Source: Nitrospirota bacterium (GTDB taxonomy: Bacteria > Nitrospirota > UBA9217). Taken from it: a stretch of DNA of 64,000 bases. A program made the position numbers and the translations under genes. The notes under the pieces are model-generated. The model worked only from the letters and a program-made list of their open reading frames with translations, was not told where the DNA came from and ran no database searches. The stretch lies in the NCBI GenBank assembly GCA_963749655.1, contig CAVVOB010000013.1:262685-326684 (forward strand), in the 5' to 3' direction. This document shows, piece after piece, positions 1 through 64,000 of this stretch; within the stretch, counting starts at the first letter, position 1; every line of letters starts with the position of its first letter.

Positions 1-122
1 TTGGCCTTGTTCCCGGCATAGAGGCTCCAGACGAGCAGTATCGCGACGAGCGCTGCAAGGGAAAGGAAAATGAGCTTTGCTTTCTGGGTGTCGCTTTGGT
101 CGGTCCGTTCCGGTCTGTCCAT
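1..122 (-). CDS. Partial CDS (5' end), membrane-anchored hypothetical protein
   Basis: Manual translation MDRPERTDQSDTQKAKLIFLSLAALVAILLVWSLYAGNKA..., GGAGG RBS upstream; runs off window edge. Confidence 0.6.
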   Translation of the reverse strand, partial: MDRPERTDQSDTQKAKLIFLSLAALVAILLVWSLYAGNKA

Positions 123-292
123 CGTTGTTTTACTTCCTCCTTATCTTATAGTGTAGTTGAAAAGTTCGCCGAGATTCAGTCGGGAATGATTTTTTTTACC
201 GCACAGATGCCACGGGCGCGAAAGAAATCATGGACCGGGAATCATCGGGATAAACCCTTTGTTTCGCGCAGTGATGCCGGGACGGGGAAGGC

Positions 293-808
293 TCATTCTT
301 CGTAGCGTTGGACCTCAAAGCGGTAGAGCTCAACAGCGGTCCCCGGCGGGATTCCCGCCTTTTGCGTGGCGATGCTGATCTGGTAATCGACGGTGTCGAC
401 GCCCTCGAGGTCCGGCAGCAGCAGGCCGCGCCTGTTGCCGGCCTTTACGATGACGCCGTAGCGCCGCGGATCGAGTTCGCTTCGGTCGGCAACCTTTTCA
501 GGAGGGGTCAGTACGTCGACGGTGTATTCTATCGTGTCCAGCTCGTCGGCCCGGATGCAGGAAAACCGCGGGTCGCAGGTCGCGGCGCTGATGGAATTGC
601 GCACGGTTTCGTGGGCAATCGAGGGCTCCATGGGATGGAACGTGCCGATGCACCCGCGCAGGCTTCCCCTGATCTTGAGGCAGACGAACACTCCGGCGCG
701 GCCGCTGAGTTCGGGCGGCAGTTCATCGCCGCGCACTTCATATATCTTTCCTGTCCTGATGTAGAGATCGACTGTGTCTTTGGCAAGCTTGACGAGGGGA
801 TGCATCAC
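293..808 (-). CDS. amrA: AMMECR1-domain protein (AmmeMemoRadiSam system protein A)
   Basis: GVFVCL..LRGCIGT, DPRF and GLLLPDLEGV motifs. Confidence 0.9.
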   Translation of the reverse strand: MMHPLVKLAKDTVDLYIRTGKIYEVRGDELPPELSGRAGVFVCLKIRGSLRGCIGTFHPMEPSIAHETVRNSISAATCDPRFSCIRADELDTIEYTVDVLTPPEKVADRSELDPRRYGVIVKAGNRRGLLLPDLEGVDTVDYQISIATQKAGIPPGTAVELYRFEVQRYEE

Positions 809-1788
809 ATCTCCCGCTGCACCACGTAGTCCGCAAGGGCCGAGAGCGCCTGGCGCGGCAATGAATCGGGAAAGACCGAGAGGGCGGCCTTGGCCTCGTT
901 CGAGAACGTCTGGGCCACGTCAAGGGCGTCGTTCACGGCTCCGTGCTTGGTCATCAAGCCGAGCGTATAGGTCAGATCGGCGTCGGCCATCTTTTCCGCC
1001 TGGAGCAGGCTCCTCATGTGCGCCCGTTCGTCGTCGTCCGCTTTTCGCATCAGGTAAATGAGGGGCAGGGTGACCTTGCCTTCGGCGAGGTCCTTGCCCA
1101 GGGCCTTGCCGAGCTGCTTCTGGTCGGCGGCGTAATCGAGGGTGTCGTCGGTGATCTGGAAGGCGAGGCCCAGCTTCTTGCCGTAGGCGGTCAGGGCGTC
1201 CTCCTGCGAAAGCGGCGCCTTGCTGATGATGGCGCCGAGCCGGCACGACGCTGAGATGAGCACGCCGGTCTTGCATTCCACGAGCCGGAAGTAGTCCGCC
1301 TCCGTGATGTCCGCGTTCTGGATCTGCATCAGCTGGAGCACTTCGCCCTCGGACATGGTCGTCGTGGTCTCCGACAGTACGTCCATGACCCGCTGCTTCT
1401 GGAGCCTGACCGCATGATAGAGCGCCTTGGAATACAGGTAGTCGCCCACGAGGATGCTGGCCTGGTTGCCCCAGAGCGAGTTTGCCGCGTCGCGGCCCCG
1501 GCGGATCTTGGCCTCATCGACCACGTCATCATGGAGGAGCGAAGCCGTGTGGATGTATTCCACGACGCTTCCGAGAAGGTATTCCGCATCGTGCTCCCGG
1601 TACCCGCAGAGTCTTGCGGAAAGGAGATGGAGCAGGGGACGGAACCGCTTGCCGCCTGCGCCGAGGATGTATTTGCTGACCTGCTGGATGAGCGGAACGT
1701 CGGTGCCCAGGCTCTCATGGATCCTGCGCTCCATGCGTTCCATATCGGATTTGTATTCTTTTAGGACGTCTTGGAGGGTCGTTATCAT
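805..1788 (-). CDS. ispB: Polyprenyl (octaprenyl-type) diphosphate synthase
   Basis: GGKRFRP, LLHDDVVD and FQITDDTLD motifs; start trimmed to MITTLQ because upstream ORF part is translated repeat DNA. Confidence 0.88.
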   Translation of the reverse strand: MITTLQDVLKEYKSDMERMERRIHESLGTDVPLIQQVSKYILGAGGKRFRPLLHLLSARLCGYREHDAEYLLGSVVEYIHTASLLHDDVVDEAKIRRGRDAANSLWGNQASILVGDYLYSKALYHAVRLQKQRVMDVLSETTTTMSEGEVLQLMQIQNADITEADYFRLVECKTGVLISASCRLGAIISKAPLSQEDALTAYGKKLGLAFQITDDTLDYAADQKQLGKALGKDLAEGKVTLPLIYLMRKADDDERAHMRSLLQAEKMADADLTYTLGLMTKHGAVNDALDVAQTFSNEAKAALSVFPDSLPRQALSALADYVVQREM

Positions 1789-1870
1789 GACGATAATCTC
1801 GTGTGCTCTAGAGAAATAATAGGGGAGAAGAGAGGCAAAGTCAAGCGGTTTTCCGACGGCAAACCGCTTG

Positions 1871-2070
1871 AAATGCGGAATTCGGAACGGTTGACGAGAA
1901 ATGCGGAATGCGGAATGCGGAATTCGGAATAAACTCCGGGAATCAGTCATTGATAATCAGCGATGAATGCAAAGTGATCGTTGCATCGGATTCGTAAGCT
2001 TCTGTTTTGCCGTCCGCGAAACGGGAAGCGTGATCAAAATTCCGCATTCCGCATTCGCCATTCCGCATTT
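1871..2070. repeat. Inverted heptamer-repeat cassette (GCGGAAT)n ... (ATTCCGC)n
   Basis: Tandem GCGGAAT at ~1871-1930 and complementary ATTCCGC at ~2039-2070 between trpS and ispB. Confidence 0.8.
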
Positions 2071-2073
2071 AAA

Positions 2074-3057
2074 TCACAGCTTCATCGCTTCGTTTGCCTC
2101 GGCCAACGTTTGCTGAGCCACAGTGCGGGCCTTCCTCGATCCTTCCGCAATGATTTCGGCGACCTTCTCGGGATGTGCGGAAAGCTCCTTGCGTTTTTCC
2201 TGGATGGGCCTGAGATAGGCGAGGAGGTGCTTCAGGAGCTCGCGTTTGTCGTCAACGCAGCCGATGCCCGCGCGGCGGCATTCCACGTTGACGTGGTCGC
2301 ACCATTCCTTGGGGGCGAAGATGCGGTCGAGCGTGAAGAGGGGGCAGACATCGGGGTTCCCCGGGTCCTGCCTCCGGACGCGCGCAGGGTCGGTGACCAT
2401 GGCCATGACCTTTTTAGTGATCTCCTCGGGCGAATCGGAGAGGTAGAGGCAGTTGTTGTAGCTCTTGCTCATCTTGCGGCCGTCGGTGCCGGGAAGCTTC
2501 GGGTATTCGGTCATGAGGGGCTGGGGTTCGGGGAACACTTCGCCGTAGAACTGGTTGAAGCGGCGGCAGATTTCGCGCGAGAGCTCCAGATGCGGCAGCT
2601 GGTCGACTCCCACAGGCACGAAATGGGCCTTGTAGATCAGGATATCGGCGGCCTGCAGCACGGGATAGCCCAGGAAGCCGTAGGTGTTCATTTCCCGGTC
2701 CTGGATCTGCTCCATCTTTTCCTTGTACGTGGGCACCCGTTCGAGCCAGGGAAGCGGCGTGGACATGGACAGGAGCACATGGAGCACGGCGTGCTCCGGG
2801 ACATGGGACTGCTGGAAGAGCACGCACTTCTCCGGGTCGAGCCCGGCGGCGAGCCAGTTGATCACCATCTCGCGCACGAACGTCCGGATGTTCGAGGTGT
2901 CCGCGTAGTTCGTGGTGAGGGCGTGCCAGTCGGCGATGAAGTAATAGCACTCGTACTGGTCCTGGAGCTTTCTCCAGTTGTCGAGTGCCCCCATGAGGTT
3001 GCCGAGATGGAGCAGCCCGCTGGGCTGCATGCCGCTGAGGACGCGTTTCCTGGTCAT
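2074..3057 (-). CDS. trpS: Tryptophanyl-tRNA synthetase
   Basis: SGMQPSG..HLGN, VPVGVDQ and KMSKS motifs. Confidence 0.97.
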   Translation of the reverse strand: MTRKRVLSGMQPSGLLHLGNLMGALDNWRKLQDQYECYYFIADWHALTTNYADTSNIRTFVREMVINWLAAGLDPEKCVLFQQSHVPEHAVLHVLLSMSTPLPWLERVPTYKEKMEQIQDREMNTYGFLGYPVLQAADILIYKAHFVPVGVDQLPHLELSREICRRFNQFYGEVFPEPQPLMTEYPKLPGTDGRKMSKSYNNCLYLSDSPEEITKKVMAMVTDPARVRRQDPGNPDVCPLFTLDRIFAPKEWCDHVNVECRRAGIGCVDDKRELLKHLLAYLRPIQEKRKELSAHPEKVAEIIAEGSRKARTVAQQTLAEANEAMKL

Positions 3058-3117
3058 AAGTCCGCCGATCAGGGTCTCCTGCGCCGGCCGCGGTCCGCTG
3101 CTGCGCCGGCAAGGTTC

Positions 3118-3825
3118 CTACCCTTTAAAGAGAAAGTGCACGAGAATGGCAAGGATGTCATTCCCGAGAAGAAAGTACAGAACAGGTTGCACAATAGGCC
3201 ATATGAGATAGCCGAGAATATTGAATGCAAAGAGCGCCATGATGATGAGCATGCCGAAGGGCTCGAGGCGGTAGTAGGTGCGCCCAAGCTGGTCCGGCAG
3301 GAGCCAGTATACGATCCTGCTCCCGTCAAGCGGCGGGATGGGAATCAGGTTCAGGATGGCCAGGCCGACGTTGATGAGCACGCCGTATCCGAGCATCAGG
3401 ACCAGGGGCAGGCCGAACCATTCCCAGGCCGACGGGGGGATGAAGCCTTCAAAAAGCGGCAGCACGACACGCAGAAAGAACGAGAACGTGACAGCCATGA
3501 CAAGGTTGATCCCGGGACCGGCCAGCGAAGAGAGGGCCATGCCCTTTTTCGGGTCCTTGAAGTTGTACGGATTGATCGGGACCGGCTTCGCATACCCGAA
3601 CACCAGCCTGCCGGACGACAGCAGGAAAAGCATCACCGGCATGATGATCGTGCCGAACAGGTCGATGTGCGAGATGGGATTCAGGGTGAGCCTGCCCATG
3701 TCGCGGGCCGTATGGTCGCCGAGCTTGTTTGCGATCCAGCCGTGCGCCACCTCGTGCAGCACGATCGCGAACACGAGCGGCAGGGCCATGACGGCGATTT
3801 TTTGAATTGTGTTGAGTTCTTCCAT
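3118..3825 (-). CDS. Site-2 protease family (M50) membrane metalloprotease
   Basis: HEVAH and NLIPIPPLDG motifs, multiple TM segments. Confidence 0.93.
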   Translation of the reverse strand: MEELNTIQKIAVMALPLVFAIVLHEVAHGWIANKLGDHTARDMGRLTLNPISHIDLFGTIIMPVMLFLLSSGRLVFGYAKPVPINPYNFKDPKKGMALSSLAGPGINLVMAVTFSFFLRVVLPLFEGFIPPSAWEWFGLPLVLMLGYGVLINVGLAILNLIPIPPLDGSRIVYWLLPDQLGRTYYRLEPFGMLIIMALFAFNILGYLIWPIVQPVLYFLLGNDILAILVHFLFKG

Positions 3826-4007
3826 AATTGACAGTTACCTGTGAAACTATTTTCCACACAAAGGCACGAAGGCACGGAGAAAGACAAATTGAATTAGCGC
3901 CTTCGGCATTTCTCTGTGCGCTCTGTGTCGAGATATTTTTCGTTTGTGATCGAAAGCTGATAGTAAAAGAAAGAGCGGCATCCTGTCAAGAAAAAACAGG
4001 GCGGGCA

Positions 4008-5933
4008 TCACTTTTCGCCGGTGTAGAGAACGAATTTGCCGTCCCGGACCGTGATGAGGAAGGGTGTTTTCCTGGCTTCACCGGTCCCGGCAAAGGACGT
4101 GATGCCGGTGATGCCGTGGAAGTCCTTGAGGGTGGACAGACCGTCTTTGATTGCCTGCGGTGTGTCCTTGTGCTCCTTGAGGAGCGACAGTACCATGGAG
4201 GTGGAATCATAGGCCTGGGCCGCCAGGATATCCGGGTCATCCTGGTAGGCCGAACGGTAGGCGTCGATGACGGACTTGATCGACGGGTCTTCGCTCTCGG
4301 GGAAGAAGCCGTCGACGAACAGGGCGCCCTCGACATGGCGCTGGGCTCGTTCGATCAGGTCCTGCGAATGCCAGTTGTTCGATCCGATCATGGTGATGCC
4401 GGTGATGTTGTAGAACGCAAGCTGGGGTATCAGCAGGCCGACCCGCTCTGCGTACCCCGGGAGGTAGATGGCCCCGAAGCCCGGCGTGTAGTCCTGGAAA
4501 AGCTGCTTGCGCGCCGCATCGTCCTCGGGGATCTCGATCCTGCGCGAGCGGAGGTCGATTTCCATCAGCCTCCTGATATAGGGGCCGAAGTCCTTGACGT
4601 CGGGCGGGTAGGCGATCGACGCAAGGATGTCCGCCTTGCGGTCCAGATCGCGCGTGAATGTTCTGGTCAGGTCCTTGCCGTAGGCGTCGTCGGGATAGAA
4701 GATCACGATCTTGTTCGGCTTGAGCTTCACGGCGAACTGCGCGGCTTCGGCAGCCTGGCTCGAATTCGTGAGCGCGTTGCGGAAGAGCCACGGACTGATC
4801 CTGCCGATCCCTTCACCGGAAGCCGCGGGAGTGATCGCCGGGATCATCCGTTTGTCCAGCATCGGCGCAAGGGCCTCGGCTTCCTTGGTCATGAGGGGTC
4901 CGATGACCGCAACGGCGCCGGCTGAAGCCAGATCGTTCAGCGCGGCGACGGCCTTTTCAGGAGAGCCTTCCGTGTCCTTGACTGTGAGTTCTACCCGCTC
5001 CTGGGGGTTCTGCAGGTTGTACAGGTGGATCGCGAGCTGGATGCCTTTGAGCACCCGGTCGCCGAAGAAGGCGAGCTGCCCGGACTGGGGAAGGAGCGCC
5101 CCGATCATGTACCGGGGGGCGGTCAGCTTCGCTGTCGCGTCGTTCAGCAGCATTTCGGCGCGCGTTTTTTCGGGGTGGTCGGGGTACCGTTCGAGGAATA
5201 CCTTGGCGACCGCGACGGCGTCGGCGTACCGGCGCTGTTCGATCAGGAGCCCTGCAAGGCGGAGCCGTGCAAGGTCCGCGGGATAGGGCGTTCCCACCGC
5301 GAGCGTTTTGAGGTCGTCTTCGGCGAGGTCCTTTTCGATGATCTCCCGGACCCGGTCGCGGTAGCCTGACCGCTGGGCGTCGCTGGCCGCGTTCAGGGCC
5401 AGGTAGGCGTATTCCCTGGTTGCGGGAACGTAGTTCTTTTTTGCATTGTATGCAACGGCGAGCATTTCCGAAATGCGCAGCAGCTGGACAGGGTCGGTGA
5501 TCCTGCTCCGGTCCTCGAGGTTTGCGATTGCCGAATCATACTCCTTAAGCTCGAAATAGCATTGACCGAGCCTGGATTTCGCAGGGATGAGGAAAGGGGA
5601 AGCGGGAAATTCCTGGATCAGCTCCTTGTAGAAGGCGAGCGCCTTCGTATAGTCGCGCTGCGTAAAGCGGATGTCTCCCAGAAGGGAGAGCGCCCGGTCC
5701 CGGTACCTGCTCGTGGGATACTGGTACAGGAACGTGTCCGCGGTCTTCACCGCCTGTCCGTACTGTTTTTTAGCGACCAGGCTGTCTGCCTGGTCAAGCA
5801 GCGCACGGGCGTCCTTTTCCCATATCGGCTCGGGAACCAGCTTGGGCGCGCAGCCCGTCTGGAGGATCGCCGCCAGGCAGACAAACACGACAAGGGTGAC
5901 AACTGCGGTCAATCGGACGCGCCGGAAGGGCAT
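4008..5933 (-). CDS. Lipoprotein with TPR region and periplasmic-binding-protein fold (LpoA-like PBP activator)
   Basis: Lipobox-like QTGC, TPR-like helices, C-terminal IGALLPQSG..KDT..VIGPL type-I PBP domain. Confidence 0.75.
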   Translation of the reverse strand: MPFRRVRLTAVVTLVVFVCLAAILQTGCAPKLVPEPIWEKDARALLDQADSLVAKKQYGQAVKTADTFLYQYPTSRYRDRALSLLGDIRFTQRDYTKALAFYKELIQEFPASPFLIPAKSRLGQCYFELKEYDSAIANLEDRSRITDPVQLLRISEMLAVAYNAKKNYVPATREYAYLALNAASDAQRSGYRDRVREIIEKDLAEDDLKTLAVGTPYPADLARLRLAGLLIEQRRYADAVAVAKVFLERYPDHPEKTRAEMLLNDATAKLTAPRYMIGALLPQSGQLAFFGDRVLKGIQLAIHLYNLQNPQERVELTVKDTEGSPEKAVAALNDLASAGAVAVIGPLMTKEAEALAPMLDKRMIPAITPAASGEGIGRISPWLFRNALTNSSQAAEAAQFAVKLKPNKIVIFYPDDAYGKDLTRTFTRDLDRKADILASIAYPPDVKDFGPYIRRLMEIDLRSRRIEIPEDDAARKQLFQDYTPGFGAIYLPGYAERVGLLIPQLAFYNITGITMIGSNNWHSQDLIERAQRHVEGALFVDGFFPESEDPSIKSVIDAYRSAYQDDPDILAAQAYDSTSMVLSLLKEHKDTPQAIKDGLSTLKDFHGITGITSFAGTGEARKTPFLITVRDGKFVLYTGEK

Positions 5934-5936
5934 CGG

Positions 5937-6047
5937 TTACTTACCTTTTTTGGCCGCTGCTTCGGCTTTCGCTGCCTTGTTCCGTCCCCGGAGGGTCTCT
6001 TCCCGCCGCTTCCTTCTCCGTTTAATCTCTTTCTGTCTCTCACGCAT
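5937..6047 (-). CDS. Small basic protein, 36 aa (not in ORF track)
   Basis: MRERQKEIKRRRKRREETLRGRNKAAKAEAAAKKGK; AAGGAG RBS; stop 3 nt before the LpoA-like start. Confidence 0.7.
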   Translation of the reverse strand: MRERQKEIKRRRKRREETLRGRNKAAKAEAAAKKGK

Positions 6048-6267
6048 GATTATGCACTCCTTTCACCTGAAAATCCGATTCACAAAGCCTGCACACTATA
6101 ACGGAGATGGAGTAATTTGTCAATAAGGGACAGCGTGATACCGCATCCCGCAGCGCTCCCGGCCCCCTTGGGTTGGATCCCTGTTCTCCAAGATTTTTCT
6201 TGATTTCTTCAGGCTGATAGATTAGATTATAGCCGCTTCCACGTCGTAACTGTCCATGACCGACCGG

Positions 6268-6325
<58 letters not shown>

Positions 6326-6343
<18 letters not shown>

Positions 6344-6571
6344 AAATAAAACAAAGCTGGTCGCTCTTGACCGGCTTTTTTTATTTTCATGAGAGGCGAT
6401 CGAACCAAAGGGAGTTTGAGGGAAAGGATTTCCCTCATGTTTCGGGAGAGACCACGAGAGGGCAGGCCCTTTCGTGAAGCGAAGCGCGTGAGATTCCCCT
6501 TCTCGTCCACCAAAATAAAACAAAGCTGGTCGCTCTTGACCGGCTTTTTTTATTTTCATGAGAGGCGATCG
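6326..6571 (+). repeat. 77-bp identical direct repeat (tRNA 3' end plus terminator): 6326-6402 and 6495-6571
   Basis: Direct comparison; includes hairpin GCTGGTC..GACCGGC followed by T-run. Confidence 0.9.
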
Positions 6572-6744
6572 TAAGACATCATCCTCGGCATCAGTATGGC
6601 CGCCTCGCTCTCCGATAGAACTGCTGAAAGCAAGCAGGCCCTGCATAGACAGGGCCTGCTTTTGTTGAAGCATATGTCCAAGGCCGCGCTCGTCCTACCT
6701 TGCAACCGGACCCGATCGATGATATCCTCAGGGCGAGGTGCGAA

Positions 6745-7584
6745 ATGCGAAAATTACTTCTTTTCGTTTGCCTGTTTTCGATGCTGCTTTTTTCCTGTGC
6801 TTTCAGGGCAAAACCGGCTGATCCGGATCAGTTGCCGGCCGAGCTGATGCTCAGGTCCGGGCTGGAGAAACAATTGGAACAGGTTTCCCGGACCATGCAG
6901 GCTGTACTGGATCGGTCCCGGGCACAGGATCTTTTGACGAAGAGCTTCCCGCAAAGCGAGTTCGACGAACTCAGCCGCCAGATGGAAGCAGCCTTTGATG
7001 CACGATCGCTGAAAGGGGTTGTCCAAAAGCGCATCGTGTCGGACTTGACGGAGAGCGACATCCGGACCGTTCTGGCGTGGCTGAATTCGCCGCTCGGCCG
7101 CAGGATCACGAAGATCGAAGAAGAGGCGTCATCTCCTGAGGCATATGCCCAAAGACAGGCGGCGGGCGGCACGACTGCAGGAGATGGAGACCGCATTGCA
7201 CGGCTGAGAAAGCTCGATAAGGCCGTAAACGGCACAGAGTCCGCACTCAATGCCGCATTGAGCATGCAGGTCGCGCTCCTGACCGCGGTGAGCACGGAGC
7301 TTCCTCCGGAGCAAAGATCTTCGGTGGATGAGATCGTGGACATCGTAAAGCAGACAACACCGGACTGGCGCACAGAGGCGGAGCAGCAGATTATTGTGTA
7401 CTATCTCGATACGTACAGGGCGCTGTCTGACGTTGAACTCGATCAATACCTCGCCTTTGCCGAATCGGCATCAGGCCGGAAGTATCATTCCGCCATGATG
7501 GCCGGAGTGATGGATTCGATGCTCGAGGCCTCGCGCGAATTGGGGCGCCGGATAGGCCAGAGGCCGGTTCAGAAGCGGCCGTAG
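6745..7584 (+). CDS. Putative exported/lipoprotein, DUF2059-like
   Basis: Signal MRKLLLFVCLFSMLLFSC; two ..L.W/F..SPLGRRI / ESASGRKY motifs. Confidence 0.65.
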   Translation: MRKLLLFVCLFSMLLFSCAFRAKPADPDQLPAELMLRSGLEKQLEQVSRTMQAVLDRSRAQDLLTKSFPQSEFDELSRQMEAAFDARSLKGVVQKRIVSDLTESDIRTVLAWLNSPLGRRITKIEEEASSPEAYAQRQAAGGTTAGDGDRIARLRKLDKAVNGTESALNAALSMQVALLTAVSTELPPEQRSSVDEIVDIVKQTTPDWRTEAEQQIIVYYLDTYRALSDVELDQYLAFAESASGRKYHSAMMAGVMDSMLEASRELGRRIGQRPVQKRP

Positions 7585-7742
7585 CAGTTTTTTTTCCGCT
7601 GCCGACGCTTCCACCGTTCCCGTGCCCGCCAATACATACCTTCCTGTCGCGTGCAGCCTGATTTCCCGCAGATTGTAAGTACCTCTCTCCGTTCGAGGAG
7701 ACAGCCTTTCCTTTTTAAGGATCTTAAAAAGACCAGGTATTC

Positions 7743-8894
7743 CTAAGGTCTTTTCCTCTCCACGAGTCCCAGGGAGAAGGGAAGAAGAAGGACGAGGCAG
7801 CCGAGTAAGACCACGCCGGGCCAGCCGGTCTTCATGTAGACCGAGCCGGTGACGGTAATGCCGATCGCCCCTCCGAGATAATAAAACAGGACATAAAGGG
7901 AATTCGCGCGACCCTGGTTTGAGGTGAGTCTGCGGTTGAGCGAACCCACGGCAGCGGCATGAACGGCGAAGAAGGAGCCGCAGATTCCGGCCAGGCAGAA
8001 GGCGATCACGATCAGGGACTTGACGAGCGTGAGCGTTATGCATAGCCCGAGCACTGCCGCACCCAGGGCCATGGTAGTGCCGTTGCCGATCCGGTTGCTG
8101 AGCTTTCCTGCGAGCGGGCCGGCGGCGATCCCGGCGATGTAGGATAGATAGAGCAGCGTAATCACTCCGGTGCCCGTGTGGAAGGGAGGGCCGGAAAGAT
8201 AGAAAGGCAGAAAATTGAAGATCGATGAAAAGACAAAGAAAGAGCTGAACGCCACGAGGTAGGCGGGAGCAAGTTCTTTTCGGGTGACCAGATCGATAAA
8301 ATTGGCCGGACGCGCGGTTGCCGCACTGCTCCGCCTATCAGCGGGCAGCCAGCGGACCGCGGCAAAGGTCGCCGCCAGCAGGAACGCAGAGGCGCTTACG
8401 AAGGCGTACCGCCAGTGCAGCGGCGGATGAAGCCACCCGCCGAGAAGCCGTCCTCCAAGTCCTCCGGCCACCGTGGCTGATACATAAGAACCCATTACCA
8501 CATTGAGCCGTTCCAGGGGCAGGCTCCTTGCCAGATAAGCGGCAAGACAGGTCGTCACCGCGGGGATGAAAAGACCCTGGACAAAGCGCGCGGCGATCAG
8601 AAGTTCGAGGCTCGCAGTTGCCGCACAGAAGAAGCCGCAGAGGCTGACCACGATGCCGCCGACAAGTATGATCGGCTTGATTGCGTACCGGTCCGCAAGC
8701 ATGCCGAAGGGCAGGTTGGCGAGGGCGATCCCGAGGATGACCGCCGATATGGTGAGCGAGGCCCCGGTCGCGTCAGCGCCGAATTCGCGCTGCAGCACGG
8801 GCAGGACGGGCTGGGTGATGTAAACGTTTGTGATGGCCGCCATGCCCAGGGAGAAGACGAGCAGTTGGAGGTTCGGAGGCGTGTCTGGCTTCAT
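7743..8894 (-). CDS. MFS transporter (YnfM-like)
   Basis: YITQPVLP, GMLADRY, ARFVQG, YVLFYYLGG; about 12 TM. Confidence 0.88.
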   Translation of the reverse strand: MKPDTPPNLQLLVFSLGMAAITNVYITQPVLPVLQREFGADATGASLTISAVILGIALANLPFGMLADRYAIKPIILVGGIVVSLCGFFCAATASLELLIAARFVQGLFIPAVTTCLAAYLARSLPLERLNVVMGSYVSATVAGGLGGRLLGGWLHPPLHWRYAFVSASAFLLAATFAAVRWLPADRRSSAATARPANFIDLVTRKELAPAYLVAFSSFFVFSSIFNFLPFYLSGPPFHTGTGVITLLYLSYIAGIAAGPLAGKLSNRIGNGTTMALGAAVLGLCITLTLVKSLIVIAFCLAGICGSFFAVHAAAVGSLNRRLTSNQGRANSLYVLFYYLGGAIGITVTGSVYMKTGWPGVVLLGCLVLLLPFSLGLVERKRP

Positions 8895-9135
8895 GATGAG
8901 TGACCTTTTCCTGCACTGGCAATCGGGCACGATCCGGACCCCTTGGGGTGCTGCTTTCCCGCGAGGGGCCTGCATTCATTCTACCCTATTTCAGCGTACG
9001 CGGTGCTCACCCCTCTGCAGAGCAACCGATCCGTTTATCGGGATATGAAGTATCGCGGTTTCTTTTATCTTCAGGTCAATTTTCCGGCAATAGCAGGTCA
9101 CATCGAGCAAGGCAGGGCACGGTGCGGCAAGGAGC

Positions 9136-10638
9136 TCACTCTTCGCGAAAAGCTTCCTCGCGTTTTTTGTACAGGGCCGGGATGCTCGCGGCAAGGATCG
9201 CCAGAACGCCGAGCGCCAGCAGTGTCGCGCTGATCGGACGGGTTATGAACACCATGGGGTCGCCCCGCGAGAGCAGCAGGGCTCGGCGCAGATATTCTTC
9301 CATCATCGGGCCGAGGATGAAGGCGAGCAGCATGGGCGCCGGTTCGCAGTCCAGTTTCGTGAACAGGTATCCCAGCAGCCCGAACAACGCCATGAGGTAA
9401 ATGTCGAACTCGGTATTCTTCAGGCTGAACACGCCGATGCCGCAGAACACCAGAATCGCCGGAAACAGGATATGGTAGGGGATCATGATGATCCGCACCC
9501 ACATCCCGATCAGGGGAAGGTTCAGGATGATCAGGAACAGGTTGCCGATCCACATGGAAGCGATGATGCCCCAGAACAGCGCCGGCTGCTCGGTCATGAC
9601 CGAGGGCCCGGGCGTTATCCCCTGGATGATCATGGCGCCGACCATGAGCGCCATCACGGGATTGGAGGGGATGCCCAGGGTCAGCATGGGAATGAACGAG
9701 GTCTGGGCTCCGGCGTTGTTGGCCGATTCGGGCGCGGCAACGCCTTCAATTGCGCCCTTGCCGAACTGCGCGGAATGTTTCGAGACCTTCTTTTCGATGG
9801 AGTAGGCGGCAAAAGCCCCCAGGATGGAGCCGCTGCCCGGCAGGATGCCCAGAGCCGATCCGATGGCGGTCCCGCGCAGGATCGGGGCGACCATGCGCTT
9901 CCAGTCCTCTTTGGTCGGCATCAGGCTCGTGATCTTCGTTACTTCCGAGGTTCCGTCTTCCGCCCGCTCCAGGTTGCGGATGATCTCTGCGAGGCCGAAC
10001 ATGCCCATGGCGACAACAACGAAGCCGATGCCGTCGGTGAGCTGCGGAATGCCGAAGGTGTAGCGCTGCATGCCGGAGTTGATGTCCATGCCGACGAGCC
10101 CGAGAAGCAGGCCGAGCACGACCATGCCGACGGCGTGCAGCAGCGATCCCTGGGCCAGCACCACCGAGGCGAGCAGGCCCAGCACCATGAGCGAAAAATA
10201 GTCGGCCGGGCCGAACTTGAGCGCCACTTCGGCGAGCGGCGGGGCGAACAATGCGAGCAGAAAGGTCGCGACCGTTCCCGCAAAAAAGGAGCCGACGGCC
10301 GCGGCAGTCAGCGCCACGCCCGCCCGTCCCTGGCGGGCCATTTGATACCCGTCCAGCGTGGTGACGACCGAAGCCGCTTCGCCCGGCACGTTTACGAGAA
10401 TGGAGGTCGTGGAGCCGCCGTACTGGGAACCGTAGTAGATGCCTGCCAGCATGATCAGGGCGGAGACCGGCGGGAGGGTGAACGTGACCGGCAGCAGCAT
10501 GGCAATGGTGGCGGTCGGTCCGAGTCCGGGCAGCACGCCGATGAGCGTGCCGAGAAAAACACCCAGGAAGCAGTACAGCAGATTCGTCGGAGTGACCGCT
10601 GTAGCGAAACCTAATGCGAGGTGGGAAATGAGTTCCAT
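9136..10638 (-). CDS. tctA: Tripartite tricarboxylate transporter large permease
   Basis: GVLPGLG, YGSQYGGS, APESANNA motifs. Confidence 0.95.
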   Translation of the reverse strand: MELISHLALGFATAVTPTNLLYCFLGVFLGTLIGVLPGLGPTATIAMLLPVTFTLPPVSALIMLAGIYYGSQYGGSTTSILVNVPGEAASVVTTLDGYQMARQGRAGVALTAAAVGSFFAGTVATFLLALFAPPLAEVALKFGPADYFSLMVLGLLASVVLAQGSLLHAVGMVVLGLLLGLVGMDINSGMQRYTFGIPQLTDGIGFVVVAMGMFGLAEIIRNLERAEDGTSEVTKITSLMPTKEDWKRMVAPILRGTAIGSALGILPGSGSILGAFAAYSIEKKVSKHSAQFGKGAIEGVAAPESANNAGAQTSFIPMLTLGIPSNPVMALMVGAMIIQGITPGPSVMTEQPALFWGIIASMWIGNLFLIILNLPLIGMWVRIIMIPYHILFPAILVFCGIGVFSLKNTEFDIYLMALFGLLGYLFTKLDCEPAPMLLAFILGPMMEEYLRRALLLSRGDPMVFITRPISATLLALGVLAILAASIPALYKKREEAFREE

Positions 10639-10826
10639 GCGTCCTGCCTAACCCGGACAAGCCGGAAACAAACAAAAGACAAAACCGTCTCGCGCAAAGA
10701 CGCCAAGTTCGCAAAGAAAGGCAGAATCACAGGCTTTAAGACCGAGACCTGGATTTCCTTTGCGTCCTTTGCGACTTTGCGCGAAATTATTTATTTTTAT
10801 AAGAATCACCAATTCAGTGTTAGATA

Positions 10827-11282
10827 TTATCCGCCGAACCACGGACCCAGAATGGGCAGCGGAATGCCCAGACCCTTCAGGAATATCAAAATACAGCTCA
10901 CGGTCAGCACGAGAGCCATGGTGAGCGAAGTTCTCCATCTGAACATACTGCTGGCATAGGCACTGATGATGACGAGGGCGGGCAAGGCGACGGCCAGGCC
11001 GGCGCCGCGGACGATAAGGCCGAATACGAGTGTTGCGCCGGGGACCAGCACGAGACCCTTGACCGTTATTCTGCCGACGGGAGTGCCCGGCCGGATGAAC
11101 GAACGCGCCAGGGAGATGATTCCGATCACGATCAGAAGGATGCTGAGAACGACGGGGAAGAAGGCCGGTCCCATTTTGCGCGGGGTGCCCATGCCGTAGT
11201 CGCGGCCGATGATGATCGCGGCGGCGCCGAAGGCTATATAGATCAACCCGGTCCAGAAATCTTTCGGATTGCGTGATGACAT
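10827..11282 (-). CDS. tctB: Tripartite tricarboxylate transporter small subunit
   Basis: MGPAFFP motif, 4 TM, between tctC and tctA. Confidence 0.9.
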   Translation of the reverse strand: MSSRNPKDFWTGLIYIAFGAAAIIIGRDYGMGTPRKMGPAFFPVVLSILLIVIGIISLARSFIRPGTPVGRITVKGLVLVPGATLVFGLIVRGAGLAVALPALVIISAYASSMFRWRTSLTMALVLTVSCILIFLKGLGIPLPILGPWFGG

Positions 11283-11430
11283 GGCTTCTCTGTCCAGTTC
11301 TTCGTTTTGCCGCAACGGCAAGCAAGATCAAAAATAAATGTTGACGGGATAACAGGATCAAATCAAATACATAAAGGTATCCTGTAAATCCTGTTATCCT
11401 GTCGAATGAGTATTTTGTCGTGTCCCGGAC

Positions 11431-12405
11431 TTAATCCGCGTAAACGCCGGCCTTCTTGATGATCGGCGCCCACTTGTCGATCTCGGCCTTGAGGTGCTTG
11501 CGCAGCGCTTCGGGCGTGGCGGCTTCTTTTGACGCCGGTACCGTGCCCAGGTCGTCAAAACGTTTTATCAGCGTAGGATTCGCGAGCGCTGTCTGCAATG
11601 CGTTGACGAGCTTGTCAATAATGGGTTTCGGCGTTCCCTTCGGCGCGTACAGGCCCTGCCACACCGAGACCTCGAAACCGGGCAATCCGGCCTCCTGCAG
11701 CGTCGGCACGTCGGGCAGCGCGGAAACCCGTTTTTTGGTCGTCACGCCGTAGACCTTGACCTTGCCGGCCTTGATCTGACTCACGGTGTTGCTGGTCTGG
11801 TCGCACATGAAATCCACCTGGCCGCCGAGTAGGTCGTTCATGGCCGGGCCCGTGCCTTTATAGGGAATGGTCGTGAAGTCCGTCTGGATCGCCGACATGA
11901 AGAGCATGCCGCAGAGGTGCGAAGCGGCGCCCAGCCCGGCATTGGCCATGTTGACCTTCTCCTTGTTGGCTTTGATGTAGGCGATCATTTCCTTGAGGTC
12001 CTTGGCCGGAAAATCCTTGCGCGCGACCAGCGTCATCGCCACGTCGCCGATCATGCCGATGGGTTCGAAATCATTGATCGTGTCATAGGGCAGCTTGCGG
12101 TAGAGTGAGGGGGCCGTGGAAAAACCGATATGGTGGAAGAAGATCGTGTAACCGTCGGGCGGGGAACCGGCCACCCGCGTAGCAGCCACAGTGCCTCCTG
12201 CGCCGGCCACATTCTCCACGATGACCTGGGTTTTGAGCGCTTCACCCATGTACTGGGCGAGCAAACGGGCCGAGGTATCGGTCGGTCCTCCTGCAGAGAA
12301 GGGGACGATGATGGTGATTACTTTTGAAGGATACTGCTCCGCATAGGCCTGTGACACACCGAGAGCAACAAGACAAACAAGCAGCTGCATCAGCTTCTTA
12401 AGCAT
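11431..12405 (-). CDS. tctC: TTT substrate-binding protein (Bug/TctC)
   Basis: Signal peptide, IVPFSAGGPTD, ENVAGAGG, YKGTGPA motifs. Confidence 0.95.
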   Translation of the reverse strand: MLKKLMQLLVCLVALGVSQAYAEQYPSKVITIIVPFSAGGPTDTSARLLAQYMGEALKTQVIVENVAGAGGTVAATRVAGSPPDGYTIFFHHIGFSTAPSLYRKLPYDTINDFEPIGMIGDVAMTLVARKDFPAKDLKEMIAYIKANKEKVNMANAGLGAASHLCGMLFMSAIQTDFTTIPYKGTGPAMNDLLGGQVDFMCDQTSNTVSQIKAGKVKVYGVTTKKRVSALPDVPTLQEAGLPGFEVSVWQGLYAPKGTPKPIIDKLVNALQTALANPTLIKRFDDLGTVPASKEAATPEALRKHLKAEIDKWAPIIKKAGVYAD

Positions 12406-12656
12406 AGCCCACCTCCGTTATGGTATGGTTAGTGCCCGTTTATTCCGAGACAAATTCTTGCATCCTGTAGGGAAACTATAGGGAAATGCCTGATCAGTGT
12501 CAAGGGAATAAATTGAGCCGACAGGGCTGTCTTCATCAAATGAGGGTTGTTGATTCGGAAAGTCCCTTCGTAAAAAAAATCCTCTCCCGGCTCATGCCGG
12601 GAGAGGAAAGCGAAACACTGCTTTGCACAAGGTTTACCTGCGTCGCAGTCTGCCGG

Positions 12657-13208
12657 TTAATCCGATGCAACCACGAAATCACATCTTCTGTTCTTCTGCC
12701 AGCATGCTTCGGTGCCTTCGGTGCAGACCGGTTTTTCCTTGCCGTAGCTGATGAGGGAGATGCGGCTTCCCGCTGCACCCAGCCCGGCCAGATACTGTTT
12801 CGCGCTCGCTGCGCGCCGCTGGCCCAGGGCCTGGTTGTATTCATTGGCGCCCCGCTCGTCGCAGTTTCCTTCAATTTTGATCTTTGCCTTCGGATTCGCC
12901 TTGAGCCATTCCGCATTCGCCTTCATCACCTCTCTGGCTTCGTCACGAATGCCCGATCTGTCGTAATCGAAATAGACAGGTTTCAACCCGGCTGCTGCCA
13001 GGGCCGAGCGCTCCTGCGAGTCCGCCGCAGCATCGCCGGTCTTTGCTGTGTCCGGGGCGGATGCCGCTGCCGGCGCCGCGGGAGCAGCCACTGTTTCCTG
13101 CTGAGCCTCCGGTGCGCTGGTCACTTCGGTTTTCTTCGGGCAACCCCACAAGGTCAGCGCCCCGCATACCAGTATCATCGTCATGAACAACATCTTTTTG
13201 TTCGTCAT
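12657..13208 (-). CDS. pal: Peptidoglycan-associated lipoprotein (OmpA domain)
   Basis: Lipobox LWGC, VYFDYD, IEGNCDERG..YNQALGQRRA, SYGKEKP; no tol genes adjacent. Confidence 0.92.
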   Translation of the reverse strand: MTNKKMLFMTMILVCGALTLWGCPKKTEVTSAPEAQQETVAAPAAPAAASAPDTAKTGDAAADSQERSALAAAGLKPVYFDYDRSGIRDEAREVMKANAEWLKANPKAKIKIEGNCDERGANEYNQALGQRRAASAKQYLAGLGAAGSRISLISYGKEKPVCTEGTEACWQKNRRCDFVVASD

Positions 13209-13378
13209 CGTTTTCTCCTTTTGCTTGTGATTTAATTCATCGTGTTTGACCGCGCTCCGGACACGAACATCCATCCGGCGCAGCGACAGTAAACATGGTC
13301 ATCTTCGGGCCGGCACAATACCCGGTCATTTTCTGATGTCTGACTTCGTAACGGCTGTGGTTGGCTTTTCTGATTGAG

Positions 13379-13834
13379 CTAGGAGAGAAAAAAAGGCGGA
13401 GATACTCCGGTGCTGAAGAAATAGTAATCAGGGGATTGACGGTGGATCAGGTCCCGGGGAATATCGTAGGAGAACGCGATCGGCAGGGGGTGTTCAACGT
13501 CGCCTAGGGCGATGCAACCGGTTCGGACGGGCGGGTTCACAAAAAACGCCTTTTCCGTCACGGCGCGTTTCTTTTTGACAAGGACCATGTCATCATCCGG
13601 CGCTGAATGTTGATATTGTTCAACGCCGGTGCACACGAGACTGCGCCCCTCGTTGGTCAACGCGTCGAGTACGACATCCATCCAGAGGATCCCGACTTTG
13701 ATGCTGCTGCACGATGCTCCTGCCGGTCCGGTCGCGTCAACCTGGTTCGGGAGAACCGCATAGAGCGGAGACAGCGCATAGGCGCTGAAGACGAGCAGGG
13801 TGATGACGGCACAGGAATGAAATTTTTTGTGCAT
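13379..13834 (-). CDS. Hypothetical exported protein ending in TGVSPP
   Basis: N-terminal hydrophobic segment after MHKK; LVKKKRAV; start uncertain. Confidence 0.6.
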   Translation of the reverse strand: MHKKFHSCAVITLLVFSAYALSPLYAVLPNQVDATGPAGASCSSIKVGILWMDVVLDALTNEGRSLVCTGVEQYQHSAPDDDMVLVKKKRAVTEKAFFVNPPVRTGCIALGDVEHPLPIAFSYDIPRDLIHRQSPDYYFFSTGVSPPFFLS

Positions 13835-13995
13835 AACGTCGGCATTATAATGCGGAACTTTAGCTGATGCAAGCGCTATTCTTACGACGGAACAATACCG
13901 GCAGCAATCGCATGCATCGTGCATATCCAATTTTTTCTCCTCCGCAGAGTGGACGCCCGGTAATTCCTGCTCAAGCCCTTTTGACGCACCTGCTT

Positions 13996-14042
13996 CAATC
14001 CCGCGCCTTGGCATCCTCCGGCTCCTGCCGGGGGTGGAAAGC
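13996..14042. repeat. 47-bp dispersed repeat, copy 1
   Basis: 45/47 identical to 16065-16111; internal hairpin CCGGC-TCCT-GCCGG. Confidence 0.85.
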
Positions 14043-14306
14043 ATCAGCTACAGACGTAACGGGTAACGACTGACAGATTGGGTAAAAAGAAAACGCATCT
14101 TGAAGCTGCGCTGCGATGCAGGATTGTCGCATCGAGACTGCGATCACCCTGCTGCACAGGAAGGCCGCTTACACGATGCCGGGCCCGGGGAAAAAGAAAA
14201 CCCGGAGACGTTGTTTCCTCCCGTGCCTCGTCTCTTTCGCTGTTGAAAAAGAGAAAGCATCGCTGGAAACAGCATTCCCCAGGGTGTTTTTCATGCCGAT
14301 GATCGC

Positions 14307-15236
14307 TTATCGGATCAACGATTCCTGTACCAGTCCGCACTGGAGGGTCTGGCTCGCCTTGGCTTTCAGCACAAGCTCTTCAGGAAATTTGTATTTTGCG
14401 CTGTACTGGTCGGGGGACAGCAGGCGGAAGCCTATAAAGGGACGTTTGATCCACGGAGAATATCTGACCCGCAGCGTCGGCTGAAGGGACTGTGGATTGT
14501 CATCCCACGAACCGCCGCGCAGGACGCGGTAAATCCCGCCCGACGGCCCTTCCGGGTTGTACTGCGGGCTGTTCCGGTAATAGTCCGTTCTATACCAGTC
14601 GGCGGTCCATTCCCAGACGCTCCCCTGCATATCGTAGATGCCGAGGCTGTTCGGCTCGGACCCTCCGACGGGATGAAGAACGTTCTTAGTGCCCGATCCC
14701 GGGGATGCCGCATCCGCGGTAACGCTCTTTTCCTGAGTCATGCCGCTGCGGACGGCGAATTCCCACTCGGCCTCGGTCGGTAAGCGATAGGTTTTCCCGG
14801 TTCGTACGCTCAGGCGACGGATGAATTCCTGGGCATCGTGCCAGCTCACATCCACTACCGGGCAGTCGTCGCCGCAGCTGTTTACCGTGGACGGATTGCT
14901 CCCCATGATCTCGCGCCACTGGGCCTGGGTAACTTCGTATTTCCCTATGTAATAGTCGTCAACGCATACCTGGTGAGCCGGGCTTGCGTCGCGCAATCCC
15001 TCGCCGGGGTTGACGCCCATGCAATAGCAGCCCCCGGTAACATGGATGAACTCCAGGTCGGAGCTCGAATCTCCGGCCGTGGGAGTTGTGCTGCCCGGAG
15101 AAACTGCCGGGATTGAAGACGTGTACGCAGCCGATGCTATAATCGGCATATGTTCGGGCAGATCCACGCACGCCTGTGACTCTGCTGCAGCCTGGACCAG
15201 CATCATACTGAATAAAAGAAAGAACACCTTTTTCAT
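14307..15236 (-). CDS. Formylglycine-generating enzyme (SUMF1/FGE-sulfatase) family protein, exported
   Basis: KYEVTQAQW, RLPTEAEWE, GIYDMQGSVWEW, RGGSW; signal peptide. Confidence 0.9.
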   Translation of the reverse strand: MKKVFFLLFSMMLVQAAAESQACVDLPEHMPIIASAAYTSSIPAVSPGSTTPTAGDSSSDLEFIHVTGGCYCMGVNPGEGLRDASPAHQVCVDDYYIGKYEVTQAQWREIMGSNPSTVNSCGDDCPVVDVSWHDAQEFIRRLSVRTGKTYRLPTEAEWEFAVRSGMTQEKSVTADAASPGSGTKNVLHPVGGSEPNSLGIYDMQGSVWEWTADWYRTDYYRNSPQYNPEGPSGGIYRVLRGGSWDDNPQSLQPTLRVRYSPWIKRPFIGFRLLSPDQYSAKYKFPEELVLKAKASQTLQCGLVQESLIR

Positions 15237-15603
15237 ACCATCCTCCCCTTTCCATTATTGATCATGTGCAGGAAAAGCCCCAGGATCAATTTTTCCCCAT
15301 GGCAATACTGTGGTATTCGATGAAGCTATTATGACGTGAAGATAAAATCATGCTGCTCAAGCTATCATATTAAAGTCACCTCCTCGTGATGCCGGTGTCG
15401 TGTTGATACCATCCGACCTTGGTTCCATGATCGCTCAGGAGTCGAAAAGTATGCGGCAGGACATGGTGATGAAGTAGATGGCGAAGCAGACGATTTGATT
15501 TACCTGGGTTGTCAATGCTGATTCGATTGCCCGACGCAGTACTGTAGAGAATGCAGATGAGTATGATTGTTGGTTTCCTCCATCGCAATATAGTGCGTTA
15601 CGT

Positions 15604-15619
15604 TGCATTTTAAATGCCA
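15604..15619 (-). promoter_or_regulatory. Candidate sigma54 -24/-12 promoter
   Basis: Minus strand TGGCAT-TTAAA-ATGCA (GG-N10-GC) with AT-rich upstream DNA, facing the FGE gene. Confidence 0.5.
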
Positions 15620-16064
15620 TGATGGTTGTTGTTTTTCTATCCTATTGATAAGAAGCTCGTAATAATATTTAAACCATTTTTTCGCCCTCAAGCCGGCCTA
15701 AAAAATTGTATGGTACTCACTGCAGCAAACAGCATCCAGAAAGTGTAAAAGTGAGCACAGACAATGAAAAATCAAGACGTTTTAATTTGTATGAATTTGC
15801 ATACAGGAAAAGACTCGAAACTGCGGTCTTAGGGTATATGATCACGATGAAGTTGGAGACTTAGCAGAGGTGTCTTCTCAAAGGCAGAAATGGCTGCTGG
15901 TTCGAATTGAAGGAACAGCCTTTCCTGATTGAAGGAGCCGTTCTCCGTTCGGTTTTGAAAAGGACGATGGAGGGAAACGGCTGTCCCGTTTTTTGGAACA
16001 GCCGACATGGGGAGCAATTGCGGACATGGTGGAGACAGGACAGGGAGATTGCGTTCGTTCTCCG

Positions 16065-16111
16065 CAATCCCGCGCCTTGGCATCGCCCGGCTCCTGCCGG
16101 GGGTGGAAAGC
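16065..16111. repeat. 47-bp dispersed repeat, copy 2
   Basis: Same orientation as 13996-14042; followed by a long hairpin at ~16116-16153. Confidence 0.85.
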
Positions 16112-16414
16112 GCTCACTCGCGCGTGACACGAACGTGTCACGCATGCGCGAGTTCGCAGTTCCACCTGGCACTCCGTGCATCCGCACTCGTAAACGCCGG
16201 GTGCAGGCGGGAGGTCGTCATGACTTTGAGTCCCGACAAGTCGGGATGCCGGAGGGGGCTCCACTAAACGAGAATATTTCGCGCAGAAACGCAGAGACGC
16301 GTATAAGATCAATGCGGAATTCGGAATGCGGAATTGAAAAGAATGGGCGGAGTTTCCCCTCGCGCTCAGCGACTCAGCGCGAGAAATAGGATTTAATCCG
16401 TTCTGTTTGCGGTG

Positions 16415-17065
16415 CTACGGATTGATCAGGAAGTCTTCGGACTCGGTCCTGCCGCTTGTCACCGTCACCCTCCGTCCCGCGACCTTCAGTTTTCCCTCGG
16501 CAAAGAGCTGGATGGCCCGGGAAAAGATCTTGTGCTCCTGCTTCAATATCCGGGCTGCAAGGGTATCCTCGGTGTCGTTGTCCAGAACAGGCACCGCGGC
16601 CTGGATGATGATCGGCCCGGTGTCCATGCCCTCGTCCACAAAATGCACGGTGCACCCTGAGAACTTGACGCCGTGCTCGATGGCGGCCTTCTGAACGTGG
16701 AGACCGGGAAAGGACGGCAGCAGGGCGGGATGGATGTTCATGATGCGGTTCGGGAACGCGCTCACGAGGGCCTTTGTGATGATCCTCATGAAACCGGCAA
16801 GGATCACGAGATCGACGGCATGTTTCCTGAGCTCCTGCACCAGCAATCCGTCATATTCCTCACGCCTGCCCCTGTATCCCTTCGCGCTCAGATGGACCGC
16901 GGTGATGTGGTGCTTCCGCGCCCGCTCGAGAGCAAAGGCATCAGCCTGGTCGCTGATTACGACGGCCACCTCGGCGGACAGTTCGTCCTGTTCAATATGA
17001 TCGATGATTGCCTGAAGATTGGATCCGCGGCCCGAGACGAGGACGCCGAGTCTGACCTTTTTCAT
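16415..17065 (-). CDS. purN: Phosphoribosylglycinamide formyltransferase
   Basis: SGRGSNLQA, LAGFMRI, NIHPALLP, HFVDEGMDTGPII. Confidence 0.97.
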   Translation of the reverse strand: MKKVRLGVLVSGRGSNLQAIIDHIEQDELSAEVAVVISDQADAFALERARKHHITAVHLSAKGYRGRREEYDGLLVQELRKHAVDLVILAGFMRIITKALVSAFPNRIMNIHPALLPSFPGLHVQKAAIEHGVKFSGCTVHFVDEGMDTGPIIIQAAVPVLDNDTEDTLAARILKQEHKIFSRAIQLFAEGKLKVAGRRVTVTSGRTESEDFLINP

Positions 17066-17205
17066 GAGAACCTCTGAAGAGCGAGTAGCAAGGAGCAAGT
17101 AGCAAGTAGCAAGGAACGACCATCTTCGAGACCGCGTTCCGGGTACGTTGACCCTAGGACCCTCGTGTACCCTAATCGTTGCCCCTGGACCCCCGACCCT
17201 GGACC

Positions 17206-18237
17206 CTATCTTTCTATGTACTTCACGACCTGTTTTCCCTTGGCGATTTCGCCGATGACAGAGGCCTTTTCGCCGAGTTTCGCGGCTTTCTTCACGAGGG
17301 CTTCGGCCTGCTTCTTCGGCACGGCCAGGATCATGCCCAGGCCCATGTTGAAGTCGCGGTACATCTCGTCGTCGTTGACGCCCGCCTTTTTCTGGATGAG
17401 CCGGAAGATGGGAGGAATGTCCCAGGTCCCTTTTTTGATCACGGCCTGCGCTCCCTTCGGCAGCATGCGGGGCGTGTTCTCGGTGATCCCGCCGCCGGTG
17501 ATGTGGGCCATGCCGCGGATGTCGAATTCCTTCATGAGCGCGGCTATGGTCTTCGCATAGATCCGCGTGGGAGTGAGCAGGACCTCGCCGAGAGTGCCCT
17601 GGCCCAGCTCGGTGAGAGTGTCTCCCACACCGTAGCCGGCTTTTTCGAAGAGGGCTTTACGCACAAGCGAGTATCCGTTGCTGTGGAGCCCCGATGACGC
17701 AAGGCCGACGAGGACGTCGCCCGGCTTGATTTTCGCACCGTTGACGATCTTCTTCTTTTCCACCACCCCCACGGCGAAGCCCGCCAGGTCATATTCGTTC
17801 TCGGCGTAGAAGGACGGCATCTCGGCCGTTTCGCCGCCGATGAGCGCGCAGCCCGCCTGCTTGCAGCCCGCGGCGATGCCCTTGACGATGTCCGAATGTT
17901 CCTGGGGCTTGAGTTTGCCCGTGGCAAAGTAATCGAGGAAAAAGAGGGGTTCCGCTCCCTGGACGACGATGTCGTTCACGCACATGGCAACCAGGTCTAT
18001 ACCCACCGTGTCGTGCCGGTTCATGAGGAAGGCGATCTTGAGCTTGGTGCCCACGCCGTCGGTGCCGGAGACGAGCACCGGGTCCCGGTATTTCTTGAGC
18101 GCGAAGAGGCCGCCGAAGCCGCCGATGTCCGTCAGGACCTCGGGTCGGAACGTGGACTTGACATAGGGTTTGATCTTCTCGACGAAGAGGTCTCCTGCGT
18201 CGATGTCGACGCCCGCGTCTTTATAGGTTATTGCCAT
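17206..18237 (-). CDS. purM: AIR synthetase
   Basis: YKDAGVDI, TDGVGTK, GGETAEMP, SSGLHSNGYS, HITGGG. Confidence 0.97.
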   Translation of the reverse strand: MAITYKDAGVDIDAGDLFVEKIKPYVKSTFRPEVLTDIGGFGGLFALKKYRDPVLVSGTDGVGTKLKIAFLMNRHDTVGIDLVAMCVNDIVVQGAEPLFFLDYFATGKLKPQEHSDIVKGIAAGCKQAGCALIGGETAEMPSFYAENEYDLAGFAVGVVEKKKIVNGAKIKPGDVLVGLASSGLHSNGYSLVRKALFEKAGYGVGDTLTELGQGTLGEVLLTPTRIYAKTIAALMKEFDIRGMAHITGGGITENTPRMLPKGAQAVIKKGTWDIPPIFRLIQKKAGVNDDEMYRDFNMGLGMILAVPKKQAEALVKKAAKLGEKASVIGEIAKGKQVVKYIER

Positions 18238-18356
18238 ACCTGTCCCTTCTGTCTGGAATGTTCGAAGATAGTACCCGTAACGGGGGACCCTGTCAATACG
18301 CCGGTTTGCTCCGGTGTATCCTGAACGCCGGCCGTACAAGGTCGGACCTGGGCGGG

Positions 18357-18836
18357 CTATTTGACCCTGTTCTGGATGTCCTTTACGGTTTTGTTGTTCA
18401 GGAGCTTCAGGAACCGGGGATTGGCCGCAAGGGCCGACGCATCACCCGTGTTCACCGCTTTCATGATTTCGGGGTCCTCCAGGATCTTTTGGAACTCCGG
18501 GTCGTTCTGAAGGGATTGGATCAGGGCCATAATGTCGGGATTGCTCAGCATTTTCCCCTGCAAAGTCTCCATTTCCACTGTCGCGCTTCCGGCGCTCCGC
18601 TCCGTTCCCGCTTGTCCCGGCGTGGATTGCCGGTGAATGGCACGGATGCGCGAGGCCTTGATCTTGAGGATGCCCAAGGTGGACGATCGGACGGTATAGA
18701 TGCCGTCGGTGAGCGACAGCACTTCGGCGATGACAGAGCCGCCGTCGGTAAGCTCGATTTCCTGCAAATCAGCCGCGGCGGCATGCTGCAGGGGGAGCAA
18801 TAAAGTCAGACAGCAGCAAAGGATGATCAGGCGCAT
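18357..18836 (-). CDS. Exported hypothetical protein with C-terminal STI1-like DP repeats
   Basis: Signal peptide; NPDI..NDPEF..EDPEI..NPRF helical repeats. Confidence 0.65.
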   Translation of the reverse strand: MRLIILCCCLTLLLPLQHAAAADLQEIELTDGGSVIAEVLSLTDGIYTVRSSTLGILKIKASRIRAIHRQSTPGQAGTERSAGSATVEMETLQGKMLSNPDIMALIQSLQNDPEFQKILEDPEIMKAVNTGDASALAANPRFLKLLNNKTVKDIQNRVK

Positions 18837-19146
18837 GGCGTTCTCCTGGAGCGGGGGCTTCAATGTGAGGTGAAGATTATGATAATTTGGCCTTTCTGTC
18901 AAGCCTGAAAGGGGGGGGCCATGGCACGACCGGTTATCGGCGGCCCGCCTTCACTTTTCTCTTTTCTTTGTACGGGTTCTGGTATATTATGGGGACACAT
19001 TTTTTTCTGGTTTCCGTGCGCCCTTCTGGCACGGCATGCCTCAGGTCCTGCAGTTTTTTTCGCTGAAAGCGTAAACCGGGCAGTCTTTTTCCCCCGGATC
19101 ATAATGGTTGCCGGCGAGATGGATCCCAGCCGACAGGCCTTATACG

Positions 19147-21385
19147 ATGGCATTCAGAAGATTTGAAAAATCGAGATATCCCTTCGTACTGATCGCGGCA
19201 TGGTCCGCGGTGCTGGCAGCGTCCCTCTTCTGGAATACCTACCATACCCATCAAACCAACCTCGAAAAGGCACGCATCGAAGCCCGGACCCTCTTCGAAG
19301 AGACCCTGGCATTCCGCGGATGGTCCGCGTTTCACGGCGGCGTGTATGTGCCCGTCAGCGACAAGATCCAGCCGAATCCCTATCTGACCGTTCCTGACCG
19401 GGATATCGTGACCCGGGAGGGAAGGAAATTCACCCTCGTCAATCCGGCCTGGATGACAAGGCTCGTATTCGAGCGGCTCAGCAAACAGTCTGCGCTGCCG
19501 GTCATCAACCATTTGACAAGCCTGAAATACATCAATCCGGTGAACAAACCCGACGGGTGGGAGGAAAAGGGGCTGCTGGCCTTCGAGCGGGGAGCGCGGG
19601 AAATCAGCGAAGAGGTGGTCCTCAACAACGAGCCCTACCTCAGACTGCTGAAACCGTTTATGACCGAGGAGGGGTGCCTCAAGTGCCATGGACATCAGGG
19701 GTACAAGGTCGGCGACGTGCGCGGAGGGATGAGCGTTGCCGTGCCGCTGAGGCCTTTTTTCGAAACCGGGCTCAGGGACGAGCGGGGCATGGTTGCGACC
19801 CACGGCATCCTGTGGCTCATCGGCATGGGCGGGATACTGGCGTTCGCCGGGAGGATCCAGCGGAAACAGCAGGAACTCATAACGAGCGAGAAGAACTACC
19901 GCCTCCTGTTCGAGAACAATCCCCACCCCATGTGGGTCTATGATCTCGAGTCCCTCGCTTTTCTCACGGTGAACGATGCGGCCGTAACGCACTACGGATA
20001 TTCGCGCGAGGAATTTCTTGCAATGACCATCAGGGACATCCGCCCTTCCGAGGACGTCCCCCGGCTTATGCAGAACATCGAGAACGTCACGGAGGGTGTG
20101 GACGAGGCCGGCATCTGGCAGCACCTCAAAAAGGACGGAACGATGATCTATGTGGAGATTACGTCCCATACGCTGACTGTTCGAAGGCCGGCCCGCCGAA
20201 CTGGTTATGGTCACCGATGTCTCGGAGCGCAGGAAACTCGAAGACCAGCTCCGGCACGCACAGAAAATGGAGGCCGTGGGCAGGCTCGCCGGCGGCGTCG
20301 CCCATGACTTCAACAACATCCTGACGGCCATCATCGGCTACGGAAGCCTGACCCTCATGAAGACGAAGACCGACGACCCGAGCAGGCATAATGTGGAGGA
20401 AATCATCGCAGCGGCCCACCGCGGCGCCAATCTGACCAAGGGGCTACTCGCCTTCAGCAGGAAGCAGATCATCAATCCCCGTCCCGTAAACATCAATAAT
20501 GTCATTGAGCGGGTCGGAAAGCTGCTGGTGCGGCTCATCGGCGAGGACATCAAATTCGACGCCCGATTGTCCGAAGCCGATCTTGTCGTGGTCGCCGACA
20601 GCGGTCATATGGAGCAGGTCCTGATGAACCTGGCGACCAACGCCCGGGATTCCATGCCCGACGGCGGACTGCTGCATGTGGAAACATCGCAGGTCCTGCT
20701 CGATGAAAAATTCATCGCGGCACACCGGTACGGAAAGGCGGGGGCCTACGCCCTGATCACCATGACCGATACGGGCACGGGAATGGACCGGACGACGGCG
20801 GAGCGCGTTTTTGAACCGTTTTTTACGACCAAGGAGACAGGCCGGGGGACGGGTCTCGGCCTGTCAATGGTGTATGGAATCGTGAAGCAGCACGAGGGCT
20901 ACATCAATGTCTACACCGAGCCGGGGATGGGCACCACCTTCAAGATCTATCTCCCTCTCGCAGCGTCGTCGATTGCCGCGGAGAAGCCTTTACAGCAGTC
21001 GGAGCCGGTCCGGGGCAGGGGCGAGACGGTGCTTATCGCCGAAGACGATGAGCCGCTCCGGCGGCTTGCGTCATCGGTACTGCGGGAGTTCGGATATGGC
21101 GTGATAGAGGCAATCGACGGCGAGGACGCGCTGGAGAAGCTTCGGGAGGAGAAGGACCGGGTGCAGCTTCTCCTGCTCGATGTCATCATGCCGAAAAAGA
21201 ACGGCAGGGAAGTATACGAGGAAGCCAGGCTGCTGAAACCCGGCATCAAGGTCCTTTTCGCAAGCGGCTACACGGCGGACATCGTAAATAAGAAGGGGAT
21301 CCTCGACGAAGGGCAGGACTTTGTATCCAAGCCTGTTTCGCCGGGAGAACTGCTGAAAAAGATACGGGAGGTGCTCGACAAGTAA
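19147..21385 (+). CDS. Hybrid sensor kinase (DUF3365-type c-heme sensor, PAS, HisKA/HATPase, REC), frameshifted near 20178
   Basis: CLKCH in periplasmic domain, [25 protein letters not shown], receiver LLDVIMP; two ORFs offset by +1. Confidence 0.88.
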
Positions 21386-21554
21386 GCCGGATCCCGCGCC
21401 ATTTTGAATGGTTGGCGGTGCAGGCAGGGACGATAGAATCAAAAGCTCCTTGAAAAAAGAGGTCTGCTCGATAGCAGAGGCGCTGATCCAAAATAGGGGA
21501 GCAAAAAAACAGAGAGGCAAGACTTTGATGTTACAAAAGGGATAAGGGGGGGCT

Positions 21555-21863
21555 ATGAAAAGGTTCATCCTGGCGGCAGTGCTGGTTGTGCTTTCCGTTC
21601 CAATGTATTCCTGGGGAAAAGTCGGGGGCGGGGACATAACGTTCAATGTGTCCGGGGCGGCGAACGTCGTGTACAGCCACGATGACCATGTCTCGAGGCA
21701 CGGGATCAAGTGCGGAGAATGCCATTACCGGATTTTCAAGACCGTGGAAGGGCATCAGAAAACAACAATGGCGGACATGGAGAAAGGGCTGTCCTGCGGC
21801 GCCTGCCATAACGGCAAAGGGGCATTCTCGGTCAAGACCAAATGTAACAGCTGTCACCGCTAG
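21555..21863 (+). CDS. c(7)-type triheme cytochrome c
   Basis: Signal peptide, YSHDDH, CGECH, CGACH, CNSCH. Confidence 0.9.
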   Translation: MKRFILAAVLVVLSVPMYSWGKVGGGDITFNVSGAANVVYSHDDHVSRHGIKCGECHYRIFKTVEGHQKTTMADMEKGLSCGACHNGKGAFSVKTKCNSCHR

Positions 21864-22357
21864 TTGATCGTACAGGAGTCTGTGGTTGATATTCCGGCCC
21901 TTTTGCATGATTTGAGCGCGCTGCGGCTTTGCACGAAATATCCTTGTCTTTCACGAGCCGATGCCGGCCGCTTCCCAGGCCCTTTGCAGATAATCCCTGG
22001 TCGTTAAAGGCGAAAATACTTCCTTCCGGGCCATGCAGAAATGATTTTGCCACATACAATACATATGATGTGATGATCTCGTAAAAAGTCTTTTTAACAT
22101 AGAAGAAGTCACAAAAGTTTAAAAAATATCATTGATTGTTCAAAGACTCTTTTTGTGCTTTTTGTGCCTTTTGTGGCAAATCTTGGCTTCTTTCGACTAC
22201 ATCACATATACGACAGGCGGTTTTTCGAATTCATCAAGATTCTTGCTGAAATACTTGAGGAAAAATATCTTGTCTTGCCGTGGCATATTGTAACAGTTTA
22301 CTGCGTTATCCTGTCCCCATCATCGGAGCATACCCCAAAAATACCCTTTCTCGGCTA

Positions 22358-22386
22358 TTGACAATAAAACGGTTTCGGTATTTAAT
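22358..22386 (+). promoter_or_regulatory. Candidate sigma70 promoter
   Basis: TTGACA-N17-TTTAAT, 33 nt upstream of kinase start. Confidence 0.55.
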
Positions 22387-22419
22387 GTCCGCGAACCTGA
22401 AATCCATTCGCTAAAAATT

Positions 22420-23661
22420 ATGATCAAGCCTGCCTTCAATCCCCTGCAGCTACGCTTCTCAGGAGAACTCGAAAACGTCTTCAGGGATGATTATTTCAGT
22501 AAATCCATAAAACCGCTCAGAATCGGCATCCTCCTGGCGACGATGCTGTATGCCCTTTTCGGGATACTGGACGCCCAGATCTTCCCGGAAATGAAGGCTG
22601 AAACCTGGTTTATCAGGTACGCCGTCGTGTGCCCTGTCTGCCTGGCCGGATTCCTCTCCACTTTTTCAGCGCGGTTCAAGAACCATATGCAGGCCATCAT
22701 GCTTTTGCTTACTCTGGCGGGCGGGACCGGAATCATTGTAATGATGGTGCTGGTTCATTCGCCGGAAAACTATTTTCATTACGCAGGACTGCTTCTGGTG
22801 ATCATGTACACGTACACGTTCAGCAAACTGAGCTTTCATGCCGCGTCGTTCGTCTGCTGGACACTCGTCGGTCTGTACGAATACTCGGCCCTCCGGATCA
22901 TGCACGTACCCTTGCCGGTCTTTCTGAACGACAACTTTTTCTACATTTCGGCGAACCTGATCGGCATGTTCTCCTGCTATCACCGGGAGCTCTACACGAG
23001 AAAGGATTTTCTGCAGACGCTGACCATCAGGGAATTCGAGGAAAAAAAACGCCTTATGGAAAAGGAAAACATTCTCCGTGACCTCCATGACGGGATCGGG
23101 GGGATAACCACGAATATCGGCTTGCTTGCCGAGGTGGGGCAAAAGACGGCGTCGGGAACGGAAACCAAGGCGGCCCTTGCCATGATAGCGGATCTTTCGC
23201 GCGAGGGCTTGGCAGAGATCAGGACCATCATGCGGAGCCTCGATTCGACGCCGAAAACGTGGCAGGAGATGGCGTCCGAGTTCAGGCGGCAGGGCAGCGC
23301 AATGGTGGAGCCCCACGGCATCTCCTTTCACCTCAAGTCGTCGATCGACGGCGTACTCAGCAATCAGCCGGGGAAAATTCTCTGGCTGAATCTTTTCCGG
23401 ATATACCGGGAAACCCTTACCAACATCATGAAACACTCCCGGGCGATGACCGTTTCGGTGGAGCTCACTGTCGACGGTGAAGGACTTCTTCTCTCGGTCC
23501 ACGACAACGGAATCGGCATGAAGGCGTCGGGCCGCATCAACCGGGGTATTGCGAATATCAAGTCCAGGGCCCGGGAAATCGGCGGTGAAGCCTTCATCTC
23601 CTCCGCTCACGGCACGGCAGTGTGCGTGGAGCTCCCTTTTCCCGCGCCAGTCAGCGACTAA
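22420..23661 (+). CDS. Membrane sensor histidine kinase (HisKA_3/NarX-like), no adjacent regulator
   Basis: About 6 TM, RDLHDGIGG, ETLTNIMKHS, HDNGIG. Confidence 0.87.
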   Translation: MIKPAFNPLQLRFSGELENVFRDDYFSKSIKPLRIGILLATMLYALFGILDAQIFPEMKAETWFIRYAVVCPVCLAGFLSTFSARFKNHMQAIMLLLTLAGGTGIIVMMVLVHSPENYFHYAGLLLVIMYTYTFSKLSFHAASFVCWTLVGLYEYSALRIMHVPLPVFLNDNFFYISANLIGMFSCYHRELYTRKDFLQTLTIREFEEKKRLMEKENILRDLHDGIGGITTNIGLLAEVGQKTASGTETKAALAMIADLSREGLAEIRTIMRSLDSTPKTWQEMASEFRRQGSAMVEPHGISFHLKSSIDGVLSNQPGKILWLNLFRIYRETLTNIMKHSRAMTVSVELTVDGEGLLLSVHDNGIGMKASGRINRGIANIKSRAREIGGEAFISSAHGTAVCVELPFPAPVSD

Positions 23662-23734
23662 ATGCTGCGGCCGATGTCTGAGGCCTATCCTGATCTATCG
23701 GCTCGCAGCGCGGTCGGGAATGCATGAGGAACAA

Positions 23735-23947
23735 GTGCCTGCCATCAAAAAATGCTGGGAATTCATGAAGTGCGGAATGGAGGCAACGGGCGGCTGCCCG
23801 GTCATCGCAAAAGATGCCGGCTATATGTGCTGGATAGTGGCAGGAACATTGTGCGGCGGGAAAACTCAAGGCCTGTATGTCGACAAGGCCGGGGACTGCA
23901 AAAAATGCGGTTATTATCGATATATTCATCAAATAAAGCTTGAATAA
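23735..23947 (+). CDS. Two-CW domain Cys-rich protein
   Basis: CWEFMKCG..CP..CWIVAGTLCGG..CKKC; GAGGA RBS before GTG. Confidence 0.75.
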   Translation: MPAIKKCWEFMKCGMEATGGCPVIAKDAGYMCWIVAGTLCGGKTQGLYVDKAGDCKKCGYYRYIHQIKLE

Positions 23948-24394
23948 AAACGATCGCGACGCACCAGTCACCTGCCTTTTGGAACTGCAAGTATTGAACA
24001 ACCCGGGATTTTCCTTCCCCCCGGATATTATTAGTCTATGGTGCATTCCCCCCTTGCGAAGATGAATTTCCTGGGTTATACTTCCCCATATCGAGAGTAA
24101 CAAAAAACGTTTTTAAAATTACCCCGGGTTTTGAGGCAGAGGTAACACGTAACAAAAGCGCCACCTGTGAGATGCGGTGTGCACGCCCTCACCTGTTCCA
24201 GAGAGGGTAGCCTGAAGCGTCCGCAGCGGCCAAAAGGTTTGGAATCACCTCGAGCAAACTCAATCCCGGGGTAACTTTTCTCTACGACATCCGAACCATG
24301 GAGTTTTCTGCCGGCGTTTCCCGCGCCTTCGCCCGGTTGCCCGTTATCCTGTCGTGCCCCACAATGCCGGAATACCGCCCCGCCTGAACGACGG

Positions 24395-24802
24395 TCATGG
24401 ATCGGCCGCTGAAAGCCGATCATAGACCTCGATCATCTCCTGCATTATAGCCGAAAGCCGCCTCGCTTTTTTTTGGGGCCCCTCATTCAGCGCAGCGAGA
24501 AGAGAATCACAGAAATACCACGTACATTTGAATGGTCTCATCCAGCGAGGGTCCGTACAGCCCCGGGGGCCCATGAGCTCACAGGGTCCTTCCAGCGGCC
24601 GATGCGCGTCGCGTGCCGGCACGGTCCCGCCGAGCGCCTCCAGATATCGTTTATCCCCTTCGCGGAACATGCCGTGTTTTTGTCTGCAGCAGACGTCCTT
24701 GCAGCCGGGACAGACCAGGGAAGTAAACTCTTCGAGGAGCGGAGAGGCGTCGATTAACAGCTGTTTGAGCCGTCGAGCGGAGGCAGTGCGGTTTTCCATC
24801 AT
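24395..24802 (-). CDS. Cys-rich hypothetical protein (possible metal/Fe-S binding)
   Basis: CPGCKDVCC..C..GC..RPFKCTWYFC; overlaps cyoE stop. Confidence 0.7.
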   Translation of the reverse strand: MMENRTASARRLKQLLIDASPLLEEFTSLVCPGCKDVCCRQKHGMFREGDKRYLEALGGTVPARDAHRPLEGPCELMGPRGCTDPRWMRPFKCTWYFCDSLLAALNEGPQKKARRLSAIMQEMIEVYDRLSAADP

Positions 24803-25671
24803 GGCAGGTGGATGCGGATGCCTTCCAGCGCGAGCAGGGACATCATAATGAAAAGATAAATATTGATATTCCTGAACAGCTTCGGTGAGGCGTCCCGGAG
24901 CGGCGTCCGTCCCGCCAGAGAGCGTTCAGTCCAGATGAGCCACAGCGCGGGCGGCAGCAACAGCAGGCATCCGGCGGCTGATCGCGTTGATCCGTACAGC
25001 GGCAGCGCAAGGCTCGCGACCGCGGCGGCAACGATCCAGGCGAACGTGATCCTCCCGATCTGGGCGGTATTCAGGACGCCGGTAAGCGAAGGAAGGCCGG
25101 CCTTCTCATACTCCTTTCCGTGACGCAGGACGAGAAGCCAGAAGTGGGGGACCTGCCACATGAAAAACAGGAAGCAGACCGCAGCAAGCCCGGGATCGAG
25201 GAGGGTTCCTCCGGCCGAAACCCAGCCCACGGCAGGCGGGATCATTCCCACCGCCGCTCCGGGCACGGCAGCGAAGGCGGTCCGTTTTTTAAGCCAGGTA
25301 TAGACACCGTTGTACCAGCAGATCGCGAAACCGCCGAGACAGGCTGCCTGAACGTTGATGAGCGTCAGAAGGATCGTCCCCGCGATCAGCGCGATCACGG
25401 AAAACAGCAGGGCCTGCACAGGCGTGAGGGTGTTCGAGGGGAGCGGACGTTTCCGGGTCCGTTCCATCTTTGCGTCAAGGTCCCGTTCCTGCCATTGATT
25501 GAGCGCTGAAGCGCCGCAGGCAAGGATAAAAACCGCGGCCAGCGGAGTCCACAGGTCGGATACCCGGTGAAAGGGGGCAAGGAAAAATCCTGTTGCCGCG
25601 GAAGAAGCGGTGAAAAGGGAAATCCACACGCGGCTGAGGGTGAGATAGGGTTTTACGGTTCCGTATGACAT
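24799..25671 (-). CDS. cyoE: Protoheme IX farnesyltransferase
   Basis: NQWQERDLDAKMERTRKRPLP, YTWLKK, WQVPHF. Confidence 0.93.
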   Translation of the reverse strand: MSYGTVKPYLTLSRVWISLFTASSAATGFFLAPFHRVSDLWTPLAAVFILACGASALNQWQERDLDAKMERTRKRPLPSNTLTPVQALLFSVIALIAGTILLTLINVQAACLGGFAICWYNGVYTWLKKRTAFAAVPGAAVGMIPPAVGWVSAGGTLLDPGLAAVCFLFFMWQVPHFWLLVLRHGKEYEKAGLPSLTGVLNTAQIGRITFAWIVAAAVASLALPLYGSTRSAAGCLLLLPPALWLIWTERSLAGRTPLRDASPKLFRNINIYLFIMMSLLALEGIRIHLP

Positions 25672-25755
25672 AGGGCAAGCGGCATAGTGCAGAGAGCATG
25701 GGGCATGGTGCAAGGAGTAAACGCTATGCGCTCTGCGCTATGCTCCCGCGTTGTT

Positions 25756-26727
25756 TCATTTCAGCGTCTTTATATATTCAATGAGCGTATCGATCTGCCT
25801 GTCCGTCAGAAGACCTTTCTGCGAAGGCATGATGGGCGGAAAACCCTTGACCCGGTCGAGTTCGGGCTGCAGCAGCGTCTGTTTGATGAAGGCCTCGTCC
25901 ACCGCGAGCATCCGCTCCTGTCCGTTCCTGATCACTGTTTCTTTCTTGCCGAGCAGGCCTTTGAGGGTCGGCCCTATCTTCGGCGTCCCGTCGGCGGTAT
26001 GGCAGGCGGTGCAGCCTTTGGTCCCGAAGAGCTCGGCGCCTTCGTGCGCGAGCGGCTCGGCTTCATGCTTATTCTTGCGCTCTTTCCCTCCCGGCATTGC
26101 GGTTTTGGCTTCAGTTGCTTCTTCGTTCCTGCCCGCGTACCAGTCGTCGAAATCCTGCTGTGTCATGACCTTGACTGTGGTAATCATGGCTGAGTGGCTC
26201 ACGCCGCAGTACTCGGTGCAGAAGAGATCGTACGAGCCTGTTTCGTCCGGCAGGAACCAGAGGTGCGTTTCCATGCCGGGGACGGCGTCTTCCTTGATCC
26301 GGTATGCCGGGATATAAAGGCTGTGAAGCACGTCGGCGGAGGTGATCAGGAGCTTGACCGGCTTCCGGACCGGCACATAGAGAATATTGCTTTCCCTGCC
26401 GTTCGTGTAATCGAAGGTCCATGACCACTGGCGGGCGATCACCTTGACGACCATGGCGTCGGGAGGGGCCGTACGCATGTATACGAATCCCTTCCAGCCC
26501 ACGAAGAAGATGGCAAGAACCAGGAGGGTCGGCATCACGGTCCAGATGATCTCGAGCGGAGTGTTCTCTTTAACTTCCTCGGCCTGCGGGTGCCGCTTCC
26601 GGCTGTAGCGAAAGACGAAGTAAATCATGACAGCGGTGTTCAGCGCCAGGAGCGTGAGTGATATTCCCAGGATGAAGAAGAATGTATCGTCCGCAGGATT
26701 GGACATGTTCGGCCAGCCGGTTACCAT
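25756..26727 (-). CDS. coxB: Cytochrome c oxidase subunit II with fused cytochrome c domain
   Basis: DVLHS, CuA CTEYCGVSHSAM, CTACH. Confidence 0.96.
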   Translation of the reverse strand: MVTGWPNMSNPADDTFFFILGISLTLLALNTAVMIYFVFRYSRKRHPQAEEVKENTPLEIIWTVMPTLLVLAIFFVGWKGFVYMRTAPPDAMVVKVIARQWSWTFDYTNGRESNILYVPVRKPVKLLITSADVLHSLYIPAYRIKEDAVPGMETHLWFLPDETGSYDLFCTEYCGVSHSAMITTVKVMTQQDFDDWYAGRNEEATEAKTAMPGGKERKNKHEAEPLAHEGAELFGTKGCTACHTADGTPKIGPTLKGLLGKKETVIRNGQERMLAVDEAFIKQTLLQPELDRVKGFPPIMPSQKGLLTDRQIDTLIEYIKTLK

Positions 26728-26855
26728 TTTTCACCTTCGGTGAGTCCTGAGTTAAAGTTCATAGTTTGTAGTTTTTAGTTAAGGAAGCGATGCTCTTGCG
26801 ATCACAGAATACTCTGAACTAAAACTAAAAACTAAGAACTAAAGATTTGCGCCAG

Positions 26856-27137
26856 TTACCGATACCCTATATCGAAAAACGTCAGCCCGATGATGATCGA
26901 TATCGTTATGATCGGAACAAGGATCAACAGCTTAAACAACCGCTTCTCGTGGCTGAGATGCATGAAAAACCACAGGACCAGGCTTGCCTTGGTCGAGGCG
27001 ATCGCGATGTTGGCGACCATGCTCCATGCGCCCATCTGCATCCGGGCGGCTAGTATCGTCAAGCCGGTCAGCATGAGCAGGGCGACCCAGACGGCGACGA
27101 AGGTCTTCGAGGAAACGGCTGGGCTTCTGCTCTCCAT
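26856..27137 (-). CDS. coxD: Cytochrome c oxidase subunit IV family
   Basis: LLMLTGLT, KASLVLWFFMHL, 3 TM. Confidence 0.88.
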   Translation of the reverse strand: MESRSPAVSSKTFVAVWVALLMLTGLTILAARMQMGAWSMVANIAIASTKASLVLWFFMHLSHEKRLFKLLILVPIITISIIIGLTFFDIGYR

Positions 27138-27156
27138 TACGGCGTTCTCCTTGCTC

Positions 27157-27438
27157 CTACCTGATTTCCGCATTACAGTGCCTGCAGCGCAGCGGCGTCA
27201 GCAGGGACCACGTATAAATTTCCATTCCGAAAAAAATTCTCGTCCTGATCAGGAGCGGCATGCCGCACTGGGGACACCGGGCCAGAAAGGCATAGATCGC
27301 ATAGGCGAAAGCGCCGAGGAACGTATACGCAATGATCATCAATTCGCCGCCCTGAAAGCTCCAGACGCCCGAGCCGAGGAGGAAAAAACCGGCGATCCAC
27401 CCGATCACGATGATTTTGTGCTTGCTCCGTCTTCTCAC
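27157..27438 (-). CDS. Small membrane protein with CxxC...CxxC
   Basis: 2 TM, CPQCG, CRHCN; fills the gap between coxC and coxD. Confidence 0.6.
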   Translation of the reverse strand: MRRRSKHKIIVIGWIAGFFLLGSGVWSFQGGELMIIAYTFLGAFAYAIYAFLARCPQCGMPLLIRTRIFFGMEIYTWSLLTPLRCRHCNAEIR

Positions 27439-27453
27439 AGGATCTCCGCCGCT

Positions 27454-28065
27454 TTAAAGGATCAGATAGAACAGCGGGAACAGATAGATCCAGATAATGT
27501 CCACCAGGTGCCAGAACAGCCCGGCGTTTTCCAGCTTTACATAATCATCGGCCGAGACCCGGTCGCGCATCGTCAGGATCAGGATAAATCCGATGACCCC
27601 GAGGCCGATGATGACATGAAGGGCATGGATGCCGGTCATGACATAGTAGAGCCCGAAGAAAAGGATCTTGCCGTGGCTCATACCGAGGAGTTCCGGCGAA
27701 TTCGGGTAAAATCCGTGATGAATGTGGTCGCTCCATTCGAAATACTTGTTTATCAAAAAGACTATTCCGAGGACCACGGTAACGGCTTGAAGGATGAGGG
27801 AGCGGCTTTTCGTCCCGTTCTTTATCGCCGAGATCGAAAGCGCCATGGTCAGACTGCTCGTGAGCAGGATTACGGTATTCGCCGCCCCGATAACCACATC
27901 CATTTCCATTCCCGCGGCATGGAATTCACTCGAATTCATCTGGCGATAAACGGAGTAGACCAGGAACATGCCGCCGAAGAGAATGATCTCGGTAAACAGG
28001 AAAAGCCACATGCCGAGCTTGGCGCCGGTGTAGTCGCGGTGTTCGATGTGAGCGGTTTCGTTCAT
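27454..28065 (-). CDS. coxC: Cytochrome c oxidase subunit III
   Basis: GMWLFLFTE, TGIHALHV, FWHLVDIIW. Confidence 0.95.
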   Translation of the reverse strand: MNETAHIEHRDYTGAKLGMWLFLFTEIILFGGMFLVYSVYRQMNSSEFHAAGMEMDVVIGAANTVILLTSSLTMALSISAIKNGTKSRSLILQAVTVVLGIVFLINKYFEWSDHIHHGFYPNSPELLGMSHGKILFFGLYYVMTGIHALHVIIGLGVIGFILILTMRDRVSADDYVKLENAGLFWHLVDIIWIYLFPLFYLIL

Positions 28066-28232
28066 AATTGAATCTGCATGGCAAAGGAAGAATCTGCAGA
28101 GGGCATTGTGCATGGCGCAGGAAGGATCTGCAGAGGGCATGGCGCATAGCGCATGGGGTAGAACCCTCTGCCCTAAGCCCTGCTCTATGCCCTATGCTCT
28201 ATGCACTCTGCTCTCTGCCCCATGCCCTCTGC

Positions 28233-29819
28233 TTATTTGAATTCGTACGGTCCCTTCGTGACCACCGGGATCTTTTCGAAGTTCTCCGTCGGCGGAGGAG
28301 ACGACGTCTGCCATTCAAGCGACGCGGCCTCCCAGGGATTATCTCCGGCCTCTTTGCCTGCGAAGAGTGAATGGATAAGGTTGTAGAACATGATGATCAG
28401 ACCCAGCGCGAGGACCCAGGAGCCGATTGTTGAGACGAGGTTCGGCCCGTTGAATTTCGGGAGGTAGTCGTAGTAGCGCCGGGGCATGCCTTCCCATCCG
28501 AGGACGAACATGGAGAAATACAACATGTTGAAGCCTACGAACAGGAAAACCCAGGCAAACTTGGCAAGGTGTTCCTCGTACAGTTTCCCGAACATCTTGG
28601 GGTACCAGTAGTGCAGGCCGGCGAAGAATCCCATTGCCGCTCCGCCGAACATCACATAATGGAAGTGGGCAACGATGAAGTACGTGCCGTGGACGTGCAG
28701 GTTCGTGGAGAGCGCCCCCTGCACGAGACCGGTCAGTCCGCCTATGGAGAACAGGAAGATGAATCCCAGCGTATACAGAAGGGGGGCGTCGACCCTGATC
28801 GATCCCTTGTACAGGCTCGCGATCCAGTTGTAGACCTTGATACCGCTCGGGACGGCGACGATAAACGTAAGGAATGAGAAGATGACCCGCGACCTGTCGC
28901 TCATGCCGCTGGTGAACATGTGGTGGCCCCAGACGAGGTAGCCCAGGAAAGCGATGGCCAGGCTCGACGCGGCTATAAAAGAGTATCCGAAGATGTTCCT
29001 GCGGGCGAATACGGGGATGATGTCCGTGACCACCCCCATGGCAGGCAGGATCATGATGTAGACCGCCGGGTGCGAGTAGATCCAGAACATGTGCTCGAAG
29101 AGGATCGGATCGCCGCCTTTGGCGGGATCAAAGAAGCCGACGCCGAAAAACCGCTCGAGGATGATCAGGAGCAGCGTGATGGCCAGGACCGGCGTCGCCA
29201 GGAGCTGGACCCACGACGTGGCATAGATGGACCAGGTGAACAGGGTCATGCGCTTCCACGTCTGCCCCGGGGCCCGAAGCCGGTGGATCGTGGTCAGGAA
29301 ATTCATTCCCGTGAGCGTGGAGGAAAGACCGATCAGGAATACGCCGAAAACGGCAAGAGAGATGTTCGTGCTCGTGCGGATGCTGTAGGGTACGTAGAAG
29401 GTCCAGCCCGTGTCCGGCGGTCCGCCGCCCGTAAAAAGGGCTGTGACCGCAAGCGCCCCGCCGATAATGAAGAGCCACCACGACAGGATGTTGATCTTCG
29501 GGAAGGCCACGTCCCGGGCGCCGATCTGGAGCGGCATGATGAAATTGCCGAGGGACGACGGGATGCCAGGAATGATGAAGAGGAAGATCATGACCACGCC
29601 GTGGAGCGTGAAGATGGCGTTATAGGTCTGGGCGCTGTAGATGTGCATACCCGACCGGATAAGTTCGAGGCGCATGGTGAGCCCGAGCGATACGCCCACG
29701 GCAAAGAAGGAGAGCGAGGTGATCAGGTAGAGCAGGCCGATCCGCTTATGGTCGGTCGTGAAGAGCCAGCCGAAGATGCCGGGGTACTTTGTCTTTTCGT
29801 GATAGAAGCTGGGTGCCAA
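28233..29819 (-). CDS. coxA: Cytochrome c oxidase subunit I, A2-type
   Basis: DHKRIG, GWTFY, YSHPAVY, WGHH, AHFHY, GMPRRY; TTG start. Confidence 0.97.
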   Translation of the reverse strand: MAPSFYHEKTKYPGIFGWLFTTDHKRIGLLYLITSLSFFAVGVSLGLTMRLELIRSGMHIYSAQTYNAIFTLHGVVMIFLFIIPGIPSSLGNFIMPLQIGARDVAFPKINILSWWLFIIGGALAVTALFTGGGPPDTGWTFYVPYSIRTSTNISLAVFGVFLIGLSSTLTGMNFLTTIHRLRAPGQTWKRMTLFTWSIYATSWVQLLATPVLAITLLLIILERFFGVGFFDPAKGGDPILFEHMFWIYSHPAVYIMILPAMGVVTDIIPVFARRNIFGYSFIAASSLAIAFLGYLVWGHHMFTSGMSDRSRVIFSFLTFIVAVPSGIKVYNWIASLYKGSIRVDAPLLYTLGFIFLFSIGGLTGLVQGALSTNLHVHGTYFIVAHFHYVMFGGAAMGFFAGLHYWYPKMFGKLYEEHLAKFAWVFLFVGFNMLYFSMFVLGWEGMPRRYYDYLPKFNGPNLVSTIGSWVLALGLIIMFYNLIHSLFAGKEAGDNPWEAASLEWQTSSPPPTENFEKIPVVTKGPYEFK

Positions 29820-29884
29820 TTTTATTCTCCGAATTTTGCAGCCGCAACCTTTAGGTTGCGTGGATGACGCAGGCGAACCTGCGG

Positions 29885-30676
29885 CTACGGATTCTGTTTT
29901 TTGTCGCCGTTTTTCGTCGTTTTCAGAAGATAAACGAGAAACGATCCGACGAACAGGACCATGACGGTTCCGGTAACCTTCAGGATATTGAACACGTAAG
30001 ACTTCTTGAGCGGGTCGTAGCTGAAGCAGTACATGAGCACCTTGCGCGCCGGGGAGCCGACCCGTCCCTGGGCCGCTTCGGTGAGGGCCATGGTCACCTC
30101 AAAGGGCAGGAAGCTGATTCCCTCGATGTAGCGCACGATCTTGCCGCCGGGGGCTATGACGACGAGCGTGACGGGATGGGAAAAATCATGTTCGCTGTCG
30201 CGCTGGAATTTGAAGCCGATGGAGTCGGTGAATTTCCTGATGTTTGTCTTGTCTCCGGTCAGGAACTTCCACGCGTCTTCCGGGAAGGGCTTGCCGACTG
30301 CCTTTATATAGTTGACTTTCTTTTCCCGCGCGATCTGCGGCGTATCGTGCTCGTCGAAGCTGAGGGCGACGACCCGGTAGTCTTTGCCGGGTTTTGCAAG
30401 GTCCATCTCGCCCAGCACCCGAGCGAGACCCGTGAGGAGCATGGGGCACTCGTGCATACAGCCGAAGTACACCGGAGCGATGATCGTGGGCTTGTCGATT
30501 ATTTCCCCGAGGTTGATGCGGTTGCCGTTCTCGTCGTTGAACACGGCGTCAACGGGAATGTACTGACCGAGTTTTTCGTCGAGCGTCACATCGGCTTTCG
30601 TTGCCGTAGTTTCATGGCCGAAGGCCGCGGAACTGAACAGCATCAGGGCGGAAAAAACAAGGTACCGGTAATGCAC
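29885..30676 (-). CDS. SCO family copper chaperone
   Basis: CMHEC (CxxxC), FSHP, C-terminal TM; GTG start after AAGGAG. Confidence 0.9.
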   Translation of the reverse strand: MHYRYLVFSALMLFSSAAFGHETTATKADVTLDEKLGQYIPVDAVFNDENGNRINLGEIIDKPTIIAPVYFGCMHECPMLLTGLARVLGEMDLAKPGKDYRVVALSFDEHDTPQIAREKKVNYIKAVGKPFPEDAWKFLTGDKTNIRKFTDSIGFKFQRDSEHDFSHPVTLVVIAPGGKIVRYIEGISFLPFEVTMALTEAAQGRVGSPARKVLMYCFSYDPLKKSYVFNILKVTGTVMVLFVGSFLVYLLKTTKNGDKKQNP

Positions 30677-31056
30677 CTCTGGCTCCTTAAAAGTATGTAC
30701 CGTGGTCAGGGGATTTTGCGGATGGGTTCGAGTTAACTGCCCGTATTGCAATCGTTTAAAGGTACTTTACTTCGTGACATCTTGAAATTTGAGTCAAATT
30801 CTTTGAAGCGCAAAACTAACGACATTTTCGCGCAAAGCCGCAAAGTCGCAAAGAAAGACGTGAAAAAAGAATTCAGGGTTTGCTTTCCTTTGCGTCTTTG
30901 CGTCTTGGCGCGAGACGCCTTTGCTTTTGATTTTGGTCTGAGGCACTGCCTCGTTAACGATTATTTCTAAGCATACTCAACAGCAGGGATAAAGTCAAGT
31001 AGACGCGTCATTGACGGTTCCTCTGGAAAAGAAACAGAGGGTGTGGTATATAGTCC

Positions 31057-31842
31057 GTGATGAACGAAGGCGCAAGACATCCGGAGAATTGCATGGTATG
31101 CGGTACGGCCCTCGCGTATCTCCACCAGTCCGAGATCAGGGCGTGCACCTATTGCGGCACTCAACACCAAGCGCAGGTGGTCTGTCCGCAGGGGCATGTT
31201 GTCTGCGACCGGTGCCACGGGGCCGACGCGCGGAAAATGATCGAGGGCGCTGCGTTAGCCACGGAACTGAAAGATCCCGCAGCCATTGCCGAGATCATGA
31301 TGGGGCATGCGAACCTCCCCATGCTGGGGTGCGAGCACGCCTTCATCGCGGCGGGAGCGCTCATGGCCGCTGTCAGGAATTCTCCCTACGGCAAAGGCAA
31401 GATCTCTCACGATGAGATCCGCGAGGTCCTGGCGCGGACGGAAAAGCAGGCCGTGGGCGGCTTTTGCGGTTTGACCGGCGTCTGCGGCATCGTTCCCGCC
31501 CTGGGCGCCTGCTTCTCCGTCTTTCTCGGGGCCCGGTGCGGCAGCGACAGCGAGCAGAAGATCACGATGGAGGCAGTCACCAGGATCTCGGGGGTGATCG
31601 CGGGCCTCACGGGTCCGAGCTGCTGCAAGGCCTACGCGCGGGCAGGCCTCGCCGAAGCGGCAGAGATCTTCAGCGAACGCTTCGGCATCACGTTTCCGAT
31701 CAAGGACAAAGCCGTAGTTTGCCGGCACAGCGGAAAGCATCCCCACGGATGCAGGGAAGACAAATGTCCGTACTTTCGCAGACCGGTTGAGGACATCTTC
31801 AGCAAGGGCGGATTCGTGCCCGGCACGGTCTGCACTTCCTGA
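31057..31842 (+). CDS. DUF5714-like Cys-rich protein
   Basis: CMVCG, CTYC, CPQGHVVCDRCH, GGFCG..CG, GPSCCK. Confidence 0.8.
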   Translation: MMNEGARHPENCMVCGTALAYLHQSEIRACTYCGTQHQAQVVCPQGHVVCDRCHGADARKMIEGAALATELKDPAAIAEIMMGHANLPMLGCEHAFIAAGALMAAVRNSPYGKGKISHDEIREVLARTEKQAVGGFCGLTGVCGIVPALGACFSVFLGARCGSDSEQKITMEAVTRISGVIAGLTGPSCCKAYARAGLAEAAEIFSERFGITFPIKDKAVVCRHSGKHPHGCREDKCPYFRRPVEDIFSKGGFVPGTVCTS

Positions 31843-31995
31843 AAGCCCTCCTATTGACCGTCCGGTCGGGCGGGTGGAAAAAGTGAGGAGTCAGGAGTAA
31901 GGAGTAAGGAGTAAGCAATCGATACAGTAACTTCAAACCATAAACTAAAAACTCAAAACTTAAAACTAAAAACTGAAAACTGACAATCCCCCCCA

Positions 31996-32024
31996 TTGAC
32001 AAAAACCAGCCTTACTGCTACCCT
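31996..32024 (+). promoter_or_regulatory. Candidate sigma70 promoter giving a leaderless mRNA
   Basis: TTGACA-N17-TACCCT with TG extension; ATG 5 nt after -10, no RBS. Confidence 0.5.
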
Positions 32025-32029
32025 CAATC

Positions 32030-32800
32030 ATGTCGGAGACGCTGAAATCCATTGATACCTGCCCGCATTGCGGCAACAAAATAGAAGAGAACCGGTACGT
32101 TGTGCGGCCGGACGGCTCATACCGCTGCGAGAACTGCTATTTCAACGACACCTATCTCGCCGGAGTCGTGCACAATATCGATACGGCACACCTGGTGACC
32201 CTCGAGGCCTTCGTGAACGCCATCGACGCACGGGAGCATGAAGTGGGCAACCACTCCCTGCGGGTCACTGAATTTTCGCTGATCATCGCAAATGCCTGCG
32301 ACGTCAGGGGCAGGGAGTTGGTCAACCTCTATTGCGGCGCGCTGCTCCACGATGTGGGCAAGATCGGCGTTCCCGATGCCGTGCTGCTCAAGGCGGGCCC
32401 CCTGACCGCCGAAGAACAGGCCGTCATGCACAAACACCCCGAGATCGGCTACCGGATCATCGGCCATATCGGTTATTTTCTCAAAGCGGCCGAGATCATC
32501 CGGTCGCACCACGAGCACTATGACGGATCGGGGTATCCGCGGGGGCTTCGCAAGGACGCAATCCCTCATGGCGCGAGGGTTTTTGCCATTGCCGACGCTC
32601 TTGATGCCCTGACGGTCAAACGACCTTACCGCGAAGCGCTCTCCTTTGAAGAGGCCATCGAGGAGATCATCAAAACGGCGGGAACGATCTATGACCCCGA
32701 CGTGGTGCAGGCCGCTCTCAAGGCATCCCGGGAACTCAAGGAGTACGTCGGAAGGATTGTTTTCAGCGCGCAGGGAGCTAAGCCGGAGAGCGAAGTATGA
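32030..32800 (+). CDS. HD-GYP phosphodiesterase with N-terminal Zn-ribbon
   Basis: CPHC..CENC, HDVGKIG, HHEHYDGSGYP, RPYR. Confidence 0.92.
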   Translation: MSETLKSIDTCPHCGNKIEENRYVVRPDGSYRCENCYFNDTYLAGVVHNIDTAHLVTLEAFVNAIDAREHEVGNHSLRVTEFSLIIANACDVRGRELVNLYCGALLHDVGKIGVPDAVLLKAGPLTAEEQAVMHKHPEIGYRIIGHIGYFLKAAEIIRSHHEHYDGSGYPRGLRKDAIPHGARVFAIADALDALTVKRPYREALSFEEAIEEIIKTAGTIYDPDVVQAALKASRELKEYVGRIVFSAQGAKPESEV

Positions 32801-33279
32801 CCGTCCTGATCGGGAGAAAGATCGGAATTGTCGTGCGTCAAGGCCTGACCATCCTGCTCCTCGTCCTCTTTTCCGCTGCTGCGTTCGGGGATACCTGTGA
32901 AAGCGTCGTGCGCGGCATCAACCGCGGGCTGAAGCCGAGGATCAACGAGCAGGAACTCGTCACGGTGCTGAAAACACTGAACCGGACCGGGAACAAAAGC
33001 CTGCCCGATAAATTCGTGACAAAACGGCAGGCCCGTATCGCCGGATGGCGGCCCGGGAAGAACCTGTGGGTATTCGTGGCGCTGAAGGGCAAGAGCCTCG
33101 GCGGCGACGAATTCAAAAACCTGGAGAAACGGCTGCCTCCCGCTCACTGGCGCGAGGCGGACCTCGGTTACCACGGAGGCCGCAGAGGCCCGAAGCGGCT
33201 GATCTTCTCTTCGGAGGGGAAACGGATGGTGACGGTCGACCATTACCGGACGTTCATCGAGGTGCCTGCATGCCGGTAG
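32797..33279 (+). CDS. Secreted barnase-like ribonuclease
   Basis: Signal peptide; WREADL..GRRGPKRLIFS..DHY catalytic pattern. Confidence 0.9.
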   Translation: MTVLIGRKIGIVVRQGLTILLLVLFSAAAFGDTCESVVRGINRGLKPRINEQELVTVLKTLNRTGNKSLPDKFVTKRQARIAGWRPGKNLWVFVALKGKSLGGDEFKNLEKRLPPAHWREADLGYHGGRRGPKRLIFSSEGKRMVTVDHYRTFIEVPACR

Positions 33280-33554
33280 GGAGAAAACGCTGCGTCCTGA
33301 ACGGACTCACCCTGCAATCCATTGATGATTTCTATCGTGAATTGATGCAGCAGCTCAAATTGCCGACTGATTTCGGCCGCAATCTCGACGCCCTGTGGGA
33401 CGTACTGACCACCGATATCAAAGGGCCCTTTGAGATCGTCTGGGAGCAGGCTTACCTGTCCAAGCTGGCGCTCGGGCCCAATTATGACCGTATCCTGCGT
33501 CTCTTGAGAAACCTGGAAAGGGAGCGGGACGACTTTACATTCACGCTTACATGA
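33270..33554 (+). CDS. Barstar family inhibitor
   Basis: FGRNLDALWDVL; overlaps RNase 3' end. Confidence 0.92.
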   Translation: MPVGRKRCVLNGLTLQSIDDFYRELMQQLKLPTDFGRNLDALWDVLTTDIKGPFEIVWEQAYLSKLALGPNYDRILRLLRNLERERDDFTFTLT

Positions 33555-33670
33555 CGTGGCGTGGATGTTACGAATAGTGACTCAAGAAACAACTTGAGAT
33601 GTTCTGCTGAACAGAAATAGAATTTGACAGCAACAAGGTGCGGTGATAAGTATAATAAAAGGACAAAACG

Positions 33671-33757
33671 GATCCCGATAAAGCCGATCCCTTCGTGAGA
33701 GGGGTGGGGAAAGCGACGGGTCTTCCGGGGGGGAGATGGCCGAGCTGCCGAAGGATT
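33671..33757 (+). ncRNA. c-di-GMP-I (GEMM-I) riboswitch, variant
   Basis: CGAUAAAGCC-GAU-CCCUUC-GUGA-GAGGGG-UGG-GGAAAGC..GGGUCU..AGAUGGCC..CUGCCGAA; P1 GAUCC/GGAUU; competing hairpin CCGAAGG/CCUUCGG and U-run downstream. Confidence 0.75.
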
Positions 33758-33870
33758 AAACCTTCGGTGTGCCCGGCCCTTTTTTTTTCCGGCAGGCACC
33801 CTGGACATTCGGTGCCGATTTCAGGGGCAGCTGCAGTCCGGCAATGCCGGACGTGAAAGGAGGATGTGAT

Positions 33871-34320
33871 ATGAATACCAAGACTGTCAAACAGGTGCTT
33901 CGCGTGAAGGGCCAGGGATTCGCCGGGATCGGACCCGAGGCAACGGCCTATGACGCCCTCGAAATCATGGCGGAAAAGAACATCGGCGCCCTGCTCGTCG
34001 TGGAAGACGGCAAGCTCGTCGGCGTGTTCTCGGAGCGTGATTACGCGCGCAAGGTGATCCTGAAGGGAAAATCATCGAAGAATACCGTTGTCCGGGACCT
34101 GATGAGCGCACCGCCGATCTGCGTTGATCCGGCCACGACGCTGCGCGAGTGCATGGTCCTGATGACCGAAAACCGGATCCGCCATCTTCCGGTCCTTACC
34201 GAAGGCGTGCTGACCGGCGTCGTAAGCATCGGCGACGTCGTCAATATGATCATATCGGATCAGGAGTCGACCATCGAGGAGCTCGAAGAATACATCGCCG
34301 GAACGGGATACCGGGCATAG
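33871..34320 (+). CDS. CBS-pair domain protein
   Basis: NIGALLV..GVFSERDY, RIRHLPV..SIGDVV; AGGAGG RBS. Confidence 0.92.
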   Translation: MNTKTVKQVLRVKGQGFAGIGPEATAYDALEIMAEKNIGALLVVEDGKLVGVFSERDYARKVILKGKSSKNTVVRDLMSAPPICVDPATTLRECMVLMTENRIRHLPVLTEGVLTGVVSIGDVVNMIISDQESTIEELEEYIAGTGYRA

Positions 34321-34449
34321 ACAGTCCTGGCTTTCAGCGGGCGACAGAGGTATGATGCGAATCATAGCGTGCCGGTGGGCGGCTGATTTATAATTCCTTC
34401 ACGGCTGAAAACAGGGCCGAACGGAATTATCCGCTCAAGGAGGCAGGCT

Positions 34450-34671
34450 ATGAAAGAACTCGATGTGACGACAATCGCTCCGAAAGACAGACATCCCCTG
34501 ATCTTCAGGATGTTCGACGAGCTGGCAACAGGCGATGCACTGGTCCTGACCAATGACCACGATCCCAAGCCGTTGTATTATGTTTTTCTCCATGAACGGG
34601 AAGGACGGTTCAGCTGGGATTACCAGGCAGAGGGCCCGGAGGTCTGGAAGGTAAGGATCGCGAAGAAGTAG
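34450..34671 (+). CDS. DUF2249 family protein
   Basis: LDV..RHPLIF..NDHDPKPL..GPEVW. Confidence 0.85.
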   Translation: MKELDVTTIAPKDRHPLIFRMFDELATGDALVLTNDHDPKPLYYVFLHEREGRFSWDYQAEGPEVWKVRIAKK

Positions 34672-34727
34672 GAATTATAGCTGAAAAACAGCAGGGAAAT
34701 AATTTTTTGACTGAAGCGAGGACATCT

Positions 34728-34907
34728 ATGGTTCCCAACATCGATTACAGCCTGTGCCAGGGCTGCGGCGGCTGCTCGGACGCTTTTCCTGATTTCTTTG
34801 AATTCCGTGACGACCGGGCCTGGGTCATCAATGCGGCCAGGTTCCGGGCGGAAGAGCACAAGGGTATTCTCAAGGTCTGTCCCTATTACGCCATTACGCT
34901 TGTTTAG
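34728..34907 (+). CDS. Small monocluster ferredoxin
   Basis: CQGCGGC...CP, 59 aa. Confidence 0.8.
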   Translation: MVPNIDYSLCQGCGGCSDAFPDFFEFRDDRAWVINAARFRAEEHKGILKVCPYYAITLV

Positions 34908-35038
34908 AAAGCCTTATCAACCACAGATAAACACAGATAACCACAAATGGGGCGGCCGGGCTAAACTAAAATGAATAAGGTTTCCTGCTTTCATCCGTGT
35001 CAATCCGTGTTCATCCGTGGTTCCAACCGTCTTTTCTC

Positions 35039-37155
35039 TTAATGGAATTTCCTTCCCGACACCGCCATTTCAAGAAGGGTTGACGGCGGAGCGTATCGGT
35101 CTCCGAATCGCGCTGCGTAGTGCCCGAACTTTTCGACAAGGGCCTTGGCCCCGATCTTGTCCGCATACCTGAGCAGGCCTCCGCGGAAGGGAGGGAAACC
35201 GATGCCGAAGATCAGCGCGGCGTCGAGGAGCGCGGGCGAGTCGATGACCCGTTCTTCCAGACAGAGGACCGCCTCCTTGATCATGAGCAGAATGGCACGG
35301 TCCGTGATCTCTTCCGGCCCGGCTGTTTTCCCCGGTCCGGGCTTCGTCATCTTTCCGTAGATCGCGGGATCGGGGTCTCCCCGTCTCCGCCCGTGGTAGC
35401 GGTAAAAACCCTTGCCGTTCTTTTTCCCGAAATACCCTTCATTATATAATACGCCGAGCAGAGGGGCCGGCTTGACCCGGTCGCCAAGCCCCTGGATGCA
35501 GGATGTCGGCGACCTTGTGCGCCACGTCAATGCCGATTTCGTCGAGCAGAATAAAGGCGCCCATCGGCATGCCGAAGGCAAGGAGCGCGCTGTCGACATC
35601 TTCGATCCTGTTGCCTTCTTCGAGCAGTACGGCAGCTTCGTTCATGTAGGGCATGAGGATGCGGTTCACGAGGAAGCCCGGAGCGTCATTCACGATCACC
35701 GGAAGCTTCCCCAGTCTGCGCGCGAGCGTCGCAACCGCGGCAACGGCCTCTGCCGACGTGCTCTTGCCGCGCACCACCTCGACGAGCGGCATCTTTTCAA
35801 CGGGATTGAAGAAGTGCATGCCCACGACACGGTCGGGTCGGCGGGAGACCGCGGCCATGTCGGTTATGGAAAGGGAGGACGTGTTCGAAGCGAAGATGGC
35901 GTTCTCCGGCGCGGCCTTCTCAAAATCGCGGAGCACCGACTTCTTTATATCCATGTTTTCGACCACGGCCTCAACGGCAAGGTCGGTTCTGCTGAAGCCG
36001 GTGTATTCGGTCGTTCCGGTGATGCGGTCGAGGCCGTCGCGCGCCTGGATCGGCGTCACGATCCCCCTCTTCTGCCGTTTTTTGAATATCCGGGCAGCCT
36101 CCCTGAGCCCTGCTCCCACTGCTTTCGTATTGATGTCCTTCATCCTCACGAAAAGCCCCTTTTCAGCAAAGAGCTGGGCGATGCCGCCGCCCATGATCCC
36201 GGCGCCGAGCACGGCCGCACGCTTGATCCTCACCAACGAGGGTTGGGGGTCCTTTTTCAGAGCTTCGTTCAGATAGAATACGGATATGAGGTTCTTTGAC
36301 GTTACCGTGGGAGCAAGTTCTGCAATGGTTTTCGCTTCGTTCCGATATCCTGCTTCGATTCCGCGGGTCAGGCCGTATCGAATCGCTTCCAGCGCGGCAA
36401 GGGGCGCAGGATAGTTGCCGCGCGTCTCCCGGAGAATGATCTTTTGCGCCGTACGGTAGATGAGCATCCTCGTAAGCGGATTTCCTTCTGCCAGCTTTAT
36501 GAGGAACGGCCGCCTTGCCCGCACCGTGGTGGGGCGGGGTTTTCCGATCTGGTGCTTCACCAGGGAAACGGCCCTGTCCAGAAGTATTTCCCGGAAGGTG
36601 ACTTCGTCGGCCAGCCCGATCTTCCGGGCTTTTTTTGCATAAACTGATTTGCCGGTGACGATCATGTCGATGGCGTTCGTCAGACCGACCAGGCGCGGCA
36701 AGCGCTGGGTGCCGCCGAAGCCGGGGATGATGCCGAGCTTGACTTCAGGAGCGCCGAGCGCGGTTTTCTGATCATTGCTGATCACGCGATAGGCGCAGGC
36801 AAGGGCGAGTTCCAGCCCTCCGCCGAAGCAGGGGCCGTGTATCGCCGCCACCGTAGGAAAGGGAAGGGCTTCGAGCTTGGCGAAGATCGCCTGTCCTCTG
36901 TGCGGCAAGCTTTTCTCCGGCTTCGGGGGCGGTGATGTCCCTGATTTCGGCAATATCGGCGCCCACTATGAAATTTCCCTCCTTGCCGCTGCGGATTACG
37001 AGGGCTTTGATGTCCCGCTTCGAAGCAAGCTCGTCGAGTATTCCGTTCAGTTCCTCCATGACCGGCGTGGTGAGTTTGTTCACCTTTTCGCCCGGAAGGT
37101 CGAACGTGAGAATTGCGACGCCGTCGTTTTTGATCGCGTAGCTAAATGATGACAT
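35039..37155 (-). CDS. fadJ: Fatty acid oxidation complex alpha subunit (enoyl-CoA hydratase/3-hydroxyacyl-CoA dehydrogenase), two frameshifts (~36905, ~35495)
   Basis: [44 protein letters not shown] across three ORFs. Confidence 0.88.
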
Positions 37156-37365
37156 AAGATTTCCTTTTTTGACAGGATAACAGGATAAAATCGGATTTAA
37201 GACATCGAGTATTTTTTATCCTGTCGATCCTGTTATCCCGTCTAGAATTGCGACGCCGTCCTTGTTCATTATCGTAGGTAAATGCCGGCATGAAATATTT
37301 CCCTCTATAAAGGTGTGCGGTGTTGGTAATCCTGGTCCCTTGCCCTTGACCCTGGCCCCTGGACC

Positions 37366-38649
37366 CTATGTTCTCTCCACGATCATCGCCCCGCCCTGGC
37401 CTCCTCCGATGCAGAGCGTTGCCAGACCCGTAGACAGACCGCGCCGCTCCATTTCCTTCAGCAGCGTGATGACGATCCTGAGGCCGGACGCTCCCACGGG
37501 ATGGCCGACGGCGATCGCTCCGCCGTTCACGTTCATGATGTCCCGCCTCCATTCTCCGATGGGATTTTCGCCCGGCAGGTGTTTGGCAAAATACTCCTTC
37601 GAAACAGCGGCCCGCTCAACAGCGATGATCTGCGCGGCAAAGGCCTCGTTCAGTTCGATAAGGTCGATGTCCTTCATGGTCATACCGGCCAGTTTCAGCG
37701 CCTTGTGGGCCGCATAGAGCGGACTGATACCCATGCGCGAGGGATCGAAGCCGGCAAAGGCGACGGCCCTGATCGTGCCCAGGGGCCGGTATCCCCGATT
37801 GCGTGCCGTTGTGCCGTTCATGATGATCGCCGCTGCCGCGCCGTCGGTTATGGGGGACGAGTTCCCGGCGGTCACGGTCCCGGTGCGCTTGTCGAAATAG
37901 GGCCTCAGCCGGGCCAGCATCTCCCCGGTCTCGTCCCTGCGCGGTCCCACGTCCTCTTCCACGGCCTCGAACTTCGGAGGAACATAATAAGGTACGATCT
38001 CGTTCCTGAATTTGCCTGCCTCGTTCGCAGCGGCCCAGCGGCGGTGGCTTTCGAGGGCATACTCGTCCTGCTCCCGCCGCGTGATCCCGAAGTCGCGAAC
38101 GAGCACCTCGGCTGTTTCGCCCATAATAAGGCCGGAGATCGGATCGGTCAGGCCCTCGATCAGTCCCACGACGGGAACGAAGTCCCCGGGCCTGAGCGAC
38201 AGGACGGCCCGGATCCTGGCGACAATCGTCTTCGAGCGCTGCACCGTCGTTATGACGTCGCGAAGCTTCTTCTTCATATAGAAGGCGTAGTTGGACATGG
38301 ATTCCACGCCGCCGACGAGAACGCTGTCGCTCATGCCTGCCAGGATCTGGGTGTAGGCGCTCGCCGCCGCCTGCATGCCCGAGGCGCAGTTTCGCTGAAC
38401 GCTGTAGGCGGGAATGCGCTCGGGGATGCCGGCGCGCAGGGCGATCACCCGGGCTATATTCGCGGCCTCGGCAGGCATGCCTGCATTGCCCACGATGACC
38501 TCGTCGACGGTTTCGGGGTCCACGCCCGTCCGCGCGACGATTTCCTTCATGACTTCCGCTCCCAGGTCTACTGCAGGAACGTCCTTGAAGGCCGTGCCTG
38601 CCTTTGCAAAGGGTGTGCGCACCCCGTCCAGAATGACGACGTCTTTCAT
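37366..38649 (-). CDS. fadI: Acetyl-CoA C-acyltransferase (thiolase)
   Basis: RNCASG, NEAFA, GHPVGASG, LCIGGGQG. Confidence 0.9.
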   Translation of the reverse strand: MKDVVILDGVRTPFAKAGTAFKDVPAVDLGAEVMKEIVARTGVDPETVDEVIVGNAGMPAEAANIARVIALRAGIPERIPAYSVQRNCASGMQAAASAYTQILAGMSDSVLVGGVESMSNYAFYMKKKLRDVITTVQRSKTIVARIRAVLSLRPGDFVPVVGLIEGLTDPISGLIMGETAEVLVRDFGITRREQDEYALESHRRWAAANEAGKFRNEIVPYYVPPKFEAVEEDVGPRRDETGEMLARLRPYFDKRTGTVTAGNSSPITDGAAAAIIMNGTTARNRGYRPLGTIRAVAFAGFDPSRMGISPLYAAHKALKLAGMTMKDIDLIELNEAFAAQIIAVERAAVSKEYFAKHLPGENPIGEWRRDIMNVNGGAIAVGHPVGASGLRIVITLLKEMERRGLSTGLATLCIGGGQGGAMIVERT

Positions 38650-38697
38650 AAAAACCTCGATTCTCTTACCGCAAATATAAACCGGGAAAAGCAGTTT

Positions 38698-39432
38698 AAC
38701 CACAGGTTCTGCTTCGCAGAACACACAGATGAACACAGAGAAAAAAACAAATTCTTAATGTCGTGTCTCATGGTTTTTATCCGTGTTAATCCGTGTTCAT
38801 CCGTGGTTCCAAGATTTGTCTTTTAATCACAGGTTCTGCTTCGCAGAACACACAGATGAACACAGAGAAAAAAACAAATTCTTAATGTCGTGTCTCATGG
38901 TTTTTATCCGTGTTAATCCGTGTTCATCCGTGGTTCCAAGATTTGTCTTTTAATCACGGGTACTGCTTCGCAGAACACACTGATGAACACAGAGAAAGAA
39001 ACCAAATTCTTAATGTTGTGTCTCATGGCTTTTATCCGTGTTAATCCGTGGTTCCAAGATTTGTCTTTTAATCACGGGTCCTGCTTCGCAGAACACACAA
39101 ATGAACACAGAGAAGAAACCAAATTCTTAATGTTGTGTCTCATGGTTTTCATCCGTGTTAATCTGTGTTCATCCGTGGTTCCAATATTAGATTTGCCTCT
39201 TAAACCACAGGTTCTGCTTCGCAGAACACACAGATGAACACAGAGGGGAAAGCCAGATCCTGATGTCTCAAACCACGGGTACACCGAAGCTATCATCTGT
39301 GTTTATCCGTGTTCATCTGTGGTTCAAATATCAGATTGCCTCTTATCGGCGTTTATCCGTGTTCACCCCGCGTAGAAGTTCAATTTCTAACGGAGTTCAT
39401 CCGTGGTTCCAAAAAGTAGTTATCCGTGGTTG
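38698..39432. repeat. Tandem array of five ~118-133 bp palindromic units plus partial ends
   Basis: Units start at 38698, 38825, 38952, 39070, 39203; each has GTTCTGCTTCGCAGAAC-like hairpin, GATGAACAC and complementary ATCCGTGTT/ATCCGTGGTT. Confidence 0.92.
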
Positions 39433-39443
39433 CCGGTTCTTTT

Positions 39444-41148
39444 TTACGCCGCTTTCTTCTTCATCTCTTCTTCGCGCAGCACCCTGCGGAGCACTTTGCC
39501 CACCAGGGTCTTCGGGAGCTGAGCTCGGAATTCGATCTCCTTCGGGACCTTGAACTTGGACAGCTGTTCTTTGCAGAAGTCGATTATTTCCCCGGCTGTG
39601 GCGGTCATGCCTTCCTTCAGCACCACGTAGGCCTTGATCTTCTCTGCCGAGATATTCCTCGTGCGGGAGCCCGACGACCACGGCTTCCTTCACCTTCGGA
39701 TGCATGTAGAGCACTTCCTCGACCTCGCGGGGGTAGACGTTTTCGCCCACGGTCTTGATCATGTCCTTGATGCGGTCGACGATGAAGAAGTATCCCTCCT
39801 CGTCCATCTTGGCGATGTCGCCGGTATGGAGCCATCCGCCCCGCAGCGCCGATGCGGTCTCGTCCGTCTTGTTCCAGTAGCCCTGCATTACCTGCGGCCC
39901 CCTGACCACGAGCTCCCCGGTCTCGCCCACGGGCAGGTCCTTCAGGCCGGTTTCAATGTCCACGATTCTGGCGTCGGTGTCCGGGAAAGGAAGGCCGATA
40001 CTCCCGTTCTTCCTCCTGCCGAAGAGGGGGTTGCAGTGGGTCACCGGCGACGCCTCGGACAGCCCGTAGCCTTCGACGATGCGCGCGCCGGTCAGATGCT
40101 CGAACCGGTCCTGCACTTCCCGCATGAGGGGGCCGGCCCCGCTGATCGCGGCCTTGATGGAGGTAAGGTCGTATTTTTGGATGTCGGGGTAGCTGCCGAT
40201 CGCGAGATACATGGCCTGGATCCCCGGGAAGATCGTGGGCCGGTACCTGCTGATGAACTTGAGGACCTCCCGGGTGTGAAATTTCGGGATCAGGATCAAT
40301 TCTGCGCCGATCAGCACGCCCAGGTTCATGGCGGTGGACATGCCGTATACATGGAAGAAGGGAAGCGCGGCAAGGATCCGTTCCTCTCCTTCTTTTTTCA
40401 CGCCGAGCCAGGCTTTGTGCTGCACCACGTTCACGATGAGATTCCGGTGGGTCAGGACCGCCCCCTTGGGGATGCCCGTGGTTCCGCCCGTATACTGCAG
40501 GAGCGCAATATCGTTCGTCGAGACGTCGGCCGCAACCGGAGCAGCCGGCGCTTTCCCGATCAGGGACAGAAAGTCGTGTATCGGGGGCACCCGCCGCACG
40601 CTCACCCATTGCTTCTCGATCCTCGCCTTTATCGGATAGAGCTGCTTCAGGGGAAAGGGAAGATAGTCCCTGATGCCGCAGAGGATCAGGTTCCGGACCT
40701 TCGTCCTGGGCAGAACGCGGGAAATGACGGGATAGAACATATCCACGGCCACGAGCGTTTCGGCGCCGCTGTCCTTGAGCTGGACCTCGAGCTCGTGCTC
40801 ATGGTAAAGGGGGTTGGTGGCCACCCCGACGGCGCCCATCCGCAGCGCCCCGTAATAGGCGATGACCATCTGGGGAATGTTGGGAAGCATGAGCGCCACG
40901 CGGTCCCCTTTTTTTACGCCCAGTCCAAGAAGCGCGTTTGCAAAGCGGTGTGCAAGACCGTCCAGCTCTGCATAGGTGATCTTATTCCCGTAGAACAGCA
41001 GCGCCGTATGGTCCGGGAACTTTGACGTCGTCAGGGAAAGGACGCCGCCGAGCGTAACATCGGGGTAGGGGAGTGCGGCCGGTATGCCTGCTTCATAGTA
41101 TTTGAGCCAGGGGAAACTGCTCGCGGGACGGGAAATTACATCGGTCAT
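39444..41148 (-). CDS. fadD: Long-chain fatty acid-CoA ligase, frameshift near 39645
   Basis: [26 protein letters not shown]; C-terminal LPKTLVGK in the shifted frame. Confidence 0.9.
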
Positions 41149-41527
41149 ACGCACCTCCTGCCGATCTGCAGGGGTCTCGTGCTCCTGCAGGCAATGGATC
41201 CGGGACCTGATCTATCCTGAATATTTCTAGTACTATTATACCACGGTGGGAACACCAGGGTTTGGAAGCGGCGCGGCGATTATTGCGCCGGTAAGACAGA
41301 GAATCCGGACGTTCTCTGAGGGATCATTTCTCAAATTCTAATTATGAATTGGTCCTTGTTAAAAGCTGACAGCTTCATTTGTCCGATGTCCGTTACCTCT
41401 GCAACAGGCGTTTTATCGGAGGGAGGGCGACGGTAGCAAATGTGATTGGGGGGGGGGCGATTCGGATTCTGTAGGTGTATTTATATAGGTTAGGTGAGAT
41501 TCAGATTTGTAGGTGAGATTCAGATTC

Positions 41528-41555
41528 GTAGGGGCAATTCATGAATTGCCCCTAC
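41528..41555. repeat. REP-like perfect 28-bp palindrome
   Basis: GTAGGGGCAATTCATGAATTGCCCCTAC, preceded by two TAGGTGAGATTCAGATT repeats. Confidence 0.8.
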
Positions 41556-41568
41556 AGGATATAGGATA

Positions 41569-42837
41569 TCAACGGGGCCTTTCGGCATGGCTGCGGGGCG
41601 GGAAGCGGCGGCCGCCTTTCGGTGCGTTGCGGCGAGGCTGCAGGGCAGCAGCCGCAGCCGCCTTCTGCTTTTCCTCGGCGGTCCTTCTGATCTCCCTTAT
41701 ATACATTCCGTCTTCAGCCCATTCCACGGGGATCTTCTGGCCGATGTATTTCTCGATTTCTTCGAGGGAGAACACGTACTCCTCGTCGGCAAGACTGATC
41801 GCCTTGCCGGTCGCTCCGGCCCGGCCGGTGCGGCCGATGCGGTGAACGTAGTCTTCAACGTCCTGGGGCAGATCGTAGTTGATGACGTGGGTCACGGCTT
41901 CCACATGGATCCCCCGGCTGGCGACGTCGGTGGCCACCATGACCGGTATTTTGCCTTCCTTGAAATCGGCGAGGATGCGGAGTCTTTTTTTCTGCATAAT
42001 GTCCCCGGTGATGGCTTCGGCCTTCCACCCGTTGCGGTTCAGGCGCTCGACGACCATGTCGGCCGCCCTTCGGGTGTTGACGAAGATGAGGCAGCGGGTC
42101 GGGGACTCTTTCTTGAGCAGGCCCAGGAGCAGGGGGATCTTCTCATGTTTGCCCACGTGATAGAGGACCTGTTCCACCTGCTCGACCGTGACCTTCTCCG
42201 GCGTGATGGAGATCTTTTCGGGGAGGTTCATGAACTCATAGGCGAGCTCCATGACGCGGTAGGAGAGGGTGGCGGAGAACAGCATCGACTGCCGCTTCGA
42301 GTACGGCTGCATCTTCCGGAGAAGATAGCGGAGGTCGTCGATGAAGCCCATGTCGAACATGCGGTCCGCCTCGTCAATGATGAGGAAGCGCGTTTTTTTG
42401 AGGCTGTATATGTTCTGTTTGTAGTAATCGATGAGCCTGCCCGGCGTGCCGATGAGCACGTCCACGCCCCGCCTGAGCTCATCCATCTGCTTCTGGTAGT
42501 CGATGCCGCCGTACACTGCCAGAAGATGAAACCCGGTGAACTTGCCGAGGCGAAGCGCTTCGTGGTAGATCTGATCGGCAAGCTCCCGTGTGGGAGCGAT
42601 GATCAAGGCCTGGGGAGAGCTCCCCGAGTCAACCTGCGGGTTTCTGATCATGCGGGAGAAAAGAGAAATGAGAAAGGCCGCGGTCTTGCCGGTGCCGGTC
42701 TGGGCCTGTGCTGCGACGTCTTCTCCTCGAACGGCGCGCGGAATCACTGCTTCCTGTACTGGTGTGCCTGTGGTAAAACCTGCGAACTCGATGCCCTGTT
42801 TTACTTCGAAGGGCAGGTCCAAATCACTGAAGTTCAT
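41569..42837 (-). CDS. rhlB: DEAD-box RNA helicase, RhlB-like
   Basis: AQTGTGKT, PTRELA, DEAD, SAT, HRIGRTGR, QSMLFSATLSYRV. Confidence 0.88.
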   Translation of the reverse strand: MNFSDLDLPFEVKQGIEFAGFTTGTPVQEAVIPRAVRGEDVAAQAQTGTGKTAAFLISLFSRMIRNPQVDSGSSPQALIIAPTRELADQIYHEALRLGKFTGFHLLAVYGGIDYQKQMDELRRGVDVLIGTPGRLIDYYKQNIYSLKKTRFLIIDEADRMFDMGFIDDLRYLLRKMQPYSKRQSMLFSATLSYRVMELAYEFMNLPEKISITPEKVTVEQVEQVLYHVGKHEKIPLLLGLLKKESPTRCLIFVNTRRAADMVVERLNRNGWKAEAITGDIMQKKRLRILADFKEGKIPVMVATDVASRGIHVEAVTHVINYDLPQDVEDYVHRIGRTGRAGATGKAISLADEEYVFSLEEIEKYIGQKIPVEWAEDGMYIREIRRTAEEKQKAAAAAALQPRRNAPKGGRRFPPRSHAERPR

Positions 42838-43327
42838 GTCTCTCCGATTCTGATTGCGGACTATTTGTCAACGATTATTTCACGCCAGTATACCATAAGT
42901 CGCCGCATGAACAAAAGAGAAATCTGCCGTTGCCGGGTCCGCCGCCCGTACCTGCCTTCGGGAGTGGAAAAAAATTCAACAGTCCGGCGCAACCTTCGCG
43001 CCCCCGGAACGCGAACGCGCGTGAGACCTTCGCCGTTTCGGGCGGATTTTTTATTGCTCAACCGATGAGCCTCATCCTCGTTCATATGAATAGCAGGCCC
43101 TGTTTGCGCGGTCTAAGTCGGCATTCATTGGTATCAGCATAACCTCGCGCGGCGGTTCGGGTCGTTATGGAGGAGCGAAGCGTCGGCGGAACGGGGGAAG
43201 GATGTAAACAATTAAAATTGTGAATTTTGACAAAAAACTAATATTTTTCGTCAGTGTTTGAATTTGTAATGAAACAGATGTTGATAAATTGTCTAAGCCT
43301 CGGAATAATAATTTTTTTAATTATTAT

Positions 43328-43366
43328 GTTGACAAAATATACACTCTTGTAGTATATTTTGTCAAC
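43328..43366. promoter_or_regulatory. Perfect 15-9-15 inverted repeat (probable operator) overlapping a sigma70 promoter
   Basis: GTTGACAAAATATAC-N9-GTATATTTTGTCAAC; contains TTGACA-N18-TATATT; ends 14 nt before the GTG start. Confidence 0.8.
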
Positions 43367-43380
43367 GAGGTGATTGACAC

Positions 43381-43947
43381 GTGCTGACAAAACTCTTCTC
43401 TTCAACAAGAGCGGAGCTTTTAGGCCTGTTCTTTAACAATCCGGATGATCGGTTCTACCTGCGGGAAATCGCGCGCCACATCGGCAAGGATGCCGCGGGT
43501 ATCAAGCGGGAACTCGACAACCTGGTAAAGATCGGGCTTCTGTCGAAAGAGAAACGGGGCGTTCAGAAGTACTACTTCGCCAACAAGAACTCTCCGATCT
43601 TCTCCGAGATGAAGGGTCTGATCTTCAAGACCACCGGCGCGCAGGGCGCCATGAAGGCGTCGCTCTCGCGGCTGAAGGGGGTCCAGACGGCGTTCATCTA
43701 CGGATCCTACGCACGGGGGTCGGAAAAAGAGGACAGCAACATCAACCTCATGGTGATCGGCCAGGCGAACATCACGGAGCTGAACGATACGGTGATGAGC
43801 CTGGAAGAGAAGCTGAAGCGGGACATCGATTACCTCGTGTTCGACGAACTGGAATACCGCAAGAGGAAGGAATCGAAGGATCCCTTCATTCGGGAACTGC
43901 TGAAAGGCAAGAAAATTTTCCTGGTGGGCAAGGAAGATGACTTATGA
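43381..43947 (+). CDS. Winged-HTH plus minimal nucleotidyltransferase (MNT) protein with degenerate DxD
   Basis: FYLREIAR..RELDNL..GLL HTH; YGSYARG..SNINL in place of SDxDL. Confidence 0.85.
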   Translation: MLTKLFSSTRAELLGLFFNNPDDRFYLREIARHIGKDAAGIKRELDNLVKIGLLSKEKRGVQKYYFANKNSPIFSEMKGLIFKTTGAQGAMKASLSRLKGVQTAFIYGSYARGSEKEDSNINLMVIGQANITELNDTVMSLEEKLKRDIDYLVFDELEYRKRKESKDPFIRELLKGKKIFLVGKEDDL

Positions 43948-44422
43948 AGCGCTGAAAGAGATGGGCATCGTGGAAGAGCGAGCCCCCGAGATCACCGAGA
44001 TCATCGCACTGGTGACGCGGGCCGAGCGGGACCTGTCCACGAGCAAGTTCCTTCACGACAAGGATGAAGAGTGGGCCTTTGCAGCCGCCTACCTTGCCAT
44101 GGCCCGGTCTGCGAGGGCGCTCATCCTGTCCGAAGGGTTCCGGCCCAAGGGCGTGCGGGGCAGGGACGCCCAGAAAACGATCGTGACAGCCGCGGGCGTG
44201 CTCCTCGGCGAGCAGTACAAGAGCCTCATCAACAAATTCGACCGGATGAGAAGGAAATACCAGAGCTTCATGGAAGAGGCGGGCCGCATAATCTCCCGGT
44301 ATGAAGCAGGGCAGGCTATCAAGGACGCAGAGGAATTCTTCGAGCTCGTGAGCACCAGAATACGGGAAAAGTACTCGCAGATGTCACTGCTGAATGATGT
44401 TCCTCAGCTTGTTTCAAGATAA
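43937..44422 (+). CDS. HEPN-domain protein lacking a recognisable R-x4-6-H motif
   Basis: AERDL..A, WA..AAY.AM..ARAL..GFRP, FDRMRRK, EA..AI..AEEF; overlaps MNT stop. Confidence 0.78.
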   Translation: MTYEALKEMGIVEERAPEITEIIALVTRAERDLSTSKFLHDKDEEWAFAAAYLAMARSARALILSEGFRPKGVRGRDAQKTIVTAAGVLLGEQYKSLINKFDRMRRKYQSFMEEAGRIISRYEAGQAIKDAEEFFELVSTRIREKYSQMSLLNDVPQLVSR

Positions 44423-44469
44423 GGCCGCTTAAGTCCGAACGCGGTATGCCGAAAGGGGGTGGAGAACTA

Positions 44470-44532
44470 ATGGCAGCCAAGAAGAAGGCGAAGAAGAAGG
44501 CCACCAAGAAGAAGGCCACGAAAAAGAAATAG
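44470..44532 (+). CDS. Lys-rich micropeptide 1 (20 aa, MAAKKKAKKKATKKKATKKK)
   Basis: GGGGGTGGAG RBS; repeats use synonymous codons (GCA/GCC/GCG, ACC/ACG, AAG/AAA). Confidence 0.7.
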   Translation: MAAKKKAKKKATKKKATKKK

Positions 44533-44561
44533 TTTTTATACTTTGAGTCCCTCAGGTGGGG

Positions 44562-44587
44562 CCGCCGGGGGCAGAGAAGCCCCCGGC
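44562..44587. terminator. GC-rich hairpin after micropeptide 1
   Basis: GCCGGGGGC-AGAGAA-GCCCCCGGC, weak T-tail. Confidence 0.5.
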
Positions 44588-44721
44588 GTATTTACAATAT
44601 CGAGCGGGCGAAAGAACCCGAAATCATAGAGCAGGAACGCAACCGTAATTCATCGGGCTTCATCCATTAACCGAATCGCAGAATCGGAATACTGATTCCC
44701 TAAAGAGGAGGTGAAGACACC

Positions 44722-44778
44722 ATGGCGACGAAGAAAGCCCCTGCAAAGAAGGCGAAAAAGACCACCAAAAAGAAGTAG
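44722..44778 (+). CDS. Lys-rich micropeptide 2 (18 aa, MATKKAPAKKAKKTTKKK)
   Basis: GAGGAGGTGA RBS 7 nt upstream of ATG; similar to micropeptide 1. Confidence 0.72.
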   Translation: MATKKAPAKKAKKTTKKK

Positions 44779-44827
44779 TCTCATGTATAATATAGCTGGA
44801 AGCATAAGGTTTACCCTATGCGACTTT

Positions 44828-44859
44828 ACCACGAAGACGGTCTTCGTGGTTTTGTTTTT
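44828..44859 (+). terminator. Rho-independent terminator
   Basis: ACCACGAAGAC-G-GTCTTCGTGGT followed by TTTGTTTTT. Confidence 0.7.
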
Positions 44860-45027
44860 CATGACCCCCTCTTCGGCCGCTCCGCCGTCCTTTCGGACAG
44901 GCGGGGAGAGGGGTTAGGCCATCCCGCGACCCGGCATTCCCCGGCTCCCGCAGGGTTGCAGCAGACCATCCTCATCCCATCCTTCCCCTTGAAGGAGAAG
45001 GTGCAGCGGAGAAGGATAATTCTATCG

Positions 45028-45381
45028 ATGCACAAGCGGAATTATCTTAAAACTGAACGACACACCCGCTCGGACCGCAACAGGAAGCTGTTGCTCGGCG
45101 CGGCGATCCTCCTCGCGGTCTACCTCCTGGCGTCATTCATCGTGGGCGAAATGGGGCTGATAAAATATTTCCGGATGAAGGCGCAGCACAACGGCCTGGT
45201 AAGGGATATCGCATCGCTCAAGCAGGACAATGCCCGCTTGACCCGCAGCGTGAACGCCCTCAGGACCGATCCCGACCTGCTGGAACAGCTTGCCCGCGAC
45301 AAACTGGGGCTTGCGCGGCCGGGGGAGATAGTGTACTATTACGCCGATCCTGGAGAACAGGGGGCAGTTAACCACAGATGA
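45028..45381 (+). CDS. ftsB: Septum formation initiator (FtsB/DivIC family)
   Basis: Single TM, GEMGL, coiled coil, LEQLARDKLGLARPGE. Confidence 0.85.
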   Translation: MHKRNYLKTERHTRSDRNRKLLLGAAILLAVYLLASFIVGEMGLIKYFRMKAQHNGLVRDIASLKQDNARLTRSVNALRTDPDLLEQLARDKLGLARPGEIVYYYADPGEQGAVNHR

Positions 45382-45534
45382 ACACGGATGAACACTGATA
45401 CATCGGTGGGAAAAAAAACCGGATTGCCGGCGGTTCAACTCGAAATAAAGCAACGCTGAAACCCGTATTTAATCTGTGCTGATCTGTGTTGATCTGTGGT
45501 TCAAATCGGGAAGAAGCAACTTCCCCCGACTCCC

Positions 45535-47741
45535 ATGTCCGATCATCCTCTTTCAATAGCCTTTGTATGGCACATGCACCAGCCGTACTACAAGGACGAC
45601 ATCAGCGGCTCCTACATCCTGCCGTGGGTGCGGATGCACGGCATCAAAGACTATTACGACATGCCGGCGCTCCTGTCGGATTTTCCCGCCATTCACCAGA
45701 CCTTCAACGTCGTGCCGTCCCTGCTCAAGCAGATCCGGGACTACGTCGAGAACGGGGCGACCGACAAGTTTCTCACCCTCACGCTGAAGCCCGCCGCGGA
45801 GCTGGACCAGGACGACAAGCTGTTCCTGCTCAGGAATTCGTTCATGGCGAACTGGGACACCATGATCAAGCCCTACCCCGCATACTGGTCGCTGCTCGAC
45901 CGGAGGGGGTACAGCGTATCGCCGAACGACCTCCGGAACGCGACCCGGTACTACACGACCCAGGATTATCTCGATCTGCAGGTCTGGTTCAACCTGACCT
46001 GGTTCGACCCGGTGTTCAAGCAGAACGATCCGTTCATCAAGAGCCTGATCCAGAAGGGCTCGAACTTCAACGAGAACGAGAAGGCGCTCCTGATCCGGAA
46101 ACAGCGCGACGTCATGGCGCTCATCATCCCCGAATACAAGCGGCTCGCCGAACTCGGCAGGATCGAGCTTACGACGACGCCGTTCTACCACCCCATTCTT
46201 CCGCTGCTGTACGACACGGACCTGGCAAAGATCGCCGTGCCCGACATCCATCTTCCCCAGAACCGGTTCAGGCACCCCGAGGACGCACAGGCCCAGATCG
46301 AGCGGGCGATGGACTACCACGAAAAGCTGTTCGGATCGCGGCCGTCGGGCATGTGGCCCTCCGAGGGATCGGTGGCCGAGGAGATCCTGCCGCTGCTGGC
46401 GGACGCGGGCGTCAAATGGATCGGCACCGACGAGGGGGTGCTCGCCCGTTCGCTCGGGAGGCCCATCGAACGGGATTTCGCCGGGGTCATGAAGAACCCC
46501 GAGGTGCTCTACCAGCCTTACCTTGCCGGCAAGGGCGACAAGCGGGTCTCGATGGTGTTCCGCGATCATACGCTTTCGGACCTCATCGGGTTCGTCTATT
46601 CCAAGTGGGACTACAAGAACGCCGTGCACGACCTGATCGACCGCCTGCACCGCGTCCGGCGCGGCCTGGCGGACGGACCGCACCTGGTGTCGATCATCCT
46701 CGACGGAGAGAACGCCTGGGAATACTACCAGAACGACGGCAGGGACTTCTTCCTCTATCTCTACGAGCGGCTCAGCGGCGAGCAGGGCATCCGGTGCGTC
46801 ACGGTCGGGGAATACCTCAAGGAGCACCCGGCCCAGGCGTCCATCGAACACCTGCATGCGGGCTCCTGGATCAATTCGAATTTCCGCATCTGGATCGGCC
46901 ACGAGGAGGACAACCGGGCCTGGGACCTGCTGTCGCAGACGCGCGCAGGCGCTCACCGATTTCGCCGCCGGGAAGGTCGATCCGGACAAGGTCGCGCAAG
47001 CCTGGGAGGAGATCTACATCGCCGAGGGCAGCGACTGGTGCTGGTGGTACGGGGACGACCACTATTCCGACAATGACGAGGAGTTCGACCTCCTGTTTCG
47101 CACGCATCTGATGAACGTCTACCGCATCATCGGGGTCGACGTCCCCGACGAGCTCCAGATATCGATCATCCGCGAGGACCGGCAGGCGCTGCCGACGGTG
47201 GAGTTCACCGCCTTCATTTCCCCGACCATCGACGGCTCCGTGACGAACTATTTCGAATGGCTGCCCGCGGGCTTCTATGATGTCAGCCAGGGCGGGGGTG
47301 CCATGCACCGCGGCGCGTCGATCATCACGCACATCTACTACGGCTTCGACCTCAAGAACATGTTCATCCGCCTTGATCCCGAGCGGGAGCCTGAAGGACG
47401 AGAAAGTCTCCGAACTCGCCTTTTTCATCAATTTCCTGAATCCCAAGGGCATGGACGTGGAGATCAGGGTCGTTCCCCAGGAACACCGCGTCAGCGCCGC
47501 GCTGTTCCGCGGCGAGAACGGGAAGCGGACCCAGGCCGCCGTCATCAATACCGTCGCTGCAAACGACATCATCGAGCTTGCCGTTCCCTTCGAGCTGATC
47601 AAGGTCGGCCCGAACGAGGAGGTCCAGCTCTTCGTGACCGTCGAGCGGGCGGGCTCGGAGATCGAAAAGTGGCCCTTCCGCGGGTTCATCCAGTTCAAGG
47701 TCCCGACCGACGATTTCGAGGCCATGATGTGGCAGGTGTAG
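45535..47741 (+). CDS. Glycoside hydrolase family 57 (amylopullulanase-like), two frameshifts (~46946, ~47380)
   Basis: WHMHQP, YHPILPL, WPSEG, ILDGENAW, AEGSDWCWW across three ORFs. Confidence 0.88.
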
Positions 47742-47823
47742 GTCAAGATCCGACTGAAGAAGCAGGAAAATCGTCGACAGGATAACAGGAATTACATAAT
47801 CTATCAGCGTTCCCTCTGGAGGC

Positions 47824-48063
47824 ATGATGCCGACGGTGCTGAAAAAAGGTCCGTATCGCTTTTTTTTCTATGCCGGCGACAAGGAAGAACCGGTGCATGT
47901 TCATGTAGAACGCGATGACAAGATCGCTAAATTTTGGCTCGATCCGATCAGGATGCACAGCAGCGGCGGATTCAGTCGTACCGAAATAAGCAGAATACAG
48001 CCAATTATAGAAGAGCATCGTATCCGCTTCATGGAGGTGTGGAATGACTATTTCGGAAGTTGA
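47824..48063 (+). CDS. DUF4160 family protein (putative TA component)
   Basis: MPTV..YRFFFY..EPVHVHV..AKFWL. Confidence 0.85.
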   Translation: MMPTVLKKGPYRFFFYAGDKEEPVHVHVERDDKIAKFWLDPIRMHSSGGFSRTEISRIQPIIEEHRIRFMEVWNDYFGS

Positions 48064-48352
48064 ACTCCTGGTGCCGAACGCTGAGCGTATAACCATAACT
48101 AAGGATACTTTGACCGTTGATTTAAGCGATGGGCGGTCGATTTCCGCGCCTCTTGCGTGGTTTCCGAGACTGCTCCACGCGACTGCACAGGAGCGGAAAA
48201 GGTGGCGGTTGATCGGCAGAGGACAGGGAATTCATTGGGAGGACATCGACGAGGATATCAGCATTGAAGGGTTGCTGGCAGGAAGACCTTCGGGAGAAAG
48301 CCAGGCTTCGTTCAAGAAATGGCTTGAGCGGAGGGACTCGCGCCGACATTGA
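48044..48352 (+). CDS. DUF2442 family protein (putative TA component)
   Basis: LSDGR..PLAWFPRL..AT..GIHWEDIDEDIS. Confidence 0.87.
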   Translation: MTISEVELLVPNAERITITKDTLTVDLSDGRSISAPLAWFPRLLHATAQERKRWRLIGRGQGIHWEDIDEDISIEGLLAGRPSGESQASFKKWLERRDSRRH

Positions 48353-48438
48353 TCTGTATCTCTTCCCGTACCTTGGGTCACCAATCAGAGCAGTATCCTC
48401 CATGCCTGCCCGAGGTTTAAATTCTTTCCAACCCAGCC

Positions 48439-49626
48439 ATGTCCACCTCTTCAATAATAAAAAAAGACGTCATCATCATCGGCGCCGGCGCATCGGGTCT
48501 GCTGTGCGCTGCGGAGTGCGGCAGGCGGGGCCGGTCGGTGCTGGTCCTGGACCACAACGAGCGGATCGCGGCAAAGGTCCGCATCTCCGGCGGCGGCCGG
48601 AGCAACTTCACGAACCTGAAGGCCGGCGCGGACCACTATCTTTCCCGAAACCCCCACTTCTGCAAGTCGGCGCTTGCGCGGTTTACGCCGCAGGACATCC
48701 TGTCCCTCGCGGCGAAATATCATATTTCCTATTATGAAAAAGAGGAAGGCCAGATCTTCTGCACCCGCGGCTCGCAGGAGCTCATCGTCATGCTCGAACA
48801 GGAATGCTCCGGGGCGGGGGCCGAATTACTGCCCAAGTGCCGCGTCGAGGAGATCGGCAGGGACGGGCGCTTCATCGTCGCAACGAGCCGGGGAATGTTC
48901 CTTGCGGAGTCGCTTGTCGTCGCCACGGGAGGGCTCTCCTATCCGAACATCGGCGCCAGCGGCTTCGGCCACGACATCGCCAGGCGGTTCGGGCTTGCCG
49001 TAACGCAGACGCGTCCGGCCCTCGTTCCCTTTGTCTTCAGCGGCCAGGACCTGAAGGATTGCCGGGACCTGGCCGGTGTGTCGCTTGACGCCCTGGTCTC
49101 TGCAGGGAAGAAGCATTACCGCGGGAACATCCTGTTCACGCACCGCGGCTTGAGCGGTCCGGCCGCTCTCCAGGCATCGCTCTACTGGGAGCCCCGCGCC
49201 CCGCTCTCGATCGACCTTCTCCCGGAGATCGACATCGACGATATCTTCGCCGGCCGCCGTCAAAGCAAAATGGAGATCCCCAATCTGCTTGCGGAGTTTC
49301 TTCCAAAACGCTTTGTCCAGGCATGGTGCGCCCGCATACCAGGGGCGTCCAAACCGATCAACCAGACGCCGGACCGGGAGCTCCGCGGGATCGCCGAAGC
49401 GCTGCACGCCTGGAAGGTCCTGCCCAAAGGGACCGAGGGCTACAAGACCGCGGAAGTGACGGCAGGCGGCGTCGACACGTCGGAATTGTCGTCGAAGACC
49501 ATGGAAGCGAAAAAGGAGAAGGGGCTCTATTTCATCGGCGAGGTCGTCGACGTGACCGGCGAGCTGGGGGGCTATAATCTCCACTGGGCGTGGGCCTCGG
49601 GCTTTGCAGCGGGGCAAACAGCGTAA
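48439..49626 (+). CDS. HI0933/YhiN (BaiN) family flavoprotein
   Basis: IIGAGASG, ISGGGR.NFTN, ATGGLSYP, FTHRGLSGP, GGYNL.WA. Confidence 0.92.
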   Translation: MSTSSIIKKDVIIIGAGASGLLCAAECGRRGRSVLVLDHNERIAAKVRISGGGRSNFTNLKAGADHYLSRNPHFCKSALARFTPQDILSLAAKYHISYYEKEEGQIFCTRGSQELIVMLEQECSGAGAELLPKCRVEEIGRDGRFIVATSRGMFLAESLVVATGGLSYPNIGASGFGHDIARRFGLAVTQTRPALVPFVFSGQDLKDCRDLAGVSLDALVSAGKKHYRGNILFTHRGLSGPAALQASLYWEPRAPLSIDLLPEIDIDDIFAGRRQSKMEIPNLLAEFLPKRFVQAWCARIPGASKPINQTPDRELRGIAEALHAWKVLPKGTEGYKTAEVTAGGVDTSELSSKTMEAKKEKGLYFIGEVVDVTGELGGYNLHWAWASGFAAGQTA

Positions 49627-49629
49627 TAA

Positions 49630-49900
49630 AAACAGTTTCGAGTTTTTAGTTTTGAGTTTTGAGTTGGAAATACTGCAGAAGCAGTTTTGAGTTTTTAGTT
49701 TTGAGTTGGAAAACTGCATTTAACTACCCTATGCACCAGGTCTGAGTTAGGACTAAAAACTCATAACTCAAAACTAAGAACTGCATTTAAGTGCTCGATG
49801 CACTATTCGTCAGTAACTCAAAACTCAAAACTAAAAACTGCATTTAAGAGCTCCATGTATTCAGTCAGTAACTCAAAACTCAAAACTAAGAACTCAAAAC
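49630..49900. repeat. Inverted heptamer-repeat cassette (TTTTGAG/TTTTTAG ... CTCAAAA/CTAAAAA)
   Basis: Same family at ~26745-26845, ~31935-31985 and ~51210-51300. Confidence 0.85.
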
Positions 49901-50204
49901 CGCCTTTCAAGTTCTTCTGCTATACTCGCTAAAGAAATTCAAAAACCGCTGTGCGTGACCCGTTGTTCTTCGGCTCTTTGCCATGTTTAGCGTTCGGGTG
50001 AGCGGGCAGGATGTCGTAAACAGGACATTGTTCATTTCTGGAACGGTGTTCTGTAATCGGGAAAAAACGCACAAAATGTTGGCAAGGTCAAAATATTTGG
50101 GCCTGTAAAAATAGACCGCTCATTTTGGACCTGAAAATTTACATCATGATCCTGCCTCGGCCATAACCATCGGATTTTATTGAATGCAAAGTATCACATG
50201 AGAT

Positions 50205-50220
50205 TGGCATTCGTATTGCT
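50205..50220 (+). promoter_or_regulatory. Sigma54 -24/-12 promoter
   Basis: TGGCAT-TCGTA-TTGCT, near consensus with correct spacing. Confidence 0.7.
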
Positions 50221-50423
50221 ATTCTATTATCTAACATGCTCTTAATCTTTTTCCGCAGGTCATTCTTCGACAGGTCCGTTAGTGATGCATTACAGTCTCC
50301 GAGTACTTAAGACTTGTTTTTAGTTAGAGATCATGTCCTCCCCTATAAAACGGGCAGAGGCGCATGACGGATCTTTACAGGATCTTATGCAAGCCGTCCT
50401 GATAAAGGCCCAGGGAGATAGAG

Positions 50424-51197
50424 ATGAGGCAAAAAATCTTAACCTTGATAGTGGCAGCAGCAGCGGGAGCAGCGCTCTTCGCGGATTCCGCCTATGCCGG
50501 CGATCCGTCGCCGCTTGTCTCGGTGAAGGACAAGGAGAGCTACGGAACGGGCATCATGATCATCAGGAGCCTGATGAAGCAGGGAGGCGAGCTCAACCTG
50601 GACCTCGTGGTGCAGGGTATGAAGGACGGCCTTACGGGCAACAACCTCCTCATGAGCGAAGCGGAGTGCAAAAAGGTCATGGCCGCGCTCCAGGATGAAC
50701 TGGATCAACGGCAGAGGCAGGCGGCCAACAAGAGCAGCTCAACGAACGCTGCGACTGCCAACGCGGAAGCGAACGGCTCTCCGGCGATCCAGAAGGACCA
50801 GACTGCACCGAAGCAGCAGGACGACCAGGGCGGATTGCTCGCGGAGAAGGGTTCCGCAGGCGCAGCGCTGGCTTATGGTTCCACGGCGAACAACTCATCG
50901 AGTTCATCTGCAGGCGCGAAACCGAGCTCGTCAGGATCCGTAGGGAACGGCAGTTCCGCGGCGCCTGCTGCCCAGGACAATCAGACCCAGATCGCGGCCC
51001 AGTATGGAGCGCCCAGTGGAACGTTTCTTTCCAGGCGCAATCAGGCCAGACTCGATATGCAATCGTTGAAACAGGAAATGCGGGGAAAGGCAATGTCCTC
51101 AGCGCCCGTCGTGACAGAACCCGTCGTGACAGAACCGGCCGGGATGGCGCCGGCTGAAACAGAGCCGGCAGGTGCGGAACCCCCCGTGATGGAATAG
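50424..51197 (+). CDS. Exported protein with FKBP N-terminal domain only plus low-complexity tail
   Basis: KDKESYGTG..LDLVVQGMKDGL; no PPIase domain; S/A/Q-rich tail. Confidence 0.75.
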   Translation: MRQKILTLIVAAAAGAALFADSAYAGDPSPLVSVKDKESYGTGIMIIRSLMKQGGELNLDLVVQGMKDGLTGNNLLMSEAECKKVMAALQDELDQRQRQAANKSSSTNAATANAEANGSPAIQKDQTAPKQQDDQGGLLAEKGSAGAALAYGSTANNSSSSSAGAKPSSSGSVGNGSSAAPAAQDNQTQIAAQYGAPSGTFLSRRNQARLDMQSLKQEMRGKAMSSAPVVTEPVVTEPAGMAPAETEPAGAEPPVME

Positions 51198-51327
51198 GAT
51201 GAAAATACGAAACTACAGTTTTGAGTTTTTAGTTTTGAGTTTTGAGTTGAGGGAGAGAGTGCAAACTACAGTTTTGAGTTTTTAGTTTTGAGTTTTGAGT
51301 TAAAAAAAGGAAAAGGAATCAATAACG

Positions 51328-52035
51328 ATGAGTAATGTTCTGAAAGTGTATGTACTGGCCATTGTCACAGCGCTTCTGTCTAGCGGGTTGGTTGCTCCCG
51401 CCTATTGCGACGAGGCGGCGCTCAAGACCGACAAGGACAGAATGAACTACAGCATCGGCGTCGATGTCATAAAGAATTACAAGAAGCAGGGAATCGACGT
51501 TGATCTCGATCTTGTGATTAAGGGAATGAAGGACGCCCTGTCGGGAGGGAAACTCCTGCTCACCGACGCGGAGATGCGCAAGATCCTCGTTTCCGTGCAG
51601 GCCGACATTCAGCGCAGGCAGAAGATGGCGCCTGTCGTGGCCGCCCGGGAAGGGCAGATCTTCCTGGCGGAGAACAAGGAAAAGGAAGGCGTTGTCACCC
51701 TGCCGGACGGATTGCAGTACAAGATTCTTAAGGCCGGCGAGGGGAAAAAGCCGACGGCTTCAGACCAGGTTGAATGCAATTACCGCGGGACGCGCCTGGA
51801 CGGTTCGGAGTTCGACCGGTCGTACGACAAGCCCGTGGTCTTCAGCGTCCAGGAGGGCGGCGGCATCCCCGGCCTGAGCGAAGCGCTGCAGCTCATGCCC
51901 GTGGGCTCCCGGTGGCAGCTCTTCATACCTCCCCAGCTCGCGTACGGCGACCGGGGAAGGGTCAGCATCATCGGTTCGCATGTGGGGCCGAACGAAACGA
52001 TCCTTATGGACGTGGAACTGCTCGCGATCAAGTAG
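51328..52035 (+). CDS. FKBP-type peptidyl-prolyl isomerase (Mip/FkpA-like)
   Basis: Signal, FKBP_N, GLQYKIL..G.G, YRG..DG.EFD, IPPQLAYG. Confidence 0.93.
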   Translation: MSNVLKVYVLAIVTALLSSGLVAPAYCDEAALKTDKDRMNYSIGVDVIKNYKKQGIDVDLDLVIKGMKDALSGGKLLLTDAEMRKILVSVQADIQRRQKMAPVVAAREGQIFLAENKEKEGVVTLPDGLQYKILKAGEGKKPTASDQVECNYRGTRLDGSEFDRSYDKPVVFSVQEGGGIPGLSEALQLMPVGSRWQLFIPPQLAYGDRGRVSIIGSHVGPNETILMDVELLAIK

Positions 52036-52228
52036 AGAACAGTTACTCAAGAGCGGCTTGCGCAAAGACGCAAAGACGCAAAGACGCCAAGACGCCAAGA
52101 AGATCTACTGCATTAATGCAGAATTTAATGGAATTTCTCTTTCTTTGCGACTTTGCGGCTTGGCGCGAAATTACTTTTTTCTTTAATGTATGAACTGGGC
52201 GCGTTAACTGCCAAAAGGAGAACCAGAT

Positions 52229-52576
52229 ATGAATAAGTTTACCCTCGTAATCATCGCCGTTATTTCCGTTTTTCTGATCGCAACGGCAAATGCCGGGCAA
52301 GCAGGCGATCCCGCAGCAGCGTCGCAGGACAAGGGCCTGGCAACCCAGGCTTCGCCGACAGCTCCGAAGAAGGCAGTCGGCTCCCGGCGCCAGAGGGCCC
52401 ACCAGGAAGTCGATCAAGCCAAGATCGAGCGCAATGCCATGCAAACAGGTGTTTCCGGCACGAAGCCCGGGAAGGCCAAGCTGTCGAAGCGCAACAAGGC
52501 CATGCTCGAGCAGAAGGAGCAGAAGAAGGCCAGACAGAAAGCGATCAAGTCGGAAATGTCCGCTACAACGAAATAA
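52229..52576 (+). CDS. Small exported basic hypothetical protein
   Basis: AAGGAG RBS, signal peptide ending ANA, K/A/Q-rich. Confidence 0.7.
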   Translation: MNKFTLVIIAVISVFLIATANAGQAGDPAAASQDKGLATQASPTAPKKAVGSRRQRAHQEVDQAKIERNAMQTGVSGTKPGKAKLSKRNKAMLEQKEQKKARQKAIKSEMSATTK

Positions 52577-52816
52577 GAAGGGCTCACTATTCAAGGCACA
52601 GGGAACCACGGATGAACACGGTTTAAATGAGAAGCAAGCGCTCGGGGAATCGTCGAATCTATCCAAACCGTGTTGATCCGTGGTTAAGATAAGAGCGAAA
52701 GAGTTTTAAGAGGAGGAATAAATCAAGGTATGGAAGTACAGCAGAACGGTATTGCGAGATTGGGGGCTTTTTTCAGCAGATTCAGAAGCACACACTTTTT
52801 TTTCAAGGAGGGATTT

Positions 52817-55800
52817 ATGAACAGGCGACACATGTTGATTTTAATCAGCCTGGTACTGGCGGCAGTCATGGCATGGGGGATCTCCCCGGCCTACGCAGGA
52901 CCGGGAACGCTGGCTGCGCCGGACGCGGCATACACGCCGAGCGGCGGCACGTTCTTTGCCAACAGCCCGCTGGGCTCGTATTACTACACCGGCGCAACAG
53001 GCACGGTCATCGGGCCCAGCAACTCGGGCACGCCGCTCAGGAAGTTTGTAGACAGGCTTCCGGGACTGACGTCCGCCGGGAGCAACACGCTCGGGCAGTA
53101 CCTGCCGCTCGCGAACCCGAACACGTCATTGTATCCCGGCTCGGATTATTACGAGATCGGGCTCAAGGACCACCGTGAGCTGATGCATTCCGATCTGCCC
53201 CCGTTCACGGACGGGTACGGCACCGGCACAAGGATCAGGGGATATTATCAGAAAAATACCGGCGACTTGAGGGCAGGGACGGACAACTCAACGCACTATC
53301 TCGGGCCGGTGATCCTCGCCACCAAGAACAGGCCGGTGCGCATCAAGTTCATCAACGAGCTTGGCGCAGCAAACGGCGAGGGCGACCTGTTCCTCCCTGT
53401 GGACACCACGTACATGGGTGCAGGGAACGGGCCGGACGGTGCGCATGCCTACACGCAGAACCGGGCTACCCTTCATCTCCATGGCGGACACACCCCGTGG
53501 ATCAGCGACGGCACCCCTCACCAGTGGACCGTGCCTGCAGTTGATTCGGGTCTGACCTATACCCGGGGCGTCAGCACCCAGAACGTACCGGATATGCCGG
53601 CCCCCGGACCGGGCGAAATGACCTTTTACTGGACCAACAACCAGAGCGGACGTTTGATGTTCTACCATGACCACGCCTACGGCATCACCCGTCTCAATGT
53701 GTACGCAGGCGAGGCCGCGGGGTACATCATCGTGGATCCGACCGAGGAAGCCTCCCTGGCGGCTGCGGGCGTGCCGGGCACGATCGTTACCGATCCGACC
53801 AGCAACGGAACAATCACCTCAGCCGACCTGGCGCACCTCATTCCCCTGGTCATCCAGGACAAGTCCTTTGTACCGCAAGATATAGCTGTTCAGGACGCAA
53901 AGTGGACAAACTCCAAATGGGGAGTCTACGGCGACCTCTGGTTCCCCCATGTGTACGAGACGAACCAGTGGCCGACCAACCCGGACCTGAGCGGCGCGAA
54001 CAACTTCGGCAGATGGGACTACGGTCCGTGGTTCTGGCCCGTGTTCCCGGTTGCCATCGGCGGACTTCCGACCCTGGACGTGTCGGGCGTGCCCGAGGGC
54101 TTCATGGACACGCCGGTCGTGAACGGCACGGCCTATCCCTATGTTGATGTGGACCCGGTAGCCTACCAGCTCAGGATCCTGAATGCCTGCAACGACCGCA
54201 TGCTGAACCTGTCGTTGTTCACGGCCGATACGAGCACGGCCGGTTTCTTCTCCGCGGCCCAGGGATATACGGAAGTCGCCATGGTTGCAGCGGTCCCGCG
54301 TTCGGCCTGTACCGCAACGGTCACGACGAACTGCACCTGCGACCTGGCAACGGCCAATACGCCGACAGGCTGCTTCCCGTCGACCTGGCCTACCGATGCA
54401 AGGGCCGGCGGCGTGCCGGATGCGGCTGCCATGGGCCCGTCATTCATTCAGATCCGGTCTGAAGGCGGTCTTCTGCCTGCTCCGGTTACGATCGCACCTC
54501 AGCCGGTCAACTATGAGTACAACCGCAGAAGCATCGTGGTCCTCAACGTATCAAACCACGGGCTCTTCATGGGCCCGGCGGAACGGGCCGATGTGATCGT
54601 CGACTTCTCGGCGTTCGCAGGCAAGACCGTTATCCTCTACAATGACGCACCCGCGCCGGTGCCTGCATTCGACCCGCGCTGGGATTACTACACCGGCAAC
54701 CCGGACTTTACCTGGCAGGGCGGCGCTCCTTCGACCCTTCCCGGCTACGGACCGAACACGCGCACGGTCATGCAGTTCCGCGTATCATCTGCACCGTCCG
54801 TGTCCTTTAATCCGGCGGGTATGATTGCGGCATGGCCGGGCATCTACACGGCATCGCAGCCCGCGCCTGTGGTGCCGCAGACAGCCTATCCCGGTGCGTA
54901 CCATGGGGCAACGGACACCTATTCCAGAATCGCGGATACGCAGCTGGTCTATACGAGCCTGACTACAAGCGCAACCGTGACAACGCAGATGAAGTCAAAA
55001 ACTATCCAGGAGCTGTTTACTACGGATTACGGCAGGATGAACGCTACCCTGGGGACCGAGCTGCCCTTTACAACAGCTACGATCCAGACAACGATCCCGC
55101 TCGGGTACATCGATCCGGCAACAGAGTACGTGGCAAATGGTCAGCCCCAGCTCTGGAGGATCACGCACAACGGCGTGGACACACATGCCATTCACTTCCA
55201 TCTCTTCGACGTGCAGGTGATCAACCGCGTCGGCTGGGATGGAGCGATCAGGCCGCCTGATGCCAATGAACTGGGTTGGAAAGACACGGTCAGGATGAAC
55301 CCGCTGGAAGATATCGTCGTAGCGCTCAGGCCGACAACACCTCCGGTGCCGTTCTCTCTGCCCAACAGCGTACGCGCTCTCGACGTGACCATGCCGCTGG
55401 GAACCACGGCACAATTCACGGGAGTTGATCCCTATACGGGCAACCCGATTACCGTGACGAACGCGACTACCAACTTCGGGTGGGAGTATGTGTGGCATTG
55501 TCACCTGCTTGGTCATGAAGAGAACGACATGATGCGGCCGATTATCTTCAGACCCAACGACCGAATCGGCGTAGTCACCGGTTCTTCCTGGTACCTCGAC
55601 GTAAACGGCAATGGCGTATGGAACGGTACCGTTACGGATAAGTTGATCAGTACCTTCACCGCCACTACTGGTGGGACCCCTGTATGGGGTGACTGGGATG
55701 GATCCGGAATCACCAAGATCGGTTTGTTCAAGAATGGTGTATGGTATCTCGATTTAAACGGTGATGGCGTCTGGAATTCTGCAAATGATCTGATGGCGAA

Positions 55801-56308
55801 GTTCGGCGTTGGTCAGGCCGGCGCAGTGCCTGTAACAGGTGACTGGACAGGAAACGGCGTTACGAAGATCGGCATCTTTGTGAACGGGAAATGGTACCTC
55901 GATCTCAACGGTAATGGCGCTTATAACGGTACACCGACGGACGCCCTCTACAACTTTGGTGGAGGTCAGGCCGGCGCAGTGCCTGTAACAGGTGACTGGA
56001 CAGGAAACGGCGTTACGAAGATCGGCATCTTTGTGAACGGGAAATGGTACCTCGATCTCAACGGTAATGGCGCTTATAACGGTACACCGACGGACGCCCT
56101 CTACAACTTTGGTGGAGGTCAGGCCGGCGCAGTGCCTGTAACAGGTGACTGGACAGGAAACGGCATCACGAAGATCGGTGTCTTCGTTAACGGAAAGTGG
56201 TATCTTGATAAGAGCGGCAACGGCGCTTGGGATGGCTCAACGACCGATTCTCTCCTGACCTTTGGAGGAGGGTTGGCCAGCCCGACACCTGTGGTCGGCA
56301 AATGGTAA
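52817..56308 (+). CDS. Large secreted multicopper oxidase with C-terminal 51-aa repeats
   Basis: All four Cu motifs: HLHG, YHDH, HAIHFH, HCHLLGHEENDM; signal peptide; WYLD.NG.G..PVTGDW repeats. Confidence 0.92.
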   Translation: MNRRHMLILISLVLAAVMAWGISPAYAGPGTLAAPDAAYTPSGGTFFANSPLGSYYYTGATGTVIGPSNSGTPLRKFVDRLPGLTSAGSNTLGQYLPLANPNTSLYPGSDYYEIGLKDHRELMHSDLPPFTDGYGTGTRIRGYYQKNTGDLRAGTDNSTHYLGPVILATKNRPVRIKFINELGAANGEGDLFLPVDTTYMGAGNGPDGAHAYTQNRATLHLHGGHTPWISDGTPHQWTVPAVDSGLTYTRGVSTQNVPDMPAPGPGEMTFYWTNNQSGRLMFYHDHAYGITRLNVYAGEAAGYIIVDPTEEASLAAAGVPGTIVTDPTSNGTITSADLAHLIPLVIQDKSFVPQDIAVQDAKWTNSKWGVYGDLWFPHVYETNQWPTNPDLSGANNFGRWDYGPWFWPVFPVAIGGLPTLDVSGVPEGFMDTPVVNGTAYPYVDVDPVAYQLRILNACNDRMLNLSLFTADTSTAGFFSAAQGYTEVAMVAAVPRSACTATVTTNCTCDLATANTPTGCFPSTWPTDARAGGVPDAAAMGPSFIQIRSEGGLLPAPVTIAPQPVNYEYNRRSIVVLNVSNHGLFMGPAERADVIVDFSAFAGKTVILYNDAPAPVPAFDPRWDYYTGNPDFTWQGGAPSTLPGYGPNTRTVMQFRVSSAPSVSFNPAGMIAAWPGIYTASQPAPVVPQTAYPGAYHGATDTYSRIADTQLVYTSLTTSATVTTQMKSKTIQELFTTDYGRMNATLGTELPFTTATIQTTIPLGYIDPATEYVANGQPQLWRITHNGVDTHAIHFHLFDVQVINRVGWDGAIRPPDANELGWKDTVRMNPLEDIVVALRPTTPPVPFSLPNSVRALDVTMPLGTTAQFTGVDPYTGNPITVTNATTNFGWEYVWHCHLLGHEENDMMRPIIFRPNDRIGVVTGSSWYLDVNGNGVWNGTVTDKLISTFTATTGGTPVWGDWDGSGITKIGLFKNGVWYLDLNGDGVWNSANDLMAKFGVGQAGAVPVTGDWTGNGVTKIGIFVNGKWYLDLNGNGAYNGTPTDALYNFGGGQAGAVPVTGDWTGNGVTKIGIFVNGKWYLDLNGNGAYNGTPTDALYNFGGGQAGAVPVTGDWTGNGITKIGVFVNGKWYLDKSGNGAWDGSTTDSLLTFGGGLASPTPVVGKW
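55811..56164 (+). repeat. Intragenic 153-bp tandem repeat (two identical copies plus start of a third)
   Basis: Units begin at 55811, 55964, 56117. Confidence 0.9.
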
Positions 56309-56340
56309 GTACGTAGGACCAGTCTAAGCAACTGAAGCCG

Positions 56341-56381
56341 AATCTGGGTGCGTCGAAGCGCGGCGCACCCAGATTTTTTTT
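56341..56381 (+). terminator. Rho-independent terminator
   Basis: AATCTGGGTGCG..CGCACCCAGATT followed by T-run. Confidence 0.8.
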
Positions 56382-56515
56382 AGCATCACGTGGCCTGGTT
56401 TTATTAAGTGGAAATGTATTTGGAATTATTGTGGAATTATCACGTTAGATGCTTTATAATGATGCTTAATCTGTTCTCATCCATGTTTGTCCATGCCTGT
56501 TATTCTTGATAATTC

Positions 56516-57568
56516 ATGATCAAACGAAAGACGATTTTGATCTATCGGACGGGACAGCTTGGCGATACTCTCATCGCGTTGCCTGCAATTCAGGCAATCC
56601 GGCAAAAGTTCCCCGATCATCGCCTCGTACTCCTGACCGATCAACATGATAATCATTTTGTTTCCTCGTGGGATATTTTGTCCCCGACCGGGTGGTTTGA
56701 CGACGTGATTTTTTACAGACCGCGGCGAGGAAATGGAGGCCAGTTACAAAACGGCCTTCGTTTGTTGAAAGCTTTACGGGCACTCGGACCCGAGTATATT
56801 TTTAACCTCTCTCCGGAAAGGTCTCTGTTCCAGCAGGCGCGGGACACATTTTTCTTCCGATATTTGAGCGGCACAGGGAACTACATATATCGCATGCACG
56901 TTGCAGACAGACTTCGCCCTGCTGGAGGCAGACTTCCTCGTGTGGAGCCGGAATGGCGTCAGTTGTTGACGATCGTCGATTCGGATGCCGTTTTTCCCCA
57001 GTTTCGCCTCATGATCCCAGAGGACTCGAAGAAATCGGCGAACGACCTCTTGTCTGCGGAAGGGATTGGGAAATCCCAAAGACTGATTGCCATGGTACCA
57101 GGTTCAAAAATGCCCTCAAAAGTCTGGCCACAGGCGCGTTTTGCCGGTTTGGGCGCCAGAATCCTCGATCAGCACCGGGACGTATCTTTGGTTGTTCTCG
57201 GAAGCAACGAAGACAGCGCCCTGGGACATCAGCTCTGCTCCGCATGGGGCCCGCGGAGCCGCAATTTCGCCGGGAAATTGGACGTCTACGCCTCGGCGGC
57301 CGTGCAAGAGTTGTGCATTGCCTACGTCGGCAATGATACCGGCGCAATGCATCTGGCGGGAATGGCGGGCGTCCCCTGCGTGGCGATCTTCAGCGCACGG
57401 GACTATCCGGGGAAATGGGATCCGTTCGGAGAAAATCACCGGATCCTGAGAAAAGACATCGACTGTGCCGGCTGCATGAGCGTTATATGTTCACGCGAAA
57501 ACAGGTGCCTCGCGATGATATCCGTTGAAGATGTGTACGGGGAGTTGAAAGGATTGGTCCCCCTATGA
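56516..57568 (+). CDS. Glycosyltransferase family 9 (heptosyltransferase-like)
   Basis: GQLGD, KVWP..F, GNDTGAMHLA. Confidence 0.9.
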   Translation: MIKRKTILIYRTGQLGDTLIALPAIQAIRQKFPDHRLVLLTDQHDNHFVSSWDILSPTGWFDDVIFYRPRRGNGGQLQNGLRLLKALRALGPEYIFNLSPERSLFQQARDTFFFRYLSGTGNYIYRMHVADRLRPAGGRLPRVEPEWRQLLTIVDSDAVFPQFRLMIPEDSKKSANDLLSAEGIGKSQRLIAMVPGSKMPSKVWPQARFAGLGARILDQHRDVSLVVLGSNEDSALGHQLCSAWGPRSRNFAGKLDVYASAAVQELCIAYVGNDTGAMHLAGMAGVPCVAIFSARDYPGKWDPFGENHRILRKDIDCAGCMSVICSRENRCLAMISVEDVYGELKGLVPL

Positions 57569-58323
57569 GTTTGACCACACGCATGGCCGGATTGCGGGCG
57601 ATGATGCGTTTTGACAACCGTTGGCAGCTTATTTTCAACCGGCTGTTCTTCAACAGCACGATTATGGTTTATCGATATAAGAACTGCAAGATCCTCGTAG
57701 ACCATGACGGCGGAGATGCAACGGGTGTGAGGAAGTGCCTTTCTACCGATATGTATCGGCAATTCATACCGCTAATGAAACTGGATCATCCTCTGACCAT
57801 TCTGGATTGCGGCGCGAACACGGGTGGTTTCCCCTTGCTTTTTCATACGGAGGGCTTCGCTCTCGCAAAGATCGTCGGCGTTGAAATGAACCCGTACACA
57901 TGCACTCGACTCCGGTACAATCTGTTCACGAATCTCGAGGTGGAAATCATCTGCCTGAATGCCGTCGTGGAGGACACCACCCGCGTCCATTCCCTGTGTT
58001 TCGGGCAGGGAAGCACCGGTGATTCCTTATTCAACGAAAACAAGACGGGTAAACGGTTCCGGATACAATCGCGTTCGCTGGATGACGTCATCGCTGAACA
58101 TTTCGGCGACGCCGTTGTCGACATTGTCAAAATCGATATTGAGGGCGCGGAATATATGCTGTTCGCGGGCCGGAATTTCAGACGATTGTCGCAGTGCAGA
58201 CATCTTGTGATAGAGATCCACAGGCTGGAAGGCCGCAGCGAACAAGAAGTTATCAGCGCAATACAGGCCCTTGGTTTTGCTTTGATCAAGCGGCGTGCGG
58301 ACGTCTTTCTCTTTTCACAATAG
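57565..58323 (+). CDS. FkbM family methyltransferase
   Basis: LDCGANTG, VKIDIEGAE, IEIH. Confidence 0.88.
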   Translation: MSLTTRMAGLRAMMRFDNRWQLIFNRLFFNSTIMVYRYKNCKILVDHDGGDATGVRKCLSTDMYRQFIPLMKLDHPLTILDCGANTGGFPLLFHTEGFALAKIVGVEMNPYTCTRLRYNLFTNLEVEIICLNAVVEDTTRVHSLCFGQGSTGDSLFNENKTGKRFRIQSRSLDDVIAEHFGDAVVDIVKIDIEGAEYMLFAGRNFRRLSQCRHLVIEIHRLEGRSEQEVISAIQALGFALIKRRADVFLFSQ

Positions 58324-58325
58324 CC

Positions 58326-59630
58326 ATGCGAATTCTTAAAACCACTTCCGTTTCGGCAGCCGACGTTATCAGGCAGACCATCGCTAACAAGCGACTGAGC
58401 AGCGGCCTGCTGTGGAATCTTCTCGCGACCCTCGCGGGCCGGAGCGCCGGTCTTGTTAGTGCAATCATAGTATCCCGGTCGCTCGGCAGGGAAGTGTTCG
58501 GAGAATTCAGCATCATTCAGAGCACGGTCTTTACCTTCGGCGTTTTCGCAGGGTTCGGCTCGGGACTCACGGCGACCAAGCATATCGCAGAGTCATTCAG
58601 GAGAGATCCGGACCGGGCCGGGAGGACGCTCGCCTTGTCTATGGCGCTGGCGTTTGCATTCGGCGTCGCAATGACGGCTGTGCTCATTCTGTGTTCCCCT
58701 CTCATCGCGGAGAGGATGCTCAAAGCGCCGGACCTTGCGCCGTTCCTCAGGATTGCGTCGCTGAGCCTCATTGCCAGTTCATTGAACGGCGCCCAATGCG
58801 GGGCATTGGCCGGATTCGAGGAATTCCGAAGGCTGTCGCGGGTCAACATTTATTCGGGTCTGGCGGGCATTGTGTGCGTGGCTGCCGGCGTCGCCGTTAA
58901 CGGCTTACCCGGCGCGTTGTGGGGATATGCCCTTGCAACGGTCGCATCCTGTTTTGCGGCCGGCGCAGCACTCCGGGCAGTGGCGCGCGGGAAGGGCGTC
59001 ATTGCCGACTACCGGCAATGCATGCAGGAGTGGCCCGTTCTCTGGCGGTTCAGCCTTCCGAACATGCTTGCAAACGCATTGGTAACACCGGCGGCGTGGC
59101 TGTGCAACGCCATGCTGGTGAGGAGGCCGGACGGTTTTGCGGAAATGGCCGTCTATAACGCCGCCAGCCAGTGGCGGCAGATCCTACTGTTCCTTCCCAG
59201 CATTGTGTCTCAGGTATTCCTGCCGATTATGTCCTCACAATCAGGGGAGCACGGGCGCGAGCCTACCAAGTCGCTCTACGCGAAAATTAACCTACTTGTT
59301 GCCACGCCTTTTCTGATTGTTTTGTCGGCCCTCAGCCCCTCCATTATGGCGCTATACGGCCGGGACTTCGACATCGCATGGAAAGTGTTTGTAGTAGTAC
59401 AACTGGCGACGTTCATGCAGATAATACAAGGACCCGCCATAATCTCATGGGCGGCAGACGGCAGAATGTGGACCAACTTCATCGCCAATGCGTTTTGGGG
59501 GGCGTTCCTTGTTCTACTGAGCTGGTTGTTCATCAGTCTGGGTGCGCTTGGATTGGCCTTAGCGCTAATGGTAAGCTTCATGCTCTATTTCGCGGTAATA
59601 AAGATTGCTCAACGGGGAATCGCGGAGTGA
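58326..59630 (+). CDS. Oligosaccharide flippase (Wzx family)
   Basis: About 12 TM, SRSLG.E.FG.F pattern, glycan cluster context. Confidence 0.83.
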   Translation: MRILKTTSVSAADVIRQTIANKRLSSGLLWNLLATLAGRSAGLVSAIIVSRSLGREVFGEFSIIQSTVFTFGVFAGFGSGLTATKHIAESFRRDPDRAGRTLALSMALAFAFGVAMTAVLILCSPLIAERMLKAPDLAPFLRIASLSLIASSLNGAQCGALAGFEEFRRLSRVNIYSGLAGIVCVAAGVAVNGLPGALWGYALATVASCFAAGAALRAVARGKGVIADYRQCMQEWPVLWRFSLPNMLANALVTPAAWLCNAMLVRRPDGFAEMAVYNAASQWRQILLFLPSIVSQVFLPIMSSQSGEHGREPTKSLYAKINLLVATPFLIVLSALSPSIMALYGRDFDIAWKVFVVVQLATFMQIIQGPAIISWAADGRMWTNFIANAFWGAFLVLLSWLFISLGALGLALALMVSFMLYFAVIKIAQRGIAE

Positions 59631-60637
59631 CCAGTCAAGGAATGGAACGATGCCGTCTCTGCGGCGGCTTTGCACACCGGGTCGCCGCCGACGTCCCCGG
59701 ATACCAGGAGGGCCGTACCTATTCTATTTTTGAATGCGACAAGTGTTTTACCTCCTTTGCCTCTCCGTTCGTGGTAGATGACGCGCTTTATACGCGAATT
59801 TACCAACATATTCAGTGCGTGCCAGGATACAGGCGCTATCACAGTTTTGCCCGAGAGGTCATGGTTCGAAGGAAACCCCTTGACTATCTGAGTCAACAGG
59901 AAGAGTCCTATTGGGCTGTTACACGATATTTGAGAGACAAATGGGAAAATAGATCTACCGTGAATGTTCTTGATGTAGGATGTGGGCTCGGCTATTTTAC
60001 TCACGCGCTGGTCCAGGATGGATATAATGCAATCGGCATAGATTTTTCCGAAAAAGCAATAGCGTGGGCACGTAAACACTTTGGTCCATATTACGAAACT
60101 GCAGCGCTTCGTGACCTGCACAACCTCGGAATGAGTTATGATGTCATAGTGATGAATCAATTCTTGGAGCATTTTCCCGATGTGCACGCCATTGTATCCG
60201 AAGCTACAGAGCTTCTAGCTCCAGGCGGAGAACTTATTGTTACTACCCCGAACAAATCTGCCTATCCGGGTACGGAATGGGAAACAGATTTGCCGCCTGT
60301 ACATCTGTGGTGGTTCGGAGAGGACGCCCTTAGGCACCTTGCCCGTGCGCACGGCTGCACGATTACGTTCATCAGTTTTGAAGCATTCTACCGCCTCTAT
60401 CCCAGGGGCAAGGTGAAACCCACTCGGTCGGGTAAGAGGCAACCGATCTTCAATGCCGACGGAGGCCTCATGAACGGCAAACCAATTCCGCATCGTCGGA
60501 TGATCTCCAGAGTGGCGGAGTCGACGGGCCTCCTACCCTGGTTGCAAAGGGTAAAGATTCTGCTGAATGGAAGCGAACGCTGGCGTGGGCCGCGAGGGCC
60601 CATTTGCGCCGCGGTATTCAAGCGTATCGAGGAATGA
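59627..60637 (+). CDS. Class I SAM methyltransferase with N-terminal Zn-ribbon
   Basis: CRLC..CDKC, LDVGCGLG, FLEH, TTPN, PPVHL. Confidence 0.85.
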   Translation: MTSQGMERCRLCGGFAHRVAADVPGYQEGRTYSIFECDKCFTSFASPFVVDDALYTRIYQHIQCVPGYRRYHSFAREVMVRRKPLDYLSQQEESYWAVTRYLRDKWENRSTVNVLDVGCGLGYFTHALVQDGYNAIGIDFSEKAIAWARKHFGPYYETAALRDLHNLGMSYDVIVMNQFLEHFPDVHAIVSEATELLAPGGELIVTTPNKSAYPGTEWETDLPPVHLWWFGEDALRHLARAHGCTITFISFEAFYRLYPRGKVKPTRSGKRQPIFNADGGLMNGKPIPHRRMISRVAESTGLLPWLQRVKILLNGSERWRGPRGPICAAVFKRIEE

Positions 60638-60638
60638 T

Positions 60639-61601
60639 ATGATGGCATGCAGGGCCTGCGGGAACAGGGACGATAACCGGCTCCACGTGTTCAAGGAACA
60701 ACACCTGGGACTGGGGGAGGAGTTCGAGTATATTGAGTGTGCCGTCTGCAAAAGTCTATCGATTATGAACATTCCGGTGAGCATGGAGAAGTATTACCCA
60801 TCGTCGTACTACTCGTTCGCGGCAAGGCCCTATAGCCAGCTACTTGGGTTCCTGAAAAGGGAACGGGACCTTGCCTTTCTCGGGAAAAAGAACATCATCG
60901 GCATCTTCCTCTCCCTGTTTCTGCCCACCCCGCTCTATATACCGTGGCTTCAAAAGCTGGGCTTGCCGGGAGGTGCGAGCATTCTCGATGTTGGAAGCGG
61001 CGCAGGAAATCTTGTCGTGAATCTCAGGGATGCGGGTTTCCGCGCAACCGGCATTGATCCTTTTATCGACGTTGAAATTTCTTATGTAAACGGTGCACGG
61101 GTTCTGAAACAGACCTTGGAAGAAACAATCGGCGCATTCGATTGCATCATGCTGCATCACTGCATCGAACACATGCCTGAGCCCCGGGAAGCCATGATGA
61201 AGATCGCTTCGCTGCTAAAACCCGGCGGTAAGGTGCTGATTAGGACACCAGTGGCAGGTATGCATGCATGGAAAATCTACGGAAGCAACTGGTTTCAGCT
61301 CGATGCCCCGCGACATTTTGTAATATTTTCAGAGCAGGGGCTCCGGATGGCGGCCGAGAAAAGCGGATTAAAAAATATCGGAGTTGTTTACGATTCAAAA
61401 GCAAACCAATTTTGGGCAAGCGAACAATACAATCGCGGCATCCCGCTGGCACACGAGAGCTCCCACGCAGTCAATCCGAATAGCTCGATGTTTTCGCGGG
61501 CGCAGATACAGGAGTACGAGAGGCAGGCCAGGCTTCTGAATGCCCACGGAGATGGAGACCAGGCAGCTTTTTATTTTGAGAAGGTGAAAGAAAATGCCTG
61601 A
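60639..61601 (+). CDS. Class I SAM methyltransferase with N-terminal Zn-ribbon
   Basis: CRAC..CAVC, LDVGSGAG, CIEH, DAPRH. Confidence 0.87.
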   Translation: MMACRACGNRDDNRLHVFKEQHLGLGEEFEYIECAVCKSLSIMNIPVSMEKYYPSSYYSFAARPYSQLLGFLKRERDLAFLGKKNIIGIFLSLFLPTPLYIPWLQKLGLPGGASILDVGSGAGNLVVNLRDAGFRATGIDPFIDVEISYVNGARVLKQTLEETIGAFDCIMLHHCIEHMPEPREAMMKIASLLKPGGKVLIRTPVAGMHAWKIYGSNWFQLDAPRHFVIFSEQGLRMAAEKSGLKNIGVVYDSKANQFWASEQYNRGIPLAHESSHAVNPNSSMFSRAQIQEYERQARLLNAHGDGDQAAFYFEKVKENA

Positions 61602-62673
61602 TCAATTTGAAGTCAGTCCCTGCGACATGGGATCTCCCGGCGCTGCCGGGGGGGAATTGCGGGAAAGTCGTGGGAGGTTGCGTTCTTCGGAGGAGCTATC
61701 GGTTCCTGCCGTTGAGAGCTCCACTAAACGCGACGTCGGCGTTGTTCTGATCAACTGGAACGGCGCCGAGGACACGGTTCCCTGCATTGAGTCGCTCCTT
61801 GCTGGTTCCGTCAAACCGGACGCGATTGTGGTCGTCGACAACGCGTCACGCGATGATTCCGCAGACCTCATATCGCAAAAGTTTCCCGATGTGAAATTAA
61901 TACGGAACCGGGAAAACACGGGCTTCACCGGCGCGAACAATCAGGGTATAAACTTGCTCATTGAACAGGGATATCGATATATATGGGTACTCAACAATGA
62001 TACGATTGTGGACACGGGATGCCTGGCCTCACTTAAGGATCACATGGAACACTATTCCGATGTGGCAGCTTGTACGGCAAAAATCTTGTATGCGGACGGA
62101 GCGCGCTTGATCTGGTACGGCGGCGCGGTCTTCAACAAGTGGACAGTCCAGATAACGCACCGCGGCGCGGGCGAGAAAGATAAGGGACAATTTGATTCCG
62201 TTGAGGATGTCCCCTTTATTTCGGGTTGCTGCCTGTTTGTCCGCCGGGACGCTTTTCACCGCGTCGGGCTGTTTGACGAACATTTTTTTGCCTATGCCGA
62301 GGACGGGGACTGGTGTTTCCGCGCACGGAAAAAGAATTTGAAACTGCAGTATGTTCCGAAGGCAGTAATCTGGCATAAAGTGTCTGCAGCAATGAGAAAA
62401 ATAAAAAAGCGATCAACGAAAGGCATGACATCTCCGTTCGTTGTATACATAACAAGTCGAAATCGAGTCTTTTTAGTAAGAAAACACTGTCAAAACGTTC
62501 TTCAATTATTGACTGCGTCACTGTCATCTGCTGTTTGGTTTGTCTATTATGGTTGCATCTTGTTGTTACTTGCTCGTTTTGATAAATTTCGCGCCCTTTG
62601 CACGGCTATTTATGATGGCATCACAGTATCTCTGAATGTGGAGAGCAAGCCATTTCATCGTTATTTACCATAG
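61594..62673 (+). CDS. Glycosyltransferase family 2
   Basis: INWN, VVDNAS, GFTGANN, LNND, YAEDGDW; start uncertain. Confidence 0.88.
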   Translation: MPDQFEVSPCDMGSPGAAGGELRESRGRLRSSEELSVPAVESSTKRDVGVVLINWNGAEDTVPCIESLLAGSVKPDAIVVVDNASRDDSADLISQKFPDVKLIRNRENTGFTGANNQGINLLIEQGYRYIWVLNNDTIVDTGCLASLKDHMEHYSDVAACTAKILYADGARLIWYGGAVFNKWTVQITHRGAGEKDKGQFDSVEDVPFISGCCLFVRRDAFHRVGLFDEHFFAYAEDGDWCFRARKKNLKLQYVPKAVIWHKVSAAMRKIKKRSTKGMTSPFVVYITSRNRVFLVRKHCQNVLQLLTASLSSAVWFVYYGCILLLLARFDKFRALCTAIYDGITVSLNVESKPFHRYLP

Positions 62674-62761
62674 GTTACTGTGTTCGTTCTTAGTTTAGCT
62701 ATTCCACATATCTCTATCGGATTGAGACGATTTAATTCGGAATGCCAAAAAGGGTAGGTTT

Positions 62762-63544
62762 ATGTCAAAATGTCTCATATGTGCAGAGCCGGCGCCTTTA
62801 GTATTTAACGGAAAGTATTATGTGAATGTTTGTTCGAACCGAAAATGCAATTTCATCAGGTTAAAGACTGATAGGGGAGTTTCCTCTCTCGACCATCCTG
62901 ATTATTATCCGGATATTGAGGGATTGCAGATAGATAGTAAACGTCCCTTCATTTCCGTCCGAGCAGAAATTGTGGCACGATTTGTAAAGAGCGGCGGAAG
63001 TATTGCGGATTTAGGGTGCGGACTGGGAGAAACAGCAATAAATCTTGCTATGAAAGGGTTTAGAGTCTGGGGTGTTGATGAATCGAAAAACGCAATTGCA
63101 TTTCTCCAAACATATTATCCAGATGTATTTTGGGCCCCCAATACGGTTTCTGACTTCTTAACCGGGCAAAAAATGAATTTTGATGCAATTACCTTATTTC
63201 ACGTTTTGGAGCACGTACACGATCCCAAACTGACCATCAGTCAAATAAAAGAAGGTCTGAATCCCGGCGGCATTGTATTGATCGAAGTCCCTGATGTAAG
63301 AGGAGGGCTTGCTCGTTTCCAAGGAGTCAATTGGGAGTATTGGCTAGACCATCACTTGAATTATTTTTCCCTGAAATCCTTGTACAGACTTATGGAACCG
63401 CTTGGGTTTAAGATCATTTATTCGCAAAGAATGTATCATTTTGGGTACCCTCAAGGGATTTTATTAAAAGACCTGATTCATGCGTCACTCGCAATGATAG
63501 GCTTTCACAGCATAATAAGAACTGTGTGGAAATATCCCGCATGA
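62762..63544 (+). CDS. Class I SAM methyltransferase
   Basis: DLGCGLG, FHVLEHV.DP, IEVP, HLNYFS. Confidence 0.87.
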   Translation: MSKCLICAEPAPLVFNGKYYVNVCSNRKCNFIRLKTDRGVSSLDHPDYYPDIEGLQIDSKRPFISVRAEIVARFVKSGGSIADLGCGLGETAINLAMKGFRVWGVDESKNAIAFLQTYYPDVFWAPNTVSDFLTGQKMNFDAITLFHVLEHVHDPKLTISQIKEGLNPGGIVLIEVPDVRGGLARFQGVNWEYWLDHHLNYFSLKSLYRLMEPLGFKIIYSQRMYHFGYPQGILLKDLIHASLAMIGFHSIIRTVWKYPA

Positions 63545-63577
63545 AATTACATTTTCAGTTGCAAATAAGCCCTTATA

Positions 63578-64000
63578 ATGAACACAACCGTTGATTCCCA
63601 TATTTTTGGCTCGGAAAGAACGCAGGCTAAACCTTTGTTTCAGGAGCCGTGGTTCAGGAATTTGTTGTCGGTTTGTGTTTTGGCTTCAATTGCGGTTGGC
63701 CTGATAACCGGCGCTTCGGCCCTCTATATGCTTGGACAATTGAGTCTGAGCCTCAGCGTTTTTTTCTCCATGATAATATTGGGAGACAGGCCGCTATTCA
63801 ATCCCGTCCAGGCGTTCGTCGCGATTTTTTACTGGTGGTTCGGAATTGCGCCTGTTGCCATAGGCGGATTTAAATGGCTTGCAGGCTCTCCTGACGAAGC
63901 CCTCGACGCGCAATCGATGGGGGAACAGGCCCTATGGATGGTTGCCCTCGGGCTGCCTTTATACGCGCTTGCCGCACGAAACATTCTTGATTGGCTCGCT
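63578..64000 (+). CDS. Partial polytopic membrane protein, possible Wzy polymerase
   Basis: Open frame MNTTVDSH..LLSVCVLASIAVGL..FYWWFGIAP.. to window end; hydrophobic; glycan cluster context. Confidence 0.55.
   Translation, partial: MNTTVDSHIFGSERTQAKPLFQEPWFRNLLSVCVLASIAVGLITGASALYMLGQLSLSLSVFFSMIILGDRPLFNPVQAFVAIFYWWFGIAPVAIGGFKWLAGSPDEALDAQSMGEQALWMVALGLPLYALAARNILDWLA

Follow-up and report, generated by a model that had tools for sequence, protein, structure and literature searches.

A winged-helix pseudo-nucleotidyltransferase and its HEPN partner, linked to lysine-rich mini-genes in Nitrospirota: a candidate autorepressor of histone-H1-tail-like peptides

On balance we favour the view that a wHTH-MNT/HEPN gene pair of Nitrospirota has become a non-catalytic autorepressor, which would set the dose of polycationic peptides resembling histone H1 tails, and the operon as a whole is best explained as a vertically inherited, self-contained unit of one large Nitrospirota branch. 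The DNA derives from an uncultured Nitrospirota bacterium (GCA_963749655.1, contig CAVVOB010000013.1, positions 262,685-326,684, forward strand); this stretch of 64,000 nt was analysed as a whole and is referred to as the window, and all positions follow its numbering. The elements that a first-pass annotation had placed at 43328-44859, namely an MNT gene, an overlapping HEPN gene, two K-rich mini-ORFs and a terminator, are all present, and the frames of the pair are GC3-rich like their surroundings as had been claimed, MNT having a GC3 of 0.77 and HEPN of 0.75 where neighbouring genes range from 0.74 to 0.84. The placement of the module between rhlB and ftsB stands only in part, since the downstream neighbour is indeed ftsB (FtsB/DivIC), in the same orientation as the second mini-ORF that precedes it, and Pfam identifies the upstream gene as a DEAD-box helicase, but this position holds in one family only and is not general, the module being convergent with lpxC outside the family of the window. 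An Rfam scan of 42800-45500 found no known RNA families at E<=1.

The first gene (43381..43947, + strand) begins with GTG behind the Shine-Dalgarno sequence GAGGTGA (43367-43373, +) and encodes a protein of 188 aa, which Pfam/NCBIfam searches, PDB profile alignment and an AF2 model (pLDDT 86) divide into an ArsR/SmtB-like winged helix (residues ~1-70), a linker helix (74-95) and a minimal nucleotidyltransferase (MNT) fold (~100-188). The latter is recognised in Pfam by Polbeta PF18765 (E 1e-8, 35.6 bits against a cut-off of 26.9) and by NTP_transf_2 PF01909 (E 3.2e-5, 24.7 bits against 21), scores that denote membership of the MNT fold and not of active enzymes, and the C-terminal half of the model resembles the MNT antitoxins 8xeo, 7bxo and 1no5 (Foldseek E 2e-4 to 2.5e-3). 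The N-terminal half resembles the SmtB, SqrR, HlyU and CzrA repressors over 85-90 residues (target-normalised TM 0.6-0.7), whereas the sequence models for this region stay under their cut-offs, both for every Pfam match (HTH_20 E 0.024, 15 bits against 27) and, by a wide distance, for the NCBIfam ArsR models (HTH_metalloreg 16.6 against 55). None of the known antitoxin models of NCBIfam reaches its cut-off with the protein, MntA_antitoxin scoring 27.7 bits against 60. Proteins of ~190 aa that combine a wHTH with an MNT domain are widespread across many phyla in the ESM Atlas, a resource that gives no gene context.

In the Pol-beta superfamily both carboxylates hold the catalytic Mg2+. The window protein reads GSYARG...SNINL, and in a profile alignment of the family this column falls on SDIDL/SDIDI of the solved MNT structures 8xeh and 2rff, which confirms that both aspartates of the DxD motif have been replaced by asparagine and that the carboxylates typical of HepT/MntA systems are lacking. 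NxN is fixed in all members of the window's family whose site was read, and among 103 distinct MNT proteins 55 carry NxN and only 7 retain D/E-x-D/E, the carboxylate pair thus being incomplete in 96. The first position is unconstrained among orthologues (N, T, S, A, P, K, R or I), the second is still Asp in many orthologues from loci without HEPN, and both carboxylates persist in a few clades; GS has furthermore changed to GP in 31 of the 103 proteins, the G-[SP] loop and the MNT fold being kept. Steps in the decay of the active site (DxD, DxN, NxN, xVD) are apparently still visible among the clades, and canonical DxD paralogues exist in relatives (L030, L031). The best-conserved region of the protein is the wHTH, as 25 of the 39 invariant or near-invariant columns fall within residues 1-92, and the notion that the HTH was kept is hence in agreement with the alignment. 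The protein is basic (pI 9.2-10), and its median dN/dS is 0.046 (95 pairs, with synonymous sites saturated).

The HEPN partner gene (43937..44422, +; 161 aa) shares 11 nt with the end of the MNT gene, in line with the overlap first reported, and was assigned from Pfam, an AF2 model and motif columns to the PF05168/'UPF0332' class (PF05168 E 2.8e-9, 37.6 bits against a cut-off of 22); PF01934 was not assigned, NCBIfam gave no match including none to HepT/DUF86, and the JGI name of the protein is UPF0332. Since a PDB sequence search returned nothing significant (best E 0.18), a fold search was used, in which the AF2 model (pLDDT 88) found 2hsb, 1ufb, 1wol, the sacsin HEPN domain (3o10) and 1o3u as best PDB matches with TM up to 0.76. 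The claim that R-x4-6-H is missing is borne out, because an alignment of 26 sequences has at most 7 His in any one column, and the single His of the protein sits in FLHD and is not conserved. What is conserved is the motif D102-x-M-R-R-[KR]-x6-[ED]114 on the canonical catalytic helix, so some activity or nucleic-acid binding is possible, and in the HEPN-T (PF05168) class D often stands in place of H according to Anantharaman 2013 (PMC3710099). The proposal that both enzymes have lost catalysis thus fares well for MNT, with its incomplete carboxylate pair, but is weaker than stated for HEPN, whose inactivation seems less certain given the charged motif. The median dN/dS of HEPN is 0.059 (53 pairs, synonymous sites again saturated). 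A predicted MNT-HEPN interface reached an ipSAE of 0.68 against 0.01 for the best control, with runs sharing at least 93% of contacts and a partner pLDDT of at least 81, and so passed a mark that 58 of 80 solved complexes attain, as do 2 of 110 mismatched pairs, a pass that may reflect likeness only, because solved MNT-HEPN complexes exist. Of the 101 distinct loci with a K-rich ORF, 34 lack HEPN, which is by this comparison dispensable to the module.

Upstream of the pair lies a perfect 15-bp inverted repeat, GTTGACAAAATATAC-N9-GTATATTTTGTCAAC (43328..43366, no strand assigned), found by promoter scan and dyad comparison as candidate operator and promoter, with two arms of 15 bp, a gap of 9 nt and zero mismatches. 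Inside it are the -35 box TTGACA (43329-43334) and the -10 box TATATT (43353-43358), and the promoter scan scored 11/12 with an identical score on the mirror strand. The dyad therefore overlaps a near-consensus promoter, its arm GACAAAATATAC is unique in the genome, and the suggestion that the operator was kept finds support here. Relatives keep the dyad either with 1-2 mismatches or in the form of its inner part, AAAyATACA-N7-TGTATATTT, and a perfect TTGACA is found in 101/101 distinct upstream regions (TTGACAA in 96/101). No long dyad is evident beyond the window's family, where the common part is the -35 box with a T-run/A-run context (TTTGT-TG-ACAAA), a pattern that a strong promoter plus UP element could account for by itself. 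A distal element, TTGATAAATTGTC (43281..43293, +), lies ~35 nt upstream of the -35 box, is conserved in every one of the 22 same-family loci whose upstream sequence is long enough (among L001-L023) and occurs as an exact string once in the genome; it may serve as a second operator. A wider regulon was considered and dropped, because most of the candidate sites, loose dyad matches (C22, C32) and one for TTTGT-NN-ACAAA (C20), coincide with long ORFs; the loose dyad has 3 matches in the genome against ~1 in shuffles.

The two mini-ORFs were taken from the ORF list and family comparison. sORF1, MAAKKKAKKKATKKKATKKK (44470..44532, +), encodes 20 aa with a net charge of ~+12 and begins exactly 47 nt after HEPN, as had been stated, and sORF2, MATKKAPAKKAKKTTKKK (44722..44778, +), encodes 18 aa. 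Both are of Lys/Ala/Thr type, with Lys making up 50-60%, and each is preceded by a 12-nt Shine-Dalgarno sequence, which for sORF1 is the extended GAAAGGGGGTGGA (44451..44463, +), invariant in the family alignment, and for sORF2 is AAAGAGGAGGTGA (44702..44714, +), reading GAAAGGGGGTGA in relatives. The sORF1 pattern was matched at 48 of 54 family loci (11 peptides from 43 distinct DNAs) and that of sORF2 at 47 of 54 (19 peptides from 41 DNAs). Within the 63-nt length class of sORF1, 12 DNAs vary at 0, 0 and 11 columns of codon positions 1, 2 and 3, and there are in-frame indels with Shine-Dalgarno, start and stop conserved; the mini-ORFs are evidently coding and translated, as far as such patterns of variation can tell. 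Furthermore, the combination of a Shine-Dalgarno sequence with an M-A/P-x-K-K start occurs at 1-2 sites per genome in 38/38 family genomes, a reversed control pattern giving 0, and these sites adjoin the MNT gene wherever coordinates were compared. A scan of the 4.27-Mb assembly for K-rich mini-ORFs gave 7 rows, 3 of them from sORF1 and sORF2, including a longer in-frame start of sORF1. The sORF1 peptide and its 28-aa extension are absent from a collection of 15 billion proteins. Relatives have 1-3 K-rich genes per locus with lengths from 13 to >100 aa, and like bacterial H1-like proteins these are Lys/Ala-rich, of low complexity and, in their longer versions, built from repeats; the peptides of the window thus look like the short end of a length series of H1-like low-complexity proteins, and their composition alone suggests that they may bind polyanions.

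That no obvious terminator precedes sORF1 is correct in so far as no T-run is found there, but the gap between the HEPN stop and the ribosome-binding site of sORF1 holds a short stem-loop, CCGC...GCGG (44425..44444, +), and sORF1 is followed by a GC-rich hairpin, CGCCGGGGG-loop-CCCCCGGCG and then TATTT (44563..44588, +). The former is conserved in family loci, and a GC-rich hairpin of other sequence lies just 5' of the Shine-Dalgarno sequence in most clades; it may act as an RNA stabiliser or processing site. The latter has a conserved stem and a variable loop across family loci and was not called by a strict terminator scan, and it is a candidate weak terminator or RNA-stabilising end. After sORF2 the terminator scan called an intrinsic terminator, with a 10-bp stem ACCACGAAGAC...GTCTTCGTGGT followed by TTTGTTTTT (44828..44860, +), conserved in nearly all family loci, so the order of a second ORF and then a terminator was rightly described.

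The MNT gene is single-copy in 38/38 sampled genomes of the window's family and occurs in 174/401 sampled Nitrospirota, all-or-none by family (profile E<=1e-25 in both cases), and its chromosomal place is stable. In a set of 24 genomes of the same family it was matched in 23 with 80-96% identity; 19 of these have a single match, one of them (G005) cut at a contig end, and in the remaining four any further match is either weak (28-33% identity) or a fragment of 45 residues. Of 103 distinct loci, 101 have a K-rich ORF starting within 300 nt downstream of MNT, compared with 32 of 3000 random genome positions, and the two exceptions run out of sequence with 67 and 0 bases left. This linkage survives both changed neighbours among clades and the loss of HEPN. 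The module is accordingly, to judge from its phylogenetic spread, not a one-off decay; single-copy occurrence, vertical inheritance and a dN/dS of ~0.05 likewise agree with the first-pass annotation that it is domesticated rather than decaying. Mini-ORFs of this kind are also found where the regulator is missing. In another family, 3/3 genomes hold K-rich ORFs of 11-12 aa at the same lpxC-adjacent place behind a coiled-coil HARE-HTH protein, which is apparently a non-orthologous replacement of the MNT gene, and in a family without MNT match (profile E<=1e-25) similar K-rich mini-ORFs are found in 5/97 genomes, with no gene directly upstream in any of the three loci examined; the peptides therefore do not strictly need the MNT protein. 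No published description of the layout or of such peptides was found in a literature search of main texts in which subscription journals were thinly covered, and which turned up general work on HEPN and MNT and the known H1-like proteins.

All four genes, MNT, HEPN and the two mini-ORFs, are represented among soil metatranscriptome contigs from relatives (88-99% alike); one contig of 380 nt covers 44122-44501 from HEPN into sORF1 and another joins sORF1 and sORF2, but these contigs are weak evidence, since they are compatible with more than one transcript and RNA libraries may contain DNA. There is no RNA cover at 43200-43376 and 44616-44674. Several contigs of one study start at 44403-44407, which may mean that mini-ORF RNA is made or processed apart from the regulator message, and this would loosen a simple picture of autoregulation. 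A promoter in the 3' end of HEPN was considered as the source of these starts; synonymous sites vary in the last nine HEPN codons, the part covered by the alignment, so no conserved promoter is evident there. In two runs from a single study the word depth of bins 44380-44556 is ~10 times that of the MNT gene; this was set aside as evidence of expression, since contig depth cannot rank genes and the AAG-rich stretch attracts unrelated K-rich sequences.

We envisage that the wHTH-pseudo-MNT protein would repress its own operon by binding the dyad that spans the near-consensus sigma-70 promoter, probably in dimeric form and with HEPN as accessory subunit, and that it would in this way play the part of the transcriptional switch that was first suggested. 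The non-ATG start of the regulator, the strong Shine-Dalgarno sequences of the mini-ORFs and the hairpin-bounded mRNA segments would together yield little regulator and much peptide, and the peptides would be minimal bacterial relatives of histone H1 tails that bind polyanions such as DNA, RNA or polyphosphate. The dead MNT/HEPN cleft would be a scaffold and perhaps, purely by conjecture, a ligand sensor, nucleotide or free peptide being the candidates. More tentatively, and we regard this as possible but rather doubtful, the whole could amount to a "micro-histone" system, in which the dosage of polylysine peptides is set by a sensor-repressor derived from an exapted dead TA pair whose cleft reads the pool of nucleotide or of free peptide.

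An unlikely alternative is that the wHTH-pseudo-MNT protein, with or without HEPN, is a nucleoid-associated or site-marking DNA binder and a structural partner of the peptides, for instance in nucleating or targeting DNA condensation, the dyad being incidental. The basic character of the protein, its obligate co-inheritance with the peptides and its replacement elsewhere by a different winged-helix coiled-coil protein, the HARE-HTH protein, would suit such a role, but a perfect dyad over its own promoter with an arm unique in the genome is a better fit to a dedicated autoregulator than to a global binder, and the non-ATG start and modest Shine-Dalgarno sequence of the gene suggest a protein of low abundance. 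It is less probable still that the locus is a working TA-like or defence module, in which the polycationic peptides are toxic by condensing nucleic acids and the wHTH-pseudo-MNT/HEPN pair is the neutralising, autoregulating antitoxin. Here the order of regulator before effector, the overlapping pair and the autoregulatory dyad are as in type II/VII TA operons, and ancestry in MNT-HEPN modules is attested by the canonical DxD paralogues of relatives; however, a single-copy gene that is all-or-none by family, with a stable place, native codon usage and a dN/dS of ~0.05, looks like a core gene rather than part of a mobile TA or defence island, the known antitoxin models all remain under cut-off, and the regulator is basic and not acidic, and therefore a poor neutraliser of a polycation.

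Two further readings concern the enzyme and the mini-ORFs themselves. A still active MNT, whose NxN (or xVD) site binds metal and nucleotide and which nucleotidylylates HEPN or the peptides, is made quite improbable by the unconstrained first carboxylate position and by the loss of at least one of the two Mg2+-holding carboxylates in all but 7 of the distinct proteins, even if the retained fold and G-[SP] loop, the Asp at the second position of many HEPN-less orthologues, the few D/E-x-D/E clades and the Thr-rich peptides would all be expected of it. The mini-ORFs might finally be leader peptides that attenuate ftsB through the charging of Lys-tRNA, since each is a run of Lys codons followed by a hairpin and ftsB comes next in the same orientation. 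This we consider scarcely credible and largely refuted by synteny, because the gene after the K-rich ORF is the convergent lpxC outside the window's family, leaving nothing to attenuate, and a copy number of 1-3, lengths of 13 to >100 aa and the strong terminator between sORF2 and ftsB are equally in poor agreement with attenuation.

The autorepressor that we favour shares with the HepT/MntA systems (type VII; Shewanella SO_3165/3166, PDB 5yep/7bxo; Legionella 8xeh) an MNT gene that comes first and overlaps the HEPN gene by, in this case, 11 nt, an MNT fold matching 8xeo, 7bxo and 8xeh, and an interface between adjacent gene products whose prediction possibly derives from likeness to the solved complexes. 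It differs in having NxN for DxD, a HEPN of the PF05168/HEPN-T and not the DUF86/HepT type without conserved His, an added N-terminal wHTH, a core, single-copy gene under strong purifying selection, K-rich ORFs always downstream and a large clade without HEPN. With ArsR/SmtB repressors (SmtB, CzrA, SqrR, HlyU), in which a dyad operator over the own promoter is the usual arrangement, it has in common the N-terminal fold and the candidate operator, but the sequence models of that family stay under their cut-offs, sites for sensing metal or sulfide are lacking, and a pseudo-enzyme domain takes the place of the sensor or dimerisation part. Domesticated MNT-HEPN enzymes such as kanamycin nucleotidyltransferase and the GlnE/GlnD type, discussed in PMC3710099, are likewise exapted TA pairs with a non-RNase HEPN as binding or regulatory subunit, but there MNT stays catalytic, whereas here its carboxylates are lost and the fused DNA-binding domain is conserved best. 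Bacterial H1-like proteins (AlgP, Hc1/Hc2, the PhaF tail, the DdbA head) have the same AKKK/PAKKA-type low complexity and, as in Hc2, a length set by repeat number, and the longer orthologous K-rich ORFs of relatives (54 to >100 aa) resemble them; the peptides of this module differ in being free-standing, 11-28 aa long, without a folded domain, encoded by 1-3 tandem genes, never annotated and tied to a dedicated upstream DNA-binding gene.

The comparison exposes conserved, evidently translated mini-genes of 11-28 codons that gene callers never report, and the 103 distinct loci are a tractable system in which to ask how bacteria control the dose of highly charged and potentially toxic polycations and, further, what effect such peptides have on DNA, RNA or polyphosphate. 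If the proposal is true, few dedicated polyanion-binding gene products would be smaller than these polylysine peptides of 11-28 residues, and a bacterium would have a histone-like feedback of supply and demand. The module would then be a clear natural case of a whole MNT-HEPN TA module, its enzyme half dead, turned into a core cellular regulator.

The arrangement described in the first-pass annotation (a fused winged-helix and minimal nucleotidyltransferase gene, an overlapping HEPN gene, two lysine-rich mini-ORFs and a terminator) is confirmed in the window, where it lies on the plus strand, flanked by a DEAD-box helicase gene in divergent orientation (41569-42837, minus strand) and by ftsB/divIC (45028-45381). 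An AT-rich leader (43069-43380; GC 39% against 56% for the whole window) leads into the wHTH-MNT gene (43381-43947; 188 aa, GTG start), which overlaps the HEPN gene (43937-44422; 161 aa) by 11 nt, and the GC3 of both genes is in line with that of the neighbouring genes. A 47-nt spacer containing a short stem separates HEPN from sORF1 (44470-44532; 20 codons, preceded by GAAAGGGGGTGGA), a GC-rich hairpin (44563-44588) stands between sORF1 and sORF2 (44722-44778; 18 codons, preceded by AAAGAGGAGGTGA), and a terminator scan places a canonical terminator at 44828-44860, while an Rfam scan returned no known RNA families in the operon region. The placement between helicase and ftsB, to which the annotation also drew attention, holds within the window's own taxonomic family but was overstated as a general feature, the module's neighbours being changeable: helicase and a GH57 glycoside hydrolase gene (45496-47076 in the window, after ftsB) flank the module only in this family, and elsewhere a convergent lpxC follows. 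Synteny of the GH57 gene with the module is kept throughout the family.

The upstream protein combines two recognizable halves. Pfam assigns residues 93-178 to the Pol-beta nucleotidyltransferases, and winged-helix matches to residues 2-70 remain below the Pfam threshold; an AlphaFold model built with 52 relatives (pLDDT 86) consists of a winged helix, a long linker helix and an MNT fold, and Foldseek finds the ArsR/SmtB repressors SmtB, SqrR, HlyU and CzrA nearest to the N-terminal half and the MNT antitoxins 8xeo, 7bxo and 1no5 nearest to the C-terminal half. In a family-profile alignment the SNINL of the window protein falls on the SDIDL of solved MNTs, and therefore both metal-binding aspartates are indeed replaced by asparagine, as had been read from the sequence in the first place. 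In a set of 103 distinct proteins (130 loci), which includes some canonical paralogues, the DxD columns read NxN in 55, TxD in 10, SxD in 5 and DxN, AxD and SxN in 4 each, with rarer states besides; both carboxylates (D/E-x-D/E) occur in only 7, some of them canonical paralogues, and the GS loop has become GP in 31. Natural orthologues of the L026/L090 type carry DxD/ExD. The fact that the first DxD position varies freely across orthologues argues that metal-dependent catalysis has been abandoned across the whole orthologous group, beyond the NxN family alone. Proteins of similar size combining wHTH and MNT are widespread, and two paralogues from relatives' genomes (L030 and L031, 31-36% identical) retain SDVDV and SDIDL; no K-rich ORF was found behind either with an ATG-only ORF filter. 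Several K-rich peptides with a single terminal cysteine (...KKGKC, ...KKKKRC, ...KKKKC) were seen at loci L084/L085, L089, L092 and L093, which belong to clades retaining one or both carboxylates (DxN, D/E-x-D).

The notion of a mobile toxin-antitoxin pair is in poor agreement with the way the MNT gene is distributed and constrained. Within the window's family 23 of 24 genomes have a match at 80-96% identity, and the gene is effectively single-copy, the extra matches in four of those genomes being weak (28-33%) or a 45-residue fragment, and in more distant Nitrospirota families identity is 45-59%. Of 440 candidates in a protein-database search, 238 were hits, and the best 120 of these are 80-95% identical and labelled Nitrospirota wherever named. 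With a family profile (E<=1e-25) the gene was found in 174 of 401 sampled Nitrospirota genomes, nearly always in one copy, and its presence is all-or-none by family (38/38, 10/10, 36/37, 7/7, 17/18 and 17/17 versus 0/97, 0/45, 0/15 and 0/11). Median dN/dS within the window's family (Nei-Gojobori) is 0.046 over 95 MNT pairs and 0.059 over 53 HEPN pairs, at dS above 1. By these comparisons the MNT gene bears the marks of a strongly constrained core gene, unlike a mobile toxin-antitoxin module. In one relative's genome (G342) the module occurs a second time (L142), with its MNT frame split into two short ORFs beside an intact 24-aa K-rich ORF with Shine-Dalgarno sequence (SD); this copy looks like a decaying duplicate. 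In two otherwise 93% identical loci (L095 and L099) MNT or HEPN frames are interrupted as assembled.

The sORF1 peptide pattern was matched in 48 of 54 family loci (11 distinct peptides from 43 distinct DNAs) and that of sORF2 in 47 of 54 (19 distinct peptides from 41 distinct DNAs); the alignment shows in-frame indels and a conserved SD, ATG and stop. All 11 variable columns among the 12 DNAs of the 63-nt sORF1 class are third positions of codons, a test which is partly circular since sequences were picked by peptide pattern, though this selection kept 48 of 54 loci. In 101 of 103 distinct loci the MNT or HEPN stop is followed within 300 nt by the start of a K-rich ORF, only 67 and 0 bases of sequence remaining in the other two, and the same loose filter was satisfied at 32 of 3000 random positions in the window's genome. 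A stricter K-rich ORF scan of this genome returned seven entries, three of them corresponding to sORF1/sORF2. Furthermore, a strict pattern joining an SD to an M-[AP]-x-K-K start has one or two sites in each of 38 family genomes (97 of 401 overall), just downstream of the MNT gene wherever coordinates were compared, and a reversed control of this pattern gave zero sites. As judged from these alignments and counts, the mini-ORFs are genuine genes, linked to the MNT gene. HEPN is missing from 34 of the 101 distinct loci with a K-rich ORF. The number of such ORFs per locus is one in 43, two in 52 and three in 6, and the first of them encodes from 13 to at least 102 aa with a mode of 19-20; it follows from this range, and from the tandem AKKKTT-type repeats that make up the long versions, that the "micropeptides" are the short end of an H1-tail-like protein family. 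The 20-aa sORF1 peptide and its 28-aa extension are both absent from a collection of 15 billion proteins. Outside the window, the organism's own contig C6 holds near position 5188 (plus strand) a 59-aa H1-like ORF (MVKKEASKPVVKKAVKKAAKKK...) with no SD recognised by the filter.

Families devoid of the MNT gene are informative in this respect. In one family the MNT profile (E<=1e-25) matched none of 3 genomes and the SD-plus-start pattern matched all 3 (L137, L138 and L140), the lpxC-adjacent place being taken by K-rich ORFs of 11-12 aa preceded by a protein of 157-171 aa in which a coiled coil at the N-terminus is combined with a HARE-HTH winged helix (PF05066, E 1.7e-9). Since this protein, with another winged helix and another oligomerising part, stands in the place of the wHTH-pseudo-MNT, it supports the view that the upstream gene would contribute DNA binding and oligomerisation. 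In another family, with the MNT gene in 0 of 97 genomes, similar mini-ORFs occur in 5 of 97, and the three examined (L134, L135 and L136) have no gene directly upstream; the K-rich peptides can therefore exist without a wHTH-pseudo-MNT partner. These stand-alone ORFs encode 18-21 aa and have the same strong SD, and an upstream box GAGAAAATTTTACTCG...CAAACTCTGATATAC is common to L134 and L135 and partial in L136.

The HEPN partner belongs to the PF05168 class (UPF0332 in JGI naming), and its model (pLDDT 88) is nearest to 2hsb, 1ufb, 1wol, the sacsin HEPN domain and 1o3u. Its single histidine is not conserved among relatives, so R-x4-6-H is absent and RNase activity seems unlikely. The claim that catalysis has been lost stands to this extent but was overstated, since an almost invariant charged motif, D102-x-M-R105-R106-[KR]107-x6-[ED]114, is kept at the R-x4-6-H site. 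Anantharaman et al. 2013 (PMC3710099) describe a "HEPN-T" class which often has D in place of H, with a histidine then found elsewhere; unlike those proteins, the present family has no histidine elsewhere, and the missing residue need not be a recent loss. The conserved D102-[ED]114 region faces MNT in the predicted complex, which scores 0.68 against 0.01 for the best control, a level that solved complexes attain in 58 of 80 cases and mismatched pairs in 2 of 110; runs have 93% or more of their contacts in common, with a partner pLDDT of 81 or higher. However, because solved MNT-HEPN complexes exist, the docking pass may reflect mere likeness to these.

As for expression, the promoter scan scores TTGACA-18-TATATT (within 43328-43366, plus strand) at 11/12. 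TTGACA is perfect in all 101 distinct upstream regions (TTGACAA in 96), usually 40-63 nt ahead of the start codon, and in the window it serves as left arm to a perfect dyad, GTTGACAAAATATAC-N9-GTATATTTTGTCAAC, which covers the -10 box too and whose arm sequence occurs once in the 4.27-Mb assembly. Family members have the dyad with one or two mismatches or its inner part only, and the A run of the left arm and the T run of the right arm shorten jointly from 4 to 3 in several lineages; outside the family the only common element is a short palindrome round the -35 box (TTTGT-TG-ACAAA). A candidate second box (43281-43293, plus strand) is likewise conserved and unique in the assembly. The perfect symmetry of the candidate operator gives the minus strand (43336-43365) a promoter of equal score (TTGACA-18-TATATT, 11/12), directed toward the helicase gene some 500 nt off, and divergent transcription might thus be governed from one site. 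Throughout the family the regulator starts with GTG or TTG, mini-ORF SDs are 12 nt long, and taken together these features would fit a low-level autorepressor with high peptide output.

Small shares of the region are present in six soil metatranscriptome runs from three studies. Contigs from four of the six cover MNT, HEPN and both mini-ORFs and, being only 88-99% alike, derive from relatives. One contig of 380 nt starts within HEPN (44122) and ends within sORF1 (44501), another joins sORF1 and sORF2 through a different spacer, and three from two runs of one study start at 44403-44407, some 15-20 nt before the HEPN stop, where a separate sORF1 RNA could begin or be processed. RNA libraries thus contain the region, and one assembled contig can hold both HEPN and sORF1, though such contigs do not prove that there is one transcript, where it begins and ends or how abundant it is.

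The unit has its ancestry in the MNT-HEPN modules, and yet by sequence it falls outside the HepT/MntA type VII family, since both DxD and R-x4-6-H are absent and the curated models do not recognise it. That MNT-HEPN pairs can be exapted with the HEPN inactive is in principle established (Anantharaman 2013, PMC3710099), but in the pairs described there the MNT remains an enzyme, whereas the present MNT has no carboxylate pair. Known bacterial H1-like Lys/Ala proteins include AlgP, located at polyphosphate granules, Hc2, and the RNA binder PhaF; outside subscription journals and supplements, no account was found of free-standing 11-28-aa H1-like peptides or of H1-like peptides coupled to a pseudo-MNT regulator. 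The known kinds underlying the module are a pseudo-enzyme regulator and H1-like polycations. The domesticated module proposed in the first-pass annotation is well supported by sequence comparisons as regards conservation, loss of MNT catalysis and linkage to the peptides; its regulatory role we only infer, a candidate dyad and promoter being present. The unit would work like ArsR-type autorepressor operons, with the wHTH-pseudo-MNT acting as a low-abundance autorepressor at its own promoter and the peptides being made at high level.
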